NCBI GenBank assembly: GCA_903895855.1
Contig: CAITVN010000238.1
Location: forward strand, 10,331-74,330
Reading direction: 5' to 3'
DNA length: 64,000 nt
From: Oligoflexia bacterium
GTDB lineage: Bacteria; Bdellovibrionota; UBA1018
The translations under genes and the position numbers were made by a program. The notes below the pieces were generated by a model. The model searched no databases. It was not told where the DNA came from and worked only from the letters and a program-made list of their open reading frames with translations. Positions 1-64,000 of the stretch are shown one piece after another. The number at the start of each line of letters is the position of its first letter. Within the stretch, counting starts at the first letter, position 1.

Positions 1-45
1 CGTGCCTGTTTTATTCTTTGTCGGTCTTTTGATGTGCTTTGACAT
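1..45 (-). CDS. N-terminal fragment of a gene running off the left edge (MSKHIKRPTKNKTGT...)
   Basis: ATG at 45 with a GGAG RBS upstream on the - strand; frame open to the window edge. Confidence 0.45.
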   Translation of the reverse strand, partial: MSKHIKRPTKNKTGT

Positions 46-132
46 AAATGTGCTTACTCCCTCATGAGTCTTATCGGACGCACGCGGCACTTGTGTGAGC
101 ACTATTTGAGGCAAAAACCCGTCAAAAAATTG

Positions 133-1104
133 TCAAAACGCGGTGACCCTTGAGGCCTGATGACTCTTAGTAAAGAACTCAAGCTGCGGAAAGAAAAAGG
201 TGTGTACCAAGTTATGCTCCCAGACGTGAGTGTGCGAATCGGCGGCACCAGCATCCCAGGTCACGTCAACGGGTGACCAAATGCCGTCGAGAAAAACTTC
301 ATTCCAGGCGTGGGTAGGCGAAGTGTCAGGGTCTAAGTCAGCCCAAGATTCTCCCATCTCGGGTTGAATTGCGAAACCAGATATCACTCTGGCCTTAATG
401 CCAAGGGCACGCAAAAGTGCGGTAGTCAGAGTAGAGAAGTCTGAGCAGACCCCAGTCTTACGATTAAATGCTGAGACGGCGTCATGAGGCTGGTTCAGGT
501 AGGTTTGATCTTCGGTTGATCTCAAGTCATAGGTGAGGTAGTTCGCCACCCAGTCGTGTACGGCCAGTGACTGTTCTTTCGGTGAAAGTTGCGCTACATG
601 GTTGTTTGCGCTGGCGTTGGCAACAATTGTTTTTGCAGTAGAAATAATTTGTGGATCGTCGCTTTGTGCCATGGTGGTTGGTAGTAAGTATTCAAGATTG
701 CGAGGGTCAGTGTTCGTGACCTCAAAATTTGCAATCCAGCGAAAGTTGACGCCATAAGCCTGGTTCTCAGAAGTGGCAAAAAGCCTGAGTTGGTATTTTC
801 CGGCACCATCGTAAAAATAGAAAGTTCCTTGTAGGGCGCCGTGCTCGACTTTCAGTACGCCGCCTTGTTTTTCAGCGCCCCCATCTTTAGTAAACTCAAA
901 GAAAGCAAAATTGTATTGGGCGCCAATGTTGCCATTGTAACTGATTTTGCTTTCACCTGTCTGTGTGTCTGCCAGGGTTAGGCCTCTAATGGTCACCGGG
1001 GCTGCGTGGGATACCTGAGTGGCCGCAATGAGTGAGGCAGTGCAAGAAAGCAAGATCGCGAAAGACGCTATTGGGCGCAAATTAACGTTAAACTGAAAAT
1101 ACAT
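133..1104 (-). CDS. Secreted transglutaminase-like (TGc) domain protein
   Basis: Signal peptide; catalytic triad motifs GVCSDFS, HAWNEV, VDVTWD. Confidence 0.85.
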   Translation of the reverse strand: MYFQFNVNLRPIASFAILLSCTASLIAATQVSHAAPVTIRGLTLADTQTGESKISYNGNIGAQYNFAFFEFTKDGGAEKQGGVLKVEHGALQGTFYFYDGAGKYQLRLFATSENQAYGVNFRWIANFEVTNTDPRNLEYLLPTTMAQSDDPQIISTAKTIVANASANNHVAQLSPKEQSLAVHDWVANYLTYDLRSTEDQTYLNQPHDAVSAFNRKTGVCSDFSTLTTALLRALGIKARVISGFAIQPEMGESWADLDPDTSPTHAWNEVFLDGIWSPVDVTWDAGAADSHTHVWEHNLVHTFFFPQLEFFTKSHQASRVTAF

Positions 1105-1204
1105 ATTAAACCCCGTTCCCTTGATACTCGTTAGCGCCCGATTGGGAGTTGCGTCAATTATATATCACTGTTCGATACAGCGTTTCGAGCTATGATCTGA
1201 CTTT

Positions 1205-2011
1205 ATGAGAAAAAATCGCCAAAACTTGAGCAGTCGATTTCTGGTTAAGACTCTATTTTGTATATTGTTTTTGTGTTTGTTTGTTCGAGCGCCGCTAGCC
1301 TCACTATTAAGCGATACGGCGGCGATGCGCGACTTGAGTGAGGGTCTGCTTTCGCAATTTAACCCAAAGGGCGTCGCGATGATTCCTAGTTGGGATGACG
1401 ACGATTTCTTTGAACTCGGCATTGCGTTGGGGGCGGTTCAAAGCAAGAGCTTGTCGCTTCCGCTGAGTGAGTTACCGGGGTTAGAGTCGGTATCTAATGA
1501 CGTGAGCAAGTTGCCGCTATTGCCAACCGTTCCGGTACCCTACCTACGCATTCATCCGTATTCTACCGTTGATCTGACGGCGCAAGGCATTCCGCCCATC
1601 TCAATTGGGTCATCGGGTGTGGGTTCGTGGAATGTCGGATTGAGTTGGGCATACCTCGAACAATTTACCTTCGGACTGCCAATCAAGGCTGGCGTTAAGT
1701 TGAACTACTTCAACTCAAAAATTGAGAAGCTCCCAGACATTTCGGTAACCGAAACGGGATTCTCGCTTATGCAAACAGTGGGAAAGTCGTTTGGAAAACT
1801 CGGGCTAGTAGCTGGATTTGGTTTTGTGCAAGGAACGCTTGGTCTAAAGGCAAGCGCGAGTAAGTTCGCGTTATCAGAAACTCCAAAGTCACTAGGAACT
1901 TTGTTTTCACTCGGAAGTTTTTATCAATGGGGAGCATTTCGAACTGGCTTAGAGTGGAACTGGATTGGCTCAGTTTCGTCTGGAGCCCTAAAACTGGGGT
2001 TTTCATTATGA
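1205..2011 (+). CDS. Putative outer-membrane beta-barrel protein
   Basis: Signal peptide, alternating amphipathic beta-strand pattern, C-terminal LKLGFSL. Confidence 0.55.
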   Translation: MRKNRQNLSSRFLVKTLFCILFLCLFVRAPLASLLSDTAAMRDLSEGLLSQFNPKGVAMIPSWDDDDFFELGIALGAVQSKSLSLPLSELPGLESVSNDVSKLPLLPTVPVPYLRIHPYSTVDLTAQGIPPISIGSSGVGSWNVGLSWAYLEQFTFGLPIKAGVKLNYFNSKIEKLPDISVTETGFSLMQTVGKSFGKLGLVAGFGFVQGTLGLKASASKFALSETPKSLGTLFSLGSFYQWGAFRTGLEWNWIGSVSSGALKLGFSL

Positions 2012-3369
2012 TTTACTTCTATTTTCTTCTACTTCAGCTCACCCAAATGCTTGGGACGGCTGTGTTTGCCTCAGACGAAGAGGTAAGTCATGACTACGAG
2101 ATTGGTCGCGAAGAGGCAGTGTTTTTCTACAAGACTCAGAAGTGTGCGACGGCTTTAGAGAAGATCGAAGAGATTCAGGCCGAAAATCGCTCAGACTACG
2201 AGCTCTATAATCTTTCTGGCCTGTGCAAAACAGAATTGAAAGATTATGCAGGTGCCCAGCAGAGTTTTTTGAAAGCCCTTGATGTTTGTGATGACCCAGA
2301 AACCCGCGCCCTGATTCGCCTGAATATGGCTGAAACCTTGAAGGCTCAAAAAGATGTTGCGGGCAGTTTACAGCAGATCAGAAAGGCTTTGGCTGAGGCG
2401 CCGAATTCAGAAGTGGTCGCAAAGGCGGCCAGTGGCACAGGCGGTGCTGGGTTGGTGAAGAAGCTAAAATCCTCAAATGAAAAATCGCTAAGATTTTCAG
2501 GAAAATTCGCGGCCGGTACAACCTTTGATACCAATGCGTTGCTGCGAGCGGGGGGTAGTGAAAACGCTCTGAGCGTGTCATCACTCAAGGGCATGAGTGT
2601 GCCAGTGTCGGCCTCGGCTCGCGCAATCTTCTCTGACGACGGCGGTGGCATCTATGAGACGCCGTTAAAAATTTCTTATCAGCCCTACCTCACGAAAGAA
2701 TTGCGCACTTTGTCTGCAATTGATTTGGGAGCGGGATTCAACTCTCTATGGGTACTCAGTGGCTCGAAACGTGTGGGTATGGGGCTTTGGGGTCACGGAT
2801 TTTTTACCAATGCCAACGGTTATCAAGCGCTGTTGTGGGAGACTCGGCTTTCTCCGACACTGACTTTCGGCATCAGTGACAGCTCAAAGAAGAGAATCAC
2901 CATCAGCTTGCCTGTGAACTTGGGAAGATTTGCGAATGACTCTGAAACCTATTCGATTCGTAAGTCCTACACGAGGTTTGAGGTTGCTGCTGATTTGCGT
3001 GAGCCAACGACCGATGCCATTGCCGTGGGCGCAGGAGTTGGGGCCTTTCTTCACGAGACGGTTGGCGAACAAATGCAAAATTACGGTTTTAAGGCGTCAC
3101 CTCATCTTGCAAAACGCTTTTGGGGTCTATTTGATTTCAATGCGCAAGTTGATTACCGTTACTCGTATTTTCCAAACACTACCGAGGTGAGAAGTGATCA
3201 CTTTATTTCGGGTGGCTTAGATTTGTCGTCGCGATTTCTCAAAAATCTCATAGGAGAGAGTGCCCTCACCGGAGTTCTGGCGGTGGCATTTGAAAAAAAT
3301 ACGTCAACCCAAAGTGCCCAAACCTATTCACGTACGGTGCTTTCGTTGGGAGTTCAATATGATTGGTAG
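2008..3369 (+). CDS. TPR-repeat protein with C-terminal outer-membrane beta-barrel
   Basis: ATG 2008 overlaps the upstream TGA (ATGA); signal peptide; TPR helices (YNLSGLC, LNMAE); barrel ending in LGVQYDW. Confidence 0.7.
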   Translation: MIYFYFLLLQLTQMLGTAVFASDEEVSHDYEIGREEAVFFYKTQKCATALEKIEEIQAENRSDYELYNLSGLCKTELKDYAGAQQSFLKALDVCDDPETRALIRLNMAETLKAQKDVAGSLQQIRKALAEAPNSEVVAKAASGTGGAGLVKKLKSSNEKSLRFSGKFAAGTTFDTNALLRAGGSENALSVSSLKGMSVPVSASARAIFSDDGGGIYETPLKISYQPYLTKELRTLSAIDLGAGFNSLWVLSGSKRVGMGLWGHGFFTNANGYQALLWETRLSPTLTFGISDSSKKRITISLPVNLGRFANDSETYSIRKSYTRFEVAADLREPTTDAIAVGAGVGAFLHETVGEQMQNYGFKASPHLAKRFWGLFDFNAQVDYRYSYFPNTTEVRSDHFISGGLDLSSRFLKNLIGESALTGVLAVAFEKNTSTQSAQTYSRTVLSLGVQYDW

Positions 3370-4360
3370 GCAAAAATTCAGCAAAAGTAATATGAGAGAT
3401 TGTAGAAGAACGGCGCTAACCGTTACTCTGATTGGGTTGCTGGCGGTGATTTCCGTCTCACAGGCCGCTTCAGATTCTGTAGCGCCGCCCCAGGTGATAC
3501 ATGTCGGCACCCTCATTGCCGTCGAGGGAAGTGTTACCGTGATCAGAAAAAGTGATTCAGGTGAAATGCGAGAAATTGGCAAAGTGGCGCTTTCAATAAA
3601 CGACAGTGACCAGGTAGAGACTGGAGCCAGTTCAAAAGCTAAACTACTTTTTTCTGATCGATCACTTTTTCTTTTAGACTCAGATTCGGCCCTGCGATTT
3701 CACGGCGATAAGGATCTCTCTGAATACGAAGTGACTCGCGGAAAGGTTCGCGCTCTCGTTGGAAAGCGAAAACGAACGAATCGATTTGTCATTCGATCAC
3801 GGTCGGCGGTCATGGGTGTGCGGGGTACCGAGGTCGCCATTGGCGACGGCGAATTGGCCTGCGTTAGCGGCTCTTGCGAAATCGAAAACGGAAAAGAAAA
3901 TTGGACCTTAAAAAGCGGTGACTCTTGGAAAGAACAAGACGGCAAAGGTTCGGTTTCGAAGACCTCAAAAGAGGATATTGATCGACGTTTCTCTAACCCA
4001 AGATCAGAAAAACTCAAGTCGCAGCACGATGATGATCTCAAGGACCTGAAGAACTCGAAAACAACGTTCGCCAATCGGGCCAATGAAGCTCCTTCGGCCG
4101 ACCAAACTAAAGATCAAGGTGCAGTAGAGCCGATTAATAAGAACGATCTTGTCAATCTCGTTGAAGGTTCGACCCAATCTGAAGCTGAGGGAATACTTCA
4201 AGAAGCGGTAGACTTTGATCACAACCTGCATGAGTTGCCCCTCACTAGCCACCGAGATTTTCAGACAAGTTCAATGGGGGTAGATGTTGTGCACGAGCAA
4301 ATTGGCCGTAAGTTCAATTTTATTCTCGAGCAGCATGAGATTGCTCCAAATGTTAAATAA
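3359..4360 (+). CDS. FecR-domain periplasmic protein
   Basis: Motifs D-x-VETG..S.AKL.FSD.S...LDSDS and AVMGVRGTE typical of FecR-like beta domains; N-terminal signal/TM; start approximate. Confidence 0.8.
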   Translation: MIGRQKFSKSNMRDCRRTALTVTLIGLLAVISVSQAASDSVAPPQVIHVGTLIAVEGSVTVIRKSDSGEMREIGKVALSINDSDQVETGASSKAKLLFSDRSLFLLDSDSALRFHGDKDLSEYEVTRGKVRALVGKRKRTNRFVIRSRSAVMGVRGTEVAIGDGELACVSGSCEIENGKENWTLKSGDSWKEQDGKGSVSKTSKEDIDRRFSNPRSEKLKSQHDDDLKDLKNSKTTFANRANEAPSADQTKDQGAVEPINKNDLVNLVEGSTQSEAEGILQEAVDFDHNLHELPLTSHRDFQTSSMGVDVVHEQIGRKFNFILEQHEIAPNVK

Positions 4361-4375
4361 ATGATTTGAGGTGCA

Positions 4376-5359
4376 GTGATGAAATCTATAAAACCTATTT
4401 TAGTTTTGCTTTCAGTTAATTTTGTTGTGAGCTGTGGGAGTGGCGAAAGAAAAATTTACGACGCCCCGCTTTTTCAGTTGTCAAAAATTGGAGCCATTCA
4501 AGAGCGCAAAAACCTAGAAGCAAAAGCTGCGACGGTTTCTGAAAACTGCATTGTGTCGAGTTATCAGTTTCGAGTGACTGACGCTAATGGAGATCTGCTG
4601 ATCGACCGAGTTGATCAGGTACGCCCAGATTTTTCAAAGATTGGCAGTATTTCTGGCTCTCCGTCGATTGATCGACTGATTTCTGCCTTTAACATCAAAG
4701 AAAGCTTCACCCTACCCTTTGTCGATTCGAATGCCGAATTGGCAGCAGCTCAGATGTCTTTTATCGGGGTGGTCAAACTCTGTGACGAAATCTGGGGCGG
4801 TGCCGGCAAAATTTCGACACTGACTACCCAGTTTTATGGAGGGGGCACCTTTGATTTGACCGCAAATAGTACGCAGACTAGCGATCTTTGCAGCTCAGAT
4901 GCAACCTGCTTGGTCTCGACCTCGTATGCGAGCCCGTTGATTCCATCTAAGTTAGACGATAGTTTGCAAAGCTTTATTGATAATGATGATAAGAAGAATT
5001 TTGTGCCAGTGAGACTTCTTCACACGGGGGTAGATTGCAAAGATGATGCTGCGAGTGGTGGCACTCGAAACAAAATCGCTGTTGAGATGAGTTTGGGTTC
5101 AGGCACCGAAGCCATCGTGAGCGACTTTAAGGGCACCGATGCGAATTCGTATGAGCTGGTCGAAAATGACGAAAATCCTACGGTGCTTGTTTCACTTATT
5201 CCTGATTTTGACTACAAAGTGACCTTCACTCAGGGCTCGGGTACGGGGTGTACTTTAGGAAAAACCAATGAAATCACGGTGAAAATCGCTCATTCTGAGG
5301 TCTTCGATGCCAGCCAAAATCGCATTGCCCAAATGGTCGACCGCACCGTCGCCTGGTAA
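4376..5359 (+). CDS. Hypothetical lipoprotein
   Basis: Lipobox-like FVVSC-G after a basic/hydrophobic leader; GAGG RBS. Confidence 0.65.
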   Translation: MMKSIKPILVLLSVNFVVSCGSGERKIYDAPLFQLSKIGAIQERKNLEAKAATVSENCIVSSYQFRVTDANGDLLIDRVDQVRPDFSKIGSISGSPSIDRLISAFNIKESFTLPFVDSNAELAAAQMSFIGVVKLCDEIWGGAGKISTLTTQFYGGGTFDLTANSTQTSDLCSSDATCLVSTSYASPLIPSKLDDSLQSFIDNDDKKNFVPVRLLHTGVDCKDDAASGGTRNKIAVEMSLGSGTEAIVSDFKGTDANSYELVENDENPTVLVSLIPDFDYKVTFTQGSGTGCTLGKTNEITVKIAHSEVFDASQNRIAQMVDRTVAW

Positions 5360-5427
5360 TGGCCCTTCATTTCAATTAGTTATGTGTAATTGACGGCAGG
5401 GGTAAATCGGCGTTATTCTATAAGGGT

Positions 5428-5904
5428 ATGAGAAAAACACAAAATTTGGCGTTAGTTGCGTTGATCGTTTTTTCTGCCGCTACATTATGGAGAGCGCAGG
5501 CGAGTACGTTTGGAACGACCGCAAAGGCGCCACCCCCGTTTTACTATGGTGGGACCTTTTCGTGTATTCAGGCAGGAAAAACTACCGAAAATTATGCAGT
5601 CGGATTGTATGTGCAGGCAGATCAAAAAGCCGGGCGAGTATGTGTTTCACTTGAGAAGTCTAAATGTGAGAAAAAGAACTTGAGTGATGAGGCTAGACTT
5701 GAAGCCGATCTCAGAAGTTTGAATCAGCAAGATTGGGTTACAATTGCCGAAATGAAAGCCTGGAGGGTCACCGACAATGTGGGTGGCTTCAGAGTAACTA
5801 ATAATGACACTTCGGGGTTTGCCGTGATGCCGCCGCAGATCTTGCTGTCAATCAAAGGTCTTTCGAAAGCTTGTCTCGCCGCTGGTATTTTGCGGCGGTA
5901 TTAG
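5428..5904 (+). CDS. Hypothetical secreted protein
   Basis: Signal peptide ending AQA; four Cys. Confidence 0.6.
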   Translation: MRKTQNLALVALIVFSAATLWRAQASTFGTTAKAPPPFYYGGTFSCIQAGKTTENYAVGLYVQADQKAGRVCVSLEKSKCEKKNLSDEARLEADLRSLNQQDWVTIAEMKAWRVTDNVGGFRVTNNDTSGFAVMPPQILLSIKGLSKACLAAGILRRY

Positions 5905-5921
5905 AGAGACTCAGTTCGTCT

Positions 5922-6299
5922 ATGAAACTTCACCCCTGCCAAACTTGCGGTGCGTGCTGCACCAAATTTACTGTGAAGTTCTATTGGCGTGAAACCGAAG
6001 ATCCGACGTTGAGAGTTCCAACTGAACTCACGGTTGAAAACGGCCCCTTTCACAATGCCATGCAAGGTACAACTTCGAATCGCCACATTCGTTGCGTCGC
6101 GCTTCGCGGCCAATTGTGTAAGCAAGTCTCGTGTTCGATTTATGAGCATCGTCCGACGCCCTGCCGAGAGTTCATGGCGTCGTTTGAAGATGGCACCAAG
6201 AACGAACGCTGTGATCAGGTGAGAATCGAGATTGGTTTGAATCCGCTGACTCGCAATGATTGGTCAGAAAAACAGCCGCTAGAGAAAAGTAAGGCGTAG
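5922..6299 (+). CDS. YkgJ family CxxCxxCC (zinc/Fe-S) cysteine-cluster protein
   Basis: PCQTCGACC ... RCVAL ... CSIYEHRPTPCREF; ATG at 5922. Confidence 0.9.
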   Translation: MKLHPCQTCGACCTKFTVKFYWRETEDPTLRVPTELTVENGPFHNAMQGTTSNRHIRCVALRGQLCKQVSCSIYEHRPTPCREFMASFEDGTKNERCDQVRIEIGLNPLTRNDWSEKQPLEKSKA

Positions 6300-7943
6300 A
6301 AAACTATAAACCCCAAGGCTGAAAAAAATCACCGATACGGTGGGGTATTCGCCCAGCATCCAACCTTGAGAATATGAAAGGCTAACGGCTGAGGTGAGCA
6401 TAAAGCCGATGGTTAAGAGCGACAGGCTGAGACGCTTCGAGTTTTGATCGAGCACTTGGTTCATTTCGCCTAATTGGTCAGAATGAATTTCGAACGCGAA
6501 ATCATCTTGTGCGAATTTTCGAAACATCCAGCGAATTTGTCTCGGCAAAACCTGCAATAGGGCCGCGACGTCTTTTGAAATCCACAGCAGTTCTTTAGTG
6601 AGTTTTTGTGGTGAATACTGGCTGCGAACGATGTCTTGAATGAGGTCTTTACCAGAGGCCATCAAGTCAAAATCAGGGTCAAGGGTTCGGCCCATACCCT
6701 CGATTGTCACGATCGCCTTGAACACAATCATCCAGTCGCCAGGCACTTTGATTTCGTATTTTGTCGCAATTTTTGTCGCTTCAATGAGAATTTTTCCGGC
6801 GTTCAGGTCTTTGAGTGACAAGCCCATGTAGGGAGACAGAGTATTTCTCAGCTCTCTTTGAAACCCATCGAAGTCAATCGAGGCGCCAGCGGCACCGAGT
6901 TCAGCGTAAAGAAAACAGAGGTTTTCATAGTCTTCGGTAAGCAGCGCCATAACCATATTTGCCAATTGGTCGCGTGATTTGGGCGAGAGCCTGCCCACAA
7001 TTCCAAAATCAATGATGCCCAGGCGATTTCCAGGCAAGATAAAGAGATTTCCGCCGTGTAGGTCGCCATGAAAAAGACCGTCGAGCATGATGGATTTAAA
7101 GAAAGCGCGCGATCCGACTTGCACCACAAATTTTCGGTCAATGTTTGCGGCCTCGAGGGCCTTGGTGTCAGTGACCCGAATGCCTTCAAATTTTTGTTGA
7201 GTGAGAATGCGGTTGGTGCTCAACTCTTTGTACACTTTTGGAATCGCTATTTCAGGAAAGGTCGAAAGATTTTCGGCCATTTTCTGCATGTTATTCGCTT
7301 CGACCTTAAAATCGAGTTCATAAGAAATAGAGCGAAAAAATTCATCGACGATGATAGTGGGGCCAATAATTTGAGTTTCAGGCACGTAGCGCTCAAGCAG
7401 GTTGGCGAGGAATGCTAAAAGAGAAATATCGTTTTCGATCTGTTTCGAAATATCGGGCCGCTGCACTTTGATGACGACTTTTTCGCCGGTAAACAAGGTG
7501 GCTTCATGCACTTGCCCGATGCTAGCCGCCGCGAGGGGTGACGGGTTAAATTCGGCAAACGCTTTTTCAATCGGAATGCCGAGTTCTTTTTCGATTTGCG
7601 CACGAACAATATCGCCAGACAGGGGCAAGACCCCGTCTTGAAGTTTCGTAAACTCTTCGATGTAGGCTTCGGGTAGTAGGTCTGAGCGGGTCGAGAGCAC
7701 TTGCCCGAGCTTCACAAAGGTGGGGCCCAGTTCTTCAAAGGCCATGCGCAGTCTTTCTGGCATACTGCGGTCAACTTGGGGTGACGCAAAGGCAGCTAAT
7801 CGGCTAGGAAGAAATTTTTCAAGCTGCATTCGCTCGACAATATCGGCAAAGCCATGTTTGGCGAAGGTGCTCAAGATTTGTCTGAGTCTGCCCACATTTT
7901 TAACGGCCTGCCCGATGCGTTTTCCTGTTTTTAGTATTCGCAT
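6279..7943 (-). CDS. ubiB: UbiB/AarF/ABC1 family atypical kinase
   Basis: LGPTFVKLGQ, PLAAASIGQVH, VIKVQRP, FHGDLHGGN, DFGIVG; C-terminal TMs. Confidence 0.9.
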   Translation of the reverse strand: MRILKTGKRIGQAVKNVGRLRQILSTFAKHGFADIVERMQLEKFLPSRLAAFASPQVDRSMPERLRMAFEELGPTFVKLGQVLSTRSDLLPEAYIEEFTKLQDGVLPLSGDIVRAQIEKELGIPIEKAFAEFNPSPLAAASIGQVHEATLFTGEKVVIKVQRPDISKQIENDISLLAFLANLLERYVPETQIIGPTIIVDEFFRSISYELDFKVEANNMQKMAENLSTFPEIAIPKVYKELSTNRILTQQKFEGIRVTDTKALEAANIDRKFVVQVGSRAFFKSIMLDGLFHGDLHGGNLFILPGNRLGIIDFGIVGRLSPKSRDQLANMVMALLTEDYENLCFLYAELGAAGASIDFDGFQRELRNTLSPYMGLSLKDLNAGKILIEATKIATKYEIKVPGDWMIVFKAIVTIEGMGRTLDPDFDLMASGKDLIQDIVRSQYSPQKLTKELLWISKDVAALLQVLPRQIRWMFRKFAQDDFAFEIHSDQLGEMNQVLDQNSKRLSLSLLTIGFMLTSAVSLSYSQGWMLGEYPTVSVIFFSLGVYSFLRLTFL

Positions 7944-7946
7944 TTG

Positions 7947-10499
7947 CTACCTTTTTCTACGACCCTTTTGCGGCTTATTTGCCGAATTTTTTGCCGGGGT
8001 GCTAGCGGGTTTATCTTCTGTAGGCTCAGCTTCGTCATCTGCTCCATCGACCGAAGCTGACAGAACGAAGTCAATTCGTCGTTGCTCGATACTGGCTTTC
8101 GCAACCCGCACTTTTACTTCAGTGCCGATTTCGAAACGTTTTCGAGTTCTCTTGCCTACCAAGGCCATTTCATTTTCTCGCCACACGTAAGTATCATCAT
8201 TCATGCTGTCGACGGGCACCATGCCTTCGACATACGGTTCGTCGAGAGCGACAAAGAATCCGCTTTCAAGAACTCCGACCACCTTACCCACAAAGTCTGA
8301 GCCGACATGTTGAATCATGATTCTCACTTGTTTCAAGCGAATGGCTTCGCGATCGGCGTCAGAGGCAATGCGTTCACGGTAACTACAGTGTTCGGCTATT
8401 TCGGTCAGTTCTTTAGTTAACGTGTCACGGTTGAAGTGCTGTTTTCGAATGCACATTCTTATCACGCGGTGAACGATCAAGTCGGGGTAGCGACGAATCG
8501 GGCTCGTGAAATGAGTGTAGCCTGGTGAGGCTAAACCGAAATGGCGGCCAGGCTCTGCTGAATAAATCGCTTGTCGCATCGACCGCAAGAGTGCCAAATT
8601 CAAGGTAGTTTGGGCGGGATGGCCATCTAACCTTCGAATTAAATCAGAAAGTACTTCGGGCAAGTTGCTGGATCCGATGGCAACACTGACGCCGGCGGTT
8701 CGAGCCAACTCTTGAAATTGTTGAAGCGCCTGATTCGAAGGTTCTTCGTGAACACGAAACAAAAAGGGTAGCCCGTTTTTGACTGCCCAATCGGTCGCAC
8801 CTTCATTGGCGGCAATCATGAATTCTTCGATAAGGCGATGGGCATCTAAACGTGGACGCCTAAAGATCTTAGTCGGATTACCCTCTTTGTCGACCCACAC
8901 CTCTGCTTCAGGTAAGTCAAAATCAAGTGATCCGCGAAAGTGGCGGGCTTTTTTCAAAATGAGGTAGAGTGCGACGTGTGGGGCAAGCTCCCACTTCGGA
9001 TCACTCGCTCGATTATTTCTCCAGTCATCGATCTCGTTTGAAATCTCGGTGTAGGTCGCGCGGCGTTTACTTTCAATGACGGCCTCATGCATGACGGTGC
9101 TGATTCGGTTACCTTCTTTGTCAAAAATCATTTCGGCAACCAAAGCCAGTCTGGGTACTTTGGGTTTTAAACTGCAAAGGCCTTCAGAGAGAGCACCGGG
9201 AAGCATGTGAAAAGCACGCTCAGGAAAGTAAACACTGGTTCCTCGAGAGTGCGCGTCTTTGTCGAGCGCGGTGCCCTTGGTGACGTAAGTGCTGACGTCG
9301 GCAATGGCTACCCAGAGTTTGAACCCCTTTGGGTGAGGTTCTACGGTGACGGCATCATCGAAGTCGCGAGCAGTCTCGCCATCGATGGTGAAAAAAGGCA
9401 GGTTTCGAAAGTCTTTTCTGAGTCCGTGTTCGACCTCTGAGAGATCGAGGGTGAACGATTCGGCCTCTTTTACTGCGGCAGCCGGATGTTCTTCGACTAG
9501 CCCGTACTCGTTTGCAATCATGGTAACGTCAATTGAAGCGGGTAGCAGTTCGCCGAAATTCTCGACAACCTCTGCGGTGACCGAAAAATCACCTTCTTCG
9601 TGAAAGTGTAGTTTCGCCCTTACCCAGTCGCCCGCTTTGAGTGCGATCGAAGAGGTCGGAACCCAAACTTGTTCTTTCGTTTTCTTTCGTTCGAAAACGA
9701 TCCAGCCACAATTGTGTCCGCGGCCAGACTGAGGTTGGGCGTGAGTGCCACGGGCCCCATCGGTTTCGTGAACCTGTTTAGCCTCTTTGAGGCGTTTTTG
9801 AATGAGGGCAGCTTCAGGGCGAATGCGCTGAATGGGTTGTGAAGCTCGGCTGTTTCGGCCGTCACCTCCTCCTCTCGGTTCTCTTGGACTCCCTGCCCCG
9901 ACTGGAGTGATCGGGCTTGGGCCTGAAGCCGAACGTGAACCGGGGCCTCGAAAGACTCCAGGTTTTTCAGAAGGAAGAAACTTGCCTACAAGCTCTCGAA
10001 AACGGTGTTGCACCACTTCGATGTTGAGCACTTCACCGCGTTTATTGAAGCTGACTTCAACTCGGTCACCATGAAAAAAGCGCGAAGCGAGATTGGGCGG
10101 TAGAAAGCCATCTTCGTAGCGGCGGTCTTCAAAGATGAGAAAACCAAAACCTCTGGCATTTTTGTCAACACTGGCTTTCACTTTTTGATCGGGTTCAGAG
10201 CCATGTTTGCGTGCAAGCGGGTCTGAGCCGCGTTTAAACTCTCGTTGAAGGGGGCGGTCTATTCGGGGCCTTGATTCGAGGTCATGCTTCTTTTTGCCGT
10301 CAGAAAAGCGGTTTCTAGTCGGATTGATGATAGGTTTGCCCTTACCCTCATCACCCTTTGATGGCACTGAGCCCCGTAGTGGCTTTCGATCGCGCCGACT
10401 ACCGGTCTTTGGGTCATCGGCCGTCTTGCCTGACTTGGCCCAGTCGCCTTGAGAGTTTTGCTTACCTGAACGTCTTTGATGCTTTTGTTTTTTCTTCAT
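7947..10499 (-). CDS. rnr: Ribonuclease R (RNB + S1)
   Basis: FTIDGETARDFDDA, LIEEFMIAAN, YTHFTSPIRRYPDL, C-terminal S1 domain and basic tail. Confidence 0.95.
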   Translation of the reverse strand: MKKKQKHQRRSGKQNSQGDWAKSGKTADDPKTGSRRDRKPLRGSVPSKGDEGKGKPIINPTRNRFSDGKKKHDLESRPRIDRPLQREFKRGSDPLARKHGSEPDQKVKASVDKNARGFGFLIFEDRRYEDGFLPPNLASRFFHGDRVEVSFNKRGEVLNIEVVQHRFRELVGKFLPSEKPGVFRGPGSRSASGPSPITPVGAGSPREPRGGGDGRNSRASQPIQRIRPEAALIQKRLKEAKQVHETDGARGTHAQPQSGRGHNCGWIVFERKKTKEQVWVPTSSIALKAGDWVRAKLHFHEEGDFSVTAEVVENFGELLPASIDVTMIANEYGLVEEHPAAAVKEAESFTLDLSEVEHGLRKDFRNLPFFTIDGETARDFDDAVTVEPHPKGFKLWVAIADVSTYVTKGTALDKDAHSRGTSVYFPERAFHMLPGALSEGLCSLKPKVPRLALVAEMIFDKEGNRISTVMHEAVIESKRRATYTEISNEIDDWRNNRASDPKWELAPHVALYLILKKARHFRGSLDFDLPEAEVWVDKEGNPTKIFRRPRLDAHRLIEEFMIAANEGATDWAVKNGLPFLFRVHEEPSNQALQQFQELARTAGVSVAIGSSNLPEVLSDLIRRLDGHPAQTTLNLALLRSMRQAIYSAEPGRHFGLASPGYTHFTSPIRRYPDLIVHRVIRMCIRKQHFNRDTLTKELTEIAEHCSYRERIASDADREAIRLKQVRIMIQHVGSDFVGKVVGVLESGFFVALDEPYVEGMVPVDSMNDDTYVWRENEMALVGKRTRKRFEIGTEVKVRVAKASIEQRRIDFVLSASVDGADDEAEPTEDKPASTPAKNSANKPQKGRRKR

Positions 10500-10535
10500 G
10501 TGCTCAATAAAAATTTGAGCACAGAATTCAAATTA

Positions 10536-11297
10536 TTACAATGAAACAGACATGTCGCACGGATGAGTTTTTCCGGTAGCGTCTTCGCATCGAGTGATTG
10601 AAAAGTTACTAATCGTGAGTTTCGCACACATTTGCTCGGCCACGGCGACGTTGAATCCCCATTTGAGGGCGCCTTCGTTCTTGATGACTTTCTTCGTTGA
10701 ATTGCCCAATAAGAAGACTTCGGTGCCGTCTGTGCCCACAATACCTGCTGCGAGGCTGTTCGTCGTTTTCACTTTACCGCCAGCGGTTCCGTCGAGTTTG
10801 ATACTAGTACAGGCATCTTCATAACCACTGCCTGAGCACCCAAATGGAGTGCAAATACCAAAATAGACATTGAAAAAGCTGGCTTTCTTACTACCCCAGC
10901 CGCCTGAGGCTGAGAATGAAACTAAGTCGCCTGGCTTGACGGTGTAGCCTGTTGGAAAAGCGTAACTACCACTAGGGTCGTCGGTCGTCAGGCGATAGAA
11001 GGGTGTGTACTGTGACTGATCAAACGTGAGAAAAGACGGAGACCCTGGATTCACCACGAAGATAGTTCTTTTGCAAACTTGAACTCCTTCAGAAGTGAGC
11101 AGTGTTCCTGCGGTGTCTTTGCAGTTTTGTTCGAAATTTGGAGCTGCCGGAGTCACTTGTGCGGTAGTTGCCACGGGCGCTTGTGCCGCTACGGGTGGAG
11201 CGTCGGTGCCGCAGCCAACGAGAGTTGAAAGGGCTACGCCAACTGCAACCAGTGAGCTAATTGAATTAAACTTTGGCAATGTAATAAAGTTCTTCAT
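10536..11297 (-). CDS. Hypothetical Cys-rich lipoprotein
   Basis: Lipobox LVGC; Pro/Ala linker; several Cys. Confidence 0.65.
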   Translation of the reverse strand: MKNFITLPKFNSISSLVAVGVALSTLVGCGTDAPPVAAQAPVATTAQVTPAAPNFEQNCKDTAGTLLTSEGVQVCKRTIFVVNPGSPSFLTFDQSQYTPFYRLTTDDPSGSYAFPTGYTVKPGDLVSFSASGGWGSKKASFFNVYFGICTPFGCSGSGYEDACTSIKLDGTAGGKVKTTNSLAAGIVGTDGTEVFLLGNSTKKVIKNEGALKWGFNVAVAEQMCAKLTISNFSITRCEDATGKTHPCDMSVSL

Positions 11298-11600
11298 AGA
11301 GGCTAAGCTATTCGAGAAACATGCCAAGGCGAAGGCTGGGTGGTGAGCCCAGAGCCCTTATAAAGTGCTTGCAAAACAAGTAGTTACGCTACCTTGAAAA
11401 ACGACCTGTCAGAATTTCATGCGCTGATTGTCGAAGTTTTAGACAGTTAGGTAGAATATCTTCAGTGTCTCTTGAATGCTAAAAAGGCAAAAGTTGACCG
11501 AGAGTTGAGAGAATTCGATAAAATATCATTAACCAAATTGATCCCAAACTTTCTCAAGTGCTTTGGTCCGGGAACTGCCCAATTAAAGGTGGGAGCTTGT

Positions 11601-12362
11601 CTAATTGTGCGCATAAACATAGTAGTCCTCTATTTCAAGTATTTCGGTTCCCGGTCTTAACTTCAGTGAAGAAAGTCTCGGACTATCTTCGTCTATTTGT
11701 GAGTAAAAGACTCCGGGATGGAGGGCTGAAACTTCTGACAGGTACATCTTAGAATAGCCCATCTTTTGGTAGCCGCTCATCGTTGCCAAGCCCCAAGAGT
11801 TTAGATTTTGGCCAAATTTACTGAGGGCACCACAGGTCACATTCAGGTTATTGTGTTTCAATAAATAGAAAAAATTTTCTTCGTTTTTAGATTTTTCAAG
11901 AATGATGGGCCATATCGAGTTGCCAAAGATGTGAGTTCTGCTTCTGCCACTTGAGTTGATCTCCCACCAGGTTCTCATTTGTGACTCAGTCGTGCATCGA
12001 ACAAGGAGTGTTTGATTCGTCTTGGGTGGCATTTCTCTCAAATCGTTTTTATAGGTAATAGAGACAATTGCATCTGAATCTTTCTTGAGAACCGTTGTCC
12101 AGTCAGACTCTAAGGTAACCGAACGCGGAATTCTGAACCAAATTTCTTTTGCAGTGTAGTCTGACAGATTTCGAAAGGTGTTGGCAATTTTCTCAATCTC
12201 AGTTGCATTTGTTTGGTCGGCCGATATTCGAGCAAAATTGAATTTTGGCCACAGAGGCTCATTTTTCCAAAGATAAATTGAACCCCAAGGAAACCGAGTG
12301 ATCGAGCAAAAACTTTTTAAAAAACTATCTTCAGCATCTTGCCAATCATAGGATTGTGTCAT
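11601..12362 (-). CDS. Degenerate GNAT-like protein
   Basis: WGLATMSGYQKMGYS resembles GNAT motif A; visibly AT-richer than its neighbours; start uncertain. Confidence 0.5.
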   Translation of the reverse strand: MTQSYDWQDAEDSFLKSFCSITRFPWGSIYLWKNEPLWPKFNFARISADQTNATEIEKIANTFRNLSDYTAKEIWFRIPRSVTLESDWTTVLKKDSDAIVSITYKNDLREMPPKTNQTLLVRCTTESQMRTWWEINSSGRSRTHIFGNSIWPIILEKSKNEENFFYLLKHNNLNVTCGALSKFGQNLNSWGLATMSGYQKMGYSKMYLSEVSALHPGVFYSQIDEDSPRLSSLKLRPGTEILEIEDYYVYAHN

Positions 12363-12446
12363 TAATTGAGTGCCTCTTGATAGGTAGTGTTTCATAAAAA
12401 CCTTGGCAAAGGCCATCGAAATTGGCATGACAAATTACCTAATCCC

Positions 12447-13133
12447 ATGCCGCTAAAAATTCTTTTTCAAAATTCTGAGATCGTATTTGTTGATAAGCCA
12501 TCTGGCTTTCACGTGCATCCGCCTGAAGACTCGCGACACAAAATTCCTCAGGGCAAATCGTGTTTGCATTTGCTTCGAGACCAATTGGGTCAGTGGGTTT
12601 ATCCGTTTCATCGACTTGATGGAGCGACTTCGGGCGCATTGGGGTTTGCGCTGAGTTCAGAGGCCGCGGCAAAATGGTCGCTGCTTTGGCGAACTCCCGA
12701 GGTCACCAAAACTTACCTCTGTGTTGTTCGTGGTCGCATGAGTGAAAAGGTGACGATCGATTACCCACTCAAATCGCTCGAAACGGGCGAATTGAAAGAC
12801 TGTGTATCGGTATTTGACCCTCTGGCGTCGATCGAATTGCCGTTTGCCGTGGGTCGCTACCCGACTTCTCGCTACTCGCTGGTTAAAGTGCAAATCGAAA
12901 CCGGCCGCCAGCATCAGATTCGGCGACATGCTGCTCACATTTCACACCCGTTGATTGGCGATACCATTTACGGTGACGGCAAGCACAATCGATTTTTTAG
13001 ATCCCAATTTAATCAAAGTGAGCTTTATTTAAGGTCGTGGAAAATCGAGACCCCAGAGTTTTCGGTCACCGCCCCTTGGAAATCTCGTTGGCATCAGTGT
13101 TTTGACTTGTTTGGTCTGTGTGCCTTTAGGTAA
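12447..13133 (+). CDS. truC: RluA/TruC-family pseudouridine synthase
   Basis: VDKPSG, HRLD catalytic motif, TGRQHQIRRH, HPLIGD..YG; RYPTSRYSLV segment typical of TruC. Confidence 0.85.
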   Translation: MPLKILFQNSEIVFVDKPSGFHVHPPEDSRHKIPQGKSCLHLLRDQLGQWVYPFHRLDGATSGALGFALSSEAAAKWSLLWRTPEVTKTYLCVVRGRMSEKVTIDYPLKSLETGELKDCVSVFDPLASIELPFAVGRYPTSRYSLVKVQIETGRQHQIRRHAAHISHPLIGDTIYGDGKHNRFFRSQFNQSELYLRSWKIETPEFSVTAPWKSRWHQCFDLFGLCAFR

Positions 13134-13144
13134 GTGTATAGGCC

Positions 13145-14548
13145 ATGGCAACTTCAATCAATTCAGGCGATACGCACCGAAAACCTAGAACGATCATGGA
13201 ACCTTTCAAGATTAAGGTGGTCGACGACCTGCCGTTTCCGACCCGCGAAAGGCGAGAGGCGAACTTGCTTGAGGCAGGTTACAACCTCTTCTTGGTTAAA
13301 GCCCGTGAAGTGACTTTCGACTTCTTAACTGATTCAGGAACCACCGCAATGAGCGCCCAACAGTGGGGCGCTATGATGGTGGCCGACGAAAGCTACGCCG
13401 GCTCAAAGAGCTACGAAAAATTCGAAAAAGTCGTGAAAGACCTCACTGGTTATCAGTATTTGATTCCGACTCACCAAGGCCGGGCGGCCGAGCGGTTGCT
13501 CTTTTCGGCAAGACTCAAACCCGGAATGAAAATTCCATCAAATAATCATTTTGATACCACGCGAGCAAACATTGAACAGATGGGGGCTGAGGCCGTTGAT
13601 TTGGTCATCGAAGAGGGTAAAAATCCGGCGAGCACACACCCGTTTAAAGGAAACATCGATCTCGTAAAGCTTGATGAGTTCTGCCGGCTCAATCGCGATG
13701 TCATTCCGTTAGGAATGCTCACCATCACGAACAATACAGGTGGAGGTCAACCCGTTTCGCTTGAGAACATTCGCGGCGCTTCGGCGATCTACCGAAAGCA
13801 CCAGATTCCATTTATTCTCGATGCGTGTCGATTTGCTGAAAATAGTTATTTCGTTAAAGAGCGCGAGCCCGGCCAAAATGAGCGAACCGTAAAAGATATC
13901 GCCAAAGAGACTTTCGGACTGGCCGATGGTTGTATGATGAGCGCCAAGAAAGATGCACTAGTTAACATTGGCGGATTTATCGCCCTCAAAGCGAATGATT
14001 GGGTCGAAACCTTGCGTGGACTACTCATTCTCACCGAGGGGTTTCCGACGTACGGAGGCCTTGCCGCGCGCGACCTTGAAGCCATGGCTGTGGGCCTTGA
14101 AGAAGTCTTAGAAGAGCGGTATTTGGCTTACCGTATCGCCGTGAGTCGATACATGGCAAAAGGTCTTAACGACTTAGGCATTCCGACCGTGCAGCCAGCC
14201 GGCGGACACGCTGTTTACGTCGATGCCAAAGCATTTTTGCCTAAAATTCCGAGTGAGCAATACCCCGGGCAAGCCTTGGTGGTCGAATTTTATCGAACCC
14301 TAGGCATTCGCAGCTGTGAAATCGGCTCGGTCATGTTTGGTTCTTGGGCAAACGGCAAGTTTCAGCCTTCAGCGATGGAGCTAGTGCGACTGGCGTTTCC
14401 ACGCCGCGTCTATACTCAAAGTCATTTTGACTACATCATTGAGGGTATGGAAGAGGTAGTGGCCAATAAGTCTCAGATCAGGGGTCTGAAAATGGTTCAC
14501 ACCCCGCCTTTCTTGAGGCACTTCACAGCAAGGTTTGACTTGGCGTAA
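13145..14548 (+). CDS. tnaA: Tryptophanase (PLP beta-eliminating lyase)
   Basis: LTDSGT, PTHQGRAAE, SAKKD (PLP Lys); LRHFTA and EIG residues match tryptophanase rather than tyrosine phenol-lyase (LRFFTA/ERG). Confidence 0.9.
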   Translation: MATSINSGDTHRKPRTIMEPFKIKVVDDLPFPTRERREANLLEAGYNLFLVKAREVTFDFLTDSGTTAMSAQQWGAMMVADESYAGSKSYEKFEKVVKDLTGYQYLIPTHQGRAAERLLFSARLKPGMKIPSNNHFDTTRANIEQMGAEAVDLVIEEGKNPASTHPFKGNIDLVKLDEFCRLNRDVIPLGMLTITNNTGGGQPVSLENIRGASAIYRKHQIPFILDACRFAENSYFVKEREPGQNERTVKDIAKETFGLADGCMMSAKKDALVNIGGFIALKANDWVETLRGLLILTEGFPTYGGLAARDLEAMAVGLEEVLEERYLAYRIAVSRYMAKGLNDLGIPTVQPAGGHAVYVDAKAFLPKIPSEQYPGQALVVEFYRTLGIRSCEIGSVMFGSWANGKFQPSAMELVRLAFPRRVYTQSHFDYIIEGMEEVVANKSQIRGLKMVHTPPFLRHFTARFDLA

Positions 14549-14592
14549 TAGTTTCTTGATCTCAGTTACAACTGGTTGTAACCTACCGGCAT

Positions 14593-15219
14593 ATGTCAAA
14601 TTCAAGTTCGCTCGGGGCGTTGAGAAAACGGTTCTTTAGTTTGTTCGGAATTTTTCCATTAACAATCTATGTCGTCTTTCACCTTTGTAACAACCTATCA
14701 AGCCTTCAGGGACCTGAAGCCTTCAATGCTATTTACGACAAGAGTCGTGCCTCTCCAATCATCATTCCGATCATGATTTTGTTGATCTGGATTCCCATCA
14801 TGTTTCATGGAATCTATGGTCTGTCGTTGGCTTGGAAATCTCGTTATAGCCCAAGCCAATTTCCGTACTTTGAAAATTTGAAATACATTTTGCAAAGACT
14901 GAGTGGGATTGGACTGCTTCTTTTTATTCCCGCCCATTTGTTGAAAGCAAAAATTTTACCCACGCTTGATGGACACCCTGCAGACTTCGCACACATGGCC
15001 GAAGCGTTTTCTGAGCCTTTAACGTTAATCGTTTACATTCTTGGAGTGCTCGGTGTGGCTTATCACATTGGTAACGGCCTTTGGCAGTTTTCAATCGGTT
15101 GGGGCCTGACCGTCACTGAAGCGGCGATGAAAAAAATGCAAGTGGTTTCAATTCTCGTATTCTTGGCTATTTCAGCCATGGGTTATGCCGCCATTGGCGG
15201 CTTCTTGATGTCTCATTAG
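14593..15219 (+). CDS. sdhC: Succinate dehydrogenase/fumarate reductase cytochrome b558 subunit (type B, diheme)
   Basis: Five TMs; His ligands VFHL, FHGIYG, PAHL, YHIGNGLW; LQRLSG motif. Confidence 0.85.
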   Translation: MSNSSSLGALRKRFFSLFGIFPLTIYVVFHLCNNLSSLQGPEAFNAIYDKSRASPIIIPIMILLIWIPIMFHGIYGLSLAWKSRYSPSQFPYFENLKYILQRLSGIGLLLFIPAHLLKAKILPTLDGHPADFAHMAEAFSEPLTLIVYILGVLGVAYHIGNGLWQFSIGWGLTVTEAAMKKMQVVSILVFLAISAMGYAAIGGFLMSH

Positions 15220-15242
15220 AGACCTGATCAACTCAACGTCAT

Positions 15243-15851
15243 ATGAATACCAAAATGAGTCGACCTTGTCTTTCGGTGCTTACTGGGCTTCTCGCTTTTC
15301 AAGTGCTATCCGCTATGGGTGTGGCTCAAGCAGAAGACCAACCGGTTGCTTCTGCAGCCCCGATTGCGTCGCCCACGGTGTCGCAGCCGCCGGTCACCGA
15401 GCGGCTGATTGTTTCAGAGTTTGATGCGAGTTCGAGGTCTAGTTTACGCTACAAGGCCGGTGCCAGTTCTGAGTTTTGGGTCATCGCCGGATACCACAGA
15501 ACCTTAGTTGAAAGTCTTCAAGCATCAGCTCGAATTTTTCTTGATTTCGCAGAGACCATGACCATTTTTGATCTGGTTCTTGGACCCACCTTAAATTTTC
15601 CAGTTTTTGGTGCGGCACATGAGGGGCCTGAAAATTCTTTCTTTCTTTCGTTCGGCGCTGGCATTCGGTGCGAAAAGGCACCAAAAGCAACTCAGTATGG
15701 GTTTTCTTATTCGGTTGAGACCGGTAAGCGGTTCACGGTAACGAAAAGTATCAATTACAAGCCAGAGTTTCGAATTACCGGCAATACAATTTCGACAAAT
15801 GGCCCAGATGTTGATTTTATTCCGCTTCAATTTTCCTTTTTTTGGGAATAG
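15243..15851 (+). CDS. Small outer-membrane beta-barrel protein
   Basis: Signal peptide AQA; beta-strand pattern; aromatic C-terminus LQFSFFWE. Confidence 0.55.
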   Translation: MNTKMSRPCLSVLTGLLAFQVLSAMGVAQAEDQPVASAAPIASPTVSQPPVTERLIVSEFDASSRSSLRYKAGASSEFWVIAGYHRTLVESLQASARIFLDFAETMTIFDLVLGPTLNFPVFGAAHEGPENSFFLSFGAGIRCEKAPKATQYGFSYSVETGKRFTVTKSINYKPEFRITGNTISTNGPDVDFIPLQFSFFWE

Positions 15852-15891
15852 TCTTCTACAAAAGAAGACTCCTTTGGAGGGGAGTAGGACC

Positions 15892-16542
15892 ATGAGTAAA
15901 AATCACACGCATGTGACAGTGTTGGGTATTATTTTCGCGGCAGCAGTGCAATTTATTGGAATTGCTCACGCAGACCAAGTGTCGGCAAAGTTAACAGCCG
16001 AAATCGCAAAAGTGACGACTAATTATCCATCAGGATACAAAGCTAGTATTTCAACGGTGTTTACCTCAGAAGCAAGAAATGTGATGGATAAAATCACGTA
16101 TACTGACAATCAAGGGCAAGAGCTTGAGTACACAATCGAAGAAATTCGAAAAGGTGTCGTATTGTTACATTCGCTAGGTAAAGATCTTGTGCGCTTGAAG
16201 GGCTCAGATTTTCAAGCTGATCGCGGCGGACCCCTTAATCTTGTTTTCTATCGCACATTCTTTGGTGGCGACATTAGACAAGCTGAGTTCGAGTTCGCAC
16301 CTGAAGGTGAAGCGGCTTGGAACGCTTACACACACGATACCGGTAATCGCGATCATTTTGATGGCCTGAACATCACCATCTATAAGAAGATTGGTATTCC
16401 GTCTGGCATTTCAAAAGTTAGCCTCGCAATGGGCGAAACGACTGTGCGAGATTATAACCCGACCGAACTTCCCGCTGCGACCGATTCTTTGCTAGACAGC
16501 ATTTGGACAGGTCCAGGAGCTGTTTGGTTTCCTGGTTTATAA
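15892..16542 (+). CDS. Hypothetical secreted protein
   Basis: GGAG RBS, signal peptide ending AHA. Confidence 0.65.
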   Translation: MSKNHTHVTVLGIIFAAAVQFIGIAHADQVSAKLTAEIAKVTTNYPSGYKASISTVFTSEARNVMDKITYTDNQGQELEYTIEEIRKGVVLLHSLGKDLVRLKGSDFQADRGGPLNLVFYRTFFGGDIRQAEFEFAPEGEAAWNAYTHDTGNRDHFDGLNITIYKKIGIPSGISKVSLAMGETTVRDYNPTELPAATDSLLDSIWTGPGAVWFPGL

Positions 16543-16705
16543 TCAAACGCTCATAGAAAGTGATCAGTTTAAGTGGGGCCGAGTGACAATTGAATTTGTT
16601 GCTCGGCCCCATTCACTTTAGTCGCAGTCTATCTACTAGGGGCAGGGCAAGTGCACCTACTTTACAGCCATGCGACAAGAGTCTCGATCGGGCCGTTATC
16701 GGTCA

Positions 16706-17752
16706 TTACTCAAGAAGCTTATTGACGACAGCGAAGTCTCCATCAAAAGTTGAAATTTCTTTAGTCCACAAGAAGTCTGGGCGATCGCTCGTTAGCCAGT
16801 CGCCGCCCACAATGCGGCCTTCACCGTCAAGGTCGAGACTGTAACGATAAATCTTTTCTGAACGTTGAAATTCTTTAGTGCCGATCACTGACTGCCAAAG
16901 TGGTTCGTCGAGCTCGTCGGTATAAATCATTTTGGTCTCGACTACGATTTTCTTGCTAGTGCGACTCACGATTTTCGATTCGAATCCGTAGACGGGATTG
17001 TTCCACACTTCTTTGAAGCGAGAAATGTCTGCAATAAAGGCTTTTTTCTGTATCCCGATGCGATTGGTAATGACCATGTGAAACGCGCCTGCGTTCACGT
17101 CTTCGCAGGATTTGATAAATGAAAGGTGGTTGAATGAGCACCGTCGGCCCATGAAATTAACCGGTGATTCTGAAACCCAAGCATAGTAGTAACTCATGAG
17201 TGCCTTGATGTCAGATGATCCAAAGCTAACTCTGATTCCGTCTGCGCTGACCATGTCTCTAGGAGCTGGCTCGCGGTGATTGATTGAAGCTGGCGACCAC
17301 CCATTACAGATGCCGTTCCATGACTTGTCATGAGGCGAAACTTTGCTCCACACTTTTTTAACCGTCGGATAGTCAAATCGTCCGTTCATGATGTCGAGTT
17401 TTTCAGCCGGTGATAGCATTTCAATCGCTTGTGCCGATGCGGCCTTGGCCTCGTCGCGGGTCATGAGGTGGTACTTAAACCCGGCAGGGTTTTCTGGGTT
17501 ATGCCATCGCCTTGCGATGCCACCTTGAACATTCGGCCAATAGGTGTCTGACCAAGGAATCATGCTTTCGTCGACCGAGCCTGAAAGCGGCAAAGCGTCG
17601 AAGTGGGCCTCTTGGTTGTCACCATCAATAATACTCGGCGAATTGGCTGCGTCCCAGGCATCATCAACTTCAGCACCGAATGCTCTTACAGAAAAGCTAC
17701 CGGTGTACATACACAAGAATGACATACCTACTAAGAATTGATTGAATTTCAT
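16706..17752 (-). CDS. Transglutaminase-elicitor (GP42-like) family secreted protein
   Basis: IPWSDTYWP, LSPAEKLD, WNGICNGW (catalytic Cys), NAGAFH, EVWNNPV, GGDW..RPDFLW. Confidence 0.8.
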   Translation of the reverse strand: MKFNQFLVGMSFLCMYTGSFSVRAFGAEVDDAWDAANSPSIIDGDNQEAHFDALPLSGSVDESMIPWSDTYWPNVQGGIARRWHNPENPAGFKYHLMTRDEAKAASAQAIEMLSPAEKLDIMNGRFDYPTVKKVWSKVSPHDKSWNGICNGWSPASINHREPAPRDMVSADGIRVSFGSSDIKALMSYYYAWVSESPVNFMGRRCSFNHLSFIKSCEDVNAGAFHMVITNRIGIQKKAFIADISRFKEVWNNPVYGFESKIVSRTSKKIVVETKMIYTDELDEPLWQSVIGTKEFQRSEKIYRYSLDLDGEGRIVGGDWLTSDRPDFLWTKEISTFDGDFAVVNKLLE

Positions 17753-18123
17753 ATTTTACCCCTTTTTTTGATTTCATTGAATTGGTTAACTTCAAACCTG
17801 TAGTAAGCTCTTTTATTGAACTCAACTAGATTGAACTGCTTAAACTTGGGGGGGCAAAGTTTACGAATGGTAAACGGTCGGTGGGGGGGGCTTGAACTGC
17901 GCAAAAGGCGTATGTAACACAACCACTGTAAATCGAAGTGATCTCCTCTGTTGTTCTGGTAGGGTGTTCTGGTTGGGGCTTTTTGGGTAGCTGAACGCTT
18001 TCGCATGGTTGCAGTTTACTAAACCTAAACTATCGTCGCATGCAATTTACTACGAGAATCTAGCTATAAATTCTGCTAAAAGTTACCTGTCAGACAAGAA
18101 GACAAAAAAAGAAAGAGGATTAT

Positions 18124-18702
18124 ATGAAAACGAGTGATGTGTTTGTTGGTTTGTGTTCATTAGTCGTGGCAGCGATGTTGGGTGCCGTGCCTGCGATGGC
18201 AGACCCTGTAGTTGAAAATATAAACGGCGTTTCAGGTCGTTTTGAAAATGCCACGTGTTCTGGCGCCTATTATATGACCATGAGTGCGGCTGAAAGAATG
18301 GAAGACCCGGCCTGTGAATTTAAAAAACCTGACGGCAGTGAAGACCTCGAAGCCAATAGAATTTGCATGATTAATTTTCTGAAGAAAAATGCGAAGCCAG
18401 CTCCCGCAGCGGTGCTGACTGTACAGGCAGTGACTGGCACCAAAGAATTTATGGTTAACATTGTAGAAGACGGTCGGTCTGTCTTATCGTCGCGAAGAAT
18501 CGGCTATCACGGTGATGCCGAAAATGGAATCACCCTGATTTTTGATCGCGTTGGATTTACCGAAGGTGACAAGTATTCAATGGAAATCGGCCTCGTGCGT
18601 GAAGGATTTGCCGATATGGCCAGTGTGCCGGTCAATCGTCGATTTCTTGCTGACCGGTTGTACTTTTTTCCGAATGGCTGCTCACTCAAGTGGGTTGAGT
18701 AG
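18124..18702 (+). CDS. Hypothetical secreted protein
   Basis: GAGG RBS; signal peptide ending AMA. Confidence 0.65.
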   Translation: MKTSDVFVGLCSLVVAAMLGAVPAMADPVVENINGVSGRFENATCSGAYYMTMSAAERMEDPACEFKKPDGSEDLEANRICMINFLKKNAKPAPAAVLTVQAVTGTKEFMVNIVEDGRSVLSSRRIGYHGDAENGITLIFDRVGFTEGDKYSMEIGLVREGFADMASVPVNRRFLADRLYFFPNGCSLKWVE

Positions 18703-18725
18703 TTAGCAGTCGGAAACGACCAGCC

Positions 18726-19256
18726 TCAGGCAGAAAACTCAGAAGTGCTTGTCACTCGGGCAAAGTTTGAAATGATGTGAGTAGCGCTGGTGTGGAGGTT
18801 TGCCTCTGAGAGGCCGCCACCAGACTTACTATTTGATGCATCCTGCACGAAGACCATCTTATTCCCGCGGTGATAACCGTCAATGATCGTCGAGATACAG
18901 CACATGGTAGAACCGTAACCAATGACAACGACTTCATGTTTAGCATCAGCACAGGTTTTCATGGCTTCGGCGAAAGTCTCTGCAGAGTAGCTTGAGTAGT
19001 TGTTTTTGATCACTTTCAGCTCTCGACCTTGTGGTTCGAAACCCGCCACAAAGTTTGACAGTTCGCTTTTGTGGTTAAACAGGTCTCCTTCTTGTAAGTG
19101 CTGAACATGAATGATCTGCCAGTTTTCTGCTCTAGCTTTTTCTAGCACTATTTTCGCGTTGCTCAGGGAGGGGCCAATGGATTCAATTCTGAATGGCCTA
19201 CCTTCGGTTGTATATTCTTTTTGTATATCGATGACCACGAGAGTTTTATTTTTCAT
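18726..19256 (-). CDS. Isochorismatase-family cysteine hydrolase
   Basis: LVVIDIQ (Asp), VIKNNYSSY (Lys), GYGSTMCC (Cys) catalytic triad. Confidence 0.85.
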   Translation of the reverse strand: MKNKTLVVIDIQKEYTTEGRPFRIESIGPSLSNAKIVLEKARAENWQIIHVQHLQEGDLFNHKSELSNFVAGFEPQGRELKVIKNNYSSYSAETFAEAMKTCADAKHEVVVIGYGSTMCCISTIIDGYHRGNKMVFVQDASNSKSGGGLSEANLHTSATHIISNFARVTSTSEFSA

Positions 19257-20478
19257 TTTGTTTAGCTCCTTTTGTTAGAATGTTATTGGTGAGTTCTAAT
19301 AGCCAAGCGAGTCGCTCTGCGTAAGACTGGGTTAACATGAATTCTTTATTGGTGTGCATTCCGCCCCCATAGGGACCTACTCCAACTAGGAGCTGAATGC
19401 CAGTTTCTGACAAATTATTACCGTCGCTAGCATATCCCACACCTCGCCCCGTTATTTCGATGCCGACAGCGGAAGCACTTTGTTTTGCTAGCTCAAATAG
19501 TTCGTAAGTAGATTCAATCGGCATACCTGGAAGTTCGGCAAGAGACTCGATTGTAGATTTGGTGCCTTCGTTAAGAAGGTAATTGAATACAGATGAGTGG
19601 CTCCGAATGGTTTCAATTTGTGCCAGCACTTCGGTTAGGTCGGCAAGTTTTCTATATCGAATATCAATTGTGAGACTCGCTTGATCACAAACGATGTTGG
19701 GTTTCGCTCCGCCCTCAATTGTGCCAACATTTACGGTTAAACCGCGCTCAGGCTCACTCAAGGCTGAGATTTTGGCAATTTTATAACTCGCCTCGAGGCA
19801 GGCGTTGATTCCTTTCTCGGGTTCCAGGCCCGCATGCGCCGCTCGGCCGTAGACATTAAGTTTTAGCCAGCGGACGCCCGAGTGTTCCGTGACGACAGAG
19901 CCATCGCCAAGGCCCGGCTCGAAAACGAGTCCGTATTTGATTTTGACAGCTTGCTGCCGCAGAATTGCACGTGAATGAGTCGATCCAGTCTCCTCGTCAT
20001 CGTTCAATACTATGCGAACTTTCGACCTATGGTCTAGACTTTCGGCTGCCAGTAGGTTCAGCATCAAGATGATTCCCCCTTTCATATCGATGACGCCTGG
20101 GCCAGAAATTGTGGTGCCGATTTTTGTGAAGCTTTGAAATGGATTTTCCTTTTCAAAGACAGTGTCGAGATGGCCCACGAATAGTATCTCTGGTTGGGCC
20201 GTCGGAAAATCGAATGATAGTACCTTATTCTGGTCTCCTGCGTTGATGAGTGAAGTGGTATATCCTAGGGCTTCGAATTCATGAATGAGTATTGATCGAA
20301 CCCTATCCAGGCCCACAGCATTTCCAGTCCCTGAGTTGATGTTAACAATCTCTTCGAGTAGCGACTCCCACTTTGAATTGATAGAATTGGGCAGCGCTTG
20401 TGCTTCTAAAGTTAGTCCAGGCCAGAGACCGATTAACAAAAGTAACCATCGATACCAAGCCATTTTGCGTATCTTCAT
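19246..20478 (-). CDS. Secreted M20 metallopeptidase (glutamate carboxypeptidase-like)
   Basis: Signal peptide; GHLDTV, GVIDMKGG, DEETGS, FEP, AHAG, GGGMH motifs. Confidence 0.9.
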   Translation of the reverse strand: MKIRKMAWYRWLLLLIGLWPGLTLEAQALPNSINSKWESLLEEIVNINSGTGNAVGLDRVRSILIHEFEALGYTTSLINAGDQNKVLSFDFPTAQPEILFVGHLDTVFEKENPFQSFTKIGTTISGPGVIDMKGGIILMLNLLAAESLDHRSKVRIVLNDDEETGSTHSRAILRQQAVKIKYGLVFEPGLGDGSVVTEHSGVRWLKLNVYGRAAHAGLEPEKGINACLEASYKIAKISALSEPERGLTVNVGTIEGGAKPNIVCDQASLTIDIRYRKLADLTEVLAQIETIRSHSSVFNYLLNEGTKSTIESLAELPGMPIESTYELFELAKQSASAVGIEITGRGVGYASDGNNLSETGIQLLVGVGPYGGGMHTNKEFMLTQSYAERLAWLLELTNNILTKGAKQNEK

Positions 20479-21080
20479 AGAGCTCCCATCGGGAATGCTG
20501 AAGGCATTTTGGCGGTTGTATTTTCAGATTCTAGTGGTCCAGGCAGCGACCAGAATCCTTCGGGGCGATTCAGCAGCATTGGACCTAGGTTAACATTTAG
20601 GCCCGCCGAAGAGACTGGAAGACTGGCGTGCATCTCAACATAATCGTGATCAGAGAACTCGAATTCGTCACCGATTCTGTGAAATCCGTATTGCGAGTAG
20701 AAGGGTTCTAGTCTTTGTTGGGCATGTAAGTAGAACTCTCGATACCCCTTTTCTTCGCAAAACTTTAGCAGAAATTGAAGCAGCGCATGGCCATACCCCC
20801 TTCCTCGAAATGCCGATCTTATCGCCAAGCGTTCTAGTTTCGCAAATCCAGAAAAATAGCGAATTCTGGCTGTGAGAACCGGTTCGCCGTTGATCGATCC
20901 TATGATTTGGGTCGAAGTAAAGTCGTTTAGATCAAATTCTTCATCGTAGGGGCAGTTTTGTTCGTGCATGTAAACTATGGCGCGAACGATAAATGCCTTA
21001 GCCAGGTCTTGTTCATGACTCGCTACTTTAATGATCAGGCCCTCAGACTCAGCTCTTTTGAGACACTTATTTCGTGACAT
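20475..21080 (-). CDS. GNAT family acyltransferase (ElaA/YjcF-like)
   Basis: R..VY..EQ.CPY.EEFD, AKLERLAI, FRGRGYG, LHAQ..LEPFYSQYGF; ATG 21080 with GGAG RBS. Confidence 0.85.
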   Translation of the reverse strand: MSRNKCLKRAESEGLIIKVASHEQDLAKAFIVRAIVYMHEQNCPYDEEFDLNDFTSTQIIGSINGEPVLTARIRYFSGFAKLERLAIRSAFRGRGYGHALLQFLLKFCEEKGYREFYLHAQQRLEPFYSQYGFHRIGDEFEFSDHDYVEMHASLPVSSAGLNVNLGPMLLNRPEGFWSLPGPLESENTTAKMPSAFPMGAL

Positions 21081-22326
21081 GTTCAAGTTCTCCATTTCTG
21101 ACGTTGAATGTTGTTTTGTTAATTGTGATCTCGCTTGCACCAGCCCTTAGGTGTCTGAGTATTTCTTCGATAGCGGTGGGAGCCATTCCTTTTTCTCCCT
21201 TTCTGATTGCTGTTGCTGAAATATTGTCAATTCTGCGCACAGGATACGGATAGATGTGGCCACTTTCATCGTAGATGCCTCTAATCCACATACCTCCGAG
21301 GTCACTTCCGTGTATGCCGTGTATTGGCTCATTAGGATGAAGTTTGCGAATGTGTCTAATAATCCCGTAAAATCCTTCAGATTCGTAGATTTTTGGTAAA
21401 GAAAGTACTTTTACCCGGTCAGCCAAGCCGGCCTCTTTCACAGCCAGATCCATCATTTGAACTCGGGTTTTATACTCAAAGAAGCGGTTTCCGGTTGGAA
21501 AATAATTCATATGGACGTCGGCTTTCTTCGTGAGTTCGTAGACGCGCATTCCTGAATCCCACTCTGCAATTTTGATTTCGCCTTTTTTTAGGGCGATTTG
21601 GTGAAGCTTTGGGATGACTGTCGAGTGCAAGTATAAAGTGTTTAGCCCTCGATCATTGATTGCCCGCCTGATGATTTCCAGGTGCGAGTTGTGAAGCGGA
21701 TTGAAGGTTCCAAAAAATATTCCAACCCCGCACTTCGGTGAGAAGTAGGAGCGAAGGTCAGAGGTGATACCAATGCCTAAGAAGATCGATCCAAAGACAA
21801 GACCAAAGAAATAGAAAAGTGTCTTTGACCAACCCAGCCCTAGAGTTGCCAGTGCTGTGATGATGATATTGATTGAGAGGCTAACGAGCACATTTTTGTT
21901 TTTTTCTCCGTACTCTCGATTGGCCAGCCCAATTCCAACATATTGTATTCCTTGGGAGGCGGCCGTGGTCACGATGGCAACAACAATGACTCCACCGACG
22001 GCACTCATGCGTTCGGGCTGAATGACCTGAGAGTATTTGAGGGTCAAAAACACAAATAGATTGAAGGCAAGTTGTACGCAGAATCGAGCCAGTCGGCCAG
22101 GTGTCACCATTGCGGTTTTGAATTGGATCTTCTCTTCGATAAGGTTGCTAAGCTTCGAGTAGTGCGGAATGAAAAAACTGATGAATGAAGTTAAGGCGAT
22201 GAGGGATGGATTGGCCCATGCTTGGTGACCGATTGCGTAAGACAGGTACATGATAAATCCAATGACTAGACCGAATTGAGAGGACTGACTTTGAAGATAG
22301 TTTCTGAGTTTTGGCTCTAATGTCAT
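21067..22326 (-). CDS. Integral membrane protein fused to a HIGH-superfamily (NadD/cytidylyltransferase-like) nucleotidyltransferase
   Basis: About 6 hydrophobic segments, then GIFFGTFNPLHNSH (HxxH), GSD and ISATAIRK motifs; start 22326 or 22401. Confidence 0.75.
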   Translation of the reverse strand: MTLEPKLRNYLQSQSSQFGLVIGFIMYLSYAIGHQAWANPSLIALTSFISFFIPHYSKLSNLIEEKIQFKTAMVTPGRLARFCVQLAFNLFVFLTLKYSQVIQPERMSAVGGVIVVAIVTTAASQGIQYVGIGLANREYGEKNKNVLVSLSINIIITALATLGLGWSKTLFYFFGLVFGSIFLGIGITSDLRSYFSPKCGVGIFFGTFNPLHNSHLEIIRRAINDRGLNTLYLHSTVIPKLHQIALKKGEIKIAEWDSGMRVYELTKKADVHMNYFPTGNRFFEYKTRVQMMDLAVKEAGLADRVKVLSLPKIYESEGFYGIIRHIRKLHPNEPIHGIHGSDLGGMWIRGIYDESGHIYPYPVRRIDNISATAIRKGEKGMAPTAIEEILRHLRAGASEITINKTTFNVRNGELEHVTK

Positions 22327-22634
22327 ATACAATTTAATTTCCTTCTCAGGGGTTTCTCTTCGCAATTCCTGGGCCTGAAAGGGTTCTTTGATGTTCGGCA
22401 TTAGGGGTTGAAGGAGTTGGGTTCGAAGGGTTGGGTCAAACAGTTAACCTGATTGACTATTTTTGGTTAATAATCGCTGGGCCTACTAATTTGCGATTGG
22501 CTGATCCTGCAGGGGCTCTTTGGATGTTGAGTCGTTCATGTTTCATTGTTGGAATTGTGTTTCAAGTTTGAAACCAATAAAATAGTGGGTTGAGTAGTGG
22601 CCCGTGTGTCTTTGCTGGTGCCAGATAAAAGGAA

Positions 22635-23183
22635 CTAACTTATTTTAGACCATTCGTTTGCTAGACCTAATTTCGCGATCCACAAATTCAGATAGGTTAG
22701 GTCGACCTTGGTTTCAGCCAATATGCCCTTAATATCAGTAAGGTGTTTTTCTGACCCACCTTCTTTGAAGTACTCAAGCTTTTTGATAATGATGTCTTCA
22801 GCCGAAGCAATGGCGACGAATAGCTCTGGGAGGATTTCAATTTTTTGTCGTCTTGAAAATTCAGAACTTGAGAACTCGTTGTTCTTCAACAAAACAACGT
22901 CAATTTTAACTCCTGAAGATTGGTGAATCAAATTAAACATGCCCCCTCGTAGAACCTCGTCATTGATGATTTCTCTTGGCGGGCAATAATACTCATCGGT
23001 ATCAAAAAGTTTACAAAAAGGTGAAATTTGCAGGGATTTTATCTGAACAACAAGGTCAATATCATTAGTGAATCGTGGGCGACCATACTGCATTGCCGCT
23101 AGTGATCCCACCAAAAAATATTCGATTCCTGCTTGGCTTAATCGGTTAGTGGTCTCGCGAAGAGCGTCAATGATTCCTTGCAT
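22635..23183 (-). CDS. MenT1-like nucleotidyltransferase toxin (DUF1814/DUF6036-type)
   Basis: LVGSLA, PRFTNDIDLVV, IEILPELFVAIASAEDIIIKKL, KHLTD. Confidence 0.75.
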   Translation of the reverse strand: MQGIIDALRETTNRLSQAGIEYFLVGSLAAMQYGRPRFTNDIDLVVQIKSLQISPFCKLFDTDEYYCPPREIINDEVLRGGMFNLIHQSSGVKIDVVLLKNNEFSSSEFSRRQKIEILPELFVAIASAEDIIIKKLEYFKEGGSEKHLTDIKGILAETKVDLTYLNLWIAKLGLANEWSKIS

Positions 23184-23184
23184 T

Positions 23185-23367
23185 TTAATCTTTCAAGAGC
23201 GCGACGAAATAAGAAACTGTTTTTCTGTGAAGCTCATCTTCGGTAAGATTGGGGAATTTTTTTGAAAATTGGAATTTTTTGCTTAAAAATGCAAATTTAT
23301 ACATAGAGTCGGCCACCTCGAGTGCAAACGGTTTAGGTTTTGGATTTGCTGATTGACTGGCTTTAAT
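23185..23367 (-). CDS. Small MenA1-like antitoxin (60 aa, probable ATT start; not in the ORF track)
   Basis: AGGAGG 5 nt upstream of ATT; open to TAA 1 nt before the toxin ATG; ...ALEVADSMYKFAFLSKKFQFSKKFPNLTEDELHRK... Confidence 0.6.
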   Translation of the reverse strand: MKASQSANPKPKPFALEVADSMYKFAFLSKKFQFSKKFPNLTEDELHRKTVSYFVALLKD

Positions 23368-23407
23368 TGTGGCCTCCTAAAATCGACAATCTAGAAAAAG
23401 CAAAGTT

Positions 23408-23491
23408 TGGTGCCCGGGACTGGACTCGAACCAGCATGCTTTTGGCGCTCGCCCCTGAAACGAGTGTGTCTACCAATTCCACCACCCGGGC
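23408..23491 (-). tRNA. tRNA-Leu(CAG)
   Basis: GCCCGGG acceptor stem, anticodon arm CTCGT-TTCAGGG-GCGAG, long variable arm, GGTTCGAGTCC, encoded CCA. Confidence 0.95.
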
Positions 23492-23797
23492 AATCTAAAG
23501 GGCAATAGATGCCCTATCGTTATCAGATTGAGTTTCGGTAGTCTAGGAGGTTTGGAATAGCGACTGATTGGGATTTCAGGTGTTGGGTGGGTTAGTCGAG
23601 TTCTGAGTCACCCTGGGTGGCGATCTTTCACCCCCAACTATCTGAATTCACATGTTATCGTCCTAGTTTTTCGCAAGCTCCCTTTGGTGCTGTGTAAAAA
23701 ATCAGACTGTCACGAGAGTGCAAAGATTTTTTCGTGGCCAAATTAGCGCTGTCATGTCATTGCAATTTCTATAAATTAAGCATCGGGGGCAATAAAA

Positions 23798-25627
23798 GTG
23801 ACGAATATCGCATACGGACTGAAGCGCTCAGATATTAAAAACCCAAATTTACTCACCTGGGTAGATGACCTTGCAAAACTTTGTGAGCCGTCGGCCATCC
23901 ATTTTTGTGATGGCAGCGAGGCTGAAAATGAAGCCTTATTGAGTCTGATGACTCAAACCGGAATGTTGAAAAAATTAAATCCTGAGAGGCGACCGGGTAG
24001 TTATTTGGCGTTGTCAGACCCTTCAGACGTTGCACGGGTTGAAGACCGTACGTTTATTTGTTCAAAAACCCGCGAAGATGCAGGGCCTACAAATAATTGG
24101 GTTGCCCCCTCAGAAATGAAACAAACTCTACAAATTTTGTTTAAGGGCTGCATGCGCGGTCGAGTGATGTACGTGATTCCGTTTAGCATGGGCCCAGTCG
24201 GATCACCTCTCGCACAAATTGGTGTTGAGATCAGTGATTCGCCCTATGTCGTCGCGAACATGAGAATCATGACCCGCGTGGGCAAAGCTGTGATCAATGC
24301 CCTTGGGCAAGGTGATTTTGTTAAGTGCATGCATTCGGTTGGACTACCGCTTGCTGCAGGTCAAAAAGATGTTTTGTGGCCTTGCAATAAAGACACGAAG
24401 TACATTGTACATTTTCCAGAAGAGAAAGCGATCTGGTCATTTGGAAGTGGTTACGGGGGCAATGCGCTCTTGGGTAAGAAATGTTTTGCGCTTCGAATCG
24501 CTTCAACCATGGGTCGCGACGAGGGTTGGCTGGCTGAACACATGCTCATTCTCGGTATGAAGAGCCCAGACGGAGCTAAGAAATACCTCGCGGCTGCGTT
24601 TCCGAGCGCTTGCGGTAAGACCAACTTGGCGATGCTCATTCCACCAAAAGAGATGGATGGCTGGCAGGTCACGACAATTGGCGATGACATCGCTTGGATT
24701 CGCCCAGACAAAGAAGGTAACCTTCGCGCCATCAATCCAGAGGCCGGCTACTTTGGTGTCGCACCAGGCACTTCATACAAAACTAATTCAAATGCGATGG
24801 ACACCATCAAGCAAAATACCATTTTCACTAACGTCGCCTTGACCGACGACGGCGATGTTTGGTGGGAAGACATGACCGACGTGGCTCCGGCTCACCTTGT
24901 TGATTGGCAAGGTAACTCATGGACTCCTGGGTGTGGCAGAAAAGCCGCGCACCCGAATGCTCGCTTTACAGCTCCAGCTTCGCAGTGTCCATCGATCGAC
25001 GCAGATTGGGAGAACCCAGCTGGTGTGCCGATCAGTGCGTTTGTTTTTGGTGGTCGCCGTGCCGACACCGTGCCACTGGTGATACAAGCCCCTACCTGGG
25101 AAAAAGGCGTGTACATCGCTGCTACGATCGGTTCAGAGACAACAGCGGCCGCAGTGGGTGCCGTGGGTATTGTGAGACGTGACCCGATGGCGATGCTGCC
25201 GTTCTGTGGATACAACATGGGTGATTACTTCAGTCACTGGTTAAAGATCGGCAGCGATTTGGCAAATCCACCGGCTATTTTTGGTGTGAATTGGTTTAGA
25301 AAGAACCCTGAAGGCAAATTCATGTGGCCTGGCTATGGGCAAAACATGCGCGTTCTCAAGTGGATCGTTGATCGCGTTTCGGGCATGGCAGAGGCAGAGC
25401 AAAATGTTCTCGGGCTTTTTCCACGTTACGAAGACCTAGAGTGGTCGGGTCTTGATGAGTTTGACGCTGAAAAATTTAATGCACTGATGCGACTTGATTA
25501 TGAGTCTTGGGTAAAAGAGCTGCAATCGCATCGTGAATTTTTCGATCAGATGGGTAACACCTTACCTGAAGCGTTCGAGAAAATTCACCTGAGTGCAGTA
25601 GCTAGCTTGAGAGAGTTTTCAGTTTAG
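23798..25627 (+). CDS. pckG: Phosphoenolpyruvate carboxykinase (GTP)
   Basis: [39 protein letters not shown]. Confidence 0.97.
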
Positions 25628-25634
25628 TTAAACT

Positions 25635-26144
25635 CTAGGCCCCTTCGTTGGGCACATAGATTTCAATGAGGGCCTGACATTGATTAAATGTGATGCGCAT
25701 TAGGTACCCATCGGGAATTTTAACCCAGCCTGGCGTTGATGAGTGGGGCGCGCAATTGGTTTCGAGTTCGAAGCTGTAGCTGCGGCCAGGGTGCAATTCA
25801 ACTGCGCCTGTTTTATTGAGTTCTTTTTCTAGCTCAGCTTGCTCGAATTCAAGTTCATCCCAAGACTGCGCCCAGGTGGCGTAGGTTTGCCATTCCTTGC
25901 TTGCGAAATCAGTCGGTTCTTTTAATTGATGTTCAAATTTTTGAGTCTGCTCACGCACTAATTTAATTTGATTAAGGGGTGAAACGAATTTTGTTGGCTG
26001 AGGGACTACTTCAAATGAAACCTGTTTCTGGCCAAGGTAGATTTTTGACAACTGCCCAGTGAGTATTGAACCTAGAGCGAAAAGTAAGGTGATCAAACAG
26101 ACATTTGTCTTGGTGAAGTTTGATTTCTTGTCGCTCATACTCAT
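25635..26144 (-). CDS. Hypothetical membrane-anchored protein
   Basis: N-terminal TM, coiled-coil-like body. Confidence 0.55.
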   Translation of the reverse strand: MSMSDKKSNFTKTNVCLITLLFALGSILTGQLSKIYLGQKQVSFEVVPQPTKFVSPLNQIKLVREQTQKFEHQLKEPTDFASKEWQTYATWAQSWDELEFEQAELEKELNKTGAVELHPGRSYSFELETNCAPHSSTPGWVKIPDGYLMRITFNQCQALIEIYVPNEGA

Positions 26145-26329
26145 TAGTTTTGCCTCTAGAATTTCGTTGAGGCACTGCGAATTTTAGGCCAGTCACGAGG
26201 GCGCTGGTTTTGCGTTGGAGTGGCGGAGGCAACGCTGAGCGGGTAGCTACAAGCAAAATTCGGCTAGTTATTTTGCTATGGCCGATCGTTATTGAATCAA
26301 TGAGTCTCGATTGAAGACTAACTCTCTGT

Positions 26330-26375
26330 CTCACACACACACACTCACTCACTCACTGTGTGTGAGTGTGTGAGT
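26330..26375. repeat. Simple-sequence (CA)n/(CACT)3/(GT)n tract with self-complementarity
   Basis: ctcacacacacacactcactcactcactgtgtgtgagtgtgtgagt. Confidence 0.8.
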
Positions 26376-26400
26376 CCGCATTCAGGTCTGGGTTGGTGTC

Positions 26401-26430
26401 AAAAAGCACTTCCTCAGCGGAGGTACTTTT
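26401..26430. terminator. Probable intrinsic terminator downstream of kbl
   Basis: aaaaagcacttcc-tcagc-ggaggtactttt imperfect hairpin with A/T tails. Confidence 0.45.
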
Positions 26431-26527
26431 AGTAACTATCAGCGTCGGTTGTGGTCCCTAATAGGATAGCCTCGTAAAATATTTGGCTGTCCGGGGGCTC
26501 TCTGCTCGCCACGACTCATCTAATCGT

Positions 26528-27733
26528 TTACTTAATCACACCATGCTTACGGCCCACTTTGATGAACGCTGCCAATGCCTGGTCGAGTTGTTCTTGATTG
26601 AGGCCGGCTGAAATCTGGGTTCGAATGCGCGCTTGGCCCTTTGGTACCACAGGGTAGAAGAACCCGACAGCCAAGACGCCTTCTTCATACAGGTCTCGGC
26701 TAAACGCTTGGGCCACTTTTGCGTCGTAAAGCATGACAGGTACGATCGGCGTGTTGCCAGGTTTGAGGTCGAATCCGGCAGCCGTGAGGTCAGCGCGCCA
26801 ACGCTTTGACAATTGTTCGAGTCGATCGCGACGCTCAGTCGACGCAGTCAAAATGTCTAAAACGCGAAGGCTAGCGTACACGACCGCTGGCATTAAGGCG
26901 TTACTAAATAAATACGGCCTGGCTCGCTGCTTGAGTAATTCGATGAGTTCTTTTCGACCGCTGATGCAACCACCGGTTGCGCCGCCGAGAGCCTTACCAA
27001 AGGTGGTCGTGATGATGTCGACTTTGCTCATGACGTTGAAGTGTTCGTGAACTCCGCGGCCTGTCTTACCGATGAAGCCCGTGGCGTGCGAATCGTCGAC
27101 CGCAACCATGGCGTCGTATTTTTCGGCCAATGCGCAAACTTCGTCGAGTTTTGCCATGTCGCCGTCCATCGAAAAGACACCGTCTGTGATGATTAAACGG
27201 TTTCGGCAGTTTGAATTTTTGAGTTTTTCTTCGAGGTCACTCATGTCTGAGTGTTCGAATACGAAACGTTGTGCTTTACACAAACGCACGCCATCGATGA
27301 TTGAGGCGTGATCGAGCTTATCAGAGAAGATGCCATCTTCGGCACCGAGTAAGGTTTCGAAAAGGGCACCGTTGGCGTCAAAGCACGAAGAGAAAAGAAT
27401 CGAGTCTTCCATGCCTAAGAAAGTGCTCATCTTGTTTTCGAGTTCGCGGTGAATGTCTTGGGTGCCGCAAATGAATCTTACTGAAGACATTCCGAAGCCG
27501 CGTTTGTCTAATCCTTCGTGTGCAGCTTTCATCACATCAGGGTGGCTCGATAGCCCTAGGTAATTGTTGGCGCACAAATTAATGATTTCTTTTTCGGGCG
27601 AGTTTGCCGGAAATTTAACTCTGATCTTACTTGATTGTGGCGAGCAGATGATGCGCTCGTCTTTGTACAAGCCTTCTTCTTTGATGGTTGCGATGGTTTG
27701 GGTGTAAAAAGCTTTTGCAGATTTGTATGACAT
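26528..27733 (-). CDS. kbl: 2-amino-3-ketobutyrate CoA ligase (glycine C-acetyltransferase)
   Basis: NLCANNYLGL, SVRFICGTQ, DDSHATG, TFGKALGG, ARIRTQIS; adjacent to tdh. Confidence 0.95.
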   Translation of the reverse strand: MSYKSAKAFYTQTIATIKEEGLYKDERIICSPQSSKIRVKFPANSPEKEIINLCANNYLGLSSHPDVMKAAHEGLDKRGFGMSSVRFICGTQDIHRELENKMSTFLGMEDSILFSSCFDANGALFETLLGAEDGIFSDKLDHASIIDGVRLCKAQRFVFEHSDMSDLEEKLKNSNCRNRLIITDGVFSMDGDMAKLDEVCALAEKYDAMVAVDDSHATGFIGKTGRGVHEHFNVMSKVDIITTTFGKALGGATGGCISGRKELIELLKQRARPYLFSNALMPAVVYASLRVLDILTASTERRDRLEQLSKRWRADLTAAGFDLKPGNTPIVPVMLYDAKVAQAFSRDLYEEGVLAVGFFYPVVPKGQARIRTQISAGLNQEQLDQALAAFIKVGRKHGVIK

Positions 27734-27817
27734 GAGTTGTTTGCTCCGGTTAGTTAAAGTTTTTTCGCCATACTTGTCTGGCGTCAATAGAGTCGTTTCT
27801 GGAGAATCGTTTCTGGG

Positions 27818-28849
27818 TTACAGTGACTTCCAATCTAAAATGATTTTTCCTGAACTGCCGCTAATCATGGTTTCAAAACCTTCGACGTATTTTGCAACCG
27901 GAAATCGGTGAGTGAGAATCGGTTTAACATTCAAGCCGCTTTGTAGCATGGCGGCCATTTTGTACCAGGTTTCGAACATTTCTCGGCCGTAGATGCCTTT
28001 GATAAAAAGACCTTTGAAAATGATTTGATCCCAAGACACGTTGGTGGTTGGTGGCAAAATACCCAGTAGTGCGATTTTTGCGCCGGCTTTCACAGTTCTG
28101 ACCATGTCGTTGAGTGCAGTAGGGTTGCCAGACATTTCAAGGCCCACATCGAAACCTTCGATCATGCCGAGTGATTTCATGACGTCGTCGAGTGTGGTTT
28201 TACTCACATTGACGGCGTGCTTGATGCCCATTTTTCTGGCTAACTCGAGGCGGTACTCATTCACGTCGGTGATGACGACGTTGCGAGCCCCGGCGTGTTT
28301 TGCGACTGCGGCACCCATGATGCCGATCGGCCCAGCACCCGTGACCAACACGTCTTCGCCAACCAAATCAAACGAGAGAGCAGTGTGTACGGCGTTGCCA
28401 AGCGGATCAAGAATAGAAGCTTCGTCATCAGAAATCGCATCAGGAATCGGGAACACGTTCACCGCTGGAATCGAAAGGTATTCTGCAAAACAGCCTGGGC
28501 GATTCACGCCAACGCCTTTGGTGTGAATGCACAAGTGCCTCGTGCCCGCGCGGCAGTTTCGGCAGTAACCACAAACAAGGTGACCTTCGCCTGAAACGCG
28601 TTGTCCGACTTTAAGCCCAGTCACCGCTTTGCCCATCGATGAAATCACACCAACAAATTCGTGGCCCACGTGCATGGGTACGGGTATGGTTTTTTGCGCC
28701 CATTCGTCCCACTGATAGATGTGAACGTCAGTGCCACAAATAGCGGTCTGAGAAATTTTGATCAAAACGTCGTTTTCATGAACCTCGGGCATCGGTACTT
28801 CTTCAAGCCAAAGGCCTCGTTCGCGTGATTTTTTTACTAGTGCTTTCAT
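27818..28849 (-). CDS. tdh: L-threonine 3-dehydrogenase
   Basis: [15 protein letters not shown]-x2-C-x2-C-x7-C Zn site, [12 protein letters not shown]. Confidence 0.97.
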
Positions 28850-29287
28850 GAAAGTGTTTACTCCAAATGGGTTGGTCTAATTGTGGTTGAGCGTAACACC
28901 CGATTAGAGGGTTTGCCAAGGTTGGTCTGGACGAATTGGAGTTCTGGGTGTTTGGGCCTGCTGGGAGTTGGATTGGGTGGCGGATCAGAGTGGATTTTTG
29001 GTTTTTTCAGGGTGAGGGGGGGGGGGATTTTTTGGAGTTTTTTCGCCAACTGGTGCTCGAGCGCCAGGGTCAGAGACTGAAACGTCGAATTTCGGACGTT
29101 AAGGTCGTGACGCGGCCAACGTTCTGGGGGGGGGGAACGTCCGCCCGTGGACGTTCGTTGATTTTGCTCCGAGCGAGAGGCGGCAAATGCGTTTTTTGCG
29201 AGGCGCCAGTTCGAATTCGCGAAGTTCGGAGTCGAATTTGCCGAATGCTGGATGGTAGTTTACCAATTGCCTAGCGATACAGAAACA

Positions 29288-29331
29288 ATTCTGGGCAATG
29301 CAATCAGGGGGGAGATTGCATTGCCCAGAAT
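29288..29331. repeat. Perfect 18-bp inverted repeat (hairpin)
   Basis: attctgggcaatgcaatc - 8 nt - gattgcattgcccagaat. Confidence 0.85.
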
Positions 29332-29440
29332 GCGTCAGGCCGAAAAAAGGGGGGGGCCTGCGATGACCGGTCAGCGATGACTATATTTCGGCGAAGACTG
29401 GCGCTGCAGATTTGAAAGCTAGTGCCTCGTTTATTGAGCG

Positions 29441-30181
29441 CTATTGCCGTTGCGGGCCCTTGTTGGCCTCAACTCGTCGCTCGTGCGATGCCTGTTGTTG
29501 CTGTTGTATTTGTTGTGTGACACCGGTTAAAATTAGCCATGCTCGTCTGCAATCACGTGGCAAGCGCAGGTTGTACTCGAGTTCAGACAGAGTGCGGCCA
29601 CAGACCGCAATATCGACGCTAGTCTCTCCGATTTGACTCACCTGTTGTTGCTGACACTGTTGCTGTTGATTGCATTGTCCTCCAGATGTGCATTCGAGTT
29701 TTTTCGGATGTTTTGGGCAATAGGTGGGGCCATTAGAATTTCGGATTCTTTTTTCATAGGCGCAAAAACCATAGGTGTTAGAATCCCAATCTTTTAAGTT
29801 GACTCGATCGGAGAGAAACATCGCTTGAAAGTAGATGTTCATTTGCCGCCCGTCTGAGCTGATAATGGTGTCGCCCTCTTCGCGGCTATAGGCGCCACAC
29901 TGATAAATCATGCTTGAACCGCTCTCGCCTCTGGCTCTCAAAGTAGACGAAGACAAGTTTGTTGGAAGATTTGAGAACTCTGCTGGTCGCTCGACCACTC
30001 CTAATTTCCAAACACGGGTGAGGCCCACAAATTTATTGAGCTGCTCTGAGAGATGGTAGTCAGAGTCTGGGCCCACGTTGTGCTCAACTTCGGCCAGGCC
30101 TGCGAACTCGTGATGAGTCAGCTTGTACAAGGTATTCACTTCGGTTTCAGTGTTGCCCAGTGGGTAGAGCAACGAGAGCAA
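29441..30181 (-). CDS. Hypothetical Cys/Gln-rich protein (start uncertain)
   Basis: Long ORF with polyQ tracts (CNQQQQCQQQQ); no clear signal peptide or RBS. Confidence 0.45.
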   Translation of the reverse strand: MLSLLYPLGNTETEVNTLYKLTHHEFAGLAEVEHNVGPDSDYHLSEQLNKFVGLTRVWKLGVVERPAEFSNLPTNLSSSTLRARGESGSSMIYQCGAYSREEGDTIISSDGRQMNIYFQAMFLSDRVNLKDWDSNTYGFCAYEKRIRNSNGPTYCPKHPKKLECTSGGQCNQQQQCQQQQVSQIGETSVDIAVCGRTLSELEYNLRLPRDCRRAWLILTGVTQQIQQQQQASHERRVEANKGPQRQ

Positions 30182-30215
30182 GTAGCTAGAACAATGAGAG
30201 AAGGTAACGATTTCT

Positions 30216-31037
30216 TTGCCCGACGTTTTCTTAAGCCCCGATTATCGGGCCTACTTAAAGAGTTGGATTTCAAATCAACCCAACAGAGGCCGCGGCTCAG
30301 TCTCTACTCTGGCGCGCGCAGCTCGCTGTCAGCCCGCCTATTTTTCGCGCGTACTGTCTGAAAAAGCGCAATTAAGCCCTGAACAGGGATTCGCTATTCA
30401 AAAAGTGCTCGGGCACTCAATCGAAGAAACACAGTTTTTCATGTTACTTCTTGATTGGGATCGCGCAGGTGACTCAGCATTAAAGCATTTTTACGCGAAC
30501 AAAATTGAACGCGAACGCGAGGCGAGAACTGACCTTCGCAAACGATTTAAAGACGCGCCAACCTTAAGTCGTGAGCATCAAGTCACCTACTACGGTTCGG
30601 CCCATTATGTTGCGATTCACACGTGCATTTCGATTTCAAGCCTGCAAACGGTCGATGCCGTAGCCAAGTTTTTGAATATTCCGCGAGAACGAACTCTCGA
30701 GGTTCTTAATTTTCTCGCCGAAACTGGACTGGCTATCGAAGAAAAAGGTCGGTGGAGAATCGGACAAAATCGACTTCACTTGGGTCGAAACTCTGATCTC
30801 ATTCGCAATCACCATTCGAATTGGAGAATTGAAGCGATCAAATCTCTCGACCGTGGCAAGGGTGCTCAAGGCGGCGAGTCTTTGCATTACTCGGCGGTGG
30901 TGACTCTTTCACAAGCTGATGTTGTGCGATTGAAAGAACACTTCATTCGTTCACTCGAAGAATTCAGTCAGATTGTGGCAGCGTCGCCTGAAGAAACGGC
31001 ACGAGCCATCACGCTTGATTTTTTTTCGCTAGATTGA
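30216..31037 (+). CDS. TIGR02147/DUF4423 family HTH protein
   Basis: DYRAYLK, HTH (LARAARCQPAYFSRVL), YYGSAHYVAIH, HHSNWR, HYSAVVTLS, C-terminal LDFF. Confidence 0.85.
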   Translation: MPDVFLSPDYRAYLKSWISNQPNRGRGSVSTLARAARCQPAYFSRVLSEKAQLSPEQGFAIQKVLGHSIEETQFFMLLLDWDRAGDSALKHFYANKIEREREARTDLRKRFKDAPTLSREHQVTYYGSAHYVAIHTCISISSLQTVDAVAKFLNIPRERTLEVLNFLAETGLAIEEKGRWRIGQNRLHLGRNSDLIRNHHSNWRIEAIKSLDRGKGAQGGESLHYSAVVTLSQADVVRLKEHFIRSLEEFSQIVAASPEETARAITLDFFSLD

Positions 31038-31102
31038 ACTTAAACCAGCATCGTCCCCTGTATAGATAACAGATCGTCCTTGTTGCCGGGCGGAAATGTA
31101 TT

Positions 31103-31534
31103 TCATTTTCTCTCCCTCTCGGCGCCATCTACCCACATCAATACACGAGTATGATGGTGTCCGTTAAAACCATGAAATAGATGACCCACCAATTTCAGCC
31201 TCTGACCAACCGACCTTCGGATGACAGCCTCAACGGCCTTGCCCGCCCAGGTTAACTGAAGAACCCTGACTCCGACTTCAGGTTCAGCATTACCGTCCGC
31301 ATTGTTTTTTGCAAGTTGAACGTCAATCGCTACCGGGAGTCGCAAATACCACCCCCGCTCGACCTCATCACCGGCCTTGATACTATGGTATTCAGGCCGG
31401 CCTGGAAACGTCTGCTGTTCAATCACGCCAAAAACCTGCACATTTTCGGGCTCATAATGAGCCACACCAGTTGTTGCAACTACGACGGTTGGTGAAAGAA
31501 CAGATAGACTGATAAGAACTAAAAATATCTTCAT
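31103..31534 (-). CDS. DUF4431-like secreted protein
   Basis: Signal peptide; GHLFHGFNGHHHTRVLM motif. Confidence 0.65.
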   Translation of the reverse strand: MKIFLVLISLSVLSPTVVVATTGVAHYEPENVQVFGVIEQQTFPGRPEYHSIKAGDEVERGWYLRLPVAIDVQLAKNNADGNAEPEVGVRVLQLTWAGKAVEAVIRRSVGQRLKLVGHLFHGFNGHHHTRVLMWVDGAERERK

Positions 31535-31862
31535 CTTTTACTCCCAGCCAGATTTGAGCTTCGTGATGACGAAAGCATTATTTCCCAGTTTTGCCTGATG
31601 AACCCACTCTTCAGTTAGGTTTGCCATTTCAAAATCCCATATCGCGGGCCAAAGTCGGTTTCAACTTTGAAATCTTTTATTTTTTGATTGACTGAATTTT
31701 GGACGTTGTTTCTTCCGCTCTACTCGACTCAAACTTCACGGCTAACCTCTTTTGAACAAAAATCGCTCAAATTCTCAGCAAAAAGGCTCTGAAGCGCACA
31801 TAAAAAATAACCTACTTTTAGAAAGCCGCACAATTGGTAGCACAGCACTCAATTGAGTTCGC

Positions 31863-33071
31863 CTAGGCCAGCGCCCCCCAGGGTATGATTTGGACGTTGT
31901 CATGAAATCGTTGCGAGGTTGAAGAAAGCAAAAGTACTGGGTGGTAGATTTGATTGATCAATTGATTGTTGCGGGCGAGTGCCTTCTCAAAACTCTTAAA
32001 AATTTCAAGATCGCGTTTGTCGAATTTTTCTTTATACAACGCTTGTAGAGCTAAGCAAATTTTTTGGTTATCATCATCGACAACGAAAGAAAGGGTTGAG
32101 CCTTTTGTTGTTCTATAATAACTAAAACGCCTTTTTGAAGGGGCGGCCAGAAGAGCCCGCTTTGCGCTCAATTCTTGTAAAATCCAAGTTTCAAGCGCTC
32201 GTTGCTTTGAGGCCCCCAAGAATCGTGCGATTCCCGAATCACAAAGGTAGTAGCGGTCTTTGCCAGTACCAGAAATATGGGGTTTTAGTCGCTGTACGAC
32301 GAAGAGAAGTTCAAGGCCTGCCAGGTGTTTTTCGACTACCTTTACTGAGGAGCCTACTTTTTTGCTGATATCACTAGCGATGGGATTTTCGATGGTAGCC
32401 ACCAAGCGCAAAATTTCTCGCGCTAAGTCTGAGTCTAATCGACTTCTCGGAATTTGATGAATGTCACGATTACAGGTGAGACTCACCCAATCTTCAAAAA
32501 GCCCCTCACGTTCTTCGTCAGAGCGAACTGCAAAAATTCCGGGCATTCCGCCGCGTTCTAGCATCTGCAAAACGGATTCAAGTCCGACCCGAGGTTCACT
32601 AAAAAGTATTCCGTGCAGGTCGCCCGTCTTGTGAGCAAGCTCACAGCACTCGCCGACCGTCATAGGGTACAGGCGTAGCCGACTCAAGCGACCCGTGAGT
32701 GATTCTTGAATTCGAAATTGGTGCGAAAATTCAGTTGAACCCAATAAAACGTAGCGGCCAGGCGAAGGGTCTTCGTCGACCCGCACCTTAATCGCGTCGA
32801 AAATTTGGGGCACTTTCTGCGCTTCATCGATCACAAGAGGGCTCGCCTGAGACCGTTCTGCCAAAAATAGGTCTGGGTTTGCGCTTGCAAAGGTTCTTGT
32901 TTCAGCGAGGTCAAAGCGTTCAAGTTTGAGATTGGGGTGTGTGGCTTTTAGAAAGTGAGTGGTCAGAAAGCTTTTGCCGCATTGCCTGGGGCCTTGCACG
33001 GCCACGACCCGCGCAAATTTGAGTTTCTTCTCTAATTTTGAAAAAGCATACCGTCGTCGAAAATGGGGCAT
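31863..33071 (-). CDS. AAA_14 ATPase with DUF4143 domain
   Basis: GPRQCGKS, IDEAQKVP, LLGS, ESLTGR, GGMP, YLCDSG. Confidence 0.85.
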   Translation of the reverse strand: MPHFRRRYAFSKLEKKLKFARVVAVQGPRQCGKSFLTTHFLKATHPNLKLERFDLAETRTFASANPDLFLAERSQASPLVIDEAQKVPQIFDAIKVRVDEDPSPGRYVLLGSTEFSHQFRIQESLTGRLSRLRLYPMTVGECCELAHKTGDLHGILFSEPRVGLESVLQMLERGGMPGIFAVRSDEEREGLFEDWVSLTCNRDIHQIPRSRLDSDLAREILRLVATIENPIASDISKKVGSSVKVVEKHLAGLELLFVVQRLKPHISGTGKDRYYLCDSGIARFLGASKQRALETWILQELSAKRALLAAPSKRRFSYYRTTKGSTLSFVVDDDNQKICLALQALYKEKFDKRDLEIFKSFEKALARNNQLINQIYHPVLLLSSTSQRFHDNVQIIPWGALA

Positions 33072-33198
33072 ATGAACCTCACACCGGTCTAATTATATCC
33101 CATAATGGCAAAAAAATGGAAGGGTATACTGGTTTTGGCGGTAAAAAGAGAAGCTACGACGTCCAAGCGAGCAAAAAGGGAGGCCGCACCAATCAGAC

Positions 33199-33243
33199 TG
33201 CCTAAAAGTAGGTATTGTATTGCCTAAATCTAGGCAGTATACT
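33199..33243 (+). promoter_or_regulatory. Sigma70-like promoter overlapped by two palindromic operators
   Basis: TGCCTA-N4-TAGG(T/C)A twice at 22-bp period; TTGTAT-17-TATACT, then GTG at 33247. Confidence 0.6.
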
Positions 33244-33246
33244 TAA

Positions 33247-33516
33247 GTGATCGAAATGTTTTGGGAAAAATCAAATTGGGAGTCTAACGGTGAACACCTC
33301 ACTCGCGTAATGGAGATGCCGTTTCGTCGAGAGTTGCCCAAAGTTGAGATCAGCAAAGGTCTCTACGTGATTCGAGGCCCCAGACAAGTGGGCAAATCGT
33401 CATGGTTGAAAACGTTACTCAGTCAAACGATTCAGGAGCACTCAGGCAAAGACTGTTTCTATGAGTCGTGTGAAGAAATAGAAGATTACCGGCACCGTGG
33501 TGGTCTTCAACGTTGA
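33247..33516 (+). pseudogene. Truncated AAA_14 ATPase (N-terminal ~80 aa)
   Basis: GLYVIRGPRQVGKSSWLK Walker A, then stops before Walker B. Confidence 0.75.
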
Positions 33517-33574
33517 CAGTCTTCGGAAGCATTTGCATTCTCGGTTTAGCTATTCGATAGAATAGGCCATCAAG

Positions 33575-34155
33575 ATGAATAAGAAGGTAATTGAAATTAT
33601 TGCGGGCCCGAATGGTAGCGGAAAATCTACCTTCGCTGAATCGTACTTCTCGAAAAAAAAGTTCGTCAATTTATTAATCCTAACATCATTGCCGCGGGTC
33701 TATCACCGACGAATAGTGAACAGGCGGCTTTTCAGGCGGGCAGGTTGATGTTGACGACAATTAAAGAGTCGCTAAAAAATGTCGAGAGTTTTGGTTTTGA
33801 GTCTACTCTGTCTGGTAAAACGTGGATTCCAATTTTGCGTGAGGCCCAAACTAGAGGCTACGAGATCGTTATCTATTTTTTGTACTTAGAAAAGGTCGCT
33901 GAAAATATTCGTCGCATTAAGATTCGCGTGGCTCAAGGGGGGCATTCAATTCCGGCTGAGACTGTGCGGCGAAGGCATCCCAGGGTTTTCGAAAATTTCT
34001 GGACACTTTCTCGGCCGCTATCTTCGAATTGGTTAATTGTCAATAATTCGGGAAAATCGCCAAAACAGATTCACAATAAAAAAACTTTCTCGGCTTTGTT
34101 GCCAAGAGATCAAACTCGTTTTGAAGTGAACTTCTTAAAAGGGCTCATCAAATGA
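33575..34155 (+). CDS. Zeta-toxin-like P-loop kinase/ATPase split by a -1 frameshift
   Basis: MNKKVIEIIAGPNGSGKSTF in frame 0; FINPNIIAAGLSP..AGRLML..FESTLSG..RVAQGGH in the -1 frame; A8 tract at 33653-33660. Confidence 0.75.
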
Positions 34156-34328
34156 ATAAAAGAGATGAGAAAATTATTCAGGCAGCCCTCGATGACATGC
34201 CTCGTATCGTTGCCCAAAAAAGACGGCGCGCCAAAGCGCGAAAGATTTTTGTAGAAAAGACATTCGGAAAGTTCGTGCGCGAAATTGAGAGAGAAAAGAA
34301 GCGCGCTGAATTGAAGAAGAAAGCGTGA
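34152..34328 (+). CDS. Small basic partner protein (58 aa), putative antitoxin; not in the ORF track
   Basis: ATGA overlap with the zeta-like gene; MNKRDEKIIQAALDDMPRIVAQKRRRAK... Confidence 0.6.
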   Translation: MNKRDEKIIQAALDDMPRIVAQKRRRAKARKIFVEKTFGKFVREIEREKKRAELKKKA

Positions 34329-34385
34329 GCCCGTTTTAACTTATTAGTGTTTTCGGTTTTGATTGAAACCTTCGTCAAAACGCAG

Positions 34386-34419
34386 AAGTCCCTCGCCTAC
34401 CAAGGCATTGAATTTGAGC
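34386..34419 (+). repeat. Partial copy A of the ~67-bp cassette-boundary repeat
   Basis: aagtccctcgcctaccaaggcattgaatttgagc, 28/34 identical to copy C. Confidence 0.7.
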
Positions 34420-34421
34420 CT

Positions 34422-35732
34422 CTAGAGACCTAAAAGAAACTCATCAATTGTCACCCCCCTGGTCTGGAGACCCTCAAATTTGGAGGTTCCAATCACCTGA
34501 AGTTTGGCCTGTCGACCAAAGACTTTTGAAAACCATGAAAACTCAAGGGCCGACGTTTGACCACGCTTGACTTCGATAAAATGCGAATCATCAATCACGA
34601 AATCAAGCTCGTGGTCAGGGCTCTGCCAATAATCTAGAGATTCGGCCAAATCGCCCGAGGCAATTGCAGATCGACGAAAAAGCTCTTGGGCTACGAGCCA
34701 CTCCAAAAATTTCGCCTGCTCAGTCTCTTTGAGTGAGTCGAAGTCGTCAATCGTTCGCATTTGCTGATCGTACCAACTCAGGGCTACCAAAGTATTGGTG
34801 AAACGAAACTGGCAGGGAAATCGAGCAATTGAAACTTTCTTATTATGATCGTATCTGAATCCCGGGGCCACAACCATGAGGTCTTGCAGTAACTGCACGT
34901 AACCCTGGGCTACCGTGTTATTGGCAAGGCCAGCATCGCGTGCCAGGCTCGAATAGCCAAACGGTGTACCGCCGGCGCGAAAAATGATTTGCAGAATCTT
35001 CTTTAGGGTTGAGCGGCTTCTGTCGGCCGCGGCGACCTCGCCTTGAATCCATTCACGGGTTAAAGTCACGAGATATTCCGGAATTTTCTTGTTGATAATC
35101 AACTCTGATGCAGCAATGGGACTACCACCCGTTAAGAGATACGCTTTCCAGGATTGGGCTCCGAAAATCGGTTTAGCGTGTCGTTCGAATATTTTATAGC
35201 TCATGGGTGTAAAAATATACTGGGTGCGCTCTAACTTACCCTTGCGGCCAGGGAGTCGTTCGTGCCCCCTTCGAAGATCGAGCGCCTTTGAGCCTGTCGT
35301 GACAATCAAGAGATCTCGAATTTCGCCCGCATCGGCCAGACGTTTGATCGAAGTCTCCCATTTGTCGACGGTCGTAATTTCGTCGATAAAAAGGCGCTTG
35401 AGTTTTGCCTTTGGCGAAAAGGCGGCGAGCAGTTCGCGAATTTTTTCGCTGAGGTCTTGGTGACTCGTGAGTTCGTCACCATTGAGGTAAAAACTTGAAG
35501 CTGGCCCATTCTCTAGGGCTGAAGTCCGAAGCTGACCTTCAAGCCAGGTGCTTTTGCCAAACTGCCTGGGGCCTCGAATTGAAATGAAGCCAGGCTGTTT
35601 GGGTAGATTTTTGAGACCGAAATCGACTTCAAATTTCAACGGTTGTAGGCTCAGGTTTTCAAGTCTAGGAAAAAGCCCCAGGTGGTTGAGTTCGCCAAGA
35701 GCCAAAAAGCGGTTCATTTCATTAACGTTCAT
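34422..35732 (-). CDS. AAA_14 ATPase with DUF4143 / PD-(D/E)xK C-terminus
   Basis: GPRQFGKST, FIDEIT, TTGS, ERLPGR, TGGSP, ELDFV...IEVK. Confidence 0.85.
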   Translation of the reverse strand: MNVNEMNRFLALGELNHLGLFPRLENLSLQPLKFEVDFGLKNLPKQPGFISIRGPRQFGKSTWLEGQLRTSALENGPASSFYLNGDELTSHQDLSEKIRELLAAFSPKAKLKRLFIDEITTVDKWETSIKRLADAGEIRDLLIVTTGSKALDLRRGHERLPGRKGKLERTQYIFTPMSYKIFERHAKPIFGAQSWKAYLLTGGSPIAASELIINKKIPEYLVTLTREWIQGEVAAADRSRSTLKKILQIIFRAGGTPFGYSSLARDAGLANNTVAQGYVQLLQDLMVVAPGFRYDHNKKVSIARFPCQFRFTNTLVALSWYDQQMRTIDDFDSLKETEQAKFLEWLVAQELFRRSAIASGDLAESLDYWQSPDHELDFVIDDSHFIEVKRGQTSALEFSWFSKVFGRQAKLQVIGTSKFEGLQTRGVTIDEFLLGL

Positions 35733-35768
35733 ACCGTTAGTGTATCAAACGTTTATAACGTTAGTCAA
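35722..35768 (-). promoter_or_regulatory. Tandem operator/promoter of the 35732 ATPase
   Basis: actaacgttataaacgtt / actaacggtatgaacgtt at 22-bp period, the second containing the ATG; TTGACT...TACACT. Confidence 0.55.
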
Positions 35769-35779
35769 TTGCTCGTAAA

Positions 35780-35846
35780 AAGCCCCTCGCCTGCTCAGTC
35801 TTTTAACTTGAGCTGCGAAGGGCTTCTTGCGATTGGGGGGGGGGCT
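35780..35846 (+). repeat. Copy B of the ~67-bp hairpin repeat
   Basis: 61/67 identical to 36821-36887. Confidence 0.9.
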
Positions 35847-35911
35847 CGTCTTGAGCTTTCAATGACCAAAGGTTGGGTTTCAGGGCACGACCCACGCTTC
35901 AAAAAACCAAT

Positions 35912-35952
35912 TTGACTCTTTTTATTAGTCATATTACTCTTTAAAAGAGTCA
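35912..35952 (+). promoter_or_regulatory. Promoter with two palindromic operators upstream of the wHTH gene
   Basis: tgactctttttattagtca and ttactctttaaaagagtca (21-bp period); TTGACT-17-TACTCT. Confidence 0.65.
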
Positions 35953-36287
35953 TGATTATATCAGCCCTTTTTGGAAGTGAAACCGCCGAGAAAGCCCTCC
36001 TCTACTTAGAGAACTACGGCTCCGGCTATCCCAGGGGGATCGCAAGAACCTTTGGTTTGGCGGTCGGACAAATCCAAAAGCAACTCGAAAAGTTCGAGCG
36101 TGAAGGAGTTCTTGCGAGCCGACTCGTTGGGCGTACTCGCGTCTATGAGTGGAATCCCAGATGCTTCTATCTCGCTGAATTAAGAGGAATACTTAGCAAA
36201 TCACTCAAACAGCTGCCACCGCCGATTATCGAGAAATTCTTCAGAGAACGCACTCGCCCTAGAAAAAAGGGGAAACCCCTTTTATGA
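35952..36287 (+). CDS. Winged-helix DNA-binding protein (putative antitoxin/regulator)
   Basis: LFGSETAEKALLYL..YPRGIARTFG..IQKQLEKFE.EGVL.SR.VGRTRVY. Confidence 0.8.
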   Translation: MIISALFGSETAEKALLYLENYGSGYPRGIARTFGLAVGQIQKQLEKFEREGVLASRLVGRTRVYEWNPRCFYLAELRGILSKSLKQLPPPIIEKFFRERTRPRKKGKPLL

Positions 36288-36820
36288 GCGCGATTTCAGA
36301 AATAACTTCACTAGAAGAAATGGGAGCGATCGTCTGCCAGGCGTTAAAAAATCGGGATGTCGAAGCGTTTCTTTCGGGTGGCGCCGTTGTTTCAATTTAT
36401 ACTCAAAACAAATACGAAAGCTTCGACTTAGATTTTATTACCTTTGGCGACCGTAAAAAGATTAAGATAATCATGGAAGAACTTGGCTTTAAGCAGGACA
36501 AGTCGAGATTCTTTATCCACCCAAGTTCCAAATATTTTGTCGAGTTTCCGGGCACAAGCGTCGCAATCGGCGATCAAGCAATCACCGAGTTTGCGGAGCG
36601 AAAAACTGGGACCGAAGTATTGCGATTATTGACACCCACAGATTGCATCAAAGATCGCCTTGCTTCATATATTCACTGGAAAGATCAACAAGCCTTAGAT
36701 CAGGCCGTATGGGTAGCGAAATCCCAACCGTTCAATAGAGTAAAGGTTCAGGATTTTTGCACGAAAGAAGGAAATCGAGCAGCCTACGATGACTTCGCAA
36801 GTCGCCTTCGTGAAAAGTGA
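36284..36820 (+). CDS. Nucleotidyltransferase-fold protein (putative toxin)
   Basis: LSGGAVVSIY...SFDLDF motif; TPTDCIKDRLA; ATGA coupling to the wHTH gene. Confidence 0.7.
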   Translation: MSAISEITSLEEMGAIVCQALKNRDVEAFLSGGAVVSIYTQNKYESFDLDFITFGDRKKIKIIMEELGFKQDKSRFFIHPSSKYFVEFPGTSVAIGDQAITEFAERKTGTEVLRLLTPTDCIKDRLASYIHWKDQQALDQAVWVAKSQPFNRVKVQDFCTKEGNRAAYDDFASRLREK

Positions 36821-36887
36821 AAGCCCCTCGCCCGCCAAGTCTTTGAACTTGAGCTGCGAAGGGCTTCTTGCGATTGAGAGGGGGGCT
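36821..36887 (+). repeat. Copy C of the ~67-bp hairpin repeat
   Basis: aagcccctcgcccgccaagtctttgaacttgagctgcgaagggcttcttgcgattgagaggggggct, starting right after the stop codon. Confidence 0.9.
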
Positions 36888-36933
36888 AGAACTCAATTTG
36901 AGAGCGAAAATCGCTATTAGAGACGGTTGAAGC

Positions 36934-38526
36934 TCAGTTCGATTCCTCTAAAGTCTCGAGTTGTTTTTGGATTTCTTCGGCCTGCTTGAGGTCATCTTTA
37001 GCTCGGTCAGCATAGCTGCTCTGTAATTTTCGAAGTGAAGCTCGTTTTTGCGCAAGCTCGTCTGGTGCCCAACGTTCGCCAACCTTTGAGCTTTCTATGA
37101 CTAATGGTTGTGTGGGGTCAGTCCGGTTTTTGTAATGTGTGAAAATCAAGTCGCCGTCAGCATTGGGCTTGAATTCATCCTGAAAATAGATCATTTGCCC
37201 TGAAAAATCGCGGGCTTTAGCAAGCAAAATTAGAGAGTCAGGGGTTTCGACCACCCAAGAATCGTAAGATTCACGGTGTGTTTTTTTAAGTAAAGCGCGC
37301 TCACTGTCAAGCTCGGCACTTGCTTGAATGCAGCGTTTTCTAAAAGATTCCCAATCGGGGTAAGGTTGAGTCGTAGCCAAAGCATCCGCGCGACTGCACG
37401 TGTGTTGCACTTGGTTGTCAGAAGCTTTCATTTGCGTGGGAATTGGACAAGACACGGTCCAGTCAAGCGACAGTGCGTTGTTGGTTTGTTTCGAGCGGCA
37501 TGCGCTATGAAATTTGCCAAGAAAACCATACCTAAGGTTTCGGCCCCAATCACTGGGCTCTTGATGCTCAATCTCGTTGTCTGATATGAAGAGACTGTCA
37601 AAGAAGGTTTTCGAGAACATCGCTTGATTTAGGTTTAACTGTTCATTCCACTCAGTATCGTATGCTCTGCCCCGCTGCAATAATGGGTCGATTAAGTTGG
37701 TTCTAATGAATACGGTCGACTCGCTTGAAGTGCTATTCTTTTCAACAGCGATTACTACCGTGGAAGGGGTGGAGATGCTTGGCTCGATTGTTTTGTCTGG
37801 AAGCCAATAATACCTGCCTTCAAGGTCTTCGGCTTTGCATCCACCGGCCGCACAGTGAACAGGCGCACGTTTAATCAGACGTTCGTCTTTCGCAATCGTT
37901 GATTTCACGACGAGTCTTCGCTCGAATTTATCTGCCAACGACTCAGTGGTGTGAGTTGAGATCCAGTACTCTGAGTAACCTTGGTAATTGACTTCGAAGC
38001 GGGCTAAAACGGCGTATTCGTGGTGAGTGTTTTTGTAGCGCTCATCGGGAGAGTCAGCGTTGTAGCGTTCGTTGATACAGATGATTCGCGCTTTTGATTT
38101 TTCGGTAGCAAAAAAGTTTCTGCAAGTTTTGGTGATTCCGGCCACTTCAATTCGTTCGTCTTTATCGGTGATGAGAGCTTCTTCGGCCTCAGAACGAAAG
38201 CCGACATCGACAACGCCAGGTTGAAGTAGTCCAGGATTTCTTTCGGTACCCACCATCTTTGCGACGTAGGTTGGATAGTCGACAGTGGTCTCGAGTTTAA
38301 CACCCGGGGGAGGCGTAAAGTCGAGGGCTGCAGCTCCGCCAGCGATGATCCAAGTTAAGTAGTCATTGCGAATGTCTTGAAATTTGATTTCGGCTCCGCG
38401 ACCTCCGCCGCCGCTTTCTGAGCCGGCAAAGCTAAATTGAGGTGTGGCCAACAAAGCCGCCACAGTGAGGGCATAGGCAGTGAGAGTGGTGAAGTGACAA
38501 GATGGGGTTTTCCTAATAGTTGACAT
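36934..38526 (-). CDS. Hypothetical secreted protein with N-terminal GSESGGGG motif
   Basis: Signal peptide ending SFA; Gly-rich start; C-terminal coiled coil. Confidence 0.7.
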   Translation of the reverse strand: MSTIRKTPSCHFTTLTAYALTVAALLATPQFSFAGSESGGGGRGAEIKFQDIRNDYLTWIIAGGAAALDFTPPPGVKLETTVDYPTYVAKMVGTERNPGLLQPGVVDVGFRSEAEEALITDKDERIEVAGITKTCRNFFATEKSKARIICINERYNADSPDERYKNTHHEYAVLARFEVNYQGYSEYWISTHTTESLADKFERRLVVKSTIAKDERLIKRAPVHCAAGGCKAEDLEGRYYWLPDKTIEPSISTPSTVVIAVEKNSTSSESTVFIRTNLIDPLLQRGRAYDTEWNEQLNLNQAMFSKTFFDSLFISDNEIEHQEPSDWGRNLRYGFLGKFHSACRSKQTNNALSLDWTVSCPIPTQMKASDNQVQHTCSRADALATTQPYPDWESFRKRCIQASAELDSERALLKKTHRESYDSWVVETPDSLILLAKARDFSGQMIYFQDEFKPNADGDLIFTHYKNRTDPTQPLVIESSKVGERWAPDELAQKRASLRKLQSSYADRAKDDLKQAEEIQKQLETLEESN

Positions 38527-38679
38527 AAATACTTCTTTCCATCGAGGGGGTGTTTATCATAATTGCCTCGATGCGTCATTAAATAAGGGTTCTGGGTTGT
38601 TTTGCCTACGTAAACTTAATTAAAAAACTGGGTAAAATTTAAGTAAAGCTCAATAAAATACGATAACCTATTATTAGGT

Positions 38680-39501
38680 ATGAATAAAACGATCTATCAG
38701 TACCGCGATTATAAAAAGTATTTGCACGATTACATTCAGAGTCAGCCCGGCAAAGGCTACGGATTTCGCTCTCGCATCGCCGAAACCACCCACTGCGATA
38801 CCGCCTACGTGTCGCAAGTTCTTAGGCAAAACGCGCACTTTAGCTTAGAGCAAGCCGAAGATTTGAACGACTTGCTCGGCCACACTCAAGACGAGTCTGA
38901 GTACTTCTTATTGCTCATTCAACTGGCTCGGGCCGGTACCCCAAAACTTCGCGCGCGAACTGAAAAACTTTTGCAGGGCTATATCGAAAAGAGTCAGGTT
39001 CTCAAACATCGCGTAGATATCAAACAAACGTTGGGCGAGCTCGATCAAGTGAGGTATTACAGCGCTTGGTATTATGCCGCTGTTCACATCTTAATTGCGA
39101 TACCCGAATTTCGAACCCGTGATTTGATCGCAGCGAGGTTAGGATTGTCTTCTGAAAAGGTTTCGCAGATTTTAGAATTTTTACTCTCAGTCGGGCTCGC
39201 CTCAAAACTTGGCGACCACTATTCAATCGGCACCAATCGCATTTTCTTGGGTAACGATTCGATGATGCTCTCGAAGCACCACAATAATTGGCGAGTTAAA
39301 GCCATCGAGATGATTAATCGTAACTCGCTTCAAGGCGATCTGAACCTTCATCTGTCGACTGTTCTTAGTTTTGCCAAAAAAGACGTCGCAGCCGTAAAAG
39401 AAAAACTCATTCAAGGCATCGAAGAAGCCAGAAAGATCGTTCGCGAATCAAATCCAGAAGAAGACATCTACTGCCTGGGGGTTGATTTTTTTCGGTTATA
39501 A
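38680..39501 (+). CDS. TIGR02147/DUF4423 family HTH protein
   Basis: IYQYRDYKKYL, YVSQVL, YYSAWYYAAVH, HHNNWR, YCLGVDFF. Confidence 0.9.
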   Translation: MNKTIYQYRDYKKYLHDYIQSQPGKGYGFRSRIAETTHCDTAYVSQVLRQNAHFSLEQAEDLNDLLGHTQDESEYFLLLIQLARAGTPKLRARTEKLLQGYIEKSQVLKHRVDIKQTLGELDQVRYYSAWYYAAVHILIAIPEFRTRDLIAARLGLSSEKVSQILEFLLSVGLASKLGDHYSIGTNRIFLGNDSMMLSKHHNNWRVKAIEMINRNSLQGDLNLHLSTVLSFAKKDVAAVKEKLIQGIEEARKIVRESNPEEDIYCLGVDFFRL

Positions 39502-39595
39502 AATTTTGGGGGCCCTCCCAAATAAAGAGGCCGTACCAAAAAAATCGTCGCTGTCTGAGACAATTGTTAAGAAATATCGAGTGACGCAGCCAGCA

Positions 39596-40282
39596 TCACA
39601 AACGGATCAGATCCCTTTTGGTGGAGATCCCTTTAGGTGGTGGGGGCAGGCCGAAAACCGAAAGCGCGCGGTCGAAGATGCGAAAGCTGTTCTTCGAGTC
39701 GTCGAGAATTCGGCGGTTCGGGCAGACAATCGCTTCGTTGGCAAAATCGGCTTCGTTCACATCAGCAGGCACCGCCGCTGTGGCGGTCACTCCCTCGGCT
39801 GGTTTTCTCGGCGCGCATTTTTCTTCGATCTCTGCCAAAATCTTTTGATATTTCTCGATGTCTTTGGGATCAGTCGGATCAGCCACGGCAACGCCTTCGG
39901 GCTTGCACCGATAAAACGCCGGTACTTCGTTTGACCAAATCATCGGCGTCGAAACAATCGCATTTTGCCCGAGCTTCGCGTGCACTTCTTTTCGGTAAGC
40001 GGCACTGGTGTTGAGGTCGACGATTTCGCCGTATTGAGTGGCTACCCAAAAACTGAAGTGATCTCCCCAACAGCCTGCCCAAAAGGGCGTGTTGTCTTCG
40101 AGAATTTCGATCCACGCGACCGGGCCGTACATGATGCGCGACTCGATGCCGTTGAGTTTGAGCGCGTGCACGACGGCTCCGCAGACCATGAGTGGCACTT
40201 CTACTCGGTCACCCATCACGCGATCGATGACTTTGGTGACGACTTTTGAAACGTTAGCTATGACTGAGAGGGGTGTTTCCAT
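39596..40282 (-). CDS. Conserved-looking hypothetical protein
   Basis: ATG 40282 overlapping the DUF423 gene end; AL..NGI.SRI.YG / FWV..GEIVDL pattern. Confidence 0.6.
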   Translation of the reverse strand: METPLSVIANVSKVVTKVIDRVMGDRVEVPLMVCGAVVHALKLNGIESRIMYGPVAWIEILEDNTPFWAGCWGDHFSFWVATQYGEIVDLNTSAAYRKEVHAKLGQNAIVSTPMIWSNEVPAFYRCKPEGVAVADPTDPKDIEKYQKILAEIEEKCAPRKPAEGVTATAAVPADVNEADFANEAIVCPNRRILDDSKNSFRIFDRALSVFGLPPPPKGISTKRDLIRL

Positions 40283-40752
40283 ACGGTACTCGCAAATGAA
40301 AGCCAACCCAGCATGAACGCCACTCCACCGAAAGGTGTGACGGCTCCCCAGGCTTTGACTTGGGTTAATGAAAGAATGTAAAGCGAACCCGAAAAAAGAA
40401 TGATGCCAAAGAGAAAGAGCCACGAGGCACTTCCCACTTTTGCGACAGTTGTAGGGGAGTTGGTGGAATCGCTATGAGCAGGACCAGCGCGATCTATTGC
40501 CGAGTTCTTGTTACCGTCAGCGCCACCCGAAGTGAGGGCTTCGAGCGTAACGGCGTTTTGTTGAACTAATCCGTAGATGCCAACCAAAACTAACGCGAGC
40601 GCATGGTAAAACTGATACTTAACGGCAACTTCGTAGGTTTCAAGTGCCTGAGGGCTCATCACCGCCTTAAGGGCGTGGGCACCAAAGGCCCCGGTTGCCA
40701 CTGAGGCGAAGCTTAAGATTGAACCGATTAAAATACTGAAGCGTGGGTGCAT
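40258..40752 (-). CDS. DUF423 (YgdD/TMEM256) membrane protein
   Basis: GAFGAHAL, AVKYQFYHALAL, LFSGSLY, GAVTPFGG. Confidence 0.9.
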   Translation of the reverse strand: MHPRFSILIGSILSFASVATGAFGAHALKAVMSPQALETYEVAVKYQFYHALALVLVGIYGLVQQNAVTLEALTSGGADGNKNSAIDRAGPAHSDSTNSPTTVAKVGSASWLFLFGIILFSGSLYILSLTQVKAWGAVTPFGGVAFMLGWLSFASTVWKHPSQS

Positions 40753-40795
40753 GTCACTTTGCGTAGCAAAAAAACCAGGATATGCAAGATAAGAC

Positions 40796-41074
40796 ATGAG
40801 CCAAAAAGAAACACCCCCAAAGAGAGTTCAAGAAACGCCTTCAGGAACCGCGAGCGAAACTCCGGTCACGGCATCGCCAAACAGTGGCTTAGCTTCAAAA
40901 CAGCTAGGGCACTTGGGCCCAGCCCCCGGGCATGAACAAGAATCATTGGGCACGGGAGTCAAGAAACACCCCGTAGTTCTGTACATCATTCTCAACGTCG
41001 TGCTTTTCTTCTTTATGCTCATTATGGGCATGGTGGCCTACAAGAGTGGGTGCATTCCGACTCGCGGAATTTGA
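40796..41074 (+). CDS. Small single-TM hypothetical protein
   Basis: Disordered N-terminus, C-terminal TM. Confidence 0.55.
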   Translation: MSQKETPPKRVQETPSGTASETPVTASPNSGLASKQLGHLGPAPGHEQESLGTGVKKHPVVLYIILNVVLFFFMLIMGMVAYKSGCIPTRGI

Positions 41075-41154
41075 GTTTAGCCCTTTTAGCCTCTAGACAA
41101 AGCGCCTCGGTTCGTTTAAATTTCGATTTCTCACCACTTGATGGTTGAGTCTGT

Positions 41155-41230
41155 TGGTCAGTAGCTCAGTTGGTAGAGCAATCGGCTGTTAACCGATCGG
41201 TCGTAGGTTCGAGTCCTACCTGGCCAGCCA
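41155..41230 (+). tRNA. tRNA-Asn(GTT)
   Basis: TGGTCAG acceptor, TAGCTCAGTTGGTAGAGC, ATCGG-CTGTTAA-CCGAT anticodon arm, GGTTCGAGTCC, CCA. Confidence 0.97.
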
Positions 41231-41239
41231 TTAAAATAA

Positions 41240-41276
41240 AGGCTCAGTGCTTGAAAAAGCGCTGGGCCTTTTTTTA
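41240..41276 (+). terminator. Intrinsic terminator after tRNA-Asn
   Basis: aggctcagtgc...gcgctgggcct followed by a T-run. Confidence 0.75.
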
Positions 41277-41317
41277 TGGTCGTGAGCACGGCGCTGACTT
41301 TGAAGGCGCTTCGCGCT

Positions 41318-42868
41318 TTATAGACTTGGATTCACGGATCCGGCTGATTCTTTCAATAACTGATAGATCACCGTGGCAAGCGGCTGTGGAGTCGGTGTAC
41401 CGACGCGTCCTTGGTCTATCCCCTGGGAAGTGGTTGCCAATGACGCTTTTTTCGCGAGCACCGCCCACTCGGGTGGCAGCGCCCTTTGTGAGAGCGAACT
41501 GGCTTCGACGGCCGATTTATTTGGCAGATCGAAATCAACAAATGAGTACGCCAGTGTGCCGGGTTCGATGTACCAGGCCAGATCGGGGTGGTTGAGTCTT
41601 GATGGACCATACCACTCACCGCCGAGTATCATCGAGTCGTTGTCAAGCTCAAGAGTGTAGCGAAATGTTTGTTCACGAATAAACGGGATTGAATCAACCG
41701 TGCGCGGCGTGTGATCAAGTTCAGTTAGTTCGTCGCGAAACTGAATAGTCATTTCAATGCCGACAACATGACTGGTAAGTTTATCGGCTCGGGCCAAGAG
41801 CGAACTCATTTTTGGTTCACTCACTGATGCTGATACAAGAGAGTCGAGGAAACGACCAGTTTTTTGCCCAGTGAGCGGATTAAAATACTGAAAACGGTAA
41901 CCAAAAACGGGCACGTTCAAAACACTATTCAGAGATCGGTCGACGATGAGTCCATGCTTTTCGACGCCGATCAGATTAACAAGTAGTAAGTGAAGAAATG
42001 CCGGATTAATACCACGGCAACGTGGGGTGTTGGTGACATTCGTTTCATTTTTTGACTGACACTGTTCGCCGTAAACCCGGATGAGTTGGTCGTTGGTGTG
42101 AATGTATGAATTCGACCACAGAAGAGAAATCAGTGCTTCAAGGTCTTCTGGGTAAAATGGAATCACTTGGCCACTTGCGGTGACTGCATTGACTGGCTTA
42201 ATGGGGCGCGAAAGAGCTAGCGCAGCAGGAGCCATGCCGTGACAAAGACCTGACCAAAGTGTGATGGCTTTTCGATCTTTGAGGTCTCTCAATTGTTCAA
42301 AGACTTGGCGGGTTAGCGAGAATTCAGAGTCTCCGACGAGAAGGTCATATTTGATCGAGGGTGAAAAAAGTTTTCGAGATTCGAGAGGTAGGTTGAGGAG
42401 TGTCGTGCGATCAAGTGGCCAGAGATTCGAAAGGTAGTCTATTGTGTCATCAATTTTCGATACGGGGTCTTTGAGTTGTGAAGCGTACCGATCAAACTTT
42501 GGATCATTGCTTGGTCTCGCTATTCCGCCTAGTCGGTGTGGCCAATTAATTGAAGTCCACGGAATATTTTCTAGGCGCGCTTGTTGAAGGCCTGATGCCT
42601 CGATCAGTTTGAGTGATCTGAGTTGCAGTAGTTTCGGGGCCTCCTTTGCGGCATTTCCCCAAAGAGCTTGTAATGAAGAATCGAGATGATCACCAGAGAG
42701 TGTGTCTTGTAAAAACGCTAGCGACTGATCGCTCGGTTCAAGAAAGCTCTCAGCCTCTGATGTGACCGTACAAAACAGCGCGAAAACGCAGCTCAGGCTT
42801 AGACACAATAGTTGCACGCGAGTTCGCAACTGTTGTGGCACGAATGGGCTGAAGTTTACGTTGGACAT
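41318..42868 (-). CDS. Transglutaminase-elicitor (GP42-like) family secreted protein
   Basis: IPWTSINWP, FSPSIKYDLL, WSGLCHG, NPAFLH, YTLELD...GGEW...HPDLAW. Confidence 0.75.
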   Translation of the reverse strand: MSNVNFSPFVPQQLRTRVQLLCLSLSCVFALFCTVTSEAESFLEPSDQSLAFLQDTLSGDHLDSSLQALWGNAAKEAPKLLQLRSLKLIEASGLQQARLENIPWTSINWPHRLGGIARPSNDPKFDRYASQLKDPVSKIDDTIDYLSNLWPLDRTTLLNLPLESRKLFSPSIKYDLLVGDSEFSLTRQVFEQLRDLKDRKAITLWSGLCHGMAPAALALSRPIKPVNAVTASGQVIPFYPEDLEALISLLWSNSYIHTNDQLIRVYGEQCQSKNETNVTNTPRCRGINPAFLHLLLVNLIGVEKHGLIVDRSLNSVLNVPVFGYRFQYFNPLTGQKTGRFLDSLVSASVSEPKMSSLLARADKLTSHVVGIEMTIQFRDELTELDHTPRTVDSIPFIREQTFRYTLELDNDSMILGGEWYGPSRLNHPDLAWYIEPGTLAYSFVDFDLPNKSAVEASSLSQRALPPEWAVLAKKASLATTSQGIDQGRVGTPTPQPLATVIYQLLKESAGSVNPSL

Positions 42869-43163
42869 TGCAGGGTTATTGCATTGTTGATTAAAATAGT
42901 CAAGAAATACCAAGGCTTGTGCCCTCGGGCTTGATGGTGAAATCGGCGCCACGCATCACCTTTTGCTTAAGTTTGTGAACATCTGTATTTATAAGGTACT
43001 GATAATATTCATCAATATTATTTATACGTTAATTCAGGATTGAATTTTGTGACCATCTAGTTTCAATTTTAAGACTCAACTGAGACTATTTAACTATCAG
43101 AAGGTGGTCGCAAACAAGTGACTACGAACAAGAAGAACGTCAGTTAACCAAGGAGTCGTATCA

Positions 43164-43913
43164 ATGCAAGTCAGTAAGAAAATCAGTGCGAAAACGTGTT
43201 CAAAAGTGAGTAAAAACAATTTCAAGAAAAAGATGATCGTCGGCACAGCCGTCGTCTCTGCACTCACCTTCAGCCATTTGGGCTGTTTAGGCAAGACAAC
43301 CGCAACCCCTACCACCCCAGTTGATGTCGCCACGGTGGCGGCAGGCCCCGTCAGTCTGCAAAGCCGTGCCTTTCAAGCTTCTTCAGCCTCGATGCTCGAT
43401 TTGAAAACTGCGATCTCGGTTAGCCAACCTGTCTTAGCTGTACCGATTACGAGTTTTAGTTTCTGTGTGACCCAACTAAAAATCGAATCTGATGGCGGCA
43501 CCGCAATTCAGAAAGACGGCAAAGACGCGATCGAAGCTAAGATTGGCCTCGTTTCGACTGGTGAGGGCTCATCGGCTACGAACTGGGGTCAGGTTGATAT
43601 TCCGACTGGGTCGGCGGTGAAGAAAATCAAAATCGAAGTTCACAAAGATGCCGAGCTGTGCGGAGTTGATTATTCAGTCAAGCTCAACGATACTTCACTA
43701 GCTAAAGATGTTGAATTTACATTCACCTTTGCCACCGCAAAAGATGTCACCGAAAGCGGCGTGGTGACTCTCGACTTGGGCTCACTGTTGACTGCGTTTT
43801 CAGAAGCGCTCAGCGCTGGGCAATTCAATGACGAACAAATTTCTCACTACTTAGAGCAAGTTGGAGAAGGAGAATGCACCGATGAAGAAGCCGAAGTTGA
43901 GAACCACAAGTAA
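43164..43913 (+). CDS. Lipoprotein, paralogue of 44762-45448
   Basis: Lipobox HLGC; FSFCVTQLKI, WG.V..P.G, EVHKDAELC. Confidence 0.75.
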   Translation: MQVSKKISAKTCSKVSKNNFKKKMIVGTAVVSALTFSHLGCLGKTTATPTTPVDVATVAAGPVSLQSRAFQASSASMLDLKTAISVSQPVLAVPITSFSFCVTQLKIESDGGTAIQKDGKDAIEAKIGLVSTGEGSSATNWGQVDIPTGSAVKKIKIEVHKDAELCGVDYSVKLNDTSLAKDVEFTFTFATAKDVTESGVVTLDLGSLLTAFSEALSAGQFNDEQISHYLEQVGEGECTDEEAEVENHK

Positions 43914-44751
43914 TTCAAGGCCGGTACCGAGTGTTTACGAGTACCACGATTATCGAAAGTTTCTTCAAGACTGGCTCTCCTCACAAAAGGGGGGCCAGTC
44001 ACCTCTCTCGATTCGAAGGTGGGCAGAGAGAGCCGGTCTGGCTGCAAGTTACCTCTCGATGATTATGGGCGGCTCACGCCCCCTCACTCAAAAAACATTA
44101 CGTCAATTACGGCCAACCATGGGTCTTAATCAATCTGAGTTTGAATACCTAGAAAAACTGGTCTCGGTTGAAGAGGCAAAAACGTCGAGTGAAAGTGTGA
44201 GTGAATTATCAAAACTACAAAAACTTCGGGCGTATCAGAAAAGTCACCCGAAAGAGTTCGATAACTACCAGTACCTTGCCCGCTGGTACTGTGTTGCGAT
44301 TCGCGAAATGGCCGACCTGAAAGATTTCAAGCTTGATGCCCAATGGATTCAAAAACGGCTGCAAGGGCGAGTTGAGCTCGCAGAGATAAAAAAAGCGATC
44401 GACTTTCTACTTGAGCGCAAGTTTCTCATTCGCGGAGAAAATGACCAAATCGAAATACCTGAAAAAACTCTTGAGTGTCGCGGTGGAGTTTATCGAATTT
44501 CGCTAGGTCAGTTTCATCGCGAGATGTTTGATCTAGCTGCACAATCAATTGATCAGGTAAATTCAAAAGAGCGACACTTACTCGGCCACACAGTCACCTT
44601 GACCGTCGAGGGTTACGAAAAGGCCGTGGCAATCATTGAAAAAGCAATTGAAGATATTTCGAATATCGATCGCGGGTCTAAAGGTGATCGAGTGGTACAG
44701 ATTCAAGCAGCTTTATTTCCATTAACTAAGTTGAAGGCCATCGAACCCTAA
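43882..44751 (+). CDS. TIGR02147/DUF4423 family HTH protein
   Basis: VYEYHDYRKFL, SIRRWAERAGL, RWYCVAIREM, FHREM..LA..SI, QAALFPLT. Confidence 0.9.
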   Translation: MKKPKLRTTSNSRPVPSVYEYHDYRKFLQDWLSSQKGGQSPLSIRRWAERAGLAASYLSMIMGGSRPLTQKTLRQLRPTMGLNQSEFEYLEKLVSVEEAKTSSESVSELSKLQKLRAYQKSHPKEFDNYQYLARWYCVAIREMADLKDFKLDAQWIQKRLQGRVELAEIKKAIDFLLERKFLIRGENDQIEIPEKTLECRGGVYRISLGQFHREMFDLAAQSIDQVNSKERHLLGHTVTLTVEGYEKAVAIIEKAIEDISNIDRGSKGDRVVQIQAALFPLTKLKAIEP

Positions 44752-44761
44752 AGGAGCCGAT

Positions 44762-45448
44762 ATGAAGATTTACAATCCCAATAGTCAGATTTTTACGAAG
44801 AAGGTTTGGATTGCAACACTGTCGGCGGTAGTTAGCGCGTCGGTGCTGGCATTTTTGACTTCGGGCTGTGGTAAGAGTTCTTCTGGTGATGTGGCTCGAA
44901 CCACTACAGGAAACCCACCCGGCTCAGTGAGTTTGCAAAGTGGATCATACTCAACGGCCCTGTCGGCATCGTTGCTCGATCGACTTTCATTTCAGGCGAC
45001 AGTCAGTGAGTTTAAGTTTTGCATCACGAAACTTAAACTAAAGAGCGAAGATGGTGCAGCGGTTAAAGATTCGACCGGCAGTGAAAGCATCGAGACAAAA
45101 CTTGGATGGATTGATATTTCGAACTCAGCAGTCGCAACCAAGTGGGGTGATGTCACCATGCCTGTGGGGTTCAATCTGAAAGAACTTTCAGTTGAAATTC
45201 ATAAAGACGCCGAGCTTTGTCCAGCCTCAACCGAGTATTCAATGCTCTTTAATGGAGATGGGCTGAAAAAAGATCTTGAATTCAAATTTGAGTTTAGCCC
45301 GGTGGTTTCGGTTGCCTCGGGTGATACCTTAACCTTAAGTCTGGGCACCATTGCTAAAGCGTTATCAGATGCGGCCACTGCTGGTAAGCTAAATGACGAA
45401 GAAGTGAGTTCTTACCTCGAAGGAAAATCAGGTAGCGGCCAAGAGTGA
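44762..45448 (+). CDS. Lipoprotein, paralogue of 43164-43913
   Basis: Lipobox TSGC, TTTGNP, FKFCITKLKL, EIHKDAELC; AAGGAG RBS. Confidence 0.75.
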   Translation: MKIYNPNSQIFTKKVWIATLSAVVSASVLAFLTSGCGKSSSGDVARTTTGNPPGSVSLQSGSYSTALSASLLDRLSFQATVSEFKFCITKLKLKSEDGAAVKDSTGSESIETKLGWIDISNSAVATKWGDVTMPVGFNLKELSVEIHKDAELCPASTEYSMLFNGDGLKKDLEFKFEFSPVVSVASGDTLTLSLGTIAKALSDAATAGKLNDEEVSSYLEGKSGSGQE

Positions 45449-45485
45449 GTGAGGCCTCGATTTTTTTCGAAGGTTCTCGGCGCGA

Positions 45486-45953
45486 CTACTTAGGGCTTTT
45501 CTTCACATTGGCTTCGCCAGCCACGACGTTGAATGTCGCGGTGGCCATTGCTACTGGTTTCTTTGAGCCGCGTTTGTAAAGTAAACCGTGCACAACGCAA
45601 AGTCGTTTGCCGCGAAACATCACTTGGGTACGAGCCTCAAGCGTATCGCCTAGTTCTATTGGCCGAAAGTAATTTACTTTGAGTTCGACTGTTGAACAGT
45701 AATCGAATTTACTCAGGGTCGTGAAGCAGGCAGCTCCGCAAGCGAAATCAAAAAACGCTGAAACGACTCCGCCATGAACTCTTCCGGCGGGTGAAAGGTG
45801 GTCGTCACGCACTTCGAGTGATGCGAAAGCTTTGAAGAGTTTGCGGTCTACTTTATAGACATCGTAACCTAACCATCTTCCAAACAAGTCTGGGTGTTCG
45901 TAGTTTTGAAGCCCAAACATAGACTTCGATGTCGACTTGATTTTCTTTTTCAT
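45486..45953 (-). CDS. PaaI family hotdog thioesterase
   Basis: GRVHGGVVSAFFD, TVELKVNYFRP. Confidence 0.9.
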   Translation of the reverse strand: MKKKIKSTSKSMFGLQNYEHPDLFGRWLGYDVYKVDRKLFKAFASLEVRDDHLSPAGRVHGGVVSAFFDFACGAACFTTLSKFDYCSTVELKVNYFRPIELGDTLEARTQVMFRGKRLCVVHGLLYKRGSKKPVAMATATFNVVAGEANVKKSPK

Positions 45954-45976
45954 GATTGTTGGCTATTTGATCACTA

Positions 45977-46558
45977 TTACGCGGCCTGGTCAACAGAGTT
46001 ACTGGGTGGAATGGGCACCGCAGGTGCTACCAGTTCTTGGCTTGGCAGTGCGTTGATTGATTGAAATCCGCGCTTAATCACGATAGTGCCAACAATTGCG
46101 TCGTGCCAGCACTGGTTCTTTTTGTTCCAGAGTATCGCAATAAAACCTAGGCCAAAGGGTAGTGCTGAGACCACGGTTGATAGATTTCTTAGAACCGCTC
46201 TGTAGATGCCGAATTTTCTTCCGTCGGCCGAGACCACCTGTATGCCGACAATTCGCTTACCTAAAGTTGAGCCAGTCAGGCCTTGAAGCAATATCGAGTT
46301 GAAGACTCCAAACACCAAAGCCCAAAAATACATTCCTAAAACCATGCCTGCAGAAATCGCATTTTCTTGGGCTTCTTTTGGCTGATTCGCCCCCAGAATC
46401 ATTCCCGCAACCACAGCGCCAAAGATGGCTCCGCCGAATTGAGCTGCTGTCGAGAAGATGGTATCAATGATGTAGGCCAGCAGGCGCTGGCCCTTGCCTC
46501 CCATTGGAATTTCAATGGCGTGCGGTACTAACTCTAATTGGTTATTTGGTGGGTTCAT
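45977..46558 (-). CDS. RDD family membrane protein
   Basis: RLLAYIID, GSTLGKRIVGIQV, QCWHDAIVGT. Confidence 0.9.
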   Translation of the reverse strand: MNPPNNQLELVPHAIEIPMGGKGQRLLAYIIDTIFSTAAQFGGAIFGAVVAGMILGANQPKEAQENAISAGMVLGMYFWALVFGVFNSILLQGLTGSTLGKRIVGIQVVSADGRKFGIYRAVLRNLSTVVSALPFGLGFIAILWNKKNQCWHDAIVGTIVIKRGFQSINALPSQELVAPAVPIPPSNSVDQAA

Positions 46559-46720
46559 ACCTAGCATTTCGGTGCATTAGCCCATTTGCCTAAGCGTGTT
46601 AACAGTTTAGGTGTGGCCAAAATGACACAAAAATAATTTAAAAACGAAAATGACTTGGCATAGGTATTTGAATGGGTAGTTGTACCAACGCGAGCGAACG
46701 ATAGAAAGTGAGCCTTGATT

Positions 46721-47794
46721 ATGAACCTGATTATGAAATTGAAGTCCATGGCGGTGCTGATTTTGGTGGGGGTCGCCACTGTTCATGCTGGGGCCCCAAT
46801 TCAAGACAATCCTGATTTTCTCTCAGCTAATGACTCTGGAAAAGTTGTCGTAGCGGTGATTGATACGGGAGTTGACTACACTCACAAAGACCTCGCCGGA
46901 AGTATTTGGCAGTCAGATGCTACTCCATTTGACTTGCCCTCAGATTTTAACGACGGTTATGCGACTCTGCACGGTTGGGATTTTCGAGATAACGATGCGT
47001 ATCCTTATGACTGCTTGAAGCCAATCGCTACCGTGAATGGTAATTCTTGGTTTGCTCCAATCATTGAGATGTTTCAATCAGATGGTCATGGCACGCACGT
47101 GGCAGGCATCATTAAGAAGATCGGGGTTGACGTTTCGATCATGCCCTTACGAATTGATTATCGAAGCATGAATTTCTTGAAACAGGTCATTTCAGCGGTA
47201 GAATTTGCGGCAAAGGGGCGGGCGAAAATCGTGAACATGAGTTTCGGATTTTATCAAGATGATCTCAACCCGCCTTCGCCCGAAGACTTAAACGAGCTGG
47301 CACGTACGATTGAGCGACATCCTGAGATGTTATTTGTGATCGCAGCCGGAAACGAAAATCGTGACATGGTGGTCGAGCGCAAGGTCTTGATGCCAGCCGG
47401 TCTGCCCTTGCACAATATTGTCATCGTTGGGGCTGTGAACGATGATGGTGCCTTGGCCGATTTTAGCAACATCGGCGAGGGTCTAGTCGATATCTTCGCC
47501 CCCGGCGTTGACATTCGAAGCACGTGGCCAGGCAATAGCTATCGCCTCAAAAGTGGCACTTCGATGGCAACTCCATTCGTAGTAGGGGCAGCAGCGAGAA
47601 TTGTGAGTAGCCGCTTAGACATTTCTGGTGCAGATTTGAAGTCGCTACTTTTAGGCCATACACGAAAAATTCCGGCCTTGTTCACCAAGAAAGAAAAGAG
47701 TTTCATCAACACTTGGCCCATTGAAATACCCGTGATGCTCAAGAGCGACTTGCCTAGGTTCGGGCACTACGGAAGCAAGCAAGTAAAGCCGTAG
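46721..47794 (+). CDS. Secreted S8 (subtilisin-like) serine protease
   Basis: VAVIDTG, HGTHVAG, AAGN, GTSMATP. Confidence 0.92.
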   Translation: MNLIMKLKSMAVLILVGVATVHAGAPIQDNPDFLSANDSGKVVVAVIDTGVDYTHKDLAGSIWQSDATPFDLPSDFNDGYATLHGWDFRDNDAYPYDCLKPIATVNGNSWFAPIIEMFQSDGHGTHVAGIIKKIGVDVSIMPLRIDYRSMNFLKQVISAVEFAAKGRAKIVNMSFGFYQDDLNPPSPEDLNELARTIERHPEMLFVIAAGNENRDMVVERKVLMPAGLPLHNIVIVGAVNDDGALADFSNIGEGLVDIFAPGVDIRSTWPGNSYRLKSGTSMATPFVVGAAARIVSSRLDISGADLKSLLLGHTRKIPALFTKKEKSFINTWPIEIPVMLKSDLPRFGHYGSKQVKP

Positions 47795-48576
47795 GTGCCG
47801 TTTCCAGTACAAGAGTTGGTATTCGAATAGATAAGCCGAATGAGTTGATCGGGTGGGCCGTTGAAACTCTTCTTAAAGTCATACCGAAGGCTGTAGTAGC
47901 TATCATCGGTCTGAGCGACACAACTGGTGCCTGCAGAAAAAATACCTGGTTGAAAATATGACCCAGCAGTGTCGACTTTGACGGTTCCCAATTTAGGGTC
48001 TGCTGGCAATTGAGCTAAAGACGTAACGCCAAGAATAAAAACCTTTTTCGTGTCGCTCACTTCTTCAGGTGTTTTACAATACTTGATGGTCCATGTAGAT
48101 GTGGCAAAATCGTACGATGCCTTATACTCCTTTTTATTCAGGTTTAGCTTCAGATAGAAACTCGGAAGAGTGTAGGCGCAGATGACCTCTGATTTGATCG
48201 GTTTTGCAAAATTTTCGCTTCCATTTGGGCCGTCTGGGTAATAGACGTAGCTGTCTTTTGGAGCAAACGTGCCAACCACCGTTTTCGGCAAGTCCGAGGA
48301 GTAGGCCCACTTAGCTTCACCGGTCACATCGAAGGTGAACGTCGCAGGGCAGGCTACAGGCTTTTGAGAAGGCGGCTTTTGCGTCGGTGCAGGCGTAGGC
48401 GTAGGTGTAGGAGAAGGTGTCGCTTTCTGTATGGGTACCGCATTCGCGCGCATGAGGTTGATAGGTAGTGACCCTCCCCCTCTAGGGGTGCCGGCAAAAC
48501 TCGAGGCCGCACTGAGTGCTATCGCCACTGATAATTTAACTGAAATCGTAACAACGAATTGTGCCTGACTCATCAT
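47767..48576 (-). CDS. Hypothetical secreted protein with PT-rich linker
   Basis: Signal peptide ending SFA; TPSPTPTPTP linker; paired Cys. Confidence 0.65.
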   Translation of the reverse strand: MMSQAQFVVTISVKLSVAIALSAASSFAGTPRGGGSLPINLMRANAVPIQKATPSPTPTPTPAPTQKPPSQKPVACPATFTFDVTGEAKWAYSSDLPKTVVGTFAPKDSYVYYPDGPNGSENFAKPIKSEVICAYTLPSFYLKLNLNKKEYKASYDFATSTWTIKYCKTPEEVSDTKKVFILGVTSLAQLPADPKLGTVKVDTAGSYFQPGIFSAGTSCVAQTDDSYYSLRYDFKKSFNGPPDQLIRLIYSNTNSCTGNGTYGFTCLLP

Positions 48577-48723
48577 TCTGTCCCCCTAAGTTCAATTTCA
48601 AACTGATTTAACAATTAGACAACAAAAGGCAAATCTTCGTCTTTGAAAGGTGTCACTTATGACACTCTGTTTTCGGTGGGTTTCATGGCTTACCATTAAG
48701 AGACTAGCAGGGGTAGCTTATCT

Positions 48724-51318
48724 ATGAAATCAAGACTGACAGAAAACACCAATCGTGTTGGGCGTAGGGCCGCGGTAATATTTTTCTTGCCATGGCTATT
48801 GCTCGGTTCACTGAACTGTACGAGTAAAATTGAGGTTGCTTCTTTGCAGCAAGGGCCCAATGTGTCAGCGGCAACTGCCACGATTACGGTGAGTCCGTCA
48901 GGTTTGCCTTCGCCTAAAATTGAAAGTGTTGAGAAAGTTGAACTTCCCACACCACACTTTGCGTTAGATCGGCCGTCCTCTCAATTCACGGTGCGACTTA
49001 ATTTCGCGCGAGTTTGCGGTAATTGTCGAAACGACTTTACGCAAGCCGAACTGATTTCACTTGCTGGGGCTTCTGACAGCATTCATAGCCATTTCAATTA
49101 TTTGGCCAACATGAAAGACAATACTGAATTTCAGGCGTTTCGAAGCCAGTTTCCGAAATTTCCGTTTCTTGCAAAAGGTCTGGGTATTCCGCTAGCCTAT
49201 TCAAAAGAATCAGTTCGTCCCTTTTCTCACAAAGGCGAAGTGGGTGTTGATGGCCTTCACACTTCAGCAACCAGCGTCGACCCCGCACGGTGGGCAGTTG
49301 ACATTGATCAGTCTAGAGGTCGTTCAACCTATTGGACAGCCGATCCGATGTTCTCGTCAGTTGCAGATGTTAGTCTTGAGCACCCGATTCATCACTACAA
49401 TTTTTCGGTGAAGCAAACGGTGGGGCCGGTCTATCAAATCGATGGTGGCTGCCAAAAGCGCAATTCAAATGAGACTCAAAAAGTAAGTGAGGTTTCGGCT
49501 CTTGTGCCCAATTTGGTTTCGCGAATGCTGGCGGCAAAAAGCTCTTGGACGGCAGCTACCCCGTATTCGATTTTTGCCCTTGAACCGGGGCGCTTCTTTG
49601 TCACCAAAGAAATGTCATTCTATGGGTTTGGTGAAAGGGCCATCATCGATGGAGGCCGATTTTTCAAAGACCTCGCCTGGAGTACTCTGGCACAGGTTCG
49701 CCTGCAGAACGTCGCTTGTTTTGCCATCGACCCGAGTAAAGCAGAGGCCGCAACAGTTCTTGCCGATGCCATGAACGACACGATTGACGCCGCAGGCGCC
49801 ACGAGCTTCATCGCAGACAACATGACTGACAGCTTTATCAAGAGTTCGCGAGTGACACTCGATTCGACCACAAAAGTGCCGACAATCACCAATGGTGGCA
49901 CCGTAACACCTCTGTATACCCATGGCGTGCCCTGGAAACAAAAAGACGTTGCCGGAAGAGAGGTGTCAGGAACTCTCATTGAGGCAGGTTCTGGCGAACT
50001 GAGCGGGCATTATCGGCCGAAATTTGAAACCCTTATCGCGCCAGACCTTTCGTTCGCAAAGGCCTTCTTGAAAATGGTAAAAGAGACTTCAGCTAACTTG
50101 AGCGCACACGGTAAGTCGCTCATGCCGAATATGAATGCGTTGATGGCGACTCTCTCTTTGATGGCAACCACCCAGTCGTTCGATGAAAATCTGCAAATGT
50201 CGAAAGAACAGTTAGGAAATGGCTTTTGGCATGAAAAGTGGGGACGCGATAACATTCGCACCCAAGGTGGGCGCATGCGAGTTTACATGGAGATGGCTGC
50301 GGCCCGTGAAGCCAGTGTGAACAATCGAACTGCAGTTTTGAGTTCGATTTATCTGAATTACAATGGCGGAGAGATCGGTGGATTTCCTGGCACGGTAGCT
50401 CTCGAGCGCGGACTCGCAAAATACCTAATTGTACTCGACAAGCCGTCACTTCAACTTCATCCGGTTCGTTACCGAGGCGAGTACACCAAAAGAAAAAATA
50501 GCCCAGAAGACGGCTGGTCACTTGATAGTGCGCTTGAATACTTTGCTCGGCGCGATCTTGCTAAAAGTTACGTTGCTACGCTTCTTGACTTGAAGGCCGG
50601 AGCTCCGACTTCAGAGCATGCCACGGTTCATGGGCATTTCTCAGTGATGGCGAGACAGTATGAAAATTTATTAGCATTAGAAAATGTGACTAACACAGAT
50701 CAAACCGTGAAGTTGCCTGCTAGAACGTGCTCAAGCAATGCCACGAATTGCTCGCAATCGTATTATTACGTTCGAGTTTCTCCGTGGCGCGTTCACTCTG
50801 GGGGGCCAGACGCTGATTGGCCAAACAAAGATTGGAGTTATGCTCCCCTCCCGCTTCATTGCCGGCAAGGCCAATGGGTTAATTTCGCCAATTACGATTC
50901 TTGTGTGAGGGCCATCATGGATGGTCATGCGACAGTGCCCCCTACGGCGATCGCTGACCCTGCGCTAGAGGTCTGCAATCAGGTTTGTGAAACGATACCC
51001 GCATCGGTTGTCTTGAGTTGTAAACGCAATCCGGCAAGCGCTGGGTGTGCCCCTAGCCCAGGTAGAGAATTTGCGGCTGTTCGCGATGAATATCGGGCAG
51101 GCGAAGTGGTTCAACTCAAGGCGGGCGAGTCGCTTGTATTATTCAACGCCGAAGGGTTACCCTTTGAGCAGTTGGGCTGGCCTCTTAAGCAGCATGCGTA
51201 TTTGAGTGCGCCTGGGGTTGCATCGCCCATTGAGCTCGATTTTGAGAATGACCCAGAATTCTTAACTGATCCGGGTGATCTTTCGGGGGTTGGAATCGAA
51301 ATTCTCGATGTCTATTAG
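48724..51318 (+). CDS. Large lipoprotein, possible TIM-barrel glycoside hydrolase (GHL15-like)
   Basis: Lipobox-like SLNC; FIADN, LMPN, GFWHEKW, R.YE.LLALEN.T..DQTVKLP; Cys-rich C-terminus. Confidence 0.5.
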   Translation: MKSRLTENTNRVGRRAAVIFFLPWLLLGSLNCTSKIEVASLQQGPNVSAATATITVSPSGLPSPKIESVEKVELPTPHFALDRPSSQFTVRLNFARVCGNCRNDFTQAELISLAGASDSIHSHFNYLANMKDNTEFQAFRSQFPKFPFLAKGLGIPLAYSKESVRPFSHKGEVGVDGLHTSATSVDPARWAVDIDQSRGRSTYWTADPMFSSVADVSLEHPIHHYNFSVKQTVGPVYQIDGGCQKRNSNETQKVSEVSALVPNLVSRMLAAKSSWTAATPYSIFALEPGRFFVTKEMSFYGFGERAIIDGGRFFKDLAWSTLAQVRLQNVACFAIDPSKAEAATVLADAMNDTIDAAGATSFIADNMTDSFIKSSRVTLDSTTKVPTITNGGTVTPLYTHGVPWKQKDVAGREVSGTLIEAGSGELSGHYRPKFETLIAPDLSFAKAFLKMVKETSANLSAHGKSLMPNMNALMATLSLMATTQSFDENLQMSKEQLGNGFWHEKWGRDNIRTQGGRMRVYMEMAAAREASVNNRTAVLSSIYLNYNGGEIGGFPGTVALERGLAKYLIVLDKPSLQLHPVRYRGEYTKRKNSPEDGWSLDSALEYFARRDLAKSYVATLLDLKAGAPTSEHATVHGHFSVMARQYENLLALENVTNTDQTVKLPARTCSSNATNCSQSYYYVRVSPWRVHSGGPDADWPNKDWSYAPLPLHCRQGQWVNFANYDSCVRAIMDGHATVPPTAIADPALEVCNQVCETIPASVVLSCKRNPASAGCAPSPGREFAAVRDEYRAGEVVQLKAGESLVLFNAEGLPFEQLGWPLKQHAYLSAPGVASPIELDFENDPEFLTDPGDLSGVGIEILDVY

Positions 51319-51336
51319 AGATAAGCTCAGACGCCC

Positions 51337-51792
51337 CTAATGAGCCATATCAGGCTTAGGTGGGGCTCCAGCTGGCGCATTCGCTGGCGGCGGTACTTTG
51401 ATGCACTCAAAGTCACAAAGGGCTTCACCCTCTTTTACACCTTCATTGTTTAACCATGAAACAACGAAGCGGTGAGTGCCGTACTGATTGATGGGTAATC
51501 CACCAAAGCGAAACACGGCTTTCAGGCGCTTTTGCTCGGGCGGCACACCCATCTCACCGTTACCTAAAAGATTTTGCTTTCCGTCGGGAGTGAGCAAGTG
51601 AATGAACACTTTGCCCTGGCTTGGGCCAGGTGCCGTCTTTTCGAGGGCAAGTGCGATCACCATACTGGGTATTTGAATCGGTAACTGATGAGTTCGAATC
51701 TCATCGAGAATTTCAAAAACTGAAAGTGATCCGGTTTGTTGGTCAACAGAGGCGCCCATGGCAAGTGCAGAAAATTGAAGTTTAAGTGGCAT
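51337..51792 (-). CDS. DUF6941-like beta-sandwich hypothetical protein
   Basis: VD..TG.LSV....D.I and G.H.F pattern; ATG 51792. Confidence 0.55.
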   Translation of the reverse strand: MPLKLQFSALAMGASVDQQTGSLSVFEILDEIRTHQLPIQIPSMVIALALEKTAPGPSQGKVFIHLLTPDGKQNLLGNGEMGVPPEQKRLKAVFRFGGLPINQYGTHRFVVSWLNNEGVKEGEALCDFECIKVPPPANAPAGAPPKPDMAH

Positions 51793-51936
51793 AGTGTTGT
51801 TGAGTTTAGCCCGCTTTCTCACCACAGGCAACAGAAGGTGCGACTGAAATTGTCTGCCATGAAATTGGCACGCCTGGTTTTGACTATTTGCGTTGTACTG
51901 GGTAAGCGCTATGGCCAAGGGTTATTGGGGGAGACA

Positions 51937-53271
51937 ATGATTTCAATCAGATCTAAGACACAGGCGATTATTTCGTCTTTTTTGGCACTTTTTCTATCTA
52001 CGGGGGCAAACGCAGAGCCGGTGGGTTCGAGAACGCCATTAGATAGAAGCTTTTTGTCGGCAAAGACCCACACTGAGTGGTCAACCGGCAATCAGCTTGA
52101 GCTGCTCATTGACGGCACTGAGTTTTACCAAGTGCGCTTGGCGCAGATCGAAAGCGCGAAGAAATCAATCGACATCACGACCTTTCTTTGGTGCGCTGAC
52201 GAATCGGGCTACAAAACCGCTGAAAAATTGATTGAAGCTGCAAAACGTGGCGTTCAGATTCGTGTGGCAATCGATTTCTTGAATCGCTCGAAAAAGCCCG
52301 AACCGGTGTACGCTATGATGCGTGCGGCAGGCATTCAAGTGGCTAAATTTAATCCGCCTTATTGGGGTATCGAAGAACTCAATAATCACTCACTGCACGA
52401 AAAATTTATGATCGTTGATGGCAAGTCGGTGTTGACCGGCGGAGCCAATATCTGTGACGAGTATTTGATTGGTGGCGAGCGCAAGCTTTGGCACGATCTC
52501 GAAATGAGAATTGAAGGTCCTGCGGCGGCAATTTATCAAACTCGTTACGATGAAAATTGGAATTGGTTGGTAAAAAAAGACATTGAAGGGCTCACGCGTT
52601 CTGCAGTTGGCGCGGCAGAAATTAATGGAGTTCCGACGTTTGTGCGCTCAAAAGTTCACGTGGTTAATGAACCGACTGAGACGAGCACCGCGCGGGCTGG
52701 TGACTCTGAACTGCTTGTGCACTATCAGCAGAATTACCGAAGAAAAAGCGATGGAGTTGAATCAATTCAAGTCTTCTCGCACTTGATTGACAGCGCAAAT
52801 GAAGAAGTGGTGATGTACTTACCTTACTATATTTTGCCGCCAGAAATTTTAGCAGCAATGAATCGAGCAGTTGAACGCAATGTCAAAGTAAAGGTTCTCA
52901 CAAACTCGCCTGAGACGAATGACGAGAAATTATCGGTCTACGCTGCGCTCAATTTTTATCGAGACTCACTCAATCAGGGAATTGAAATTCATGAATATCA
53001 ACCCCGCACCTTACACGCGAAGGCTGTGATGATTGACAAAAAAATAATTACTTTAGGGTCACACAATTTAACTTATCGAAGTTTTAGAAAAAGTGGCGAA
53101 GCGAACGTGATCACTGAAGACCCCATTTTGATTGAGAAATTTGTTCGCCAGACAGAAAAAGATTGGCTCGAATCAACTCTTCTCACTCTCGACCAGGTTG
53201 CTGAGCGCAGCAACCAAGTGAAAGAAAAGACCATGCTATTGGTAGGCCGTTGGCTTCGTAGCTTCATGTAA
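51937..53271 (+). CDS. Secreted phospholipase D / cardiolipin-synthase-like protein
   Basis: Signal peptide ending ANA; two HKD motifs (LHEKFMIVD..GGANI, LHAKAVMID..GSHN). Confidence 0.9.
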   Translation: MISIRSKTQAIISSFLALFLSTGANAEPVGSRTPLDRSFLSAKTHTEWSTGNQLELLIDGTEFYQVRLAQIESAKKSIDITTFLWCADESGYKTAEKLIEAAKRGVQIRVAIDFLNRSKKPEPVYAMMRAAGIQVAKFNPPYWGIEELNNHSLHEKFMIVDGKSVLTGGANICDEYLIGGERKLWHDLEMRIEGPAAAIYQTRYDENWNWLVKKDIEGLTRSAVGAAEINGVPTFVRSKVHVVNEPTETSTARAGDSELLVHYQQNYRRKSDGVESIQVFSHLIDSANEEVVMYLPYYILPPEILAAMNRAVERNVKVKVLTNSPETNDEKLSVYAALNFYRDSLNQGIEIHEYQPRTLHAKAVMIDKKIITLGSHNLTYRSFRKSGEANVITEDPILIEKFVRQTEKDWLESTLLTLDQVAERSNQVKEKTMLLVGRWLRSFM

Positions 53272-53485
53272 GACATTGATATTATTAGTCTATTATAGAA
53301 TTAACCAAAACGTTTTACTCTTCTTCTCAGGTTGTGAAATCACACTAACGTAAGCCGAGTATGTATTGTCGCATTGCGTTAGGCTGTGTATTTACCATTC
53401 TTGTGAGAGCAACCTAAGTTCTTGGGGAATAAAAGAACCTGGGTTGAAAGAGAACGTATTTAAAAAGGGTTAGGAGGGCGGTTCT

Positions 53486-54550
53486 ATGAATCCGTCAATG
53501 GGTGGGGACTCGTTAAGAGTTGTTAGTCAGGAAATTTTAGTTCGAGAGAGAAGTTTTATTGAGAATCATCTTTTCGGGGTGCCAGATCTGCAATTGCAAG
53601 ATTTGGTTCTGCGGTTCTTCCGTAAGGGGGGGGAACCTTGCTTCGCTCAAGACTGGAAGGTCAGAGCGGTGTTTCGCGATTTCGGATTCAGCGGTTTTGA
53701 ATACCGTTCGAGTGCGGGAGTGCGCGGTCGCCTTGCTCTGGCCCCAGTCTTGGCCGGCGGTTTTGTTGTCCACAAATTGGTATCAAGCCAAAATAACATT
53801 CATGAGGCCTTCTATCTCTACTCAGATACAGGCGAGCTCAAATCGATTGAACGCGAATTTCGAAATGAAATTCTCTTCGTTGAATTAATCGAAATGGAGC
53901 CGTTGTGCCCAATTTTGTCGCTTCTTTATAATTTTGCTAGTCATCAATACGAACAGGCCAATCTCGGCCTAGCACGCATTGAGCAAATGACCTATGTCGA
54001 AGGCTTGTTGCGCTTCGTTGGCGAAGTGGCCAAACAATCTGGCGAGCCTATGTCGTATTCTCAAGGCGGAAGTGACCAAGCTATCGAAGCGTTCAATCGA
54101 AAGATTGTTGCTGAAGAAGAAGACACCACTCTGACCTGGGAAGAACGTCAAAAAGTCTACGAGCTCATCAAGAAGGACCGCGCTAAGGTGATTCGCACCA
54201 AGCAGCGAGTGCATAAGCGAGGTCTGCTCGCGACGGCGTTACCGAGTTTGATCAAAGACCTGCAAAATTTTGCTCGCCGAATTCGGCTTCGTCCTACTTC
54301 GAATATCGGTGGCCTTTCTTACCGTTATTCTTTAGGCATTCTGATTTGGTTTGTGAATGTCATTAGAGGTAACATTGGCTATTCGATAGCGCTTGCGCTG
54401 TATGGCCCATTTACTTTCTATTTTATCACCCAACCCCTCAACCCGCATGCGATGTGGGCAGTGGGTAAAGTGAGATCGGCTTATCTTGATACGGTTCAGA
54501 CAGTCGACATCGCGGTTGATAAGGTAAAAGAGATTACTCACACCAACTAG
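53486..54550 (+). CDS. Hypothetical protein with C-terminal TM
   Basis: AGGAGG RBS; long ORF; no recognised motif. Confidence 0.6.
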   Translation: MNPSMGGDSLRVVSQEILVRERSFIENHLFGVPDLQLQDLVLRFFRKGGEPCFAQDWKVRAVFRDFGFSGFEYRSSAGVRGRLALAPVLAGGFVVHKLVSSQNNIHEAFYLYSDTGELKSIEREFRNEILFVELIEMEPLCPILSLLYNFASHQYEQANLGLARIEQMTYVEGLLRFVGEVAKQSGEPMSYSQGGSDQAIEAFNRKIVAEEEDTTLTWEERQKVYELIKKDRAKVIRTKQRVHKRGLLATALPSLIKDLQNFARRIRLRPTSNIGGLSYRYSLGILIWFVNVIRGNIGYSIALALYGPFTFYFITQPLNPHAMWAVGKVRSAYLDTVQTVDIAVDKVKEITHTN

Positions 54551-55332
54551 AAACAGTGGTGGTCATTGTAGCCAAAGCCTTCGAGTGCGTTCACAGGTAC
54601 GGCTTCCCATTTCTTGCCGGGCAATTGCCAAGCAAAGCGAAGTCCGACGTATTTCTTGGGGCCTTGAAAATATTGCAACTTGAAGTGGTGTTTACCAGCA
54701 GGTAGCTCAATTCGATTAGTGGTTGGGTTGCTCATGCTTTGCACGCCATCTCGATTGATCACAAGCTCTTCGTCGATAAAGAGTTTTGAGCCGTCGTCGC
54801 TACGCAGGCTGAATCCAATTTCACCGTGTTTCGCAACGGTGATCCATCCCTCAAATTCGAGGGCGTACCATTCGGTCATGCCTTTTGGCACCCCGGGAAT
54901 GCGATCAAGATAACTTCGCTTATCGATCGCAAAGTTGTCGAGCACAATTCGCCCAACAGATTTGATGTGAGCAAAATCAGGCAGCCTGTCGTGCGCGAGT
55001 TTCGAAATATCGTAGAGTTCACCGCAGACGCCTTTTTGCGCGCCCGGCGAGTATGTCGGGGTTGGTGAAGGTTCTGGAACGGGAGAAGGAAAAGTCTCTT
55101 GAGGAGTGGGGGTCACAATCACCGGATCAACGTCAGGAGCATCTGGGGTCGTGTCTGTCGTCGGTGTCGGAACCGGAAACGAGCCCTCACTGAGAAATTG
55201 TTCGGTGAGTGTTTGTGGAGTGACTCCGGTGCCGCAGCCTGATTGAAAGGCGAAAAGGCTAACCAAGCAAGAGACCACCAACCCTGTGCCCAAAAAGACA
55301 CGCCCATCATGAGGCGATACTGTGCGTTTCAT
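54547..55332 (-). CDS. PA14-domain lipoprotein
   Basis: Lipobox QSGC, PT linker, FSLRSDDGSKLFID, L.AG.H...LQYFQ. Confidence 0.85.
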   Translation of the reverse strand: MKRTVSPHDGRVFLGTGLVVSCLVSLFAFQSGCGTGVTPQTLTEQFLSEGSFPVPTPTTDTTPDAPDVDPVIVTPTPQETFPSPVPEPSPTPTYSPGAQKGVCGELYDISKLAHDRLPDFAHIKSVGRIVLDNFAIDKRSYLDRIPGVPKGMTEWYALEFEGWITVAKHGEIGFSLRSDDGSKLFIDEELVINRDGVQSMSNPTTNRIELPAGKHHFKLQYFQGPKKYVGLRFAWQLPGKKWEAVPVNALEGFGYNDHHCF

Positions 55333-55451
55333 TCTTAGACAATTATAAACACAATTAGTTGAAATCGTAAGAAAAATTAACGTCAAGGAAGTGTCACAAT
55401 TTAGGTAATTGATGCAGTGCGCAAAGTAGCGGTAAGCTTTAATTACGCGCT

Positions 55452-55982
55452 ATGTTGTACGTTTGCTCAAAAGCCGTAACCACCCTGATCTTGATCTCTC
55501 TGCTGACTGCAGGCTGCGGTCGCGCACCTACAAGAACTACCGGAGAATTCGAGAAATACGTGCAGCGCTTCGAAGAAGATTCTGTCAAAGCAGGCGCGCC
55601 CGTCAAAGTAACTGATATTTTAGTTGAACGTAGAGTGCTGGGTGAAGGTCGCATGGCCATGTGTTCGAGGTCAGATACGAGTGATCTAGATCCTCCAACG
55701 GTCGGGGTTGATGGCGCCATTTTTGCGTCATTGACTGAAGTTGAGAGACAAGCTGTGATTAGTCACGAACTGGGGCACTGTGTTTTACACCGAGAACATC
55801 GTGATGAAGAAAATGAGTATGGTGTGCCACTGAGTATGATGAATTCTCATTCGATCAATATGCTCTTACTTGAGTCGAACGCTGAGTATTACAATGAAGA
55901 GCTCTTCAAGGGCCCACAGGTTTCGCCGGTGAAGCTAGAAACTAATCACGCTGAGATGGTATTTCCTATTGTGGCTAAATAA
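55452..55982 (+). CDS. Zinc metallopeptidase lipoprotein
   Basis: Lipobox TAGC; HELGHCVLHREH and Met-turn SMM. Confidence 0.75.
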   Translation: MLYVCSKAVTTLILISLLTAGCGRAPTRTTGEFEKYVQRFEEDSVKAGAPVKVTDILVERRVLGEGRMAMCSRSDTSDLDPPTVGVDGAIFASLTEVERQAVISHELGHCVLHREHRDEENEYGVPLSMMNSHSINMLLLESNAEYYNEELFKGPQVSPVKLETNHAEMVFPIVAK

Positions 55983-56001
55983 TCTGAGCTAAACTCTTTT
56001 C

Positions 56002-57612
56002 ATGAATCATCAAGACTTTGAGTGGGACTTCGTGATCGTTGGCTCTGGTTTCGGAGGGAGCGTCTCGGCGCTTCGTTTGACCGAAAAGGGTTATAAAGTT
56101 TTAGTCATTGAAAAAGGAAAACGTTTTGGTCCTGATGACTATGCCGTCACCAACTGGAATCTCTCACGGTACCTCTGGCTTCCCCTTTTGAGGTGCTTTG
56201 GCATTCAAAAGCTCACCCTCTTTTCAAACGTCCTGATTTTGAGCGGCGTGGGCGTGGGTGGCGGCTCTTTGGTCTATGCTAACACCCTACTCGAACCCGG
56301 CGATGAATTTTATCAGTCGTCGGCTTGGTCTAGTCTAGGTGATTGGAAAAAAGAACTATCAATTCACTATCAGACAGCAAAAAAAATGCTAGGGGTCGTA
56401 AAGAACCCGCACCTCACGTTCATCGATCACGAAATGAAAGCGATTGCTGACCAGCTCGGCAAAGGCGACACCTTCAAACCTTCAGATGTCGGAGTTTATT
56501 TCGGCACCAACGGCAAAACAGTTCCTGATCCGTTCTTTAATGGTGAGGGTCCGGCGCGAACTGGCTGTAAACTCTGCGGTGGTTGTATGGTTGGATGTCG
56601 GCACGGGGCAAAAAACACGCTCGACAAAAACTACCTCTACTTGGCTGAGAAAAAAGGGGCAAAGGTCATGCCCGAGACTGAAGTTTTGAATCTCATACCT
56701 GATGAAGGAACCGGCAAATCGGGTTGGACTTTAGAAACCTGCAGTTCAACGGCTTGGATCAAGTCAACTACTCGCAATCGAATTCGTGCAAAAAAGGTCG
56801 TACTTTCTGGCGGCGTCTTAGGAACAGTGAGTCTTCTGCTGAAGTGCAAAAAAATCACTGAATCGCTGCCCAGTTTGAGTCAAGCACTCGGCTTGAGTGT
56901 GCGCACCAATAGCGAGGCCCTCTTGGGAGTTACGGCCAAGCATGCTTCTGGTGAACGCAATTACAGTGAAGGGGTCGCCATCACCTCGGTGTTTCACGCT
57001 GACGAACACACGCATATCGAGCCTGTTCGTTATCCAAAAGGCTCAAGCTTTATGCGTCTGCTCACTGCCCCCATGGTTGACGGTGGGCCAGCATGGCTTC
57101 GCACATTCAAAATGTGCTACGGCATAGTCGCCCACCCCATTGATTTTTGTCGATCTTATCTCAAGTGGGGTTGGGCTGAAAACACCGTGATTTTCTTAGT
57201 CATGCAGACCCTCGACAATAAGATGAATTTGACCCTTGGGCGAAATCTCTTCACGGGGTTTATGAAAAAAATGACGACGGCACTTGATAAAGATGCGCCG
57301 CCGGTTCCTTCTACCATACCGATTGGACACGATGTTGCGAGGGCGTTTGCAAAGAGCGTTGATGGAATTCCGGCGAGTGCAGTCAATGAAGTGGTCTTGA
57401 ACATTCCGACCACCGCTCATATTTTGGGCGGTTGTCCAATTGGTGCTGACGCGAAGACCGGGGTAATTGATTCTCAACATCGGGTCTTCGGATATGAAGG
57501 CCTTTGGGTTTGCGATGGGTCGGCAATTCCCGCGAACTTGGGTGTGAATCCGAGTCTCACCATCACGGCCATGTCAGAACGAGCGATGAGCCTCATTGCG
57601 CCGAAAGGGTAA
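56002..57612 (+). CDS. ChoD-type GMC oxidoreductase (cholesterol oxidase-like)
   Basis: GSGFGGSV, GVGGGSLVYAN, CKLCGGCMVGC, AKNTLDKNYL, TAHILGG, LGVNPSLTITA. Confidence 0.9.
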   Translation: MNHQDFEWDFVIVGSGFGGSVSALRLTEKGYKVLVIEKGKRFGPDDYAVTNWNLSRYLWLPLLRCFGIQKLTLFSNVLILSGVGVGGGSLVYANTLLEPGDEFYQSSAWSSLGDWKKELSIHYQTAKKMLGVVKNPHLTFIDHEMKAIADQLGKGDTFKPSDVGVYFGTNGKTVPDPFFNGEGPARTGCKLCGGCMVGCRHGAKNTLDKNYLYLAEKKGAKVMPETEVLNLIPDEGTGKSGWTLETCSSTAWIKSTTRNRIRAKKVVLSGGVLGTVSLLLKCKKITESLPSLSQALGLSVRTNSEALLGVTAKHASGERNYSEGVAITSVFHADEHTHIEPVRYPKGSSFMRLLTAPMVDGGPAWLRTFKMCYGIVAHPIDFCRSYLKWGWAENTVIFLVMQTLDNKMNLTLGRNLFTGFMKKMTTALDKDAPPVPSTIPIGHDVARAFAKSVDGIPASAVNEVVLNIPTTAHILGGCPIGADAKTGVIDSQHRVFGYEGLWVCDGSAIPANLGVNPSLTITAMSERAMSLIAPKG

Positions 57613-57647
57613 ATGGCAGCAGAAAAACCCTTTTGGGCCTGCCTCCT

Positions 57648-57751
57648 TAAAATTCCGCATATAGAGTGGTTTATATCTGAATGCGGAATATGAATACTAT
57701 TGATAAAATTCCGCATACACATTAGATTTGGTTTCTATGCGGAATTTTATC
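57648..57751 (+). promoter_or_regulatory. Two tandem inverted-repeat operators (ATTCCGCAT-N20-ATGCGGAAT, 56-bp period)
   Basis: Second unit is a perfect 16-bp IR (57702-57717 / 57736-57751) containing the ATG. Confidence 0.75.
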
Positions 57752-59155
57752 GGCCGAGGTCAATACCTTAAATTATTCGAGACTGCCTGGGCACGCGATA
57801 GAAGTACCTTGATTGCGGTTTATGGTCGTCGTCGCGTCGGTAAAAGCTCTCTCATTCGGCAATTTGCCAACCGAAAACAAACGTTGTTTTTTGAGGGTTT
57901 AGAGGGTGAATCGACGGCAACGCAAATCGCACATTTTTTAAAGCAATTGAGCGTTCAGGTTTCTGAGCCCCATTTGGCTGACCTTAAGTATTCAGATTGG
58001 TCTGATGTCTTTGCGCTTTTGAGTCAAATTCTGAATCGCTATTCAGATGTCGTTCTGGTCTTCGACGAACTGACCTGGATGGCGTCTTCGAGAAATAAGC
58101 TGGTAAGTCTGATTAAAGTGTTTTGGGATCAACATTGGAAGTCTCACCCTCACTGTGTTCTGATCTTGTGTGGTTCGATTGCTTCGTGGATGGTCAAGAA
58201 TGTGGTCAGGTCGAAGGCCCTCTATGGCAGAATTTCTCATCAAATTTTAGTTGAGCCCCTAGATCCGAAGGAGGTGGCGCAATTTGTTGGTCAGGCAAGG
58301 GGTGAACAAGAGATTCTCGAGTATTTGTTGTGCTTTGGGGGAATTCCTCGCTACCTAGAGGAATTTGATTTCAAAAAATCGATTTCATGGAACATCGAGC
58401 ACGCTTGTCTTGCGCGGTCAGGATTTTTCTTTGAAGAGGCCGACAAAATTTTCTATAATCAGTTTAAAGAAACTCAAGTCTACAAAAAGATTGTTCATAC
58501 GCTGCTCAGTAAAGGCCCTTCATCTCTAGATATCTTAGCTAAAGCGACTCGTCAGCCCACGGGTGGAGGATTTAAGGCCTATCTTGAAAATCTTCAGAGT
58601 GCTGGAATTATTTCAGGGCTATTTCAAATTCATCATTGGAAAGTTTCAAAGCAGGCAAAATACTGTTTGTCTGATGAGTTTTTGGCGTTTGATGGAAAAA
58701 TTCTTGGGCCTGTACGTCAGTCGCTCAGTGCGCGCACTGAGAAAGGCGCCTTTTTAAAGTGGATTTCACCTCAATGGAACGCTTATTTGGGGTATGCCTT
58801 TGAGCGATTTTGTCAGAAGAATGCTCATCGAATTGCCGAACTTTTGGAAATCGATTCTCAAGTTAAAGGTGCGAGCGCCTTGATTCTCGAGGGATTAAAG
58901 AAAGGCACGAAGGCACAGTTGGATCTGGTATTCTTGAGACGAGATCCGGTCATTACGTACTGTGAGATCAAGTACAGTCGAAATCGATTAGGGCCAGAAG
59001 TCATTGCTGAAGTAGAGCAACGACATCAAAGAATACAGTGGCCTAAAGGTTGCTCTATTGAAAGAGTCTTGATCGTCAATCAAGAACCCGTCGATTCGGT
59101 CAGAAAAAGTGGCTATTTTCACCAGATTATTACAGCGAGTCAGCTGCTGAAGTAA
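57737..59155 (+). CDS. Archaeal-type AAA ATPase (ATPase_2) with wHTH and DUF234-like PD-(D/E)xK C-terminus
   Basis: FIGR, YGRRRVGKS, VFDE, LCGS, LYGR, GGIPRYL, G.AFE, QLDLV...CEIKY. Confidence 0.9.
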   Translation: MRNFIGRGQYLKLFETAWARDRSTLIAVYGRRRVGKSSLIRQFANRKQTLFFEGLEGESTATQIAHFLKQLSVQVSEPHLADLKYSDWSDVFALLSQILNRYSDVVLVFDELTWMASSRNKLVSLIKVFWDQHWKSHPHCVLILCGSIASWMVKNVVRSKALYGRISHQILVEPLDPKEVAQFVGQARGEQEILEYLLCFGGIPRYLEEFDFKKSISWNIEHACLARSGFFFEEADKIFYNQFKETQVYKKIVHTLLSKGPSSLDILAKATRQPTGGGFKAYLENLQSAGIISGLFQIHHWKVSKQAKYCLSDEFLAFDGKILGPVRQSLSARTEKGAFLKWISPQWNAYLGYAFERFCQKNAHRIAELLEIDSQVKGASALILEGLKKGTKAQLDLVFLRRDPVITYCEIKYSRNRLGPEVIAEVEQRHQRIQWPKGCSIERVLIVNQEPVDSVRKSGYFHQIITASQLLK

Positions 59156-59183
59156 ATGATTAACGTTGGGGGTCTCGAAGGCC

Positions 59184-59768
59184 TCATTGCGCCGAAAGGG
59201 TAAAACGCTGCTTCTTCTTTTCACAGCGTTTGGTTTTGAGATTGCACATCGAAAAACTGGCGGTGCCGACTAAGTTGGGCGGGTCTTTTTCGATTTTTCC
59301 AGTAACTGAAATTTGCGCCTGTTGAGATTCTCTCGGCCAGTCAGCCTCAGTGATTGAGTCAGGGTTGAGTTCTAAACCTTCTTGGGTGGTAAAGCTGACC
59401 AGAAAAGGTTCATTCAGGCCTACGGCGAGTAGCGGGTTGGTTGAAAAAACACTCAAGATGAGCTTGTCGCCTTTTTGTAGCAGTTTGAACCCGTAGGGGG
59501 GATTAGGGTCGATGGCAGTTCTTGGGTCAGGTTTCTCTTCGACCTCTTTTGGATTGATCGTGATCGGCTTTTGATTTTTGACCGTCACCTCGAATCGCTG
59601 CCCTTTCGGTATGGGTTTTCCAACCGGTACAGCTGATCCCGACCAGGGCTTAAGAAAAGGATTCGGGCTCGGCTCAGTCGCTGGTGAATTGGGTGCGCCC
59701 CAAGCTACTTGCCAAGTGAGCAGCAATGTCGTTAGGTTCAATAAAGCTAGGTGATGTTTTGATTTCAT
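59184..59768 (-). CDS. Hypothetical secreted protein
   Basis: Signal peptide ending AWG; C-terminal C-x5-C. Confidence 0.65.
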   Translation of the reverse strand: MKSKHHLALLNLTTLLLTWQVAWGAPNSPATEPSPNPFLKPWSGSAVPVGKPIPKGQRFEVTVKNQKPITINPKEVEEKPDPRTAIDPNPPYGFKLLQKGDKLILSVFSTNPLLAVGLNEPFLVSFTTQEGLELNPDSITEADWPRESQQAQISVTGKIEKDPPNLVGTASFSMCNLKTKRCEKKKQRFTLSAQ

Positions 59769-59809
59769 TTGGTTTCGCTCGGCACTCATGGGTACGTTAT
59801 GAATCAAGT

Positions 59810-60307
59810 ATGAGCGATGCCACCCCAACTGTGAAGAACAATTTTGAATCGGCCATTGCGGTTGCGTTGGGTCTGGCCGAAGAAGCAGCAAAGAGAGATG
59901 AAGTGCCCGTTGGTGCGATCGTGTTAGATTCGAACGGCCAGATTATCGGGCGAGGGGCGAACGATCGCGAGCAGACGCGCAATCCACTTCGACACGCTGA
60001 GATGATTGCGATTGAAGAAGCGGCCGGGTCGATGAAGTCGTGGCGTCTAACTGGGTGTACGTTGGTGGTCACGTTAGAGCCTTGTCTGATGTGCTTGGCC
60101 GCTGCACAACAAGCCAGAATTGGGCATGTGGTTTTCGCAGCCAAAGACCCCAAAGGCGGAGCCCTCTCTCTTGGGCACCATTTTCACGAAGACACTCGGC
60201 TCAATCACCGCTTCACGGTTGAGTATTTAGAAACCCCCGCTTGCGGCGAAGTATTGAGCCGGTTTTTCAAGCAGAAACGTTTGAACAAGGTAACTAACGA
60301 AAGCTAG
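59810..60307 (+). CDS. tadA: tRNA adenosine(34) deaminase
   Basis: EVPVGA, HAE, WRL, TLEPCLMC, DPKGG, LNH. Confidence 0.92.
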   Translation: MSDATPTVKNNFESAIAVALGLAEEAAKRDEVPVGAIVLDSNGQIIGRGANDREQTRNPLRHAEMIAIEEAAGSMKSWRLTGCTLVVTLEPCLMCLAAAQQARIGHVVFAAKDPKGGALSLGHHFHEDTRLNHRFTVEYLETPACGEVLSRFFKQKRLNKVTNES

Positions 60308-60309
60308 TG

Positions 60310-61110
60310 CTAAACGGATAGATTGAGCGGCTCAGCTTGCAGTTCGAGCATTCGTCGAGAAAATTCTTCTTCAGGCAGTAAGTATCGGCCTTGCCGGTAG
60401 AATCGACCAATTTTTCTCAATCGTTGCGTGATGGCCTTCATTGTTTTTTTCTTCGCTCGATCGAGCGGCGCGAATTTTAGACCCACTCCTTTGGGGTGAG
60501 TGACTGAGCTTTGACTTCTCCAGACGATTACGCCAGACATTTCCATTTGGGTTTTGAAAACTGAGAATCGAATGGTGATCCACTCGTCTTGCAGTAGGTC
60601 TTGTGAGATGCGAATAAAGACTCCGCCGGTACTCATATCGAGAATTTGGCCATCAGCTACAGCCCCGGTTGACCTGATAATCGTGGTCGGTATTTGTAGC
60701 CGGTATCGTGGATTACTCTCCCACCAACGAATCTTCGGCAGTAAATAAGGTACTGCGACTTCTCGGCCAATTCGAAAAATGAGATAAATCGAGACGATCA
60801 GCGAGCCAATAAAAATGCCAACGGGATTTTCGGCAGATCCATATTCGGCTAAGATAATGGCGACCGAATAATTGATTAGAATATTTGTCAGAAGAAAAAT
60901 GTACCAAGCCCAGCGTTTCATCTCCCAAAGTCCAAACCCGGTGAGCACCGCGATGAGAGATAAGAAGTAGTAAGAGGGAGATAGCAAGAGACGAACTAAC
61001 GACAATGCAGGTACCGTAAAAAGAACCAGCGATACGCCTAAGAAGGCGATCGGAAATGCAAAATACCCAATCGCTACGGCCTTTAAGAACCGTGTGGAAT
61101 ATTTCTTCAC
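60310..61110 (-). CDS. Membrane protein with C-terminal PilZ domain
   Basis: Four TMs, then RWWESNPRYR and DMSTGG (DxSxxG), G.G.KF. Confidence 0.85.
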   Translation of the reverse strand: MKKYSTRFLKAVAIGYFAFPIAFLGVSLVLFTVPALSLVRLLLSPSYYFLSLIAVLTGFGLWEMKRWAWYIFLLTNILINYSVAIILAEYGSAENPVGIFIGSLIVSIYLIFRIGREVAVPYLLPKIRWWESNPRYRLQIPTTIIRSTGAVADGQILDMSTGGVFIRISQDLLQDEWITIRFSVFKTQMEMSGVIVWRSQSSVTHPKGVGLKFAPLDRAKKKTMKAITQRLRKIGRFYRQGRYLLPEEEFSRRMLELQAEPLNLSV

Positions 61111-61160
61111 AGTTTTAGTTTAGCACGGCGAGTTGAAACTCGCCAAAGGGAAGATTTTGC

Positions 61161-61601
61161 CTACTTTTGAATGAGCTCAAGGCTATCGCTACCACCCAGC
61201 ATTGCCCGCACCACATCACCAAAGGCTAAAATGGTTTTCTGTGAGTAAACAACCCGGCCTTCTTCATTTTTGATAGTCAGATCGTTCAAGTCACCGTCAT
61301 CGGCAAAGATTGAATCTTCAATCGTGGCCACAAACTTCTCGCCGTTTAGAGTGAAAGCAGCAGTTGCCTCGTCTATCTTGAGTTTTTCTGGGCATCGGCT
61401 TTCGATTCGCGAGTAAACCATGTTTCCGACTGAGTTTAGGCTGTAAGGCTGAACGGCGCACTCTTTTGTGAAGGCGGAGAGATCAGACGTCGAAAAAATT
61501 TCTGTGGCTAAAGCTGATTTGCTCAAATTAAAACTCACCAAGTTAAGCGCGAATGCGAGGGTTGATAATAGAGCGACTGAGTAATTTCTTGAATGCTTCA
61601 T
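61161..61601 (-). CDS. Hypothetical secreted protein
   Basis: Signal peptide ending ALA; DDGDLND acidic motif. Confidence 0.6.
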   Translation of the reverse strand: MKHSRNYSVALLSTLAFALNLVSFNLSKSALATEIFSTSDLSAFTKECAVQPYSLNSVGNMVYSRIESRCPEKLKIDEATAAFTLNGEKFVATIEDSIFADDGDLNDLTIKNEEGRVVYSQKTILAFGDVVRAMLGGSDSLELIQK

Positions 61602-61665
61602 ATAATACCTTTACGGCGATATTGAACTTTCTGAAAGCGACTATTTAGCATAGAACTATTCCATT

Positions 61666-62538
61666 ATGGAAATAGACCATCTAAAAATTATTCGAGTGTT
61701 AATGGCAGATCCGAACCTCAGTCGGGCGGCCGAACGATTGCACCTCACTCAGTCTGGTTTGTCAAAACGCCTGCAAGCAATCGAGCGAGAACTGGGATGT
61801 GACCTTTTTGAACGTCGCGGTCCCAAGGGTCTTCGCGTCTTGCCGCAAGCACTTGAGCTTGGGCAAGTGGCTGGTCGAATGCTTTCGGCCTGGGAGACCG
61901 CGGTAAAGCGGGTACAGCGCGAGGCTTCAGAACCTCCACATTTTGTTTTGGTGGGGCCCCCTCTTTTTTTGCGAGAAGTGGTCTTGCCTTGGTGGACCCT
62001 AAATTCTCAAAAATACCCAGAGATTCGCCTAGAGGTGCAAGTCGCCTCATTACAAGGGGTATCGCTTGACACGGTGGCTACTGACGCTGATGCCGGAATT
62101 CTTGAGCACAAAGAAGAACTCGGTGATTTTGTCTGCAAGCCCCTTTTTGTTGAAGAATGGGGAGTGGTTCGAAATCCATCGGTTCAAAAAACTGAGTTGA
62201 AAGATTACCTCTGGGGTACTTATTCACCGAGTGTGAACTTAGTTGACACGTGGTTGGTTCAACGCCAGAAGATGCCTCCCCCGGTCTATCGCTTCTACTG
62301 GGAAGACATGACAGCGATCGCTGTTTGGGTGGCTAGCACTCCCGGTGCTGCCAGTGTTTTGCCTCATCATGCGATTCGTTGGCTTGAAAAAAAGAAGCGG
62401 GTAGTTTTCGAACCGTTGGGGGTCGATGCCACTAAGAAACTCTATTTGGCGTTCAAGAGAAATAATCCGCATAAAAAGCTCATTCATGAGTTTCTTCAGC
62501 TTCAAAATGTTGATATCACTGAGCACGAATTGCGCTGA
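61666..62538 (+). CDS. LysR family transcriptional regulator
   Basis: LSRAAERLHLTQSGLSKRLQAIERELGCDLFER. Confidence 0.92.
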   Translation: MEIDHLKIIRVLMADPNLSRAAERLHLTQSGLSKRLQAIERELGCDLFERRGPKGLRVLPQALELGQVAGRMLSAWETAVKRVQREASEPPHFVLVGPPLFLREVVLPWWTLNSQKYPEIRLEVQVASLQGVSLDTVATDADAGILEHKEELGDFVCKPLFVEEWGVVRNPSVQKTELKDYLWGTYSPSVNLVDTWLVQRQKMPPPVYRFYWEDMTAIAVWVASTPGAASVLPHHAIRWLEKKKRVVFEPLGVDATKKLYLAFKRNNPHKKLIHEFLQLQNVDITEHELR

Positions 62539-62541
62539 ATC

Positions 62542-62579
62542 AGCACTGAGTAAAATTCATGAGCACTGAGCAAAATTCA
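62542..62579 (+). repeat. Tandem 18-bp direct repeat (20-bp period) between the two LysR genes
   Basis: agcactgagtaaaattca / agcactgagcaaaattca. Confidence 0.75.
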
Positions 62580-62590
62580 AAGGAGTCGCT

Positions 62591-63580
62591 ATGCAGCTTT
62601 CACAAATCAATCTGAATCACATTCGAGTCTTTGAAGTTGTTTACCGTACTAAAAGCATGACTGCTGCGGCAACTGAACTTCACTTGACCCAATCAGGGGT
62701 GAGTCAGCACGTCGCAACGCTTGAAGCGCAGTTAGGGGTGAAACTCTTTGATCGAGTCAAGAAACGCTTAGTTCACACTTCTGATGCTGAAGAGTTGTAT
62801 CTCGCCTGTGCGCACGGGTTGACCCAAATTCAAGATGGCCTGGCGGCTTTGAGTGGTGGCAATGAAAAACTGTCGGGTTGGGTGCGAGTCGGCATGCCGA
62901 TTGAATTCGGAAACAACCAAGTGCTGGCGCGATTAGGAAAATTTTCGTTAAAACACCCTCTCGTGCAGTTCAAGATCGTTTATGACTACGCCTCGGTGAT
63001 GAACGAACAATTGTTAACGGGTGCACTCGATTGTGCGTTTGTCGATGACTTCGCTATGGACCAGTCGATTCAGGTCGAAGAAATTTATGAAGAGATTCTC
63101 GAAATGGTCGTTCAAAAAAATCTCTGGCAGAAGCTGACGCAAGCACAAGCGAGCTCGAAAAAATCACAGGTGAGTTTTCTCACTGATCTCGATTTCGTTG
63201 ATTATCAAATTGATGCGCCATTGGCCACTCGTTGGATTCGGCACCATTTTAAGCCAAAACACGTATCTCTTCGGGTGAAGGCCTGCGTGATGGATGTGAA
63301 AGGTGTGTCTCGTTTGGTTCAAGAAGGCCTTGGGCTTGGGGTGATACCTAGGCACGTGCTCGAACAGTCGGCACGACTCAACGCTACCGTACAGGTGGTT
63401 GAGGGGGGGCCGAAGCCCTTGAAAAATCCGATCAGTTTAGCGGTCGTCAAAGGTCGCACCCAATCGCGGGCTTCGCAGGCGCTCATTCAATTTATGAAAG
63501 AGAGTTTTTCACAAGAAAAATTACAAGAAAAACAAAGTGAAAAACCACAAGAAAGATCGGCTCCAAAAAAGAATTCGTGA
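62591..63580 (+). CDS. LysR family transcriptional regulator
   Basis: SMTAAATELHLTQSGVSQHVATLEAQLGVKLFDR; AAGGAG RBS. Confidence 0.93.
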   Translation: MQLSQINLNHIRVFEVVYRTKSMTAAATELHLTQSGVSQHVATLEAQLGVKLFDRVKKRLVHTSDAEELYLACAHGLTQIQDGLAALSGGNEKLSGWVRVGMPIEFGNNQVLARLGKFSLKHPLVQFKIVYDYASVMNEQLLTGALDCAFVDDFAMDQSIQVEEIYEEILEMVVQKNLWQKLTQAQASSKKSQVSFLTDLDFVDYQIDAPLATRWIRHHFKPKHVSLRVKACVMDVKGVSRLVQEGLGLGVIPRHVLEQSARLNATVQVVEGGPKPLKNPISLAVVKGRTQSRASQALIQFMKESFSQEKLQEKQSEKPQERSAPKKNS

Positions 63581-63751
63581 GTAGAACCGAAATCAAGACC
63601 GATCGAGATTGATCAACACTGATCAATAACGATCAATACACGACCGATTGATTGCGCTTATGGCGCCGAAGGTACTTTTGGTAACTCATTATCTGGTAAC
63701 TAATAATCTAAACGGTACGACTAATCGAACCAAAAATCAGAGAGGCGCAGT

Positions 63752-64000
63752 CTATTTTGCTAAAGCAGCAATGGCCGCGTCTTGATCAAAAGTGAAAATT
63801 GCTGATCGCGCTTGCTCTGCATTTTGGGGATCAATCGCCATTCCTGAGAACGTGAAGGCCACTTTCTTAGCGTCGAAGGTGCCAAAAATATCCATGATCT
63901 GTTTGATTTCGGTGATAGTAGCAATTCGACCGGCGCCACGCTTCTTTGCGTCTGTGATGAATGAACTGAGTACTTCTTCTTTGTCGCTTGAAAACGTAGC
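63752..64000 (-). CDS. C-terminal fragment of a gene entering from the right edge
   Basis: 83 open codons ending ...DAAIAALAK* (TAG 63752-63754). Confidence 0.55.
   Translation of the reverse strand, partial: ATFSSDKEEVLSSFITDAKKRGAGRIATITEIKQIMDIFGTFDAKKVAFTFSGMAIDPQNAEQARSAIFTFDQDAAIAALAK

Follow-up and report, generated by a model that had tools for sequence, protein, structure and literature searches.

Several described systems act on one substrate by both acyl or acetyl transfer and nucleotidyl transfer, with the two activities sharing a polypeptide or an operon; they include GlmU, FrbH/FrbF, and CitC, the last of which pairs a GNAT-like domain with a HIGH-motif nucleotidyltransferase. 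Other systems work at the membrane. In PnuC-NadR, a small membrane module is coupled functionally to a HIGH-motif nucleotidyltransferase, and in MprF with AcvB/PA0919, a membrane flippase bears a GNAT-fold domain that modifies lipid head groups, and a periplasmic hydrolase accompanies it. Carboxypeptidase G2 (CPG2) is an exported M20A enzyme, and the isochorismatase fold includes the antibiotic hydrolase SttH.

In the window, a 64,000-nucleotide stretch of DNA from an Oligoflexia bacterium, we examined an operon (Table 1) encoding a six-helix membrane (6-TM) module fused to a NadD-like nucleotidyltransferase (TM-NTase), a GNAT acyltransferase, an M20 hydrolase, and an isochorismatase-fold cysteine hydrolase (ISO). 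The nucleotidyltransferase (NTase) domain shares with NadD/NMNAT the GxFxPxHxxH and ISxTxxR motifs and a collinear motif order over its whole length. It differs in being fused to the 6-TM module and in carrying, after the second strand where the earlier note had seen a long insert, a family-specific insertion with the invariant motif NYFPTG, estimated at ~35 residues from a collinear alignment to NadD structures whose second stretch is not significant alone. Unlike in PnuC-NadR, the module and the NTase are physically fused, and an obligatory GNAT stands where PnuC-NadR has a kinase. Neither the 6-TM module nor its stand-alone homologues match any Pfam or NCBIfam family, and therefore there is no match to the Pfam PnuC family.

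The parallel with GlmU, FrbH/FrbF, and CitC is one of logic; the only sequence lead in their direction is PF08218, found in 14% of one Atlas cluster. The window protein differs from all of them in being membrane-embedded and accompanied by hydrolases, and from CitC also in its reversed domain order. The GNAT shares the "EQ.CPY..E.D..D" region of ElaA/YjcF/SACOL1063 but has an extra conserved C-terminal tail and a constant membrane partner. In M20, the metal-ligand motifs align with those of CPG2 and export is likewise predicted, but the protein falls under every NCBIfam equivalog cut-off. ISO shares the PF00857 fold family and a D/E-K-C triad with RutB, BiuH, PncA, and SttH, but its matches to RutB and BiuH are weak. 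Like MprF-AcvB/PA0919, the operon brings together a GNAT-fold transferase at the cytoplasmic face, a membrane module, and a hydrolase that is exported, but we found no sequence similarity, the GNAT and the TM module are of other types, and MprF has no NTase.

Table 1. Coordinates of the operon, its domains and motifs, and neighboring features in the window
Feature	Position	Strand	Remarks
Operon, four overlapping genes	18726-22326	minus	overlaps read from sequence
TM-NTase gene (6-TM + NadD-like nucleotidyltransferase)	21067-22326	minus	419 aa from ATG 22326
ElaA/YjcF/SACOL1063-like GNAT acyltransferase gene	20475-21080	minus	201 aa
Exported CPG2-like M20 di-zinc hydrolase gene (export predicted)	19246-20478	minus	410 aa
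Isochorismatase-fold cysteine hydrolase (ISO) gene	18726-19256	minus	176 aa
6-TM module	21736-22326	minus	residues 26-222 of 444-aa ORF; hydropathy
NadD-like HIGH-motif NTase domain, predicted cytoplasmic	21070-21735	minus	residues 223-444
GTFNPLHNSH motif	21682-21711	minus	residues 231-240
ISATAIR motif	21202-21222	minus	residues 394-400
GNAT C-terminal tail	20478-20615	minus	signature P-M/L-x-L/I-x-R-P-E-G...P-G-x-L-E
M20 signal-peptide-like N-terminus	~20395-20478	minus	putative cleavage after AQA, by eye
15-nt direct repeat AGTGGGTTGAGTAGT, upstream copy	22584-22598	plus	perfect; brackets operon
15-nt direct repeat AGTGGGTTGAGTAGT, downstream copy	18689-18703	plus	23 nt past ISO stop
tRNA-Leu(CAG)	23408-23491		
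AbiEii/DUF6036-like neighbor gene	22635-23183		182 aa

A horizontally acquired operon

The four genes had been described as a minus-strand chain linked by overlaps, and the coordinates and all three overlaps are borne out in the sequence. The NTase stop codon (TAA, 21067-21069) lies within a 14-nt overlap with the GNAT gene, which begins at the ATG at 21080; the GNAT-M20 junction is an ATGA at 20475-20478; and M20, with its stop codon at 19246-19248, overlaps by 11 nt the ISO gene, which begins at the ATG at 19256. By eye, each of the GNAT, M20, and ISO starts has a GGAG-like ribosome-binding site ahead of it. The TM-NTase reading frame is open up to 22401, giving a full ORF of 444 aa, but the ATG at 22326 is the likelier start because homologues align only from about residue 31 of the long ORF and because AAGGA precedes this ATG.

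A perfect repeat, AGTGGGTTGAGTAGT, occurs only twice in the 5.37-Mb genome, and both copies flank the operon; when the window was shuffled 100 times, no match arose. An orthologue of the operon was found in none of 60 relatives and the TM module in none of 300 other genomes from the order of genome G061. We conclude that the four-gene operon is real and horizontally acquired, and that the cassette moves horizontally as a block. Searches of 72,556 plasmid and 50,697 phage records found no copies of it.

The earlier note had placed the operon next to a toxin-antitoxin pair at a tRNA 3′ end. The tRNA is there, but the pair is weak: the 182-aa neighbor has borderline scores against the gathering thresholds of AbiEii (19.9 vs 22.5), DUF6036 (23.4 vs 23.6), and DUF2204 (21.2 vs 20.3), and for the preceding 43-aa ORF there is no family match. 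A scan of five proteins with PADLOC-DB 2.0 returned nothing for four of them (TM-NTase, M20, ISO, and the DUF6036-like protein). The GNAT gave a marginal match to the candidate system PDC-M11A (E 9.4e-4, 16 bits), which aligns ~60 residues (100-158) with positions 227-288 of a 486-position profile and looks like generic similarity of the GNAT fold.

The four proteins

Hydropathy of TM-NTase gives five clear segments and a weaker one at residues 65-82, in agreement with the earlier description of about six TMs joined to a NadD/CoaD-like domain, which the motifs likewise bear out. The predicted topology is six TM helices with both termini inside. Residues Y55, R106, N114, and Q153, which are polar and fall in invariant columns (window numbering mapped over from stand-alone proteins), would lie in the cytoplasmic half of the module. 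Structural comparison gave no named look-alike above a TM-score of 0.5 by both measures and no resemblance to a known transporter or flippase, and a search for an internal or inverted repeat detected none. Conceivably, the module might act as a conduit or as a holder of substrate.

The GTFNPLHNSH, GSD (residues 365-367), and ISATAIR motifs reported earlier for the NTase domain are all present, and the majority of their residues do not vary in alignment A1, whose 25 TM-NTase homologues are well conserved over their whole length. In this alignment H237, H240, S395, and A398 are invariant, whereas T397, I399, and R400 each reach at least 90% conservation. PF01467 (CTP_transf_like) matches at 23.2 bits against a gathering threshold of 21 and covers profile positions 1-23 of 133, that is, the HIGH motif only. 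The nearest solved proteins are NadD enzymes (8aih, E 1e-5; 1kam, E 8e-4), the structural neighbors in the Atlas are NadD-like, and the weak NCBIfam matches are all NadD or CoaD; scores fall under the NadD equivalog cut-offs of TIGR00482 (23.6 vs 112.45 bits) and PRK07152 (26.6 vs 315). Judged by these motifs, the NTase domain, which sits on the predicted cytoplasmic C-terminus of the module in one large branch that includes the protein examined here, appears catalytically intact. It had been asked whether TM-NTase might be the sole NadD of the cell, and this is ruled out by two other full-length NadD-like genes in the genome, C76 and C130, which match TIGR00482 over positions 1-194 and 1-174 at 83 and 80 bits, both under the cut-off.

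The GNAT matches PF13673 (56.2 bits) and PF00583 (45.9 bits) above their gathering thresholds, and its best PDB matches are 5jq4 (E 1e-17), 1q2y, and 5z6n; it stays under the ElaA equivalog cut-off (NF007644, 40.5 vs 171 bits). Its tail is conserved in NTase-type loci, in loci with a stand-alone TM module, and in fused Bacillota proteins. GNATs bind the pyrophosphate of acyl-CoA through R/Q-x-x-G-x-G/A, for which the window protein has RGRGYG. In several GNATs of stand-alone-type and some alphaproteobacterial loci this motif is degenerate, and not all partners may use acyl-CoA.

M20 matches the catalytic domain PF01546 and the dimerisation domain PF07687 above threshold (67.6 and 76.5 bits) and aligns with 1cg2 (CPG2) at E 1e-29 over 250 residues; it scores 258.8 bits against a cut-off of 357 for PRK07338 and 181.8 against 349 for the glutamate carboxypeptidase model. 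The residues of its di-metal site, H103, D131, E162, E163, E187, and H375, do not vary among 14 sequences. The protein had been called secreted, and this prediction gains from the N-terminal hydrophobic leaders of all 13 M20 homologues as well as from its own signal-peptide-like N-terminus.

ISO matches PF00857 at 71.4 bits (threshold 27). In 24 sequences, its D10-K84-C119 triad shows an invariant K84, C119 in 23, and at position 10 D in 20 and E in 4. At E≤0.01, the only NCBIfam matches are RutB and BiuH, both weak (33.6 bits vs a cut-off of 378), with no nicotinamidase family among them, and the nearest PDB entries, 4h17 and 3oqp, are both of unknown function.

Gene content across the family

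The homologue search found 441 TM-NTase homologues, and the family spans at least seven phyla at 42-61% identity. A phmmer search across 1.84 billion proteins yielded just 147 representatives, most of them members of the family, whole or in fragments. In the sources consulted, the family bears no functional name. The earlier note had proposed a neighborhood search with TM-NTase, and here the partners divide. A GNAT adjoins the NTase in all 80 genome loci, which are mostly from Reyranella-like alphaproteobacteria and not independent of one another; in 79 it is the next gene downstream and runs in the same direction, and in 1 it lies upstream. M20 is absent from 67 of the 80 and ISO from 57, and these two are therefore accessories and not obligatory partners. 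By content, 12 loci have GNAT, M20, and ISO, 1 has GNAT and M20 (at a contig end), 11 have GNAT and ISO, 45 have two GNATs, and 11 have a GNAT only (3 of these cut). The order NTase-GNAT-M20-ISO recurs in the 12 four-gene loci, which come from Myxococcota, beta- and gamma-proteobacteria, Bacillota, one Spirochaetes MAG, and one Proteobacteria MAG.

Fusions join the same partners. NTase-GNAT fusions of 592-660 aa occur in seven clusters (P0012, P0016, P0017, P0020, P0021, P0072, P0075), the TM module, NTase, and GNAT form one polypeptide in Bacillota, and GNAT is fused to ISO in L033 and P0296. The 6-TM module also occurs without the NTase (stand-alone, alignment A2), in one case (P0281) adjoining ISO. 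The same tailed GNAT, at 41-47% identity, lies directly downstream of the stand-alone module in 13 of 15 metagenome loci, the contig ending in the other 2 before any downstream gene could show, and therefore the core is the TM module plus GNAT. The idea of a module built round the NTase thus stands in part: the system is conserved, uncharacterized, and multi-gene, but the 6-TM module keeps its tailed GNAT without the NTase. NTase, ISO, and M20 are layers added to the core.

Of the 80 loci, 62 have a gene of the LysR family no more than 6 kb away, typically divergent just upstream (Pfam-confirmed in L002, L005, L018, and L055), and 5 stand-alone-type loci have one too, which suggests small-molecule induction. 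These genes are just 28-32% identical between loci and therefore may be convergent neighbors and not one orthologous regulator; no LysR gene lies beside the window operon. The flanking genes scanned at homologous loci include no conserved kinase, phosphoribosyltransferase, or additional gene of catabolism.

Possible roles of the operon

Our preferred reading, which we hold tentatively, is that the operon may be a membrane-face tailoring machine for a small molecule or lipid headgroup. A substrate that carries an amine together with a phosphoryl (or carboxyl) group would sit in a polar, cytoplasm-facing cavity of the TM module, where the docked GNAT would N-acylate it from acyl-CoA and the fused NTase would move AMP or CMP onto it from an NTP. 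The product would then leave or become exposed at the outer face, and secreted M20 could cleave an amide bond outside, to deprotect, trim, or recycle it; ISO, sometimes fused to GNAT, would be the cytoplasmic counterpart of this cleavage. The two-step acyl and nucleotidyl transfer has the logic of GlmU or FrbH/FrbF, and the scheme resembles both "protect, export, deprotect" logic and the MprF/AcvB arrangement.

The exported hydrolase and LysR regulator fit uptake and catabolism equally well. M20 would trim an extracellular amide conjugate, the 6-TM module would be a facilitator, adenylylation and acetylation would trap the product in the cytoplasm, and ISO would deamidate it, with PnuC/NadR or the rebuilding of an adenylylated cofactor as analogues. 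We regard this as possible if rather unlikely. It draws on the predicted extracytoplasmic location of M20 in 13 of 13 homologues and its likeness to CPG2, its nearest solved relative, which removes glutamate. M20 also occurs with ISO in 12 of 12 assessable loci, as expected of peripheral steps upstream of a core pathway. LysR neighbors are typical of substrate-induced operons, the direct fusion of an NTase with a small membrane module is what metabolic trapping would call for, and this NTase aligns collinearly with NadD, relatives of which make adenylylated cofactors. However, GNAT acylation, the one universal step, is unusual in assimilation, and systems of TM module and GNAT only are hardly sensible as importers. 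The module also shows no transporter similarity or inverted repeat, and the scanned flanks lack a conserved kinase, phosphoribosyltransferase, or other catabolic gene.

The additive, variable gene content that characterizes the family fits a resistance or detoxification cassette equally well. Each enzyme would independently inactivate one and the same natural antimetabolite or antibiotic, by acetylation, by nucleotidylation, or by hydrolysis inside and outside the cell, and the TM module would export the modified product or position the enzymes where the compound enters. The patchy, horizontal distribution among soil and freshwater bacteria, the insertion scar at the window operon, nearby LysR sensors, weak matches of the GNATs to ArsN2, streptothricin, and AAC(3) acetyltransferase models, and the kinship of ISO with SttH all favor this. 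We nevertheless consider it unlikely: we know of no HIGH-motif NTase that inactivates drugs, tight translational coupling, fixed order, and the NTase-GNAT and GNAT-ISO fusions point to sequential action on one molecule, and the plasmid and phage records hold no copies.

NAD-related salvage, in which a pyridine precursor would be taken up across the membrane and pass through a PncA-like amidase and a NadD-like adenylylation step, is very unlikely. NadD is the closest solved family, with the weak NCBIfam matches and the Atlas neighbors pointing the same way, and the superfamily of ISO contains nicotinamidase. Against this, the NadD models score far under their cut-offs, the NTase has its family-specific insertion, and the genome has two other full-length NadD-like genes. 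The earlier note had disfavored plain nicotinamide salvage, and the failure of ISO to match any nicotinamidase model agrees. In addition, pncB, nadE, nadR, and pnuC are absent among the flanking genes scanned, the TM module and GNAT core occurs without NTase, and the obligatory GNAT and exported M20 are left without a role. An anti-phage defense or abortive-infection island, offered earlier as an alternative, would suit a horizontally acquired operon that has a tRNA gene and an AbiEii/DUF6036-like NTase gene on one side and the remaining chromosome on the other, but it is the least credible reading, with PADLOC giving only the marginal partial GNAT match, no phage or plasmid copies found, and an exported hydrolase and LysR regulators unlike known defense systems.

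We keep membrane-face tailoring as the preferred, tentative reading of the operon. Its six-helix membrane protein has not been described before, and the TM-NTase family is compact. The earlier note's proposal, in which an acylated or nucleotidylated metabolite or lipid may be both made and turned over at the membrane, would be a fair summary.

The operon and its membrane nucleotidyltransferase

The window's four head-to-tail genes encode a membrane protein with a NadD-like nucleotidyltransferase half (the NTase), an ElaA/YjcF-like GNAT with a C-terminal tail, a hydrolase of the M20 type and an isochorismatase-fold cysteine hydrolase (ISO). An earlier note had read these genes as one operon chained by overlaps, and all of the ORFs and overlaps that it described are found in the sequence, where each of the three internal starts is preceded by a GGAG-like ribosome-binding site. 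The NTase ORF is open from 22401, but because homologue alignments begin only at about residue 31 and an AAGGA lies ahead of the ATG at 22326, this ATG is the likelier start. A promoter and terminator scan of the window gave nothing exceeding shuffle expectation, and Rfam searches upstream of the operon in the window and 11 loci gave tRNAs only and no riboswitch. The sequencing runs are four DNA runs from a single lake-water study, with no RNA run among them.

Features of the operon and its flanks
Feature	Position	Strand	Remark
Four ORFs, head to tail	18726-22401	-	ORF reading of the window
NTase/GNAT junction	TAA 21067-21069, ATG 21080	-	14-nt overlap, from sequence
GNAT/M20 junction	ATGA 20475-20478	-	From sequence
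M20/ISO junction	M20 end 19246-19248, ISO start 19256	-	11-nt overlap, from sequence
15-nt direct repeat AGTGGGTTGAGTAGT	18689-18703 and 22584-22598		Perfect copies bracketing exactly the four-gene operon
182-aa protein	22635-23183	-	Borderline DUF6036/DUF2204/AbiEii nucleotidyltransferase matches
43-aa ORF	23185-23316	-	Ends 1 nt ahead of the 182-aa gene; no family match
tRNA-Leu(CAG)	23408-23491	-	Adjoins the 182-aa/43-aa gene pair
348-aa secreted-looking protein	16706-17752	-	TGase_elicitor (PF16683, E 1.3e-29)
ORF	15243-16542		Signal-like leader, no family match
ORF	18124-18702		Signal-like leader, no family match

The NTase is a 444-aa ORF, or 419 aa from the start at 22326. Between residues 40 and 213 its hydropathy profile shows five strongly hydrophobic stretches and a sixth that is weaker, which we read as six predicted helices with both termini cytoplasmic. 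The C-terminal soluble half matches PF01467 at 23.2 bits through the HIGH motif only (profile positions 1-23) and scores far under the cut-offs of the NadD and CoaD NCBIfam models. When the family profile is compared with solved structures, NadD comes first (8aih, E 1e-5; 1kam, E 8e-4), and the structural neighbours that the ESM Atlas gives for this half likewise resemble NadD. The Atlas model of the whole protein is of modest confidence (pTM 0.53), and no named structure resembles its membrane part at a TM-score above 0.5 on both measures. The earlier note had also placed a long insert after the second strand; a second stretch of alignment to NadD, collinear with the first, implies an insertion of about 35 residues there, but this stretch is non-significant. 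A housekeeping NadD can be set aside, given the scores far under the cut-offs, the membrane fusion, the insertion and two other full-length NadD-like genes in the genome; those two genes also dispose of the possibility, raised in the note against its own proposal, that this protein is the sole NadD.

Dense invariance extends across both halves in a 25-sequence alignment. In the NTase half the invariant positions include G231, T232, F233, N234, P235, H237 and H240, the NYFPTG of the insertion, GSD..GG and SAT.IR, and the conserved polar positions of the membrane half are Y55, R103/R106, Q110, N114, T145/T146, S149, Q150, G151, Q153, Y154, R162, N170, N178, D215 and R217. On our own topology, these polar residues would sit in cytoplasmic loops or the cytoplasmic halves of helices. 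The membrane module matches no Pfam or NCBIfam model, a search for an internal repeat within it found none (halves 0.3-2.7% probability; hairpins at most 8%), and it merits its own family definition.

A word-indexed search with 8000 scored candidates yielded 441 NTase homologues at E<=0.001, the best 120 of which are 47-61% identical to the query across 71-96% of its length, and phmmer, run exhaustively against 1.84 billion representatives, found 147 proteins only, many of them fragments of the NTase family. From these searches we regard the family as compact and isolated. The names seen in source databases are 'hypothetical protein', 'GNAT family N-acetyltransferase', 'cytidyltransferase-like' and 'DUF2917 domain-containing'; some entries were labelled automatically by JGI as 'nicotinic acid mononucleotide adenylyltransferase', a name to which our tests give no support. 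Open-access literature searched by DUF2917, the enzyme combination, accession or locus names and membrane-bound NadD fusions yielded no paper on the NTase family.

Some members carry additional domains. The proteins of Archangium and related metagenomes (P0002-P0007; locus L001, 5770-7290) have an N-terminal DUF2917 (PF11142, E 1.3e-13). No NTase fusion exceeds 777 aa. In one 648-aa protein (P0128) the membrane NTase is joined to a different C-terminal domain with a faint match to FeeM, an N-acyl amino acid synthase (E 0.02), and with no tie to the GNAT profile (probability 0.6%); for some members this domain may hint at acylation with long chains.

The six-helix module and its GNAT partner

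To survey the gene neighbourhood we used an alignment-based pattern scan with one genome per species, which succeeded where a scan of genome contigs with a single protein as query gave no match. The scan identified 139 encoding loci, and neighbour content in the best 80 was scored by tblastn with the window's proteins. These 80 come from Myxococcota, alpha-, beta- and gamma-proteobacteria, Spirochaetota, a Fusobacteriaceae MAG, an acidobacterial MAG, Bacillota (Marininema, Megamonas) and Actinomycetota (Salinispora, a Micrococcales MAG). A GNAT is present in all of the best 80, and in 79 of them it lies immediately downstream in the same orientation. Twelve loci have the GNAT, M20 and ISO together, one has the GNAT and M20 at a contig end, 11 have the GNAT and ISO, 45 have two GNATs (mostly Reyranella-like loci, which are not mutually independent), and 11 have the GNAT only, 3 of these being cut. 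M20 occurs only alongside ISO (12/12 assessable loci). The earlier note took homologues without these partners as evidence against its proposal; on that test the proposal fails for M20 and ISO, absent from many homologues, and stands for the GNAT, absent from none.

Fusions connect the same partners. The NTase and GNAT are joined in one chain of 592-660 aa in Bacillus cereus, Marininema, Mechercharimyces and metagenomes, the GNAT and ISO form one 353-aa protein at locus L033, and in P0296 a GNAT with the conserved C-terminal extension (a tailed GNAT) is joined to the same ISO subfamily as the window's. The NTase-GNAT and GNAT-ISO fusions thus support a functional link among the partners. An apparent 678-aa NTase-M20 fusion (P0112) is missing the NTase end, the whole GNAT and the M20 start; it is probably a deletion or assembly artefact and was left out of the fusion count.

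Among the phmmer results were also complete proteins, about 190-260 aa long, whose match is confined to query residues ~30-220. These stand-alone membrane modules stop just past helix 6, retain the Y, GR..R..Q...N, SQG.QY and G.G....N motifs, and find no match in Pfam or NCBIfam. When five of them were used to scan metagenomes, 15 loci emerged, 13 of which have a GNAT 41-47% identical to the window's immediately downstream, while the remaining two contigs terminate at the end of the module gene. The GNATs of these loci and that of the window have in common the C-terminal signature P-(M/L)-x-(L/I)-x-R-P-E-G-x-W-x-x-P-G-x-L-E and an invariant block of R33, V36, C43, E47, E48, F49, D50, N52 and D53. 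Since stand-alone modules keep a tailed GNAT downstream, we conclude from these sequence comparisons that the six-helix module and the tailed GNAT are the obligatory pair, and the NTase is a domain added onto the module in one large branch. In one JGI entry (P0281), a member of the same ISO subfamily and a stand-alone module have been called together as a single run-on protein.

Tailed GNATs also follow a soluble N-terminal domain of unknown kind, about 200 aa long, in P0366, P0284, P0308 and more than 100 other metagenomic clusters of ~360-450 aa, a third architecture of the GNAT subfamily to which P0296 adds an ISO domain. The N-terminal domain of the 417-aa proteins of this kind was absent from all five cassette-bearing genomes checked. 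The nearest solved relatives of the window's GNAT are SACOL1063, YjcF and ElaA. The nearest of these, SACOL1063, is reported to use threonine and a few further amino acids as acetyl acceptors (PMC10267138), and this activity is the sole biochemical hint to the operon's substrate. The N-terminal domain of MadA is a related GNAT of no known function (PMC8666670).

The hydrolases, regulators and flanks

M20 has catalytic and dimerisation domains behind a signal-peptide-like leader and is closest to carboxypeptidase G2 (CPG2; E 1e-29). H103, D105, D131, E162, E163, E187 and H375 are invariant in 14 sequences, with the first four motifs lining up with the CPG2 ligand motifs. All 13 M20 homologues have a hydrophobic leader at the N-terminus, that of Gram-positive Marininema included, and the protein is predicted to act outside the cell. 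ISO matches PF00857 at 71 bits, its nearest solved relatives being of unknown function; across 24 sequences its triad has K84 in 24, C119 in 23, and Asp (20) or Glu (4) at position 10. From their conserved catalytic residues, M20 and ISO both look active. None of the four operon proteins reached an NCBIfam equivalog cut-off.

Of the best 80 loci, 62 have a LysR-family gene no more than 6 kb away, usually divergent just upstream, and its identity was confirmed by Pfam in four loci. Five stand-alone-type loci also have a LysR, convergent and downstream. The LysRs are mutually just 28-32% identical, and none lies beside the window's own operon. A DUF6671 protein flanks the cassette upstream or downstream in seven beta- and gamma-proteobacterial loci (L002 9810-10589, L005 3597-4466, L004, L006, L007, L009, L010). 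Reyranella-like loci such as L055 (8468-11963) have an ABC transporter of the oligopeptide type, with OppB/OppC permeases and a family-5 binding protein, encoded convergently to their NTase-GNAT-GNAT operon, and a sub-group of these loci has gamma-glutamyltranspeptidase and DUF1028 genes nearby; these associations may be lineage synteny only.

No orthologue was found in 60 genomes from the same family or order as the window, five weak matches there spanning the HIGH motif only, and the membrane module was found in none of 300 other genomes from the order of genome G061. The 15-nt repeat copies lie 23 nt past the ISO stop and, at the other end, ~260 nt ahead of the likelier NTase start codon (183 nt from the longest ORF), have no further occurrence in the 5.37-Mb genome, and enclose no recombinase gene. 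The repeat does not belong to the 3′ end of tRNA-Leu, so a tRNA-derived origin was rejected; the two copies are probably the insertion scar of a 3.9-kb block. No empty site was found, the relatives' tRNA-Leu loci sharing no neighbouring genes with the window. The two small genes beside the tRNA had been called a toxin-antitoxin pair in the earlier note, an identification that the borderline matches of one and the lack of any family for the other do not establish.

Possible functions of the system

Our preferred reading, which we hold tentatively, is that the operon tailors a substrate and exposes it outward. The substrate would be held at the cytoplasmic face of the membrane module, where the docked GNAT would N-acylate it and, in the window's branch, the fused NTase would add AMP or CMP. 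The product would then be exposed or released outside, where M20 could cleave an amide, and ISO would do so inside the cell. The basis for this reading is the partnerships, the compartments, the intact catalytic residues and the layered composition. Acyltransferase and nucleotidyltransferase activities are paired in GlmU, FrbH/FrbF and CitC, to which the single NTase-GNAT polypeptides may be likened. The operon's set of a GNAT-fold enzyme in the cytoplasm, a membrane module and a hydrolase outside may likewise be compared with MprF and AcvB/PA0919.

A role in uptake, with the substrate trapped once inside, seems unlikely to us, and a multi-layer detoxification cassette slightly more so. NAD salvage, which the earlier note offered as an alternative, is very improbable, since ISO matches no nicotinamidase model, the flanks scanned contain no pncB, nadE, nadR or pnuC, and the NTase is dispensable to the core of membrane module and GNAT. 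The note's other alternative, a defence system, is more improbable still: among five proteins submitted to PADLOC only the GNAT had a match, a marginal and partial one with PDC-M11A, a candidate family (E 9.4e-4, 16 bits, ~60 residues), which we read as generic GNAT similarity, and tblastn searches of plasmids and phages found no copies.

A bolder and, in our estimate, unlikely proposal is a vectorial machine in which the new six-helix family passes its substrate directly to the docked GNAT and the fused adenylyl- or cytidylyltransferase. Membrane crossing or residence would be coupled to acylation and nucleotidylation, giving a so far undescribed metabolite or lipid head group with an N-acyl group and a linked NMP, whose level would be set by the exported M20 and the cytoplasmic cysteine amidase. 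In a variant, an amino acid or aminophosph(on)ate would be activated at the membrane independently of tRNA.

The operon is a genuine, conserved and uncharacterised system, compact at two to four genes and with its own Rosetta-stone fusions. To our knowledge, characterised HIGH-motif nucleotidyltransferases are all soluble and build cofactors or activated head groups; a HIGH-motif domain fused to a novel membrane module, always with a particular GNAT, points to an undescribed membrane-linked reaction. The family is found in culturable Pseudomonas, Jeongeupia, Marininema, Salinispora and Archangium and is thus directly testable. The chief interest of the system lies in the new membrane module and the obligatory GNAT partnership, above the NAD-like flavour that was first noticed.

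Follow-up and report, generated by a model that had tools for sequence, protein, structure and literature searches.

How a single ATPase-nuclease gene came to stand between two convergent genes, each ending intact, with a perfect direct repeat at either side and no mobility gene, is the question raised by this locus in the 64,000-nt window, i.e. the whole stretch of DNA that was analysed, which belongs to an assembly of 244 contigs (G000; 93% complete, 5.37 Mb). The locus appears to be a real insertion, and of a kind that is known from restriction genes, for which insertion with long target duplication was reportedly noted in 2000. In our reading, a horizontally acquired cassette was probably inserted at an overlapping 3′/3′ junction with duplication of 24 bp of the target, the likely agent being host repair or recombination.

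The perfect 24-bp direct repeat was located at 57590-57613 and 59181-59204, with a start-to-start spacing of 1591, and its identity was 90% when extended to 31 nt. The left copy represents the native 3′ end of an oxidase gene (56002..57612, plus strand), i.e. its last 7 codons and the TAA stop (57610-57612), and the right copy gives a minus-strand ORF (59184-59891) its 6 final codons, reading ...FTLSAQ, and its TGA stop (TCA at 59184-59186). With one copy and the insert deleted, coordinate arithmetic makes the flanking ORFs overlap by 20 nt (57593-57612), as in the original prediction, in which the repeat likewise supplies the stop codons of both genes. In the window, the 24-mer had 2 matches at up to three mismatches, when none of 100 shuffles had any match, and on either strand of the 244 contigs (5.37 Mb) it occurred solely as these two copies. 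The 24-mer reads without dyad symmetry. Between the repeats lie 1567 bp of lower GC than the surroundings with a single gene as cargo, bordered by a left spacer of 33 nt (57614..57646, plus strand), which includes a small hairpin (57615-57643), and a right spacer of 25 nt (59156..59180, plus strand).

Among the ORFs from 53.5 to 63.6 kb that were searched with Pfam, neither an integrase nor a transposase was identified, and no inverted repeat was found between the two insert ends, in accordance with the earlier description of the insert. No tRNA gene and no Rfam family above threshold were found at the locus; one miRNA-hairpin match in Rfam (26 bits, threshold 57) was taken as chance. Thus the insert is not of the DNA transposon or IS type, having no terminal inverted repeats and no transposase, and with repeats from 24 to at least 75 bp across cassettes, nor is it a typical site-specific integrative element, with no recombinase in cis, shared core or tRNA gene. 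It is also unlike an integron gene cassette, since the hairpins are 5′ of the ORF, over the promoter-like site and start codon, and variable among paralogues.

The left target gene codes for a cholesterol-oxidase-like, GMC-family FAD oxidoreductase (Pfam GMC_oxred_N/C), which matched NCBIfam NF058674 with an E-value of 1.2e-187 and 624.7 bits, below the 850-bit cut-off, and its C-terminus (...ERAMSLIAPKG, stop) matches that of the orthologue in the relative G011 (...ERAMTRIAPKG, stop). The right target gene (59184..59768, minus strand) encodes a secreted-looking protein of no known family; its ORF is open to 59891, and the Met at 59768, which precedes a signal-like segment, is the likely start. 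The C-terminus of this protein (RFTLSAQ, stop) aligns with that of the G011 homologue (RFGIDVQP, stop). Both flanking C-termini are therefore native-looking compared with G011, so the duplication preserved both genes, as had been proposed.

Further to the right are a tadA-like gene for a CMP/dCMP-type deaminase (59726..60307, plus strand), inverted in comparison to 12 family relatives and with its real start at about 59834, because homology begins near residue 37-47, and a PilZ-domain gene (60310..61110, minus strand), a conserved neighbour within the family. The oxidase end is directly convergent with the tadA-like gene in 10 of the 13 relatives in which the C-terminus of the oxidase was recognisable, the two genes overlapping by 6-62 nt in seven cases and being separated by gaps of 3-29 nt in three, and the junction partner in G000 thus differs from that of most relatives. 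The pair of secreted-protein and tadA-like genes is inverted in G000 relative to G414 and G011, therefore the 20-nt overlap arose after the inversion or together with it. In two relatives the junction is otherwise occupied, by an ATPase_2/DUF234 gene (G315) and by an AAA_14/DUF4143 gene (G022), and no repeat of the oxidase end was found at these two insertions.

As to the empty site implied by the original prediction, relatives show an uninterrupted oxidase junction, with another partner gene, but no empty allele was found in the DNA search of 60 relatives, because no same-genus genome was among those searched, G000 being the sole species of its genus there. The right-hand gene had no match at the DNA level in the 60 relatives. 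Queried as protein, its best relatives were 24-33% identical and located elsewhere, and a metagenome scan with the 235-aa protein returned 229 pattern matches and no relative. With no empty site seen at the nucleotide level, we infer insertion plus duplication from the anatomy of the locus and from the junction in relatives.

The segment looks like a horizontally acquired insertion: its GC content is 43.4%, while the flanks have 49-50% and the whole genome 47.2%. The closest copy of the cargo gene, in G002, is 76% identical in amino acids and 72% in nucleotides and has other flanks, the homology stopping at the stop codon, when core neighbours are 40-65% identical to the genus of G002. The left spacer is absent from the G002 copy, and no insert-end sequence in common with it was found. 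Distribution of the homologues is patchy (18 of 401 genomes of the phylum at E-value ≤1e-60), and a metagenome scan with the ATPase gave three loci, 49-53% identical, at which no tight repeat was found. Relatives are present in 154 of 72,556 records of plasmids and in 8 of 50,697 of phages, all of them distant (at most 31% identity), and represent possible vehicles, not a source.

The cargo gene (57737..59155, plus strand) encodes a protein of 472 aa of the PADLOC PDC-S27 type, with the start at ATG 57737 and not at TTG 57728, as judged by aligned N-termini of homologues. Domain, HMM and fold matches agree with the earlier reading of this single gene as an ATPase-wHTH-PD-(D/E)xK fusion, that is, an ORC/STAND-like P-loop ATPase, a winged helix and a C-terminal PD-(D/E)xK domain. 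PF01637 (ATPase_2) was matched at 61.7 bits (cut-off 33.2), and the family HMM PDLC04984 (PDC-S27) at an E-value of 1.2e-86 over residues 1-434; PF03008 (DUF234) reached only 17 bits, below 22.5, when the G315 homologue reaches 29.4. Residues and folds of both the P-loop ATPase and the PD-(D/E)xK domain are intact: G30-K36, D110 and E111 (Walker A/B) are invariant in 39/39 homologues, as are E356, E410 and K412 (E410-x-K412) of the nuclease, with D396 in 38/39. The structure model (pLDDT 94.2) gave fold matches to 2qen, 2fna, ORC/Cdc6 and NLR/CED-4, and its C-terminal domain to AF1548, McrC, MspJI, NucS and Card1/Can2 (best E-value 4.4e-4, TM 0.53). No methyltransferase was found with the cargo by Pfam or PADLOC, so it is not a restriction-modification (R-M) cargo. 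Most likely the protein is a sensor or switch of the ORC/STAND-like kind that depends on ATP and has a PD-(D/E)xK nuclease as its effector, and is a candidate single-gene anti-phage system. According to the passage on PDC-S27 in PMC12988326, the defence function of this type has candidate status, without validation; fusion of the ATPase to a PD-(D/E)xK domain is described in the same passage, and listed in the corresponding part of PMC3424549.

Two palindromes precede the ORF. The distal one (57647..57694), a putative operator, has the arms AAATTCCGCAT and ATGCGGAAT, and the proximal one (57702..57751) has perfect arms of 16 nt, the right one including the start codon ATG. A promoter-like site (TTGATA-17-TAGATT, 57700..57728, plus strand) places its -10 element inside the proximal palindrome loop; with 9/12 matches it is not significant alone (4 sites found, 3.0 expected), and TTGACA or TTGATA is aligned at the equivalent position in homologues. 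Upstream inverted repeats of at least 10 matched bp were present at 33/40 loci compared with 3/40 inside-gene windows, the shuffle control being weak, as 19/40 loci had at least one of 20 shuffles reaching 10 bp. The arm sequence varies among paralogues, and both palindromes are found also in the G002 copy. On this pattern, the two hairpins are putative promoter operators common to the whole family, and the cargo probably represses its own promoter via the winged helix on two private palindromes. The hairpin motif was also considered as a dispersed repeat and rejected: AATTCCGCAT occurs 7 times in the genome when about 10 are expected, and is therefore not a repeat family.

Of 39 homologous loci, four have tight long repeats, the present locus among them. 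The expectation that homologues are flanked by long direct repeats thus held for 3 of the 38 other loci and failed for the remaining 35. The four repeats measured 24 bp (this locus), 32 perfect within about 60 and 32 perfect within at least 75 (L045 and L050), and 23/24, and the respective inserts 1591-1878 bp; the repeat of at least 75 is the 3′ end of a convergent ORF. No repeat of at least 12 bp was found within 800 bp of any of the 6 cargo paralogues in G000. Elsewhere in the same genome, an AAA_14/DUF4143 gene stands between copies of a 27-bp repeat, which covers two stop codons, and an AbiEi/AbiEii pair, which has no nuclease domain among its Pfam matches, stands between copies of a 52-bp repeat that is the 3′ end of a GNAT gene. 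Inspection by eye found no shared core or end motif among these other repeat-flanked cassettes.

Two further candidates were rejected, since the 23-bp repeat of C216 lies in two paralogous epimerase genes, and the 21-bp repeat of C97 is a second copy of the operator palindrome of the gene. The left neighbour of the repeat-flanked candidate C163 is a member of a 34-copy HNH-containing family. In total, G000 contains 78 genes of the ATPase-nuclease type (71 DUF4143 and 7 ATPase_2 matches). The array at 32-37 kb, which had been assigned to the class of the cargo, consists of two AAA_14+DUF4143 genes, which have a similar architecture but belong to a different Pfam family and are not detected by the cargo protein.

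On the preferred reading, the 1567-bp segment would be a self-contained expression cassette with two operators, a promoter and one ORF, which would have entered at the 3′/3′ junction of the oxidase gene and the convergent secreted-protein gene, the ends of which overlapped by 20 nt, and duplication of 24 bp of target would have let each gene keep a complete 3′ end. The likely cause would be break repair or recombination by the host, and not a recombinase encoded by the element: a break with a wide stagger may have captured foreign DNA, or a donor copy may have arrived with one homologous and one illegitimate join, and selection would then have retained only events sparing both neighbours.

A tyrosine or serine recombinase encoded elsewhere could instead have integrated a 1591-bp circle (cargo and one 24-mer) at the oxidase 3′ end by site-specific recombination, the 24-mer being the att core of a non-autonomous, CIME-like cassette, which we consider unlikely. 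The 24 bp are within the usual range of att cores, the repeat regenerates the gene 3′ end at which it lies, as att sites often do, and a classical island in G000 (C75) has a tyrosine integrase next to its 30-bp flanking repeat. The criterion of >30 bp in Furuta et al. was, according to the relevant passage of PMC2853133, set to exclude such cases. Occupation of the same junction in G315 and G022 would also fit, but those insertions have no repeat of the oxidase end, and no recombinase is in or near the present insert. Moreover, the 24-mer is nowhere else in the genome and is not symmetric, the repeats of other cassettes differ from it in sequence and length (24 to at least 75 bp), and neither a joint skipping the insert nor a circle was seen in the contigs of four sequencing runs, a weak test, as contigs drop rare variants.

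Mobilisation by its own nuclease, as also suggested in the original prediction, would mean that the ATPase-nuclease makes a widely staggered cut in the target and puts its own gene there, and would account for the large family expansions as well, with 78 such genes in G000. Nothing indicates such mobilisation, and it is unsupported because the AbiEi/AbiEii pair carries a similar repeat with no nuclease domain by Pfam. The nuclease site is conserved and apparently intact, the winged helix is DNA-binding, and tight long repeats recur at the four family loci and at one AAA_14/DUF4143 gene, yet 35 of the 39 homologous loci are without them, and the insert ends have no common motif or inverted repeat, mutually or with the G002 copy. 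The palindromes are confined to one end, where they lie in the promoter, and behave like operators. In addition, the G000 paralogues are old, with a median nearest-paralogue identity of 44.7% and only two pairs over 90%, and therefore give no sign of recent copy-and-paste. Self-mobilisation is accordingly judged very improbable, although Furuta et al. (PMC2853133) speculated that long target duplications result from double-strand breaks made by the cargo. A broader version, likewise a long shot, is that ATPase-nucleases of the PDC-S27/PDC-S01 type are not, or not only, defence genes, and would be autonomous selfish elements that bind private palindromes, make staggered breaks at gene ends and insert their own cassette; if true, insertion with long target duplication would thereby gain the mechanism that it lacks, and the 78 copies in G000 would be explained.

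Two unrelated steps, i.e. a 24-bp tandem duplication that uncoupled the overlapping gene ends and a later entry of foreign DNA between the copies, would each be ordinary, convergent 3′ ends are a safe landing place, and the same junction took repeat-less insertions in G315 and G022. This course is nevertheless very doubtful, as two events must strike the same 24 bp, and tight repeats around three further family members and other small cassettes are left unexplained.

That the assembly, a metagenome bin, was joined wrongly at a short repeat is conceivable with 244 contigs and 93% completeness, but has a negligible probability, as separately assembled run contigs span both junctions with no differing letters. 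The left junction was bridged at 100% identity by contigs of runs X1 (57431-57703), X2 (56672-57960) and X4 (57349-57909), and the right junction, also at 100% identity, by X1, X2 and X3 (59055-59331) and by X4 (59128-59336); all four runs come from a single study, which may include the source sample as one of them. At the junctions, no joint or loose end was noted in contigs of the four runs. The contigs of X3 have a gap at 57606-57623, which was not read as an allele branch because depth was low (just 2-3.5) and the right junction intact. The assembly join, which would have undone the original prediction, is excluded by independent contigs of the four runs bridging both junctions.

The locus bears on a wider point, as small defence genes move among genomes at a rate far above what the known machinery of mobile elements accounts for. 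The signature is now seen outside restriction systems, here, in three further family members, in the AAA_14/DUF4143 gene and in the AbiE pair, and this recurrence argues for a general, cargo-independent route. The cassettes of 1.6-1.9 kb, with one gene, own promoter and operators, and exact junctions, are compact test objects, and the paralogue-specific palindromes offer a testable handle on the control of very abundant, uncharacterised ATPase-nucleases.

Among known systems, cis-mobilisable elements and integrase-less islets are flanked by attL and attR. The present insert resembles them in that a short direct repeat lies at the 3′ end of a gene and no recombinase is encoded within, and differs in having no core common to other sites, no tRNA target and no integrase remnant, and in being a one-gene cassette. 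In Neisseria, minimal mobile elements move through homologous recombination of their flanks and are not known to leave a target duplication; similarly, different accessory genes follow the oxidase (G000, G315, G022), within the same conserved neighbourhood and with no mobility genes, whereas target duplication is present here. C-protein operators of R-M systems and toxin-antitoxin promoters are autoregulated, with paired palindromes over the gene's own promoter. The same arrangement in our locus suggests dose control of a dangerous nuclease on host entry, and, unlike in C-protein systems, the presumed regulator would be a domain of the effector protein itself.

The cargo shares the HMM match and the ATPase-nuclease fusion with PDC-S27 (ATPase_2 PF01637 and DUF234 PF03008; COG1672), for which the PDC-S27 passages in PMC12988326 and PMC3424549 make no mention of flanking repeats or private operators. 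For R-M genes, "insertion with long target duplication" had been catalogued by 2010 (Furuta et al., PMC2853133), the relevant passages presenting the same anatomy, including a single nuclease gene (mcrA) and repeats spanning start or stop sites, a criterion of >30 bp set to exclude site-specific recombination, and 19-26 bp quoted for IS1630. In contrast to the cases in these passages, the cargo is here a PDC-S27 ATPase-nuclease and not R-M, the R-M criterion being the scope of the screen and not a mechanism, and the 24-bp repeat is under the >30 bp threshold and within the 19-26 bp of IS1630. The cases of Furuta et al. were defined by an empty-site genome, whereas here family relatives show the uninterrupted convergent junction with another partner gene. 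As in the cases described there, a defence-type nuclease gene without integrase or transposase is flanked by target-derived repeats unique in the genome, the repeats span a stop site, the neighbours survive, the GC of the insert is unlike that of the host, and an inversion adjoins the insert.

An identical run of 24 bases was found by a repeat search of the window at 57590-57613 and 59181-59204, i.e. at a spacing of 1591 bp, enclosing an insert of 1567 bp. No third copy was present in the window even at three mismatches, nor in any of 100 shuffles, and no further copies occurred on either strand of the whole assembly (G000; 244 contigs, 5.37 Mb). The left copy forms the end of the GMC/cholesterol-oxidase-like ORF 56002-57612 on the plus strand (...SLIAPKG, TAA), and the right copy the end of the secreted-protein ORF 59184-59891 on the minus strand (...FTLSAQ, TGA); minus the insert and one copy of the repeat, the flanking ORFs would overlap by 20 nt. 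The repeat, the two stop codons and the overlap are thus exactly as described in the original prediction. On comparison with relatives, both reading frames across the repeat look native, since the oxidase C-terminus (IAPKG, stop) is common to G000 and the family-level relative G011, and the right-hand C-terminus (RFTLSAQ, stop) aligns with the ends of distant homologues (RFGIDVQP, stop, in G011).

The stretch was contained in four public lake-water runs, which belong to one study, include possibly the source sample and do not count as independent population evidence. Separately built contigs span the left repeat in three of these runs and the right one in all four, and show no differing letters, joints or loose ends. 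As the contigs cross both repeats without differences, an assembly join is excluded.

The segment is well supported as an insertion. Its GC content is 43.4%, lower than on either side (49-50%) and than in the genome as a whole (47.2%). The nearest relative of the insert, in G002 of the same family, sits between unrelated genes; it shares 72% nucleotide and 76% amino-acid identity over a stretch starting with the first palindrome and running to the stop codon. For the neighbouring oxidase, deaminase and PilZ genes, identity to the genus of G002 is only 40-65%. The spread is patchy, with 18 of 401 phylum genomes, G000 included, at E≤1e-60; none of the genomes searched was of the same genus. An empty allele of the predicted insertion was not found in the genomes searched.

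The oxidase orthologue was present in 17 family relatives, of which 16 were examined (the copy in G002 is cut by a contig end), and 13 of the 16 had the conserved C-terminal motif, leaving out G034, G029 and G013. A convergent tadA-like deaminase, followed by a PilZ gene, lies next to the oxidase in 10 of the 13. The oxidase and deaminase ends overlap by 6-62 nt in seven of these and are separated by 3-29 nt in three, so overlapping convergent ends are the normal state of the junction. The deaminase directly faces the oxidase in these ten relatives, unlike G000, where it is encoded by the plus strand at 59726-60307 and the gene directly next to the oxidase is that of the secreted protein. The divergent pair of secreted-protein and deaminase genes (59184-60307) has the opposite orientation in G414 and G011, which indicates that the two-gene block was inverted in the G000 lineage; the 20-nt overlap and the insertion therefore arose after the inversion or together with it.

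The same junction is occupied in other relatives. In G315, an ATPase_2/DUF234 gene of 40% identity with its own palindrome begins 35 nt past the oxidase stop, and in G022 an AAA_14/DUF4143 gene is located at the junction, with the oxidase ORF running into the palindrome of that gene. At this G022 locus (L083, contig C17), the oxidase ORF is about nine residues longer than in relatives and ends within the palindrome, and 20 nt are common to the deaminase gene and the stop region of the inserted gene. In G011 the junction is interrupted by a 589-aa ORF. A repeat of the oxidase end was absent from the G315, G022 and G011 junctions. Among the cargo homologues, the G315 copy is outranked by seven matches from other genomes, and the identity of six further loci to the window protein is 48-75%; with better matches elsewhere, the arrivals in G000 and G315 look independent, as judged by identity ranking only.

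The sole real gene of the insert, the cargo, starts at ATG 57737 and encodes 472 amino acids. It matched Pfam ATPase_2 (E 1.1e-16), weakly and under the cut-off DUF234 (E 0.0078), which is counted among PD-(D/E)XK families in PMC3424549, and the PADLOC candidate PDC-S27 (E 1.2e-86), described in PMC12988326 as an abundant single-gene candidate defence system. Across 39 aligned homologues, the Walker A (G30-K36) and Walker B (D110, E111) motifs and residues E356, E410 and K412 were invariant, and D396 was kept in 38. The AlphaFold model of the whole protein was confident (pLDDT 94.2) and resembled the archaeal ATPases 2qen and 2fna, ORC/Cdc6 and STAND/NLR proteins. The last 140 residues, modelled separately (pLDDT 95.2), matched the PD-(D/E)xK nucleases AF1548, McrC, MspJI, NucS/EndoMS and Card1/Can2, although modestly (best E 4.4e-4, TM 0.53). 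Family matches, conserved residues and fold matches together confirm the assignment of ATPase, winged helix and PD-(D/E)xK domains.

Two palindromes, at 57647-57694 and 57702-57751 with a spacing of 56 nt, lie 5′ of the cargo gene. The proximal one has perfect arms of 16 nt, with TTGATA preceding the left arm, TAGATT in the loop and the start codon inside the right arm. Homologues down to 28% identity share this layout, with a palindrome or a pair of them immediately ahead of the start, and the arm sequence differs from paralogue to paralogue. Inverted repeats of at least 10 matched bp were found within 150 nt upstream at 33 of 40 loci, against 3 of 40 within-gene control windows; in a weaker shuffle control, at least one of 20 shuffles attained 10 bp at 19 of the 40 loci. 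The two hairpins are putative operators, not element ends, through which, we infer, the winged helix of the cargo probably regulates its own gene. A dispersed repeat was rejected for the hairpin motif by a whole-assembly count. The 68% identical homologue L034, apparently truncated or frameshifted (open frame 227 aa), retains one palindrome upstream, its arms being the same as in the window copy.

The array at 32-37 kb, which had been assigned to the same ATPase class, consists of two genes of another Pfam family (AAA_14+DUF4143), and these were not detected by a search with the cargo protein. The 5.4-Mb genome contains 71 DUF4143 matches of the AAA_14 type and seven ATPase_2/DUF234 genes, an unusually large expansion of defence-candidate genes in one genome. 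Median nearest-paralogue identity was 44.7%, and only two pairs exceeded 90% (both ca. 92%); the expansion is large and old, not a recent burst.

Long direct repeats, expected around homologous genes, were confined to a minority of loci. From 41 loci, two with too short flanks were dropped, and tight repeats occurred at four of the remaining 39: the window locus, L045 (32 perfect bp inside a repeat of ca. 60 bp, insert 1694), L050 (32 perfect bp inside a repeat of at least 75 bp corresponding to a convergent ORF 3′-end, insert 1742) and L039 (23/24, insert 1878). The six paralogues of the cargo gene in G000 had no flanking repeats. Two further matches of 14-16 bp, about 1 kb off from homologous loci, may be chance or bounds of larger units.

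Scanning G000 for exact repeats of at least 18 bp at a spacing of 300-10000 bp revealed other singleton pairs around small cassettes. On contig C163 (1655-3530; L097), a perfect 27-bp direct repeat surrounds one AAA_14+DUF4143 gene (2092-3372, minus strand) and covers two adjacent stop codons, the TAA of the gene on the left and that of a convergent DUF2079 gene; the gene on the left encodes an HNH domain and is one of a family with 34 copies in G000. On C224 (93127-94938; L098), a perfect 52-bp repeat (66 bp with one mismatch), corresponding to the 3′-end of a GNAT acetyltransferase gene, surrounds AbiEi/AbiEii, and nearby a 34-bp repeat (98710/99794) flanks one 378-aa ORF of higher GC. Within the window, a perfect 31-bp direct repeat (35805-35835 and 36846-36876; ca. 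70 bp imperfect, hairpin-forming) delimits a 1041-bp unit with small ORFs 35952-36287 and 36284-36820, neither with a Pfam match; the unit has an AAA_14/DUF4143 gene on one side and a 530-aa gene on the other. At C97:3756-5210 (L099), a copy of the operator palindrome is located on either side of an AAA_14-type ATPase gene, as a perfect 21-bp repeat with copies 1434 bp apart. The 7.9-kb island at C75:5266-13166 (L100), with a 30-bp direct repeat at its ends and a tyrosine integrase beside the right copy, is a classical integrative element.

The repeats of the G000 cassettes share no common sequence and vary in length, and their cargo is with and without nucleases. As this signature is independent of cargo and variable in length, a host-side route is the most likely, in which the insertion would result from repair of a break with a wide stagger, or from homologous plus illegitimate import. 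Site-specific integration in trans is a possible origin of the 24-bp repeat. Insertion of the gene by its own nuclease has the nuclease domain and the large gene family in its favour and nothing beyond these, and the reading of this ATPase class as autonomous cassettes was not borne out. The closest known phenomenon is the insertion of restriction-modification (R-M) genes with long target duplications. According to PMC2853133, these insertions involve no other mobile genes, their repeats are unique and often span start or stop sites, inversions adjoining the R-M genes are on record, and the survey includes one single-gene case, mcrA.
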